DNA of 8,644 nt from a virus. Lineage: Duplodnaviria; Heunggongvirae; Uroviricota; Caudoviricetes. Every line of letters starts with the position of its first letter. Within the stretch, counting starts at the first letter, position 1. The notes beneath the pieces are model-generated. The model ran no database searches. It was not told where the DNA came from and saw nothing but the letters and a program-made list of their open reading frames with translations. The position numbers were made by a program, and so were the translations under genes. Below, one piece after another: positions 1 to 8,644 of the stretch. The stretch lies in the IMG/VR virus record IMGVR_UViG_2734482535_000008. One strand, 5' to 3'.

Positions 1-28
1 AGGGACAGCTGATAGAAACAGAAGCCAC
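1..28 (-). CDS. insA: IS1 InsA N-terminal fragment, 5' partial (GTG start at 28-26, continues past the window start)
   Basis: Minus-strand GTG GCT TCT GTT TCT ATC AGC TGT CCC translates V/M-A-S-V-S-I-S-C-P, matching the remembered InsA N-terminus MASVSISCPSC; GAGGTG lies 7 nt upstream. Confidence 0.6.
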
Positions 29-83
29 TGGAGCACCTCAAAAACACCATCATACACTAAATCAGTAAGTTGGCAGCATCACC
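1..83 (-). mobile_element. IS1 insertion sequence, terminal 83 bp including the left inverted repeat (window 61-83); element continues beyond the window start
   Basis: Reverse complement of 1-83 reads GGTGATGCTGCCAACTTACTGATTTAGTGTATGATGGTGTTTTTGAGGTGCTCCAGTGGCTTCTGTTTCTATCAGCTGTCCCT, which I recognise as the canonical IS1 left end (IRL GGTGATGCTGCCAACTTACTGAT followed by the insA start region). Recognised from memory, not from a search. Confidence 0.88.
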
Positions 84-98
84 TCATTCGTCTGTTCC

Positions 99-605
99 TT
101 AAATCTTCCAGGAAATTTCTGCATTGCCGTCAGCATCACCGGCACCTGTGAATTCAGCGTTGGTCAGCACCACGTTTTTGCCACTGACTGACGTGGACAT
201 GAATCCACCCAGCGGCACTTTGATGGATTCATCAGTGGAGACGACAACGTATACCGGATCGCCTTTTTTGATAGTGCTGGCATCAAAATCAGAACCGAGA
301 TTAACGGTCACGTAGCCACGCTTCATGGCGTCGCCCGGGAAGTTCTTGCCTGTTCCCACCTGGCGAACCATGTCCGGCTGCGACGTGGTCGGATAAGGGC
401 GCACGTAGATCCCCTTCACCTTGTCTGCGGTATCACCATCTGCCAGCGGCACGAAAAAACCGTCATCATCGTATTTACCAGCCAGGCCATAGGCAGCGAA
501 GGCGTTATCGGATTTAAGGACCACCGGTTCGACGGTTAAGTCCTGCGGGCGAGAGACAGCCCCGGCAATGCCAACAGGCATCCGGTACAGAAATACATTA
601 TTCAT
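99..605 (-). CDS. Phage head-module structural protein of unknown exact role, 168 aa (possible decoration/accessory capsid protein)
   Basis: Intact ORF with a GGG Shine-Dalgarno 7-9 nt before the ATG at 605. It starts 4 nt after the stop of the upstream scaffold-like gene and follows the terS-terL-portal-MuF-scaffold order. The Gly/Asp/Val-rich sequence looks beta-rich. IS1 begins 15 bp after its stop codon. Confidence 0.7.
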   Translation of the reverse strand: MNNVFLYRMPVGIAGAVSRPQDLTVEPVVLKSDNAFAAYGLAGKYDDDGFFVPLADGDTADKVKGIYVRPYPTTSQPDMVRQVGTGKNFPGDAMKRGYVTVNLGSDFDASTIKKGDPVYVVVSTDESIKVPLGGFMSTSVSGKNVVLTNAEFTGAGDADGNAEISWKI

Positions 606-608
606 TTT

Positions 609-1829
609 TTACCCTTTACGGTTTGCCCAGAATTCAGCGTTTTGTTTGTTCAGGGAAGCGATACTGGTCATGCCCATGTTTAGGCGCTGTGCATCGCCGG
701 TGGTGGCGCGGGTGTTTCGCCCTTTGGCAACCTCAGACACGGCATTAAACGCCATGTCGACCGATTGTTTCGGTAATTTGCGGATATCCGCATCACCGAC
801 TATCTGGCGAACCAGCGTTTTGTCAGCAGAAGCCAGAACCTCGCGTTTGAACGCGGTCGGTTTCATCTTACGGCTCAGATCGATACCCGGAACGATAACT
901 TCGGCACGCCAGGCTGAGTCACCAGTAATCGTGGTTTCCTCTTCATCGTCCTCGCCGTCACCGGTCGGATTATCGTCAGGCTTATTATCGTTATCGCCCG
1001 TGGCATTTCTTTCCAGCTTAGCCAGCAGGGCTTTCAGTAATGTTTTGAGGTCATCATCACTGTCGCCGGTTGGATCTCCGCCCATCTCTGGTGCTTTGTC
1101 CGGTAGTGGTTGCTGCGGGGACAGGTTGATGTTGAGATTAACGCCCTGCGGCAAATCCCCCTCATCTCCTGTAACCGATGCGGGAGCCGACTCCACCAGT
1201 TCGTTCATGGTGTCGGCATCTCCTGTCTTGATGGCCGCACGCATGCGGTTCCACCAGTTTTTCTTTTGATTTGCCATTGTGTCTCTGTCTCCAATTGCAC
1301 AACGATTTCCGGCTCTGCCTTTAGGGACAAGAGCCACATGGTTTCCGGTAATATCGACCTGCTCGGCTTTACCTGGCTCGGTCTGCTCGTACTCCGCGTC
1401 ATAGCCGCACGACACTTCGCGCAGGCCATCTTCGATAAGCTGAATGGCGCTTTCGTCTTTGACGATAAGGTCAGCCAGCATCAAATCAGACTGCTCACCC
1501 GTCCCGCGCCGGACATTCTGGAGGTGCCCGACAGCAAGCTCTTTCCAGTTCTCGGGATTTACCAGCCGCACATTCCCGTTTTCATCTTCAGGATGCAGGA
1601 TCGTGATGCTCATCCCTTCGAATGAGGCAAGCGTGGCCGGATGGAATACCTGCTCAGGAGAACGCGTGACGACTATTTCACCGAACTTATCGGGTTTCAG
1701 TTTTGGCAGGTCATCAGCACCATAGAGCTGCTTACCTGTTCGTCCTATCGGCACGTCTTTGCACAGCAACGAGCCGTCAGCCAGGCGGTATCGGGTTTCC
1801 CCGAGCCTGGTCTCAAAAAAGTATTTCAT
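609..1829 (-). CDS. Phage prohead scaffolding/protease-like protein (DUF2213-like), 406 aa, with an acidic low-complexity C-terminal half
   Basis: Intact 406-aa ORF in the position where head-assembly clusters carry scaffold/protease. The C-terminal half has Asp/Glu-rich and Thr/Gly/Asp-rich stretches (for example TGDNDNKPDDNPTGDGEDDEEETT) typical of scaffolding proteins. ATG at 1829 lies 4 nt after the head-morphogenesis stop. Family assignment is from memory. Confidence 0.75.
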   Translation of the reverse strand: MKYFFETRLGETRYRLADGSLLCKDVPIGRTGKQLYGADDLPKLKPDKFGEIVVTRSPEQVFHPATLASFEGMSITILHPEDENGNVRLVNPENWKELAVGHLQNVRRGTGEQSDLMLADLIVKDESAIQLIEDGLREVSCGYDAEYEQTEPGKAEQVDITGNHVALVPKGRAGNRCAIGDRDTMANQKKNWWNRMRAAIKTGDADTMNELVESAPASVTGDEGDLPQGVNLNINLSPQQPLPDKAPEMGGDPTGDSDDDLKTLLKALLAKLERNATGDNDNKPDDNPTGDGEDDEEETTITGDSAWRAEVIVPGIDLSRKMKPTAFKREVLASADKTLVRQIVGDADIRKLPKQSVDMAFNAVSEVAKGRNTRATTGDAQRLNMGMTSIASLNKQNAEFWANRKG

Positions 1830-1832
1830 GGG

Positions 1833-2615
1833 TTATGCTGCCCTTTTCATTGCGAATGGAACGCGAACAAACACGATCTCTTTATAGCAGCGGCAGTTTG
1901 GCAGCTCGCCCGCGTGGCCGGTCATGCCGTCCAAAGTTGGAGGTGAATCCCAGCGGACGAATTTACCTTTCATGTGATCGTGGGAATCTCGGACATCGCC
2001 ATCATCGGCTGTACGCCAAATATAACCATCCGAGCCAATAGCTATCGCTCGGGCCATATCCAGCGCGCCCGTTGCTCTTCCCAGTTCCGTTCGGGCAATC
2101 AGATCGGCCCTAGACTTAGCAACATCGCCGGTAGATGCAATCTCTTTAGCAAACTGCTCCGCCCGACCACCGGTGACAACAGCCTCTATCGCTTTGTTCT
2201 GGATGTCGTACACCCTGTCTGCGGCCTCGAGAGGCAGAGATTTGATGTACTTGACCTGTTCGGCGATGATGGATTGCATCACCTGGCCCACAGGAGCGCT
2301 TTCCACAAGATTGCGGAGCTCGCGACTGATGTTCTTGCTGTGTTGCCGCCAAACTTTCTCGTTCTGCCGGGTTAGGTCCGCAGTAAAGTTTTCCGCGACC
2401 TTTGTCGCCCAGGGGGTGATGATTTCACTGTAACGCTCCAGCGCCGCAATAATTTCCGTGATACTGTCATTTGAACCATCGTAGCGACCATTTACGATGT
2501 CTCCGACCGCCCTCGCTATCCTGCGTAGGCTGGTTCGATACCGGATTTCCGCCTGACGGCTCCTGCGGTTCGTCATCAGGTTCGCCGATGCCGGGCGGCG
2601 CTTCATCTTCGGCAT
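1833..2615 (-). CDS. Phage head morphogenesis protein (Mu gpF / SPP1 gp7 family minor head protein)
   Basis: 260-aa ORF located directly after the portal gene, as in the Mu gpF / SPP1 gp7 family; the sequence has the general look of that family, but I cannot name a specific conserved motif from memory. Start is ambiguous (ATG at 2615, 2606 or 2576); every candidate overlaps the portal 3' end by at least 110 nt. Confidence 0.78.
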   Translation of the reverse strand: MPKMKRRPASANLMTNRRSRQAEIRYRTSLRRIARAVGDIVNGRYDGSNDSITEIIAALERYSEIITPWATKVAENFTADLTRQNEKVWRQHSKNISRELRNLVESAPVGQVMQSIIAEQVKYIKSLPLEAADRVYDIQNKAIEAVVTGGRAEQFAKEIASTGDVAKSRADLIARTELGRATGALDMARAIAIGSDGYIWRTADDGDVRDSHDHMKGKFVRWDSPPTLDGMTGHAGELPNCRCYKEIVFVRVPFAMKRAA

Positions 2616-3549
2616 TCTCGATGTCCTCGTCGGTAATGGATGCCCCGATGCCGGTTACGTCAGAATTTTCTCGCAAATCAGTCATAGCGGCTTTCAGTGT
2701 CATCAGACCATCACCCAGCGCCGTACTGATTGCGTTGGTGGTGTTTAACGCCACCGTTGAGCGATCGACATCAGACATTTGCCAGAGCGGGTTAAACTCA
2801 AACGTGAAATCGTCCGGCAGCGGCTTGCCAAGTTCCGAACGATGCATGATGTCCAGTATCCGCCGCACCGGAAGACGTAAACGCCTCTCCTGCAACGAAC
2901 TGATGCGATCGTAATAGTTGGCAAGGTCTGCATCACCGGTAGAAAATCCTTTCGGGGACTGTCCGAACAACCGCACCAGTGGGATACCAACAGCGCCACT
3001 AATCTGTTCTACAAACTGCGAAAGGATGTCATCCAGACCACTGAAGCTGTACTGATGGGTTTCAAACTTATCCCGCGAGTCCATGAGCGTCATGCCTTCA
3101 TTACTCTGGAACTGTCGAATCAGGTCGATATTCTTCAGCAACGCTTCATACGCAGGACCACCAAGTGCGATAAGCTCGCGTAGCTTCTCCACGCTGTAGG
3201 TACGCAAATGCGCCTTGTAGACCAGCTGCGCCGCGCCGACAGTAGCGCTGTCGAACGCGGTAAGACGATCCCAGATACGCTCTACAACCGACATTCCCCA
3301 TTCGTTCTCGGTCATCTTCTGCTGAAATGGCAACGTGACGCCATCAAAGCGAATCAGGCGACTGTGATGAATGCGCCAGGCAGGAATTCCCGTTGCTGTG
3401 GTCACCACATCGTAAAACTCAGGTTTACCCAGGTCCGGCCCCATATCTTTAATGCGGCGGGTCAGTGCCGGGTCGACCATCCAGCGGTCGAGCGGGAGAA
3501 TCCCCTTAAACTTGCCCTTACCGATGGTTTCGGGTCGCAGCGGGGTCAT
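2467..3549 (-). CDS. Phage portal protein, intact C-terminal 360-codon ORF of an interrupted portal gene
   Basis: 360-aa ORF in the portal position immediately after terL. It is in the same reading frame as 383 nt of upstream coding-like sequence that reaches an ATG overlapping the terL stop (see the pseudogene feature). Acidic Pro/Glu/Asp-rich C-terminal tail. Confidence 0.7.
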   Translation of the reverse strand: MTPLRPETIGKGKFKGILPLDRWMVDPALTRRIKDMGPDLGKPEFYDVVTTATGIPAWRIHHSRLIRFDGVTLPFQQKMTENEWGMSVVERIWDRLTAFDSATVGAAQLVYKAHLRTYSVEKLRELIALGGPAYEALLKNIDLIRQFQSNEGMTLMDSRDKFETHQYSFSGLDDILSQFVEQISGAVGIPLVRLFGQSPKGFSTGDADLANYYDRISSLQERRLRLPVRRILDIMHRSELGKPLPDDFTFEFNPLWQMSDVDRSTVALNTTNAISTALGDGLMTLKAAMTDLRENSDVTGIGASITDEDIENAEDEAPPGIGEPDDEPQEPSGGNPVSNQPTQDSEGGRRHRKWSLRWFK

Positions 3550-3933
3550 TGGTGCCTACCCCTCAATCATGATGAAACCCACCGCGCCGCCGTAGAGGCG
3601 CGACCATTTCAGCACGTCATTCAGCGCATCCCAGATTTGCAACTCATCCAGTTGTGATTCGAGAATGCCACGATCTTTTGCATCAATTTCCGAAGTGATG
3701 CGAATGCCTTTGCGGGTCATATCATCCGGGATAGCATCGACTGCTTCGCCGATGATCTAGGATGAACGATAGGACCATTCCACCAGCATGCGGTTACGAC
3801 TGGTGAAATTAGCCCGGTAGGTGGATGCTGAGTGCTGGTTAGGTGTCTGCATCCCTACGCGGGCAATAAAATTCTCATAACCATCAGCTGTGGCCTGCAC
3901 AGTTCGCCGCAGGGCTTGTTTGTTTCGTGCCAT
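2467..3933 (-). pseudogene. Full-length portal reading frame (489 codons) interrupted by two in-frame TAG codons at 3759-3757 and 3558-3556
   Basis: My manual minus-strand translation from ATG 3933-3931 (overlapping the terL TGA as ATGA) gives MARNKQALRRTVQATADGYENFIARVGMQTPNQHSASTYRANFTSRNRMLVEWSYRSS*IIGEAVDAIPDDMTRKGIRITSEIDAKDRGILESQLDELQIWDALNDVLKWSRLYGGAVGFIMIEG*AP, then the MTPLRPETIGKG ORF, all in one frame. 489 codons is a normal portal size. Confidence 0.65.
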
Positions 3934-5363
3934 CAGGCCTGTCTCCCCAGCTGTTCCCAGATATCCAGCGATGTATCGATTGGCGCGAAGGCCATAATGA
4001 ATGCATCAGCAACGTTTGGTGACGGTATCTCGCGTTTTGCGAGGTCTTTTTTACTTTCGACCATCACACGTCCGTTACGGTCGAAATCACGATGAGGTGT
4101 TGTCAGTTCCAGTTTCAGCTTTTCAAGCAACGGACAACGAGAATCTATGCTGATCAGCTCATCCACAGGATACTGTTCTCCGTTGTTAATGGCGTTAAAC
4201 GTATTTCTGAAACGGTCAGCCACCAGCCACCATGCCTGAGCCTTAAGATTTGCGAAAAAGTCTTTGTTGGGGATGCCGTTGTACTCGTCATCTGGCTCAT
4301 GCACACCAGCACCGGCGTTAAACCTCTGGTAATTCACACGTCGCGCGTATGCGTTCTCGCTCTTCCGGTCAGCGTTAATTTCAGAGAATTTAGCACCGGC
4401 AGACGCACCAACACCGATAGAGTCGTAAACAATATCTGCTTCACGCTCCAGCGCCGCCTGATAAGTACGCTGGCAGCTCTTCAGTAATTCATCTTCTTTG
4501 GCCTTCCATTCGTCGGCCCAGAAAACAACGGATCCGTGACGGTAAACGTTAGCGCACTTATCTGTACCACTGTCAGCCACGTCAAAGCCAATACGCTTTC
4601 TTCCACTGGGTTCGAAATTTAACGTTTTGTGCGCATCCACTGCGGCTTCTATCCAAGACAGTTTGATGATTGCCGCATCATCATCAGACTCCGGAACGCC
4701 CTCATACACATGTTTAAAACCATCCGGATCACGGCGTCGCGCCGCGTCGATAACCTTAAGCATGGTGTCAGACAGAAACGGATTTTCGTCATAGTTAATT
4801 TTGCGGATGAGAGTGCCTTCGGGCGGATCAACAACGAAGTTGCGCCAGACGAAATCAGTAACAAGTCCGGGGTTGAATATGAACCAGCATTCCGAACCCT
4901 CTTTACGGATCGTTGGCTCCAGAATTTTCCACTGGTATTCCGTCAGTGCGTGGGCTTCTTCCAGCCACAACACATCGATCCCCTCCAGTGACTTAATTTC
5001 TTCGATGTTGCGCCATAATCCATAAAAAACAAATTCCGAGCCAGTAACCCGGTTAATGATTTTGTTGTTCAGAATACGGAAACGGTGCCGCAGACCAAAC
5101 CTGTCTATCTGAATTTTGAGCAGGGTATACACCGACTCTTCGATTTTATTCTGGATCTGACGGGCACAACAAAAACGCAGGGTGTATTTATTCGACAGAA
5201 ATATGGCAATGCCAGCGGCATCCCATGATTTTGACGATGACCGACCACCATAAAGCACTTTGTTACGTGCCCGCATAGTCCAGAAACTACGTAAAGCCGG
5301 ATTCAGCGTCGGTTTGGATGTCAGAGTAGAAGTCATTGAGGTCACGCTCTCCATTGCCATCAT
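3933..5363 (-). CDS. terL: Phage terminase large subunit (PBSX / Terminase_3-type ATPase-nuclease)
   Basis: N-terminal Walker A-like KVLYGGRSSSKSWD and a downstream LWLEEAH Walker B-like/DExx segment. The ORF is open to 5444, where the track used a TTG start. I prefer ATG 5363 (AGGT 5-8 nt upstream); ATG 5336, 5354 or 5375 are also possible. All overlap the terS 3' end. The stop overlaps the portal ATG. Confidence 0.88.
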   Translation of the reverse strand: MMAMESVTSMTSTLTSKPTLNPALRSFWTMRARNKVLYGGRSSSKSWDAAGIAIFLSNKYTLRFCCARQIQNKIEESVYTLLKIQIDRFGLRHRFRILNNKIINRVTGSEFVFYGLWRNIEEIKSLEGIDVLWLEEAHALTEYQWKILEPTIRKEGSECWFIFNPGLVTDFVWRNFVVDPPEGTLIRKINYDENPFLSDTMLKVIDAARRRDPDGFKHVYEGVPESDDDAAIIKLSWIEAAVDAHKTLNFEPSGRKRIGFDVADSGTDKCANVYRHGSVVFWADEWKAKEDELLKSCQRTYQAALEREADIVYDSIGVGASAGAKFSEINADRKSENAYARRVNYQRFNAGAGVHEPDDEYNGIPNKDFFANLKAQAWWLVADRFRNTFNAINNGEQYPVDELISIDSRCPLLEKLKLELTTPHRDFDRNGRVMVESKKDLAKREIPSPNVADAFIMAFAPIDTSLDIWEQLGRQA

Positions 5364-6051
5364 CAATACCTGCATCACGGCGAAGACGATCAGCCTCCAG
5401 AGACACCTTATCAGTGGCGGCCTTGCGGTAGGCTGTATCAGCAAATATTTTTCCTACCGTCGCAAGCGTGCCAACGATGGACTCAATACGAACTGTATTG
5501 CGCATCATTGCTTTCTCGGCGGCGCTGATATTTTCAATCAGCATCTTCCTTTCCTGGTCCCCATTAGCATCTTCCAGCGACACCAACCACCGACCAATAT
5601 TCTCTGCAGCGACAAGGTTGTTAGCACGAAGGCGAAATAATTCGTCCTCGAGCGTCAACGCTTTAGCGTCCTCTATCACCTCATCTTTGAGCAGAAGGCG
5701 ACGGGCATAACCACCGTGTTTTAATGCCTGCTGGTTACCGGGTTGGAATGGGTTAGTCGGGGGATCGGTACGCATTCCGCGTATCGGTTTCGTATCCGGT
5801 GTAGATTCTGTTTTTAGTTGCGTACTTTTTTGTGTAAGGCCAGTAATGGCAGGCTTTCTGCTGGTACGCACTTTCCTTTTTTGCGTACCATTTTTGCAAA
5901 CCTGCGTACCGCCACTGCGTGCCCAACCAAGCTTTTTGGCCCTCTTCCTGATAGCCCCTTCTGTAACGCCGTATTTCTCGCCTATATCACGGAGGCTAAG
6001 GACTCCGGCCCGGTATGCCGATTCGATGGCCTCCCAGTCCGGTTTTGCCAT
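5287..6051 (-). CDS. terS: Phage terminase small subunit with N-terminal helix-turn-helix DNA-binding domain
   Basis: N-terminus AIESAYRAGVLSLRDIGEKYGVTEGAIRKRAKKLGW is a typical terminase small-subunit HTH. It sits immediately upstream of and overlaps terL. AGGAAG Shine-Dalgarno 8 nt before the ATG at 6051. Confidence 0.82.
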   Translation of the reverse strand: MAKPDWEAIESAYRAGVLSLRDIGEKYGVTEGAIRKRAKKLGWARSGGTQVCKNGTQKRKVRTSRKPAITGLTQKSTQLKTESTPDTKPIRGMRTDPPTNPFQPGNQQALKHGGYARRLLLKDEVIEDAKALTLEDELFRLRANNLVAAENIGRWLVSLEDANGDQERKMLIENISAAEKAMMRNTVRIESIVGTLATVGKIFADTAYRKAATDKVSLEADRLRRDAGIDDGNGERDLNDFYSDIQTDAESGFT

Positions 6052-6248
6052 GATTATGCTTCCTGTGATTTACTGTTATCGCTGCCTGTCACAATAGGTT
6101 GCTTTAATTCTTCCTCATCACTCACTCCTGCGACGCTCCGTGGCAGGGCCCCCCACAGGAGTACCTTGTAAATGTAAGGTGTTTAAGCCTAAATTAAGTC
6201 GTATCACGGTTAAATAGCAAAGAAAAATTCACAGAAGGAAAGACATTG

Positions 6249-6758
6249 ATGGAGTGGATAAATGCTTTGATGAACTATTTTGTACTTCATCCATATCGCC
6301 TATGGGGGCTTCTTTTTATAATAGCGTTCACAAAATCCACTTTACTCATTTCGGCGATATTGCCACCAGCATCAATTATGATGGCCACTGTAATTACAGT
6401 CAGCAAGACGACTCTTTCACCATGGGAAGCTGGAATCACGGTCATGAGTGGCGCATGGTGCGGTACTATCGTTAATTACCATCTTGGTATAATAATTGGG
6501 CATATCCCTCAACTTGCATGTATAATATCAAGCCGTTCCAATACAATAGAACGGGTTCGCCTTCAGTTGCAAAATAACTCTGTGTCAATACTTTTCACTT
6601 CGCGCTTTATCGCCGTGCTGCGTTATATTGCTCCTTTGGTGGCAGGAATGTTGCAACTTCATCCAGTGAAAGTGTATACAGTGAGTCTGATTTCAGCTGC
6701 TAGCTGGTCAGCACTTTATGTTGGTAGTTTTAGCTTCGTGTTGCCTTTTTTTAGCTAA
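6249..6758 (+). CDS. AT-rich cargo gene: 169-aa multi-pass inner-membrane protein with DedA/VTT-domain-like motifs (YqaA-like small DedA)
   Basis: The only plus-strand gene, antisense to the phage late operon. AAGGAA Shine-Dalgarno 9 nt before ATG 6249 (the track's 6246 start is a TTG one codon earlier). Visibly lower GC than the flanking genes. About 5 hydrophobic segments. SRFIAVLRYIAPLVAGM resembles the DedA re-entrant motif G-R-F-x-x-x-R-x-x-x-P-x-x-AG, and ILPPASIMMATVITV resembles the N-terminal LPGDS region. Family assignment is my pattern match, not a search. Confidence 0.72.
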   Translation: MEWINALMNYFVLHPYRLWGLLFIIAFTKSTLLISAILPPASIMMATVITVSKTTLSPWEAGITVMSGAWCGTIVNYHLGIIIGHIPQLACIISSRSNTIERVRLQLQNNSVSILFTSRFIAVLRYIAPLVAGMLQLHPVKVYTVSLISAASWSALYVGSFSFVLPFFS

Positions 6759-6846
6759 ACTGCCCATAAAAAGCTCTTGCGAATCCAGCTTCCCCCATTC
6801 CTCTGACAACAGAATCTGATTTGAAGGATAATGAGTAAAATTACCG

Positions 6847-7317
6847 CTACCCCCCAAGGCATTGGATCCTGATGTACTCCTGAAGCATTCTCAATGCTGT
6901 CTGGTCGCTGATGATTCCGTCCCGGATACCGAGAACGTTTCGTCCAGCAACTGGAGAGAGTTCGACGGTGGCATCATTGCCCATGCCGGAGGCGCTGGAG
7001 GTTTCGGCTGAGGATGGCACAGGGCATTTTCCTTTGACGAACACCCGACCACCATTATCAAGCTTGCGCCGAAGAGCATCATTTTCAGCTTTCGCATCAG
7101 CTAACTCCTTCGTGTATTTAGCATCGAGTGCATCAGCATCACGCTGGCGCTGCTGCATGTCAGTAATGGTTGCGTTCGCCAGCTTCAGTTCTCTTGCGTT
7201 TTTGTCGCGCTGCTCTTTGTAGGTAATGGCGTTATCACGGTAATGATTAACAGCCCATGACAGGCGGACGATGATGCAGATAACCAGAGCGGAGATAATC
7301 GCGGTGACTCTGCTCAT
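6847..7317 (-). CDS. Rz: Rz i-spanin (inner-membrane spanin subunit)
   Basis: [54 protein letters not shown] is closely similar to lambda/P21 Rz: an N-terminal transmembrane segment followed by a coiled-coil. ATG 7317-7315 overlaps the endolysin TGA (ATGA). The track ORF starts 4 codons earlier at 7329. Confidence 0.88.
6891..7097 (-). CDS. Rz1: Rz1 o-spanin (outer-membrane lipoprotein), embedded in the +1 frame of Rz
   Basis: [23 protein letters not shown] has a signal peptide and VVGC lipobox followed by a Pro-rich [11 protein letters not shown] segment, as in lambda Rz1. Strong AAGGAG Shine-Dalgarno 7 nt before ATG 7097. Lies wholly inside Rz. Confidence 0.85.
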
Positions 7318-7811
7318 TGCTGCCCCCACAAACAGACTTCACGCTCAATCTCACGACGGGTCATCAGCCCTTTCCATTGCTTACCGCCAGCATATGTCCA
7401 GCGACATAGCTGGTCACATGCGCCTTTGATATAGCCCTGGTTTATTTTGCGAAGAAGCGTCGATGTTCTGAAATTGCCAGCGCCCACGTTGTAAACGAAC
7501 GAGTAAAGAGCGCCGCGCGTTGTTTCCGGTATATCGACTTTGATGTACGGGTTAATTTGTCTGGCGACAGTGGCAAGGTCTTTATTCAGGAGGGCTTTGC
7601 ATTCTGCTTCGGTATACGTTTTACCGAGCATGATGTCTTTTCCGGTGTGTCCGTGACATACAGTCCATACACCAATGATATCTTTGTATGGTATGTAGCT
7701 GACACCTTCCAGACCATCGTTACCACCTGGGCCAGTGATTAACACAGATGCTATAGCAACAGCCCCACCACCAATAGCAGCTGCAACAGCCTTGCGTAAT
7801 GATGGCGACAT
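7314..7811 (-). CDS. R: SAR endolysin (phage 21 R-type lysozyme, T4-lysozyme / GH24 fold with N-terminal signal-anchor-release domain)
   Basis: Near-identical to my memory of phage 21 R: Gly/Ala-rich SAR segment [20 protein letters not shown] followed by [25 protein letters not shown] carrying the Glu/Asp/Thr catalytic positions. ATG overlaps the holin stop (TAATG). Confidence 0.92.
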
Positions 7812-8026
7812 TATTCACCTCTCGCAGCCTTACGCTTGTCTTCTCTTATTTTGAAATACAGATTTGTCAGATAAGTCAGAAGCCCCAGAAGCAGACTTCC
7901 CAGCACACCAATCGCAGCCCACTGTGATGGACTGACCTGATCCAACCACTGCAAAAACCAGTAGCCGGCACTGCCGGCGGAGGTGCCGTAGGCAATGCCT
8001 GTTGATATTTTTTCCATCTGATACAT
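7811..8026 (-). CDS. S: Class II pinholin (phage 21 S21-type) with dual-start motif M1-Y-Q-M4
   Basis: [71 protein letters not shown] closely matches S21 68/71: two transmembrane domains and a charged C-terminus. Two in-frame ATGs three codons apart, at 8026 and 8017. Confidence 0.92.
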
Positions 8027-8056
8027 ATCCCGCCCCCCGACAGACCTGTGCTATCG

Positions 8057-8093
8057 GAAAGAAAAAAGGCCATCAGCAAAACTCTGATGGCCT
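8057..8093 (-). terminator. Rho-independent terminator on the minus strand, about 30 nt upstream of the holin start (tR'-like late-leader terminator)
   Basis: Perfect 9-bp inverted repeat GGCCATCAG (8068-8076) / CTGATGGCC (8084-8092) with a 7-nt loop. On the minus strand it is followed by TTTTTTCTTTC (complement of 8067-8057). Confidence 0.7.
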
Positions 8094-8137
8094 GAATCAC
8101 CTTTACCAATATTGTATGAAAAAACACGCACGACTAA

Positions 8138-8166
8138 TTGACAATAATTTTCATTTCCATTAAAAA
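8138..8166 (+). promoter_or_regulatory. Candidate sigma70 promoter on the plus strand (TTGACA-N17-TAAAAA)
   Basis: Consensus -35 TTGACA at 8138-8143, 17-bp AT-rich spacer, then TAAAAA (4/6 match to TATAAT). Sequence-only prediction. Confidence 0.25.
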
Positions 8167-8201
8167 AGATCGCGTAGCATTCTTAATTCATGAGGAACTT
8201 T

Positions 8202-8268
8202 ACCCGCCAGCAATCTGAGTAGCGAAAGCTGTTCATCCCCAATGTTTTTGCTGGCGGGTCCTTTTTTC
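8202..8268 (+). terminator. Long-stem hairpin plus T-tract, terminator-like on the plus strand (possible 3' end of a small antisense RNA)
   Basis: Perfect 12-bp inverted repeat ACCCGCCAGCAA (8202-8213) / TTGCTGGCGGGT (8248-8259) around a 34-nt spacer, followed by CCTTTTTTC (T-run 8262-8267). The minus-strand orientation has no U-tract after the stem. Confidence 0.4.
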
Positions 8269-8570
8269 TACGGTCCTCCTCCCCGGAGGGGGGCATTTCA
8301 TTATTTTTCTAATCGTTACTGGTGAGAAGGCGGAAGAAAAAGCCAGTTCTTCGCCCCTAAATAACAGCATGATTCCAGTCCATGCAAAATCTGATTTCCA
8401 GCTCACACATACCGAGCGCTGTACAAAAAACCGCCAGCCAAGGCAGTTAAGAGTGTGTTCCCGGGGTTTGCTTAGAATATTTTGTAAGTTGTCCGAAGAG
8501 ATATTTACAACACCAGAATGATGCATTATCAGTCCCCTGCCAGAGGTTCACTACGTAACCTGACCGACAA

Positions 8571-8644
8571 TGAAGTGGCACACTGAATTTGGCCACCTGA
8601 ACAGAGGTGATATGCTCACCTCAGAACAACACAGGTGCTCCAAT
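8571..8644 (+). mobile_element. IS911 (IS3 family) left end, 74 bp; element continues beyond the window end, with the orfA ATG beginning at 8642
   Basis: 8571-8644 reads TGAAGTGGCACACTGAATTTGGCCACCTGAACAGAGGTGATATGCTCACCTCAGAACAACACAGGTGCTCCAAT, which I recognise as the IS911 left inverted repeat and orfA leader. It has the IS3-family terminal TGA. Recognised from memory. Confidence 0.82.

Follow-up and report, generated by a model that had tools for sequence, protein, structure and literature searches.

The portal gene of the prophage in this window, by which we mean the whole stretch of 8,644 nucleotides that was analysed, is best explained as a pseudogene inactivated by two independent nonsense mutations within a cryptic prophage remnant, truncated by IS elements and fixed in Shigella sonnei, a reading to which we give a probability of roughly 0.93. 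In reverse-complement orientation, the window equals the complete 8644-bp contig CWXM01000155.1 from the draft assembly GCA_001257735.1. Translation of its minus strand gives a frame running from an ATG at 3933-3931 to a TGA at 2469-2467, which comprises 488 sense positions and the stop and contains no frameshift. The only stops interrupting it are a TAG at 3759-3757 (codon 59) and another at 3558-3556 (codon 126). This retranslation agrees with an earlier note on the same DNA, which had described a continuous 489-codon portal frame from the ATG at 3933 with two amber codons and no frameshift. A frame of 489 codons would by chance be expected to hold about 23 stops as against the 2 observed, which points to a gene that was broken recently, as opposed to an ORF arisen by chance. 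The portal ATG has one base (A) in common with the TGA of terL at 3935-3933, and the same overlap between the terL stop and the portal start is seen in annotated relatives. The features of the frame are as follows.

2467..3933, minus strand: portal pseudogene of the PF06381 Phage_portal_3 / TIGR01555 HI1409 family, with 488 codons before its TGA and TAG at two internal positions
3757..3759, minus strand: amber codon 59, from TGG (Trp), by a plus-strand C>T at 3758
3556..3558, minus strand: amber codon 126, from CAG (Gln), by a plus-strand G>A at 3558
3011, minus strand: A308V (GCA>GTA), the third lineage-specific change in the portal, a G:C>A:T transition
3757..3933, minus strand: N-terminal fragment ORF of 58 aa (residues 1-58), from the ORF list
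3556..3720, minus strand: middle fragment ORF of 54 aa (M72-G125), from the ORF list
2467..3549, minus strand: C-terminal fragment ORF of 360 aa (M129 to the end), from the ORF list, which the earlier note had taken from that list as the portal ORF; its ATG has GAGGGG 9 nt ahead of it

The assignment to the portal family draws on both profiles and structures. With X placed at the stops, the translation is recognized by the Pfam model Phage_portal_3 (PF06381, formerly DUF1073) with 348 bits against a cut-off of 33.8, in a match over residues 55-402 that spans both stops. The restored orthologue reaches 255 bits with TIGR01555 (cut-off 196), while the 360-aa fragment alone scores 186 and falls below that cut-off. 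The restored portal is further matched to the solved Pam3 portal 8hds (E = 2e-37, residues 15-413) and to other solved portals, including E217 gp19 8fvh. The gene lies directly downstream of terL in the head module, and the MuF, DUF2213 and cement genes come next. What it lacks is an uninterrupted full-length frame, given the TAG at codons 59 and 126; it is a pseudogene of the portal family and not a functional member of it. Some near-identical DUF1073/PF06381 portals (in the E. coli records H18 and H69 and the cluster members P0034, P0036 and P0064) carry the NCBI name 'anti-CBASS protein Acb1 family protein'. Given the homology to Pam3 8hds and the position beside terL, this name looks like annotation spill-over, and the protein is clearly a portal.

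Intact relatives allowed the ancestral codons to be read directly. A megablast search of complete E. coli genomes recovered 338 in which 80% or more of the region is present; FDAARGOS_943, FDAARGOS_944 and VL40 rank highest among them, with 99.8%. The intact 488-aa portal of these EIEC-like E. coli prophages is WP_000113499.1. A base-by-base comparison of the portal with FDAARGOS_943 gives exactly three differences (TGG59 to TAG, CAG126 to TAG and GCA308 to GTA), all of which are G:C>A:T transitions, and the closest relatives (L001, L005 and L006, 99.8%) differ from it at those three bases only. Both TGG and CAG are retained in E. coli P4, phage vB_EcoM-689R2 and Salmonella phage SEN34, and the Pam3 portal 8hds has Trp and Gln aligned with these two codons. 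Sense codons are present at both sites in all six of the loci L001-L006, and CAG126 is present in S. dysenteriae Sd197 (L017). Thus, as the alignment to intact portals proposed in the earlier note makes plain, the TAGs stand for TGG (Trp) and CAG (Gln), each a single transition away. The portals of WP_000113499.1, vB_EcoM-689R2 and SEN34 share with the window the gene, its length and its start over the terL stop, and have TGG59, CAG126 and GCA308 where the window has TAG, TAG and GTA. At the nucleotide level the identity to vB_EcoM-689R2 is 98.0% in the 1467-nt gene and 97.4% over a 1.6-kb query, and that to the SEN34 portal is 84.6%. Intact homologues starting at the equivalent of 3549, which would make the upstream part of the frame foreign to the gene, were not what we found: in all annotated relatives the portal is a single 1467-nt CDS of 488 aa with its start at the equivalent of 3933.

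The earlier note had also raised the possibility that the stops are errors of sequencing. The contig is indeed a short-read draft, and the right end of the window, beyond about 7400, looks like a path through repeated lysis cassettes. However, exact look-up placed each of the three fragments on at least 1000 contigs, with source proteins named Shigella sonnei; the 360-aa fragment alone was found in 2576 index blocks, with Q3Z426_SHISS as an example from UniProt. The S. sonnei loci (L007-L016, L021-L029, L036 and L037) all match positions 1-7040 of the window exactly and have both TAGs, and the portal region is single-copy and 100% identical in those examined. Complete S. sonnei chromosomes with both TAGs come from independent projects (HE616528.1, CP022457.1, CP019689.1 and CP044191.1). 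Since the same fragments recur in thousands of independent S. sonnei assemblies, complete genomes included, sequencing error is excluded as the source of the stops, and an artefact of the draft contig has a negligible chance of having produced them. For E. coli, we used 61-mers centred on each TAG, which matched 273 and 142 complete genomes respectively, none of them exactly; the TAG alleles are accordingly seen in 0/273 and 0/142 of these. Therefore, the two TAGs are genuine derived changes confined to the lineage of S. sonnei.

The element around the portal is itself incomplete. As transcribed, the gene order on the minus strand is holin, lysozyme, Rz, a 254-aa ORF, terL, portal, MuF, DUF2213 and cement; Rz is separated from the 254-aa ORF by a DedA-family gene that lies on the other strand. 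The window consists of the lysis module and the left part of the head module. The neighbours and boundaries of the portal are listed below.

3933..5336, minus strand: large terminase subunit gene terL (Terminase_3), 467 aa, intact, its stop overlapping the portal ATG
1833..2576, minus strand: Mu F-like head morphogenesis gene, 247 aa, intact, from a profile match and relatives
1..83, unstranded: IS1 terminal sequence, which abuts the prophage 15 bp past the cement-gene stop
8573..8644, unstranded: IS911 terminal sequence at the contig end, from a sequence match

The MuF gene overlaps the 3' end of the portal by 110 nt (2467-2576) in a different frame, and is likewise annotated so in relatives. 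The IS1 end at 1-83 and the IS911 end at 8573-8644 bear out the flanks that the earlier note had read from the letters, and it is because of these two repeats that the draft contig ends where it does. Past the cement gene, intact relatives carry the major capsid gene and, further on, those for neck and tail. In S. sonnei the IS1 InsA/InsB genes stand beside the cement gene (L007-L016) and are followed by chromosomal genes, and neither the major capsid gene nor any of the tail genes is left at the locus. Furthermore, IS2 lies within the holin gene in complete S. sonnei genomes, with a 5-bp duplication of 7829-7833 (most S. sonnei), an IS110-family element is found at 8033-8036 in many complete S. 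sonnei genomes, and the tRNA cluster that follows the holin in relatives is gone or reduced in S. sonnei. The prophage is thus a remnant, with no partners for a portal at the locus. The terL, MuF, DUF2213 and cement genes are still intact in the window, and the intactness of these neighbouring head genes suggests that the decay is recent and partial.

Several other aspects of the element were noted in passing. The DedA/VTT-domain membrane protein gene (6246-6758, plus strand; WP_011069285.1 in relatives) separates the lysis cassette from the terminase genes, recurs in every relative examined and looks like a moron-type cargo gene. The 254-aa ORF (5287-6051, minus strand) occupies the position of a small terminase subunit and shares 50 nt with the beginning of terL; its terminator is TAG, and it had no match in Pfam or NCBIfam. 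The four-tRNA cluster past the holin in intact relatives was located at 14623-14933 in L005 and 14235-14542 in L006. The two share Thr-tgt, Arg-tct and a cat-anticodon tRNA annotated as Ile, and the first slot is filled by tRNA-Gly(tcc) in one and tRNA-Val(tac) in the other. Of this cluster, only the cat-anticodon tRNA is retained in S. sonnei 53G (L010, 2320-2393). At the right end, complete S. sonnei genomes diverge from the window at 7041-7865, and the holin of the window is without the IS2 that splits it in those genomes. Compared with L036 (GCA_900159875.1, FUBE01000042.1), the window is 100% identical over 1-7405 and then jumps to a second holin-lysozyme copy (window 7267-8201); L036 has three holin and two lysozyme copies, with an N6/N4 methyltransferase gene between them. 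The right end of the window hence reflects either an assembly path collapsed over repeats or a structural variant, and this difference in the lysis cassette is irrelevant to the portal.

Related prophages have been damaged independently. S. dysenteriae Sd197 (L017, CP000034.1, 9211-15482) has the same head module, with the portal truncated by IS1 and both the DUF2213 and the cement gene broken into two pieces. The 360-aa portal ORF of Sd197 had suggested that it shares the amber at codon 126. This was rejected upon inspection of the DNA, as CAG is kept at codon 126 and the end of the IS1 lies about 70 nt upstream of the equivalent of the ATG at 3549; the common ORF length is a coincidence that results from the IS1 truncation. 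In the same strain IS1 also cuts the module after an E217_gp27-like gene, and the major capsid gene is retained. FDAARGOS_943 (L001, 1829-6668), whose portal is intact, has an IS2 in terL with duplication of the window equivalent of 4883-4888, and an internal stop in its MuF gene resulting from a C>T at window position 1950. As a rule, prophages of this family decay through lesions that differ from host to host.

We then considered whether the substitutions themselves are out of the ordinary. Comparison of bases over 84-7140 revealed eight changes specific to the S. sonnei lineage, six of which are G:C>A:T transitions.

3011, 3558 and 3758, minus strand: portal, all three altering the protein
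5055 (terL), 5593 (254-aa ORF) and 6530 (DedA gene): synonymous
7139: A60D in Rz
622: S403N in DUF2213, a change also present in Sd197

The restored portal allows 794 G:C>A:T transitions, of which 49 are nonsense; TAG results from 28 of these 49 (57%), a share that is due to CAG (n=17) and TGG (n=11) being the main targets. The probability that both of two nonsense events would be amber is about 0.33, and the view of the earlier note that it is notable for both stops to be amber consequently does not stand. Finding at least two nonsense changes among 6-8 substitutions has a probability of 0.03-0.06, a mild excess for a window that was chosen for its stops; the figure is further weakened by the second stop being neutral in a gene that was already dead.

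The shared identity of the two stops could also be understood if the portal were conditionally functional, with both ambers read through by a suppressor tRNA of the host or the prophage, in the manner of supE or supF. Such suppression would fit with the rest of the frame being undamaged except for A308V. Yet the ancestral residues are Trp at one site and Gln at the other, so that a single suppressor would not bring back both, and conservation of W59 extends to Pam3. A restored portal would moreover be without assembly partners at this locus, where IS1 and chromosomal genes have taken the place of the major capsid gene and all tail genes, and within the element both the 254-aa ORF and Rz are terminated by TAG. 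The window has no tRNA genes, and no tRNA-CUA was detected in 21-kb flanks from S. sonnei or among the tRNA clusters of the relatives (six flanking or related loci). Dependence on an amber-suppressor host, which the earlier note had entertained, thus finds sites needing both Trp and Gln, no tRNA-CUA in the window or its flanks and a locus from which the virion genes are gone, and we regard it as very unlikely. Laboratory amber mutants of portal genes are well known, such as lambda B am, P22 gene 1 am and T4 gene 20 am. The present case resembles them in that a G:C>A:T transition turned CAG or TGG into TAG within a portal gene. However, those have a single mutation in an otherwise complete phage grown on a suppressor host, whereas here there are two sites with different residues in a remnant that lacks the capsid and tail genes at its locus, and no suppressor is in view.

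An in-frame TAG in a late structural gene is likewise typical of recoded phages (bioRxiv 10.1101/2021.08.26.457843; PMC9523058), and reassignment of TAG under an alternative code, as in the code-15 phages, would account for this likeness. Unlike in those phages, an in-frame TAG is found in only one of ten genes and TAG terminates two genes, there is no suppressor tRNA in the window, its flanks or the clusters of the relatives, and the TAGs are absent from all the relatives, which have sense codons for two different amino acids at the two sites. Reassignment of the codon is accordingly given next to no chance of being correct.

The distribution of the changes bears more on the idea that the portal was knocked out adaptively, the loss of the packaging machinery having been selected in the host as a form of domestication or taming. 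All 3 of the 3 portal changes alter the protein, while those in terL, the 254-aa ORF and the DedA gene are all synonymous; the excess of nonsense changes noted above points the same way, as do the IS1 in the related portal of S. dysenteriae and the existence of single-amber haplotypes on Logan contigs. The numbers are tiny, however, and come from a window selected for its stops. One stop would suffice for inactivation, which leaves the second without a selective explanation, and relatives have been hit in other genes (terL, MuF, DUF2213 and cement). The Logan haplotypes, in turn, are mosaics of two sets of alleles, as would be expected from mixed or two-copy assemblies. Nothing in the data requires adaptive inactivation, and we consider it improbable.

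These Logan contigs were found by exact look-up of hypothetical intermediate proteins; they are few, and derive from short assemblies of short reads (L031, SRR17313989; L032, SRR1185302; L033, ERR6005742; L034, SRR1185284; L035, SRR1184664). The variable window positions inspected in them were 3011, 3558, 3758, 3859 and 4226-4232. L034 has V308 only, with no amber; L031 has V308 and TAG126 with W59; L033 has TAG126 with W59, site 3011 being outside the contig; and L035 has A308 and Q126 with TAG59. A 7-bp deletion in terL (4226-4232) is found in L031, L032, L034 and L035, and is absent from L033 and from S. sonnei. Taken together with the S. sonnei and ancestral haplotypes, they fail the four-gamete test, and no single linear order of mutations explains the combinations. 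At every site just the two known alleles are seen, three of the contigs break at 4673 and one ends beside 3558. Given that only two allele sets occur, and given the common break points and the contig end at 3558, the simplest reading is that these haplotypes are probably chimeric assemblies of two co-resident or mixed copies. We had attempted to derive the order of the mutations from these intermediates, and abandoned this since the contigs are mosaic, share the terL deletion and have common breaks, and are hence not trusted as true haplotypes. There is a slim chance that they are real and that W59* and Q126* arose or were shuffled repeatedly among Shigella/EIEC lineages; if true, this would point to selection for portal knock-out, that is host-driven taming, as against neutral decay.

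Returning to the decay of a cryptic prophage as the preferred explanation, the observations at its base are the ancestral codons, the restriction to one lineage, the reproducibility of the stops and the IS truncation. The changes W59 TGG>TAG and Q126 CAG>TAG would represent independent single-base events in the 5' third of the portal, ordinary G:C>A:T transitions that may have piled up under relaxed selection. Ribosomes are predicted to stop at codon 59, which would leave no functional portal, and the second stop is neutral once the first is present. We infer that the changes were neutral and that the remnant is unable to form particles, and the same applies to any order of events. Against decay one may set the mild excess of two nonsense changes among 6-8 (P = 0.03-0.06), the allele combinations on the Logan contigs and the intact terL, MuF, DUF2213 and cement genes. 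With single transitions from TGG and CAG, IS1 and IS911 at the ends and the capsid and tail genes gone, the explanation favored in the earlier note, namely nonsense decay in a defective IS-flanked prophage, is the one that is upheld.

Cryptic prophage remnants such as DLP12, Rac and Qin of E. coli K-12 provide the closest parallel. Pervasive domestication of defective prophages by bacteria has reportedly been described by Bobay et al. (PNAS, 2014). Like the cryptic prophages of E. coli and Shigella in general, this element is a lambdoid mosaic fixed in one host lineage, interrupted by IS elements, with loss of structural genes by nonsense mutation and a G:C>A:T bias. In contrast to lambda, its head module is of the SEN34 (Brunovirus) / Pam3 / E217 type. 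Nothing of substance separates it from prophages of the K-12 type, the decay here being recent and most of the neighboring genes intact. Expansion of IS elements and pseudogenisation are known features of Shigella genomes (PMC8072062), and the portal of this window is a textbook cryptic-prophage pseudogene that is already known, in the sense that its fragments are already in public annotation.

The significance of the finding is small and lies mainly in annotation hygiene. It has nothing new to say on translation, suppression or variation of the genetic code. The 58-, 54- and 360-aa 'bacteriophage proteins' that were deposited separately in S. sonnei are pieces of one dead portal gene. Beyond this, the locus offers a clean and datable case of recent prophage decay in Shigella, in which two transitions and an IS1 truncation are set against an intact EIEC-like copy that is 99.8% identical.

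Follow-up and report, generated by a model that had tools for sequence, protein, structure and literature searches.

A gene for a 169-aa membrane protein of the DedA family is carried as a moron, that is, a self-contained cassette of benefit to the host, in the bor slot of a lambdoid and now defective prophage of Shigella flexneri/E. coli. The whole account put forward here, which we regard as probable on balance, is that this bor-slot moron is activated by PhoP in the lysogen and that its product is a lipid-phosphate transporter serving envelope remodelling. The DNA analysed (hereafter the window) comprises 8,644 nucleotides and corresponds to the IMG/VR record IMGVR_UViG_2734482535_000008.

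[quoted passage not shown] The DedA proteins have been tied to its recycling only recently, and links with colistin resistance, alkaline tolerance and virulence are known as well. The DedA family, the moron concept and the bor slot are all already known, and the protein described here is already named 'DedA family protein' in RefSeq (WP_011069285.1). A literature search found no paper on phage- or prophage-borne DedA proteins, on this particular clade, on its Glu-to-Lys signature or on its PhoP-type promoter.

The DedA gene and its place in the window

The features on which the analysis is based are collected in Table 1.

Table 1. Features of the DedA gene, of its promoter region and of the neighbouring phage genes in the window.
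Feature	Position	Strand	Remarks
terS-like small terminase gene	5287..6051	-	Divergent from the DedA gene; next late gene past the moron
Moron block	6059..6856	.	Present here, missing from Klebsiella phage ST16-OXA48phi5.2
Mobile unit	6174..6768	+	ORF with 75 bp of promoter/leader in front and 10 bp past the stop; common to the Citrobacter copies
PhoP-box-like direct repeat TGTTTAAGCCTAAATTA	6180..6196	+	9/12 consensus positions, direct orientation, -69 from the ATG
-10-like hexamer TTAAAT	6210..6215	+	Spaced 13 nt from the box, versus 12 nt in the Citrobacter copies; no variation in the upstream alignment
Shine-Dalgarno AGGA	6236..6239	+	9 nt 5' of the DedA ATG
DedA/VTT-family CDS	6249..6758	+	169 aa, ATG start, TAA stop; RefSeq WP_011069285.1
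Key residues of the DedA protein			K29, P40, A41 (re-entrant helix 1); R119, R125 (re-entrant helix 2)
Rz (i-spanin)	6847..7329	-	PF03245 Phage_lysis; closes the lysis cassette and converges with the DedA gene
Rz1 lipoprotein ORF	6891-7097		Inside Rz; lipobox LIMVVGC and Pro-rich tail
Lysozyme	7314-7811	-	Head of the late lysis cassette, with the holin
Class II holin	7811-8026	-	Head of the late lysis cassette, with the lysozyme

The open reading frame that an earlier note on this DNA had pointed out is present with its own Shine-Dalgarno sequence, at which position the Citrobacter copies carry AGGAG in the upstream alignment. It is the sole substantial plus-strand gene in the window: not only the lysis genes and the terS-like gene (whose counterparts are annotated as terminase small subunit in Salmonella phage SEN34 and in Klebsiella phages) but also the TerL, portal and head genes lie on the minus strand. 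As all the flanking genes are on that strand, the DedA gene is antisense to late transcription, and its location inside a late operon, between the lysis cassette (Rz) and terS, agrees with what the note had described. The description of the gene as AT-rich and compositionally foreign also holds, since its GC content is 0.418 (41.8% against 49-55% in the flanks) and its GC3 is 0.382, whereas the flanking phage genes range from 0.485 to 0.552 in GC and from 0.46 to 0.61 in GC3.

The dN/dS ratio of the gene is 0.14-0.24 against Citrobacter homologs, including the comparison between two phage-borne copies, which indicates that it is under purifying selection. These ratios, together with the finding of the exact protein on at least 1000 contigs, chiefly from Shigella flexneri, identify the ORF as more than a chance reading frame.

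A moron in the bor slot

Homology between the window and the Klebsiella phage ST16-OXA48phi5.2 stops at 6058 and restarts at 6857, with homologous Rz and terS genes on either side. The interval between both genes measures 798 bp in the window versus 208 bp, with a 45-aa ORF, in the Klebsiella phage. The block of about 800 bp thus missing from a related phage backs the reading of the gene as phage cargo. GC is ~0.42 across the whole block 6059-6856, and no phage match was found for 6052-6250. Other relatives hold either a 142-aa ORF or a GrlR-like gene at this position, so the Rz-terS junction is a variable cargo space. The criteria for morons applied here (PMC3594210) are extra DNA, base composition, promoter and terminator; extra DNA at a conserved junction and a deviating base composition were both found. 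Regarding the terminator, no hairpin was detected on the plus strand after 6758, and the predicted fold of 6745-6870 is no better than that of shuffled sequence (z = +1.1). A minus-strand terminator-like hairpin at 6554-6533, inside the ORF, is weak and at chance level, and it was discarded.

The lambda gene bor and its counterpart borD in the K-12 prophage DLP12 sit directly after Rz/Rz1, antisense and ahead of the packaging genes, so the arrangement in the window is the textbook position of a moron and only the cargo is new. The opinion that the gene belongs to no standard module consequently stands for the cargo but not for the location. A further likeness is a predicted one: as in bor/borD, the putative promoter of the window gene shows a PhoP-type box at -69 from the ATG, followed after 12-13 nt by a -10-like hexamer. 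On the other hand, Bor is an outer-membrane lipoprotein and the product of the window gene a predicted polytopic inner-membrane DedA protein, the box of bor is perfect (12/12) and that of the window is not (9/12), and the bor/borD promoters are not homologous in sequence to the window promoter.

The segment shared with other copies is smaller than the moron block. A unit of ~595 bp, with sharp ends, is 82% identical to its counterpart in a Citrobacter youngae prophage (locus L011) and 78% identical to that of locus L002; the C. youngae prophage, unrelated to that of the window, also has it at the lysis/terS junction, and non-phage chromosomal copies share it. Judged from these alignments, 6174-6768 is the unit that moves, and the window promoter appears to have travelled with the gene from chromosomal copies. 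The search of other prophages at the Rz-terS junction yielded a 78%-identical homolog in the corresponding slot of the C. youngae prophage, on the opposite strand and within a different backbone (lambda-type GpA terminase, GH19 endolysin and other holins).

Among the morons found in late regions, many serve exclusion or defence (PMC3594210). The product of the window gene, a predicted inner-membrane protein encoded on the strand opposite to the late genes, could accordingly be a superinfection-exclusion or anti-phage protein that shields the lysogen, for instance by blocking the entry of DNA at the inner membrane. We consider this very improbable: PADLOC matched no defence-system family at E <= 1, both close and distant homologs are found under purifying selection in ordinary chromosomal contexts unrelated to phages, and the promoter looks stress-regulated rather than constitutive.

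Distribution, origin and decay of the prophage

None of 50,697 deposited phage genomes contains the gene, the only hits in them being 30%-identical dedA genes at the ends of two Acinetobacter records; it is thus not a known gene of a well-characterised phage family. Among 5,426 complete E. coli genomes, 6 carry it. C. amalonaticus, the C. freundii group, Proteus, Arsenophonus and one further enterobacterium have homologs of matching length (167-180 aa) in an ordinary chromosomal setting. As these homologs are full-length, the gene is a whole captured host gene and not a fragment of one, a suggestion of the earlier note against which purifying selection speaks too. The capture was probably from enterobacterial chromosomes.

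The prophage is decaying in the S. flexneri and E. coli strains that carry it, by nonsense codons in the portal gene and by IS insertions; the portal gene of the window is interrupted by two stop codons, W59 and Q126 having each become TAG. The DedA ORF is intact at 26/26 loci, whereas Rz, lysozyme, holin, TerL and portal are intact at only 8-14 of the 26, a comparison in which the number of intact DedA copies is biased by the retrieval of the loci through the intact protein.

Such decay would be expected around a functionless captured gene that is simply hitch-hiking, and the contiguity with the lysis cassette could also suggest a regulator of lysis timing acting for the phage. The failure to find a terminator and the degenerate PhoP-like box of the window copy fit these explanations as well. 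Both together have very little probability, however, in view of the dN/dS of 0.14-0.24, low even between two phage-borne copies, and of an ORF that is intact wherever it was found, beside decaying neighbours. Besides, the gene lies on the other strand than the lysis genes, behind a conserved putative promoter of its own, and homologs exist with no lysis genes nearby.

DedA subfamily and conserved residues

The resemblance to DedA/VTT proteins that had been proposed from the sequence was borne out by a match to the Pfam domain VTT_dom (PF09335; E=9.2e-14, 52.4 bits versus a curated gathering cut-off of 33.9), which covers residues 41-161 of the protein and positions 3-121 of the 123 in the profile; the domain was found in 19/19 homologs. 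Todor et al. distinguished three subfamilies of bacterial DedA proteins (PMC10127716). Proton-driven flipping of undecaprenyl phosphate (UndP) has been assigned to COG0586, in which fusions with PAP2 occur; COG0398 is devoid of the acidic residues and of one or both arginines, and COG1238 has the acidic residues and no Arg (PMC10127716). A profile of the clade to which the window protein belongs scores the K-12 paralogs of COG0586 at 60.6 (YabI), 58.4 (DedA), 57.8 (YqjA) and 43.7 bits (YghB), versus 11.8 (YdjX), 8.4 (YqaA) and -1.2 bits (YdjZ) for those of COG0398 and COG1238. By profile similarity, the protein falls in a tiny Enterobacterales offshoot of COG0586, the subfamily of the undecaprenyl-phosphate-flippase type.

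An exhaustive HMMER search of 1.84 billion representatives returned only 12 sequences at E<=1e-30. The next relatives past the clade are DedA-PAP2(-LssY_C) fusions of ~670 aa, at ~72-86 bits, and DedA-PAP2 fusions have been cited as evidence of UndP handling (PMC10127716). These fusions, from Proteobacteria, share with the window protein the Arg pair and often the absence of the Asp (A, S or T at that position). They differ from it in being multidomain proteins of ~650-700 aa that retain the Glu, and none was seen on a phage.

The core topology of DedA proteins consists of two re-entrant helices and three transmembrane helices (PMC10127716). An AlphaFold2 model of the window protein, built from a 58-sequence alignment (pLDDT 86, pTM 0.82), predicts long helices at H15-30, H58-85 and H139-168 and helix-loop-helix hairpins at residues 32-52, with PPAS at the tip, and 111-134, with R119 at the tip. 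The protein is thus predicted to be a core-only DedA/VTT protein with two re-entrant and three transmembrane helices; the hydropathy profile likewise describes it as helical and polytopic, as had been anticipated. The search of the PDB for a solved DedA structure to compare with the model gave none. The two motifs highlighted before, ILPPAS (residues 37-42) and SRFIAVLRYIAPLVAGM (residues 118-134), do lie at the tips of both re-entrant helices by which DedA proteins are defined (PMC10127716), but ILPPAS has diverged from the canonical motif.

YqjA/YghB cannot work without E39, D51, R130 and R136 (PMC10846249); E39 is the near-universal proton-binding Glu, and both arginines are presumed ligands of the lipid phosphate (PMC10846249, PMC10127716). 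Each of three independent gapless alignments sets K29 of the window protein opposite E39 of YqjA, P40-A41 opposite G50-D51, and R119/R125 opposite R130/R136. The PGD motif has become PPA, invariant in the clade, with A41 in the place of D51. At the position of E39, Glu is found in 128 of 146 aligned relatives and Lys solely in the 15 members of the clade. Both arginines, six residues apart inside SRFIAVLRYIAPLVAG, are invariant in the clade. With the acidic residues gone and both Arg kept, the clade represents a fourth combination alongside those of the three subfamilies; YabI, which belongs to COG0586, is also without the Asp.

Compared with YqjA, YghB, DedA, YabI and UptA from B. subtilis, which give the best profile matches, the window protein shares the VTT/DedA core fold and both arginines on the tip of re-entrant helix 2, together with the RF..R..P..AG motif around them. 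In contrast, the sequences are no more than 17-23% identical, the Glu (E39) has become Lys and PGD (D51) has become PPA. The window protein, of 169 aa versus ~220 aa in the YqjA-type paralogs, also has neither their N-terminal insert nor their C-terminal transmembrane helix, and its gene is prophage-borne.

These replacements could also be those of a transport-dead paralog that modulates the DedA proteins of the host, whether through mixed dimers or through sequestration of undecaprenyl phosphate, so that envelope synthesis is rewired. Related to this, the Glu that is essential in YqjA/YghB has given way to the oppositely charged Lys and PGD is lost (PMC10846249), the C-terminal helix of the 220-aa paralogs is absent, and DedA proteins are thought to form dimers (PMC10127716). 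Nevertheless, the lysine and the PPA motif are invariant across the clade in Citrobacter, Proteus and Arsenophonus and purifying selection is strong over the whole protein, which fits a working protein better than a poison subunit, and the loss of the Asp is shared by YabI. This explanation is improbable in our opinion.

Promoter region and PhoP-type box

A consensus scan found no canonical sigma-70 promoter upstream of the DedA gene. The TTAAAT hexamer is without the conserved A at position 2, and no -35 match is present at the window promoter. Three islands of the upstream DNA (GTGTT.A.G, GATT.AG and TTAAAT) persist even in a 57% homolog in which the rest of the upstream DNA is unalignable; the box islands form a direct repeat with an 11-bp period, which fits the PhoP box, TGTTTA-N5-TGTTTA (PMC5913352). 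In architecture I of Zwir et al., a single direct box (T/G)GTTTA-N5-(T/G)GTTTA located 12 nt (11-13) 5' of the -10 replaces the -35 (PMC3335776).

A bare match to the PhoP box was rejected as evidence, as the window contains 10 matches versus 6.3 expected at 3 mismatches, which is not significant; the weight given to PhoP comes entirely from conservation, from geometry and from the perfect boxes in homologs. The position of the box is conserved among the homolog promoters: the compound site (box and -10) lies at -63 to -69 from the conserved ATG in 8 promoters and at -84 in locus L058, with the start codon of locus L040 taken at the Met conserved in the family. The Citrobacter copies have 9-10/12 box positions and 12-nt spacing; the geometry is similar in L040, L057 and L059, and L058 has 11-nt spacing. 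The divergent homologs L057, L058 and L059 have in addition upstream boxes that match at 12/12, 12/12 and 11/12 positions, which corresponds to architecture II. As a reference, the only 12/12 boxes in 448 kb of control DNA were those of the phoP promoter and of borD, and in lambda bor and K-12 borD alike the box at -69 matches at 12/12 positions and is spaced 12 nt from the -10. borD is a member of the PhoP regulon and is activated by PhoP (PMC5740661, PMC11495068).

Similar promoters have been described in acquired genes of Salmonella that are activated by PhoP (virK, mig-14, pcgL and ybjX, of architecture I/II), which are also AT-rich and foreign. In them the PhoP box stands for the -35, 12 nt from the -10 (PMC3335776), and the second upstream box has its parallel in the distant DedA homologs. 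The differences are that PhoP binding and regulation are experimental for those genes and only predicted for the window gene, and that the products are unrelated.

PhoP control of the subfamily, as predicted from these upstream regions, is well supported. In the window the second half-site of the box has decayed and the spacing to the -10 is 13 nt instead of 12. As the strong upstream box of the distant homologs is also absent there, this copy may respond to PhoP weakly or no longer; with its degenerate proximal box only, PhoP control is no more than plausible for it. The supplementary data published with the phoPQ transcriptome of S. flexneri do not include the gene. Two other regulatory signals were discarded: one register of the promoter resembles the PmrA box CTTAAG-N5-xTTAAT (PMC3973317) and is not conserved in the Citrobacter copies, and a lambda-operator-like TATCAC has no second half-site on inspection.

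Proposed function and its implications

In the mechanism that we favour, the gene would be transcribed from its own activator-dependent promoter, independently of late transcription and opposite to it. Activation by PhoP is the most likely, as the box lies 12-13 nt 5' of the -10 and no -35 is present, as in bor/borD. With such a promoter, the protein would be made in the lysogen under the conditions that induce PhoPQ, namely low Mg2+, antimicrobial peptides, acid and osmotic upshift. R119 and R125 would bind the phosphate of an anionic lipid, most likely undecaprenyl phosphate, and the protein would translocate this lipid through the inner membrane, doing so without the Glu that canonically couples transport to protons. 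The benefit for the host would be envelope remodelling. The gene product would be a lysogenic-conversion envelope factor, probably acting as a lipid-phosphate transporter. The replacement of the Glu could nonetheless mean that transport is altered or lost, and not that it is independent of protons.

A bolder version of this mechanism, which we judge rather unlikely, is that the protein is a phage-spread, PhoP-switched and proton-uncoupled UndP scramblase, in which the change from Glu to Lys lets the carrier recycle when the proton-motive force or Mg2+ is compromised. This would be the case during the attack of antimicrobial peptides or during the LPS remodelling driven by PhoPQ/PmrAB inside host cells. 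If the scramblase existed as such, it would represent an unrecognised class of lysogenic conversion that raises the tolerance of Shigella flexneri to envelope stress or polymyxin.

Apart from the scramblase, several implications follow. A DedA gene that has been moved by phages (Citrobacter, E. coli, Shigella) and that is intact in a great many S. flexneri genomes, amid a decaying prophage, is a candidate accessory factor for fitness or virulence in this major pathogen. The clade is a natural charge-reversal mutant at the presumed proton-coupling glutamate, through which the coupling model can be tested directly. The bor-like promoter of PhoP type points to a slot that repeatedly hosts cargo wired into the envelope-stress regulon of the host. 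If the gene were silent or its product inert, it would simply be a well-documented moron.

Chromosomal neighbours and a possible link with magnesium

In two lineages, the homolog of the DedA gene adjoins mgtE, which is equipped with an M-box riboswitch. This linkage is missing in Proteus, C. amalonaticus and the C. freundii group and is seen in 2 of at least 5 chromosomal contexts, which rules out a universal synteny with mgtE. Control of the DedA gene by the riboswitch was discarded too, as the M-boxes precede the neighbouring mgtE genes instead; no M-box was found in the window or in Proteus. The mgtE/M-box neighbourhood is therefore a weak second link to Mg2+.

It could be argued from this neighbourhood that the protein serves the homeostasis of divalent cations (Mg2+) and not the recycling of a lipid carrier, be it a cation-linked transporter or a membrane factor required when Mg2+ is low, supplied by the phage for fitness in such conditions. 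PhoP-type promoters respond to low Mg2+, yqjA/yghB mutants of Klebsiella are rescued by Mg2+/Ca2+ (PMC10846249), and XdfA from Xanthomonas has been tied to the maintenance of magnesium, according to reference 76 as cited in PMC10846249. This explanation is unlikely, though it retains an appreciable chance of being correct. The linkage is restricted to the two contexts mentioned and the M-box acts on mgtE, not on the DedA gene. Moreover, the replacement of Glu by Lys makes a cation-binding site less likely, and the kept Arg pair, together with the PAP2-fusion relatives, suggests a lipid bearing phosphate as the ligand (PMC10127716).

PhoP-box scan and the neighbourhood of DedA homologs

The scan for perfect PhoP boxes, (T/G)GTTTA-N5-(T/G)GTTTA direct repeats scored over 12 positions, was run on control DNA that included the Citrobacter record L002, which carries a DedA homolog. 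The phoP autoregulatory box was found there, 78 nt upstream of the phoP start codon, and its recovery confirms that the scan detects genuine sites. The positions of this box and of the other features described here are collected in the table.

Features located in the window and in the comparison loci
Feature	Location	Strand	Remarks
Portal gene (DUF1073/Phage_portal_3)	window 2467-3933	-	nonsense codons at 3757-3759 and 3556-3558
GC-rich inverted repeat	window 6126-6161		CTCCTG...CAGGAG
Terminator-like hairpin	window 6533-6554	-	CCGTTCTATTGTATTGGAACGG, then weak T tract
PhoP-box-like repeat	window 6756-6772	-	TTTTTATGGGCAGTTTA, 10/12
IS3-family insertion sequence terminus	window 8571-8644		final 74 bases
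PhoP-box-like repeat, C. freundii	L002 10508-10524	-	TATTTATGTCTGGTTTA, 11/12
phoP autoregulatory box	L002 17451-17467		GGTTTATTAAATGTTTA
Integrase and adjoining genes	L005 4322-5392 and neighbours		one Shigella/E. coli genome
Called start of P0011	L040 8001-8036		11 additional residues
Conserved Met of P0011	L040 8034		more likely start

In two loci, L040 (enterobacterium, 6512-7743) and L042 (Arsenophonus, 8810-10050), the DedA homolog adjoins the gene of the Mg2+ transporter mgtE, and an M-box riboswitch (RF00380) lies upstream of mgtE with scores of 112 and 108 bits, respectively. One of these gene pairs is divergent and the other is tandem. The called start of P0011, the homolog of L040, adds residues that are absent from the remaining family members, and its ATG overlaps a predicted -10 hexamer (TCTAAT); the conserved Met is more likely to be the true start.

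Several of the "plasmid" records matching the DedA protein are chromosomal DNA, namely L002 (NZ_CP056259.1), the PLSDB entries NZ_OL790811/12, NZ_CP077849 and others. The 82-kb record L002 carries icd, purB, mnmA and phoPQ, and the Proteus and Acinetobacter "plasmid" records of PLSDB are of about 4 Mb.

State and integration of the prophage

The portal gene of the window differs from the intact copy of locus L008 in only three amino acids in total, and two in-frame nonsense codons are found in it (W59, TGG to TAG; Q126, CAG to TAG), so that the prophage of the window is defective. The final bases of the window are repeated at several sites in the related loci L005, L025 and L030, where the copies adjoin HTH_Tnp_1 and rve transposase genes; these 74 bases are one end of an insertion sequence of the IS3 family. 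Because the prophage integrase of L005 adjoins pectinesterase (ybhC-like) and aconitase-family genes, integration of that prophage around the attachment site of lambda is suggested.

Hairpins and repeats around the DedA gene

The inverted repeat lies within the 115 bp separating terS from the shared cassette, a stretch which had no match in the phage collection and is specific to the window prophage, and its fold is only modestly better than that of shuffled sequence (z = -1.7, minus strand). The terminator-like hairpin is located inside the DedA ORF on the strand of the late transcript, and the number of such hairpins in this region is at chance level. The PhoP-box-like repeat of the window directly follows the DedA stop codon, whose TAA forms part of one half-site, and lies within the conserved 10 bp that follow the ORF; the C. 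freundii repeat occupies the homologous position.

Follow-up and report, generated by a model that had tools for sequence, protein, structure and literature searches.

The antiterminator Q acts only on polymerase that has been loaded at its cognate promoter, pR′, and established knowledge of Q leads one to expect that Q-modified polymerase will read through any terminator of the late operon. In phage lambda the terminator tR′ lies 100-200 nt from pR′ and adjoins Q. A short constitutive transcript ends at tR′ (PMC7547250). Units composed of a promoter, a gene and a terminator that lie between phage genes have been called morons (Juhala et al. 2000, as cited in PMC4104026), and Tree et al. (2014) placed small RNA (sRNA) genes in the moron site downstream of pR′ (PMC4104026). 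PasA and PasC, two Hfq-dependent sRNAs of EPEC prophages, have been described as "directly adjacent" to the holin/lysozyme operon (bioRxiv 10.64898/2026.05.13.724894); both were validated by Northern blot and RIL-seq (PMC8550237), and their published coordinates in NC_011601 are 743499-743415 for PasA and 1290909-1290832 for PasC, both antisense. Our literature search returned nothing specific on a terminator just upstream of a holin gene, nor on a Shigella sRNA at this place.

We compared these systems with the late leader found in an 8,644-nt stretch of DNA from a Caudoviricetes virus record (IMGVR_UViG_2734482535_000008), which we refer to as the window. Its late genes are on the minus strand, and the holin-proximal non-coding stretch, 8027-8570, measures 544 nt (Table 1). 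Read on the minus strand from the high end, the order is the IS911 end (8644-8571), the leader (8570-8027), the holin (8026-7811), lysozyme and Rz; past Rz come a VTT/DedA-family gene in the opposite orientation, the terminase subunits, the portal gene and the head genes. We conclude that 8027-8570 is the holin-proximal end of a long untranslated late-operon leader belonging to a lambdoid prophage with a phage-21-type lysis cassette. Deposited phage genomes contain nothing of this leader except its final 50 nt, next to the holin. Folded as a single RNA, the entire 544 nt is unremarkable (z = −0.8), a tRNA scan of the window found no tRNA genes, and no Rfam family, AgvB, AsxR, STnc100 and Esr41 included, matched at E ≤ 1 when both strands of the window were searched in full with cmscan. 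The account that we favor, and consider probable as a whole, combines a late leader, an insulator, an sRNA-type unit and a decaying prophage orphaned by IS911. Overall this is real but ordinary architecture, with one modest new lead.

Table 1 Features of the late leader and its flanks in the window, by position.
Feature	Position	Strand	Basis and remarks
Rz	6847-7329		Downstream of lysozyme; PF03245, E = 2.2e-29
Lysozyme	7314-7811		Downstream of holin; PF00959, E = 7.6e-44
Holin, phage-21-type class II, 71 aa	7811-8026	−	First gene of the lysis cassette; dual-start MYQM N-terminus; PF04971, E = 1.5e-35
Spacer, 30 nt	8027-8056	−	Contains the holin's G-rich ribosome-binding region; too short for a promoter; from sequence
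Strong predicted intrinsic terminator	8057-8093	−	30 nt between the end of the T-tract and the holin ATG (8026); terminator scan and RNA fold
Promoter-like site directed away from the holin	8138-8166	+	−35 TTGACA (8138-8143), 17-nt spacer, −10 TAAAAA (8161-8166); read from sequence
Predicted antisense small RNA, ~95 nt	8173-8267	+	Followed by U-tract at 8262-8267; fold and conservation
97-aa ORF, judged not a gene	8233-8526	−	No family match; near-identical copies only; frame broken in relatives
Second hairpin with T-rich tail	8273-8309	+	9 pairs, 6 G-C, then ATTTCATTAT; terminator scan
Distal late leader, confined to the tRNA-bearing lineage	8408-8570	−	Copies of at least 99% identity only in 9 complete E. 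coli genomes and loci L006-L015
Weak terminator-like hairpin and T-run	8423-8448	−	7 pairs, 4 G-C, then TTTTGTACAG; terminator scan; fold −10.7 kcal/mol, z = −2.4
Left end of IS911 (IS3 family)	8571-8644	+	Terminal inverted repeat and leader up to the orfA start; 74/74 nt (100%) identical to IS911 as annotated in Shigella phages Sf6 and SfII

The terminator before the holin gene

A preliminary description of this DNA had reported a strong minus-strand terminator about 30 nt before the holin, and our terminator scan and folding analysis bore this out. On the minus strand, the hairpin arms and loop read AGGCCATCAG-agttttg-CTGATGGCCT at 8093..8067, the tail reads TTTTTCTTTC at 8066..8057, and the stem contains 10 pairs, 6 of them G-C. 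As RNA, 8057-8093 folds at −24.5 kcal/mol (z = −4.6), and none of 200 shuffled sequences was as stable. The region 7700-8644 holds seven terminator-like sites, compared to 0.7 ± 0.8 in shuffles, and the site before the holin shows the combination expected of an intrinsic terminator, a G+C-rich hairpin followed by a U-tract, beyond what chance would yield. Based on these features we regard 8057-8093 as a convincing predicted intrinsic terminator, which late transcription has to get past before it arrives at the holin.

The hairpin is identical in window-type and IHE3034-type relatives and, throughout its own family, wherever a holin follows. Mismatches were found only in holin-less remnants, those of CFT073 and a ColV-type plasmid, and there homology stops directly after the T-tract. 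Because the terminator is common to lineages that carry different morons upstream, or none, it behaves as the front end of the lysis cassette and not as part of any one moron. We surveyed 150 nt immediately ahead of the holin start at 83 loci, made up of 80 viral contigs recovered through a holin-protein search together with E. coli loci, whose upstream sequences form 14 classes unrelated to one another. Eleven of the 14 classes had a hairpin and T-run on the late strand, 37-108 nt before the ATG and with stems unrelated in sequence, where shuffling leads one to expect 1.2 classes, and on inspection two of the three negative classes also had a hairpin and T-run that the scoring rule had overlooked. 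Terminator-like sites on the opposite strand occurred in 2 of the 14 classes. The K-12 DLP12 essD gene likewise has a terminator ~115 nt upstream, and the EPEC prophages PP2 and PP4 have a pre-holin terminator too. Phage-21-type lysis cassettes thereby show, as a recurrent trait, a terminator no more than ~110 nt from the holin start, whatever its sequence.

Position and recurrence suggest that 8057-8093 most likely serves as an insulator before the lysis genes. Unmodified polymerase, whether started at tRNA or moron promoters or arriving through read-through, would be halted there, 30 nt short of the lysis genes, and these genes would be expressed only by Q-modified, terminator-resistant polymerase launched at pR′. 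The recurrence of the pre-holin terminator makes this idea, in which lysis is strictly dependent on antitermination, directly testable. One may postulate instead that the hairpin is mainly the 3′ end of a trans-acting, Hfq-binding sRNA made from the late strand, a stable fragment that would be processed out of leader transcripts of the lysogen or form their end, and not primarily a safety terminator. We consider this unlikely: no conserved late-strand promoter is found upstream, and the pre-holin hairpins and the DNA preceding them are unrelated between classes, which fits a generic terminator better than a specific regulator. The hairpin and U-tract do follow an A/U-rich single-stranded stretch, as in an Hfq-binding module, however; the late-strand sRNAs PasD1 and PasD2 occupy this same inter-gene space, and RIL-seq in EPEC recorded late-strand RNA between pasA and the holin. 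The roles of safety terminator and late-strand sRNA are mutually compatible.

A candidate small-RNA-type unit on the plus strand

The preliminary description treated the leader as non-coding, which is correct for the late strand but overlooks a small-RNA-type unit on the plus strand at 8138-8267, 112-241 nt upstream of the holin start and antisense to late transcription. The −35 element TTGACA is invariant across all 13 distinct variants of the module and the PasA, PasC and PP4 loci; the −10 element is weak, having no T at position 6, and hence went unreported by a consensus promoter scan. The predicted RNA would begin with a single-stranded 5′ part of ~30 nt, followed by a 12-bp stem (8202-8213 with 8248-8259) around an inner hairpin capped by GAAA, and would finish with CCTTTTTT, the T-run of which occupies 8262-8267. 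When 8173-8270 was folded, it reached −31.6 kcal/mol (z = −4.2), and 0 of 200 shuffles were as stable. The consensus structure is kept by invariance in six variants from four lineages, among which we found no compensatory base changes. The second hairpin at 8273-8309 falls outside the consensus structure and is possibly a back-up terminator of the antisense unit.

Of 5,426 complete E. coli genomes, 1,428 have the module that carries this unit (~8407-8058), at ~83-88% identity. The module lies on chromosomes, that of CFT073 included, and on more than 600 plasmids, ColV-type virulence plasmids among them, with many copies beside iss and Rz remnants. Unannotated, and carried in a module that about one complete E. 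coli genome in four has, virulence plasmids among them, the unit is a cheap candidate for follow-up. Descent of the unit from the DLP12 nmpC/lc porin promoter region was considered and rejected, as the K-12 sequence upstream of essD is unrelated.

PasA and PasC have mapped 5′ ends exactly 7 nt after TTGACA-17-TCAGAA, an arrangement that can be aligned with the element in the window, and 111-121 nt separate TTGACA from the end of the terminator stem in four loci, namely the window, the IHE3034-type copy, PasA and the PP4 copy. The promoter and terminator geometry of PasA and PasC is present and conserved in the window unit, for which the 5′ end is a predicted one.

The evidence on which strand matters is mixed. 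The U-tract after the 12-bp stem exists on the plus strand only, and the two G.U pairs of the inner hairpin are likewise possible only there. The ColV-type plasmid copy carries one stem change that yields U.G on the late strand versus A.C on the plus strand; in the IHE3034-type copy, the second hairpin is degraded on the plus strand and pairs on the late strand only, through G.U pairs. These last two observations would be explained if the 12-bp stem (8202-8259) acted in the late-strand leader RNA, for example in processing or stability, and the plus-strand sRNA gene were merely its mirror image. To this we give little credence given the plus-strand-only U-tract and G.U pairs, the fit of the TTGACA-17-N6 geometry to the mapped PasA and PasC starts, and the status of the ColV-type plasmid copy as a decayed remnant. 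By analogy with the build and placement of PasA and PasC, the plus-strand unit probably makes a trans-acting or cis-antisense RNA in lysogens.

Position of Q and the IS911 junction

Nine complete E. coli genomes and loci L006-L015, the latter from IS-rich and probably Shigella genomes, carry the 544-nt leader at no less than 99% identity, and at least the ~400 nt nearest the holin are present in four viral contigs (L019, L020, L072 and L078). IS911 is absent from the window's insertion position in all these copies. In L001 and L006-L015 the leader, again at least 99% identical, lies downstream of four tRNA genes and a Q gene. The intact copies L001 and L007 show that the leader extends 136 nt upstream of the IS911 site to the tRNA cluster, which consists of tRNA-Ile/Met(CAU), Arg(UCU), Thr(UGU) and Gly(UCC); upstream of the tRNAs are moron genes, a DNA methyltransferase gene in L001 and an ORF6N-domain gene in L007. 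From the end of the Q gene (PF06530) to the holin is 3.4 kb in L001 and 2.2 kb in L007. Directly after Q, L007 has a promoter-like TTGACC-18-TATATT (5781-5810) and an intrinsic terminator (5872-5888), which by sequence we take as the equivalent of pR′/tR′, and a further promoter-like site (6971-7000) lies ahead of the tRNAs. In intact copies, the weak hairpin at 8423-8448 may end the tRNA-cluster transcript. These relatives normally have a long leader, with morons and tRNAs, separating Q from the holin, and the uninterrupted order runs from Q through a pR′-like promoter and tR′-like terminator to the morons, the four tRNAs, the leader and finally the holin.

This layout bears directly on the identity of the hairpin, which the preliminary description had likened to tR′. 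The counterpart of the window hairpin in L007 is at 7934-7960, ~2.1 kb downstream of the pair at 5781-5888. Because intact relatives carry a pR′/tR′-like pair beside Q at that distance upstream, we interpret 8057-8093 as a second, holin-proximal terminator and not as tR′. It is very improbable that the hairpin is the phage's tR′, with the leader a 6S-like region and the late genes of a phage devoid of its own Q needing Q from elsewhere. Such a scenario would accommodate a real terminator on the path to the holin, as well as the lack of Q both in the window and on the far side of IS911 in genomes that share the junction, but every uninterrupted copy has its pR′-like promoter and terminator right after Q, and no conserved late-strand promoter exists within the 544 nt. 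Promoter prediction, which had been suggested as a check, yielded across 8100-8570 no late-strand promoter that is kept in relatives: this eliminated both TTCTCA-17-AATAAT at 8328-8300 and TACAAT at 8116-8111, 21 nt from TTGTCA at 8143-8138. Nor would Q supplied in trans from the host, the rescue that had been envisaged, be of help; because Q needs its cognate pR′ in cis, it cannot rescue a leader that has no pR′ or Q-loading site.

The stretch ends at 8570 because the left end of IS911 begins at 8571. Using the neighboring VTT-domain gene, we located the same junction in three complete genomes (L100, L105 and L106), which match the window end to end, with an exact IS911 junction, except for two extra IS insertions. 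In all three, the IS911 end runs straight into an HTH_Tnp_1/rve transposase. Window positions 8033-8644 correspond to 13578-14189 of L105, where the junction leads into a 389-aa HTH_Tnp_1/rve product and a matching right end follows 1249 nt later, giving a complete IS911 at 14116-15364; the element is complete in L106 as well. Terminal identity and an orfA/orfB transposase are both present, which identifies the element as IS911. The exact IS911/leader junction had 0 matches in one-genome-per-species contigs, and a search of complete E. coli genomes returned no record spanning it.

The flanks of IS911 in L105 and L106 read CAA/IS/GGT, with no 3-bp target duplication, and past the element these genomes carry a DUF1391 gene, a cI-like repressor gene and a cro-like gene, inverted relative to the late genes. 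The flanking sequences and the inverted immunity region point to an IS911-mediated rearrangement rather than a simple insertion. Up to 4 kb past the junction, L100, L105 and L106 have no tRNA or Q gene, and in these genomes the late region is physically separated from any Q/pR′. The two additional insertions in these genomes consist of one IS inside the holin and an IS110-family element at ~8033-8036, between the terminator and the holin ATG; the window has neither, and so represents a different, less decayed strain. Decay is evident in the window too, where the portal gene, compared to the intact 488-aa portal of L099, has acquired two nonsense substitutions.

The absence of Q, which the preliminary description had emphasized, was confirmed for the window and for 4 kb beyond the junction in L100, L105 and L106; the window ends 74 nt into IS911, however, so that the absence within it is expected of a truncated sequence, and the lack of an adjacent Q is not unusual given the 2.2-3.4 kb that separate Q from the holin in uninterrupted copies. 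Judging from the genomes that share the junction, an IS911-associated rearrangement most likely removed the upstream pR′/Q from the window's prophage. With the portal inactivated and Q/pR′ removed, the late genes would be those of a prophage that is silent and decaying. That the lysis and head genes are transcriptionally silent, as first proposed, is plausible and probably right for this element, but the IS911-junction genomes and the portal stops indicate prophage decay as the cause. The missing Q would reflect the IS911 junction at the window edge and this decay, and not a late operon independent of Q. Should the far side of IS911 be found to start ...TGCACCATT with a 3-bp duplication, the event would be a simple insertion, with Q ~3.5-4.7 kb from the holin; the reading of the stretch as leader and insulator would then stand, and the claim that it is disconnected from Q would fall.

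The preliminary description also found no convincing late-strand ORF in the stretch, and here our results agree. The 97-aa ORF has no Pfam, PHROG or meaningful NCBIfam match, and a search against 5.8 billion proteins produced six entries: four near-identical proteins, each recorded as "hypothetical" and under the name Shigella flexneri, and two 70-aa fragments that align at 71% identity to 46% of the query. The DNA of the first 40 codons is known only from near-identical copies, and in relatives of 87% identity the frame of the ORF is broken by indels of 2, 3 and 1 nt (alignment A1). A different ORF, of 63 aa, is annotated in AR_0086 and is not open in the window; it and two plus-strand ORFs matched nothing meaningful in Pfam, PHROGs or NCBIfam. 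The check that had been proposed for a conserved protein-coding gene in 8100-8570 came back negative by family match and by in-frame conservation, and family searches, the protein search and the frame comparison with relatives gave none for the full 8027-8570. That the stretch encodes a protein, through the 97-aa ORF, open in near-identical copies and recorded in some as a hypothetical protein, or through another small ORF such as that annotated in AR_0086, is almost certainly wrong given the missing families, the lack of homologs beyond near-identical DNA and the broken or closed frames.

Comparison with described systems

Among described elements, the terminator before the holin recalls lambda tR′/6S RNA and StxS of Stx phages, which likewise place in the late leader an intrinsic terminator that has to be crossed before the lysis genes. 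Lambda tR′ is beside Q/pR′, whereas the hairpin in the window maps ~2.1 kb farther downstream and 30 nt from the holin. The insulating role that we propose also has a parallel in the insulator terminator of Tn916, where harmful genes of the element are shielded against transcription from outside and the terminator is crossed only under the element's own antitermination (PMC11658703); that concerns another element with another antitermination system, and the resemblance is one of analogy only. Upstream, the tRNA cluster of the intact relatives is similar to a lambdoid moron: it sits between Q and the lysis genes, with a promoter-like site of its own ahead of it and terminators behind it.

The plus-strand unit can be compared to the anti-sRNAs AgvB and AsxR and the convergent sRNA pairs (PMC4104026), which are also embedded in the leader from Q to S, some of them antisense to late transcription. 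Those RNAs are 51-60 nt in length, in contrast to the ~95 nt predicted for the window, and the unit had no Rfam match at the threshold given above.

PasA and PasC (EcOnc51/52), of EPEC/EHEC lambdoid prophages, share features of organization with the unit, although homology was rejected by sequence search and covariance model. Similarity to PasA/PasC, the seed GCCAGCACCU included, was at chance level only in blastn-short and absent in nhmmer at E ≤ 10. A covariance model of the window-type unit (R1) scored 159-174 bits on the unit's own relatives and left PasA, PasC and the PP4 copy unmatched at E ≤ 10 in the loci L016, L017 and L018; all that is shared in sequence is GCCAGCA..CU in the 5′ arm of the stem. 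Their upstream neighbor also differs, being a sialate esterase gene where the window's relatives have a tRNA cluster. What the unit and PasA/PasC have in common is the slot, between the last moron and the holin, the antisense orientation, a −35 TTGACA followed by a 17-nt spacer, and a terminator stem that contains GCCAGC and precedes a U-tract; the placement of 8138-8267 agreed with that of PasA in L016 and of the PP4 copy in L018 when these loci were compared. We tentatively suggest that 8138-8267 may encode an unnamed Hfq-binding sRNA that is unrelated in sequence to PasA and PasC and occupies the same pre-lysis slot. If so, the slot before the holin would be a general launch pad that has received unrelated sRNA genes time and again, in combination with a safety terminator close to the holin.

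State of the prophage

Compared with L099, whose 488-aa portal is intact, the portal gene of the window is interrupted by two in-frame stops, one near 3558 (CAG to TAG) and one near 3758 (TGG to TAG), and the portal of L105, a complete genome with the same IS911 junction, is called with an identical split into products of 360 aa and 54 aa. These two stop codons make the prophage defective regardless of what has happened to Q. In addition to the shared junction, L105 and the two other complete genomes that have it, L100 and L106, carry two further insertions, one of the IS3 family and one of the IS110 family. The window has neither, and therefore comes from a less decayed strain.

Positions of the features discussed in this section and those below
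Feature	Location	Strand	Description
VTT/DedA-family membrane protein gene	window 6246-6758	plus	PF09335, E 9e-14
Portal gene	window 2470-3933	minus	
IS3-family element	inside holin gene, matching window ~7830		L100, L105, L106
IS110-family element	between terminator and holin ATG, matching window ~8033-8036		L100, L105, L106
First tRNA of cluster	L001 5555-5630; L007 7010-7086		CAU anticodon
GCCCG..CGGGC hairpin, then TTTTTT	L002 (IHE3034), about 487 nt before holin start	antisense	
Terminator after ORF6N-domain moron	L007 6896-6917		
Terminator of K-12 DLP12	L107 about 3755-3790, ~115 nt upstream of essD		AAACCCGC..GCGGGTTT then T-run

Accessory genes

The VTT/DedA-family gene occupies, on the opposite strand, an island of 40-42% G+C that is flanked by Rz and the small terminase gene; it looks like a moron. 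Among the uninterrupted relatives L001 and L007, the first tRNA of the cluster is called Met by ARAGORN and Ile by RefSeq annotation, the latter implying a tRNA of the lysidine-modified type.

Hairpins, module and terminator

Base changes among variants of the antisense unit at 8202-8259 and 8273-8294 point to different strands for the selected RNA structure. G.U pairs favour the plus strand in the inner hairpin (within 8202-8259), whereas the late strand is favoured by those of the second hairpin (8273-8294) in the IHE3034 type and by the G.U pair that a single base change gives the stem of the ColV-type plasmid copy. In the tRNA-less lineage, the GCCCG..CGGGC hairpin of IHE3034, placed farther up the leader, may be an additional antisense unit.

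The module of antisense unit and terminator is kept without a holin in CFT073 (3440815-3440953), in an island near pap genes. It is also found on more than 600 plasmids, for example the ColV-type plasmid pFHI_NMBU_03_1, and on many of these it sits beside Rz/Rz1 remnants and iss. Homology of the CFT073 and pFHI_NMBU_03_1 copies ends directly after the terminator T-tract.

Judged by sequence, leaders appear to swap terminator cassettes: the terminator upstream of essD in K-12 is nearly identical to that following the ORF6N-domain moron in L007.

Follow-up and report, generated by a model that had tools for sequence, protein, structure and literature searches.

RyhB is, to our knowledge, the sole Fur-controlled small RNA known so far in E. 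coli. Like RyhB-2/IsrE, it has a Fur operator over its promoter, a length of about 90 nt and an intrinsic terminator with a U tail. Further small RNAs are carried by prophages and islands. Tree et al. 2014 (PMC4104026) reported convergent small-RNA genes downstream of PR', some of them antisense to the late/stx transcript. AsxR and AgvB (RF02703/RF02702) are encoded in this moron region and are antisense to the same transcript; both are expressed in the lysogen, and AsxR feeds into haem-iron use (PMC4104026). PasA and PasC (EcOnc51/52) are Hfq-dependent prophage small RNAs of EPEC/EHEC (Pearl Mizrahi et al. 2021; Zhu, Shabalina & Storz 2026 preprint; PMC8550237, PMC13192938), verified in EPEC by Northern blot and RIL-seq (PMC8550237 Table S6; PMC13192938). 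Esr41 (RF02676), a small RNA of an EHEC island, adjoins iha and represses cirA, chuA and bfr (PMC5286369).

Here we describe a candidate small-RNA gene on the plus strand of a phage-derived stretch of 8,644 nucleotides (the window), located upstream of the lysis cassette, which is encoded on the minus strand (Table 1). With a probability of about 0.6, we consider the unit to be a Fur-repressed small-RNA gene of ~95 nt carried on mobile elements, whose product would base-pair with its targets, chiefly in trans and probably with the help of Hfq. The unit belongs with known kinds, namely the small RNAs of prophage cargo slots and those controlled by Fur, and does not form a new category; it is widespread and unannotated and is linked to iron systems associated with virulence.

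Table 1. Features of the unit and its surroundings (window coordinates).
Feature	Position	Strand	Evidence or remark
-35 hexamer TTGACA	8138-8143	+	direct read; 0/6 columns variable, 9/9 alleles
Fur box	8139-8158		7-1-7 form TGACAATAATTTTCA 8139-8153; 19-mer GACAATAATTTTCATTTCC 8140-8158
-10 hexamer TAAAAA	8161-8166	+	imperfect: last position not T
Predicted small RNA, ~92-98 nt (~95)	8172-8269	+	both ends predicted
Terminator hairpin, large-loop	8202-8259	+	outer 12-bp stem encloses inner hairpin and 12-nt 3' bulge
T6 tract (RNA U tail)	8262-8267	+	CC between stem and T6
Second G+C hairpin, then T-rich stretch	8273-8294	+	terminator scan; poorly conserved
Intrinsic terminator, late-gene strand	8093-8067	-	10-bp stem and TTTTTTCTTT; terminator scan
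Class II (S21-type) holin gene, first of lysis cassette	8026-7811	-	ORF list; RefSeq annotation of 99.7%-identical loci
Lysozyme gene	7811-7314	-	followed by Rz, then terminase genes
IS3-family element end	8571 to window end		cuts region

Comparison with described small RNAs

No Rfam family matched positions 7700-8644 at E <= 1, and none reached its gathering score anywhere in the window; a control search of Sakai Sp5 worked, recovering STnc100, AsxR and AgvB (anti-sRNA 88 bits). A covariance model, R1, was built from six alleles of the unit and used in a search space of 143 kb, where it scored the window at 125.6 bits.

PasA and PasC occupy the same kind of slot, in which a cargo gene, a reversed small RNA, a late-strand terminator and a class II holin gene follow one another in the same orientation. 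These correspond to the unit at 8138-8269 (+), the terminator at 8093-8067 (-) and the holin gene at 8026 (-) in the window, and to PasA at 2700->2616 (-), a terminator and the holin gene at 2914 (+) in locus L075. The likeness extends to the TTGACA -35 hexamer, to a length of ~80-95 nt and to a terminator whose arms carry GCCAGCA and whose unusually large loop contains CGAAAG. In contrast, alignment z-scores were insignificant (0.7/-0.7 with the window allele, 1.2/0.7 with the CFT073 allele), R1 found nothing in L075 or L076 at E <= 10, and the PasA/PasC promoters are without a Fur box. The host range differs as well, the present unit occurring mainly in ExPEC, APEC, Shigella and on ColV plasmids. 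Neither sequence alignment nor the covariance model supported homology to PasA/PasC.

Esr41 resembles the unit in being a short island-borne RNA with a TTGACA promoter, a terminator of the form CCGCC(A/G)GCA...UGCUGGCG and a link to iron homeostasis. Since Esr41 represses cirA, chuA and bfr and adjoins iha, a connection with iron is not without precedent among these RNAs. The two differ in that no Rfam Esr41 match was found at E <= 1 (gathering score 102 bits), R1 scored Esr41 at only 15.4 bits, fourth in rank among chance-level matches (E ~1), the terminator loop is ~30 nt longer here, the Esr41 seed UUUUCUCCAU is absent, and the Esr41 promoter is without a Fur box. Sakai Sp5 carries a paralogue of Esr41, an unannotated unit (L007, 10205->10082) antisense to late genes. 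Its promoter TTGACAATAAGAACTGTTTTCATTAAAAA (TTGACAATAA...TTTTCATTAAAAA) is nearly the same as that of the window, its RNA gives a sub-threshold Esr41 match (28 bits, E = 0.005), and it is the best non-self match of R1 (21 bits). The EcOnc table of Tree et al. has no entry at this paralogue, at either its current or its estimated older coordinates. These sequence likenesses hint weakly that the unit may be distantly related to Esr41, its terminator loop having expanded, as distinct from being a member of that family.

With RyhB the unit shares the Fur operator over the promoter, the approximate length and the intrinsic terminator with a U tail, and by analogy it would be expected to be induced on iron starvation. 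It differs from RyhB in sequence and structure, giving no Rfam match, and in being accessory and mobile, RyhB being core. AsxR and AgvB share the moron-region position and the antisense orientation but are 51-60 nt long with a conserved 42-nt 3' part, compared with ~95 nt here, and RF02703/RF02702 gave no match. An identity with PapR was rejected, as the PapR primers map to a different, Sp5-type sequence.

Architecture of the plus-strand unit

The initial annotation had read, from the sequence, a TTGACA -35 hexamer, a 17-bp spacer, TAAAAA, a perfect 12-bp stem with a 34-nt interior and a T6 tract, and all of these are present at the positions in Table 1. The spacer between the hexamers is ATAATTTTCATTTCCAT (17 nt), and the arrangement TTGACA-N17-TAAAAA occurs once in the window and in 0/200 shuffles. 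The -10 hexamer lacks the highly conserved final T, a position that varies in Nissle. The first stem arm begins after a gap of 35 nt. The arms ACCCGCCAGCAA (8202-8213) and TTGCTGGCGGGT (8248-8259) pair perfectly over 12 bp, eight of them G-C, and form the single inverted repeat of 11 nt or more within 60 nt in the entire 8,644 bases. On the plus strand the 34 nt between the arms fold back on themselves as an 8-bp inner hairpin (8216-8223/8228-8235) with a GAAA loop.

Folding of 8170-8270, a check proposed in the initial annotation, was carried out for both strands. The plus-strand RNA gave -31.6 kcal/mol (z = -3.6), with 0/200 shuffles as stable; for the minus strand z was -2.3, and the inner helix is not formable there. 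A U tract follows the hairpin on the plus strand only, and two inner G-U pairs likewise pair on that strand only. The G+C-rich stem and U tract of an intrinsic terminator are thus present on the plus strand alone, with an interior of 34 nt in place of the short loop (3-8 nt) typical of such terminators. A terminator with an interior of this size is unusual, and PasA provides a precedent for a large-loop terminator in the same slot. Both automated scanners had skipped the unit, the promoter scanner because the -10 is without its final T and the terminator scanner because the interior exceeds its loop limit of 8 nt. Judged from the promoter and the T tract, the RNA would start at 8172-8176 and end at ~8267-8269. 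The hairpin at 8273-8294, in which 80% of cells are paired across alleles, is possibly a back-up terminator.

A minus-strand promoter called by the scanner at 8328-8300 was rejected as unconserved, relatives having an indel and substitutions there. A minus-strand transcript starting near the Fur box would run into the terminator at 8093-8067. No conserved plus-strand ORF was found 3' of the unit. A 63-aa ORF predicted by PGAP across the unit was discarded as a gene because its reading frame is broken in other alleles, as was a 10-codon ORF at 8190-8222, which is poorly conserved and without a Shine-Dalgarno sequence. Given that the U tract, the G-U pairs, the promoter and the Fur box all point to the plus strand, the best reading of the unit is that of a small-RNA gene complete in itself. 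No sequence matching the unit was found in the Shigella M90T TSS supplement, and a search of the searchable literature by RNA sequence returned no relevant paper.

A Fur box over the promoter and Fur occupancy in CFT073

The Fur operator was absent from the initial annotation and is newly recognised here. The palindrome matches the 7-1-7 Fur motif TGATAATNATTATCA at 12/14 positions and the 19-bp consensus at 14/19. It overlaps the core promoter, as in Fur-repressed small RNAs, and is placed to occlude the plus-strand promoter. A consensus match of at least 15/19 appeared in 0/300 shuffles of the intergenic region, and a 7-1-7 match with at most two mismatches in 5/200 shuffles of the whole window. 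The boxes of relatives score 16/19 (L002, L003 and L004), 17/19 (L013) and 15/19 (L071), the window's own being the weakest among the alleles. By our own count, 14/19 falls within the range of boxes accepted in PMC7157518, e.g. ireA and mchB (Table S5B).

In the homologous unit of CFT073, the first base of the -35 hexamer is position 3,440,893 of NC_004431.1. Banerjee et al. 2020 (PMC7157518, Table S5A, parts 1 and 6) list a Fur ChIP-seq peak at 3440893 with an amplitude of 3620, assigned to 'c3597 transposase'; the published peak coordinate and the first -35 base coincide exactly. Comparison with the other rows in parts 1 and 6 places this peak among the strongest Fur peaks there, above chuA (3245), entS/fepD (3485), fepA (3285), cirA (3050) and entC/fepB (2860). 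The name c3597 is absent from the text and the other tables of PMC7157518, the peak is undiscussed there, and the CFT073 RNA-seq analysis in that study covered annotated genes only. In vivo occupancy by Fur is documented for the promoter of the CFT073 allele alone.

Conservation among alleles

The conservation set comprised nine distinct alleles, whose flanks differ by 12-15%. Across these, the -35 hexamer is invariant and 4/17 spacer columns vary. The -10 shows one substitution (TAAAAG, in Nissle) and a 1-nt difference in the length of the A run, and CATTAAAAA is kept at the -10 in all alleles but Nissle. Directly 3' of the -10, five of six columns are variable, and in the flanks 35 of 57 (promoter core versus flanks, Fisher p = 0.0003). 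Within the RNA, variation touches 4/40 paired columns versus 18/56 unpaired ones (p = 0.014), and none of the six T6 columns in the nine aligned alleles; a copy outside this alignment (L008) has T5 in place of T6. The outer stem has 10/12 pairs that never vary and the inner stem 6/8, among the latter the two invariant G-U pairs, which would be C-A on the minus strand.

No compensatory base changes were found in the stems of the nine alleles, because the stems hardly vary. Two outer-stem variants favour opposite strands and cancel out. With G8210A (ColV allele) the pair becomes A-C on the plus strand and U-G on the minus strand; with A8212G (allele L051) it becomes G-U on the plus strand and C-A on the minus strand. 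Allele L071 has lost the two outer pairs of the inner helix, uncompensated.

Comparison of the alleles shows that stem, T tract and both promoter hexamers are under selection. Together with Fur binding in CFT073, this backs the initial proposal of a self-contained plus-strand unit of promoter, hairpin and T6 yielding an RNA of ~95 nt. The allele diversity is shallow (about six alleles, all from Escherichia/Shigella or their plasmids), and for this reason the conservation could partly reflect recent spread.

Genomic context and spread on mobile elements

The terminator at 8093-8067 sits between the small-RNA promoter and the holin gene and is an internal late-operon terminator, not tR'. In L001, a relative that is 99.7% identical and free of the IS3 insertion, Q (7490-7861) and the holin gene (3862-4077) lie ~3.4 kb apart, with a methylase (DNA methyltransferase) gene and four tRNA genes between them. 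A lambda-type late leader is found directly downstream of Q and pR', which is not where the unit lies. As pR' and tR' would be near Q, the label of a 'late leader' upstream of tR' and the holin gene, given in the initial annotation, is wrong; the claim stands in so far as the unit is antisense to late read-through. The unit is found in the cargo ('moron') region of the late operon, which in Stx phages accommodates stx, and is oriented like iss/bor, the textbook example of a cargo gene expressed in the lysogen.

The 206-nt region is present in 1427/5426 complete E. coli genomes, with 643 of its places on plasmids, and on 574 plasmids in PLSDB, mostly conjugative (Escherichia 531, Klebsiella 21, Salmonella 17, Shigella 5). 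Among GTDB species representatives, real matches were confined to E. coli and Shigella, and no copy was found in the phage GenBank collection. Nothing is annotated beneath the unit save a 63-aa 'hypothetical protein' in some genomes.

CFT073 carries an L003-type allele in the pheV pathogenicity island, flanked by remnants of IS3/Rz' and of ISL3 and ~8 kb from iha. In Nissle (PAI-pheV) the unit is ~5 kb from shiF-iucABCD-iutA (aerobactin), and on a Salmonella Kentucky ColV plasmid it lies between iss and iroBCDE (salmochelin). The holin and lysozyme genes are deleted in CFT073, Nissle, many other chromosomes and ColV-type IncF plasmids, and mismatches have built up in the late-strand terminator; in these copies the promoter, Fur box, hairpin and T6 are intact. 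In the remnants L003 and L004 the counterpart of the 8093-8067 terminator has decayed and the plus-strand unit is intact.

Search for pairing partners

Duplex energies and segment scans yielded no convincing trans target. When the two conserved single-stranded segments were compared with the window, the CFT073 island and a ColV plasmid segment, the cis-antisense sites alone stood out. A role as a RyhB sponge was rejected, whole-molecule duplex z-scores reaching only -1.4 to -2.3, with the G+C terminator stems contributing most of the energy. A possible 5'-tail pairing with FnrS was also dropped, as the majority allele has UUAUUUCA instead of UUAAUUCA, which would break the pairing.

Alternative explanations

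An unlikely account is that there is no functional RNA gene, the hairpin and T6 being just an insulating terminator against stray plus-strand transcripts and the Fur site an orphan or decaying operator that accompanies iss/bor-type cargo. It would fit the strains checked, in which no transcript was shown, as well as the weak -10 and the shallow allele diversity; moreover, many ChIP peaks are non-regulatory, 57 operons having been assigned to 349 peaks in CFT073. However, the hexamers, their spacing and the Fur box are conserved while the surroundings change, and the box is placed exactly between the -10 and a perfect -35, an arrangement typical of classic Fur repression. The CFT073 peak is not marginal among the rows in parts 1 and 6 of Table S5A, and in the island and plasmid contexts there is no upstream plus-strand gene that would need such a terminator.

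The remaining two explanations tie the element to the late transcript. The initial annotation had suggested a cis-antisense regulator of late and lysis expression; pairing or collision upstream of the holin gene would then tune lysis. The RNA is fully complementary to late read-through RNA ~150-240 nt upstream of the holin start, this RNA provides the sole outstanding duplex partners in the local scans, and Fur control could link lysis to iron supply. As the main function this is nevertheless quite improbable, since the unit survives complete after loss of the lysis genes: promoter and Fur box are preserved in PAI-pheV and on the 574 plasmids, which lack the holin and lysozyme genes and in which the late-strand terminator is degraded. 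In addition, the holin ribosome-binding site lies outside the paired region, a strong late-strand terminator intervenes, and the analogues PasA/PasC and AsxR/AgvB are trans-acting. The same persistence, in places where late transcription is impossible, counts against a minus-strand structure in the late transcript, be it the leader pause or Q-related structure suggested in the initial annotation or a processing or stability element. The 12-bp stem does form on either strand, and G8210A of the ColV allele preserves pairing (U-G) on the minus strand alone. Yet no U tract follows the stem on that strand, the inner helix has two C-A mismatches there, the L051 change keeps pairing on the plus strand only, and Q and pR' are ~3.4 kb away in relatives; we regard a minus-strand role as highly improbable.

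Proposed function and implications

The reading that we favour, a Fur-repressed small-RNA gene, suggests the following course of events. The putative sigma-70 promoter, with its perfect -35, 17-bp spacer and TAAAAA -10, would be occupied by Fur-Fe(II) across the operator when iron is present and thereby shut. On iron starvation it would be released, and transcription would proceed on the plus strand from near 8172-8176 to the large-loop terminator formed by the 12-bp stem and U6. The predicted RNA has the build of an Hfq-type small RNA, with a conserved single-stranded 5' tail, a terminator hairpin and a U tail, and its targets in trans would most probably be mRNAs or small RNAs of the host or the island. 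Pairing with the late read-through transcript would be unavoidable and may be a by-product or a secondary role.

It is possible, at somewhat less than even odds, that E. coli and Shigella have, in this unit, a second Fur-controlled small RNA alongside RyhB, one that is horizontally mobile. If so, it would account for an orphan but very strong peak of Fur ChIP-seq signal in CFT073. The virulence of extraintestinal E. coli depends centrally on iron acquisition. An RNA of this kind would travel with prophages, the UPEC pheV island and ColV plasmids, near aerobactin, salmochelin, iha and iss, and would tie mobile elements to the iron-starvation response of the host, e.g. by retuning siderophore and receptor expression or, alternatively, by acting as a sponge for a core small RNA, in the manner of its neighbours AsxR and Esr41. 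A post-transcriptional layer would thus be added to the accessory iron regulon, and support would grow for the emerging view of the pre-holin cargo slot of lambdoid prophages, home also to PasA/PasC, AsxR/AgvB and Esr41-like RNAs, as a nursery of regulatory RNAs.

Coding potential of the candidate small-RNA unit

In some genomes the candidate plus-strand small-RNA unit is crossed by an annotated protein, WP_000502162.1. Its 63-aa reading frame is broken in the window allele, in the CFT073-type allele and in the ColV allele, so the annotation is probably an error and the gene beneath it one for a non-coding RNA. The predicted RNA itself contains a 10-codon ORF, MRNFTRQQSE, which is not preceded by a Shine-Dalgarno sequence and carries several non-synonymous changes among the alleles, although G8210A, the stem change of the ColV allele, leaves the encoded peptide unaltered. 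The ORF is probably not translated.

Features in and around the unit and at related loci
Feature	Location	Strand	Remark
Strong intrinsic terminator	window 8067-8093	minus (late-gene strand)	directly upstream of holin gene
10-codon ORF MRNFTRQQSE	window 8190-8222	plus	inside predicted RNA
G+C-rich hairpin GTCCTCCTCCCCGGAGGGGGGC, then ATTTCATTATTTTT	window 8273-8294	plus	directly after T6 of unit
Second terminator-like hairpin, AACTGCCTTGGCTGGCGGTT + TTTTTT	window 8429-8448	minus	
IS3-family insertion sequence end (TGAAGTGGCACACTGAATTTGGCCACC...)	window 8571-8644		splits cargo region
63-aa "hypothetical protein" WP_000502162.1	L002 (another locus carrying the unit) 4100-4291 and equivalents	minus	RefSeq/PGAP call across unit in some genomes
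Unannotated unit in Sakai Sp5	L007 (Sp5 control locus) 10082-10205 = NC_002695.2 about 1,272,081-1,272,204	minus	

Similar and duplicated units

The unannotated unit in Sakai Sp5 has a promoter, TTGACAATAAGAACTGTTTTCATTAAAAA, nearly identical to that of the window unit, and its Fur-box match reaches only 11-12/19. Its RNA is Esr41-like (RF02676 match, 28 bits, below gathering), and the unit itself runs antisense to the late genes and is located upstream of both ECs_1210/1211 and the holin. No entry at its coordinates was found in EcOnc, the small-RNA table of Tree et al.

On the IMG/VR contig L015, a 540-bp segment equivalent to window 8033-8572, taking in the whole unit, occurs twice (1-540 and 1281-1820, 1280 bp apart). 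Two copies each are also present in S. flexneri SFBU1023 and E. coli ECMA0423, and the doubled copies in all three look like IS-mediated rearrangements.

Carriers of the window allele are Shigella flexneri and a small number of E. coli. In relatives without the IS3 insertion, the cargo region runs on into the genes for four tRNAs (Gly, Thr, Arg and Ile), a DNA methyltransferase and Q.

Neighboring terminators and hairpins

The terminator-before-holin layout of the window is also found in loci of PasA, an Hfq small RNA of EPEC/EHEC prophages. In remnants on islands and plasmids from which the lysis genes are gone, this late-strand terminator gathers mismatches, while the plus-strand unit is intact there.

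The stem of the G+C-rich hairpin is poorly conserved, with a G-run length that differs among copies, and the hairpin may be a back-up terminator or without consequence. The second terminator-like hairpin and the stem of the candidate have the CCGCCAGC motif in common. R1, the covariance model built from six alleles of the unit, gave a weak match (15.7 bits) on the minus strand of L002 (4887-4955), approximately 600 nt beyond the unit, counting from the holin. In this region the CCGCCAGC motif may be the hallmark of a family of related terminators or of 3' ends of small RNAs.
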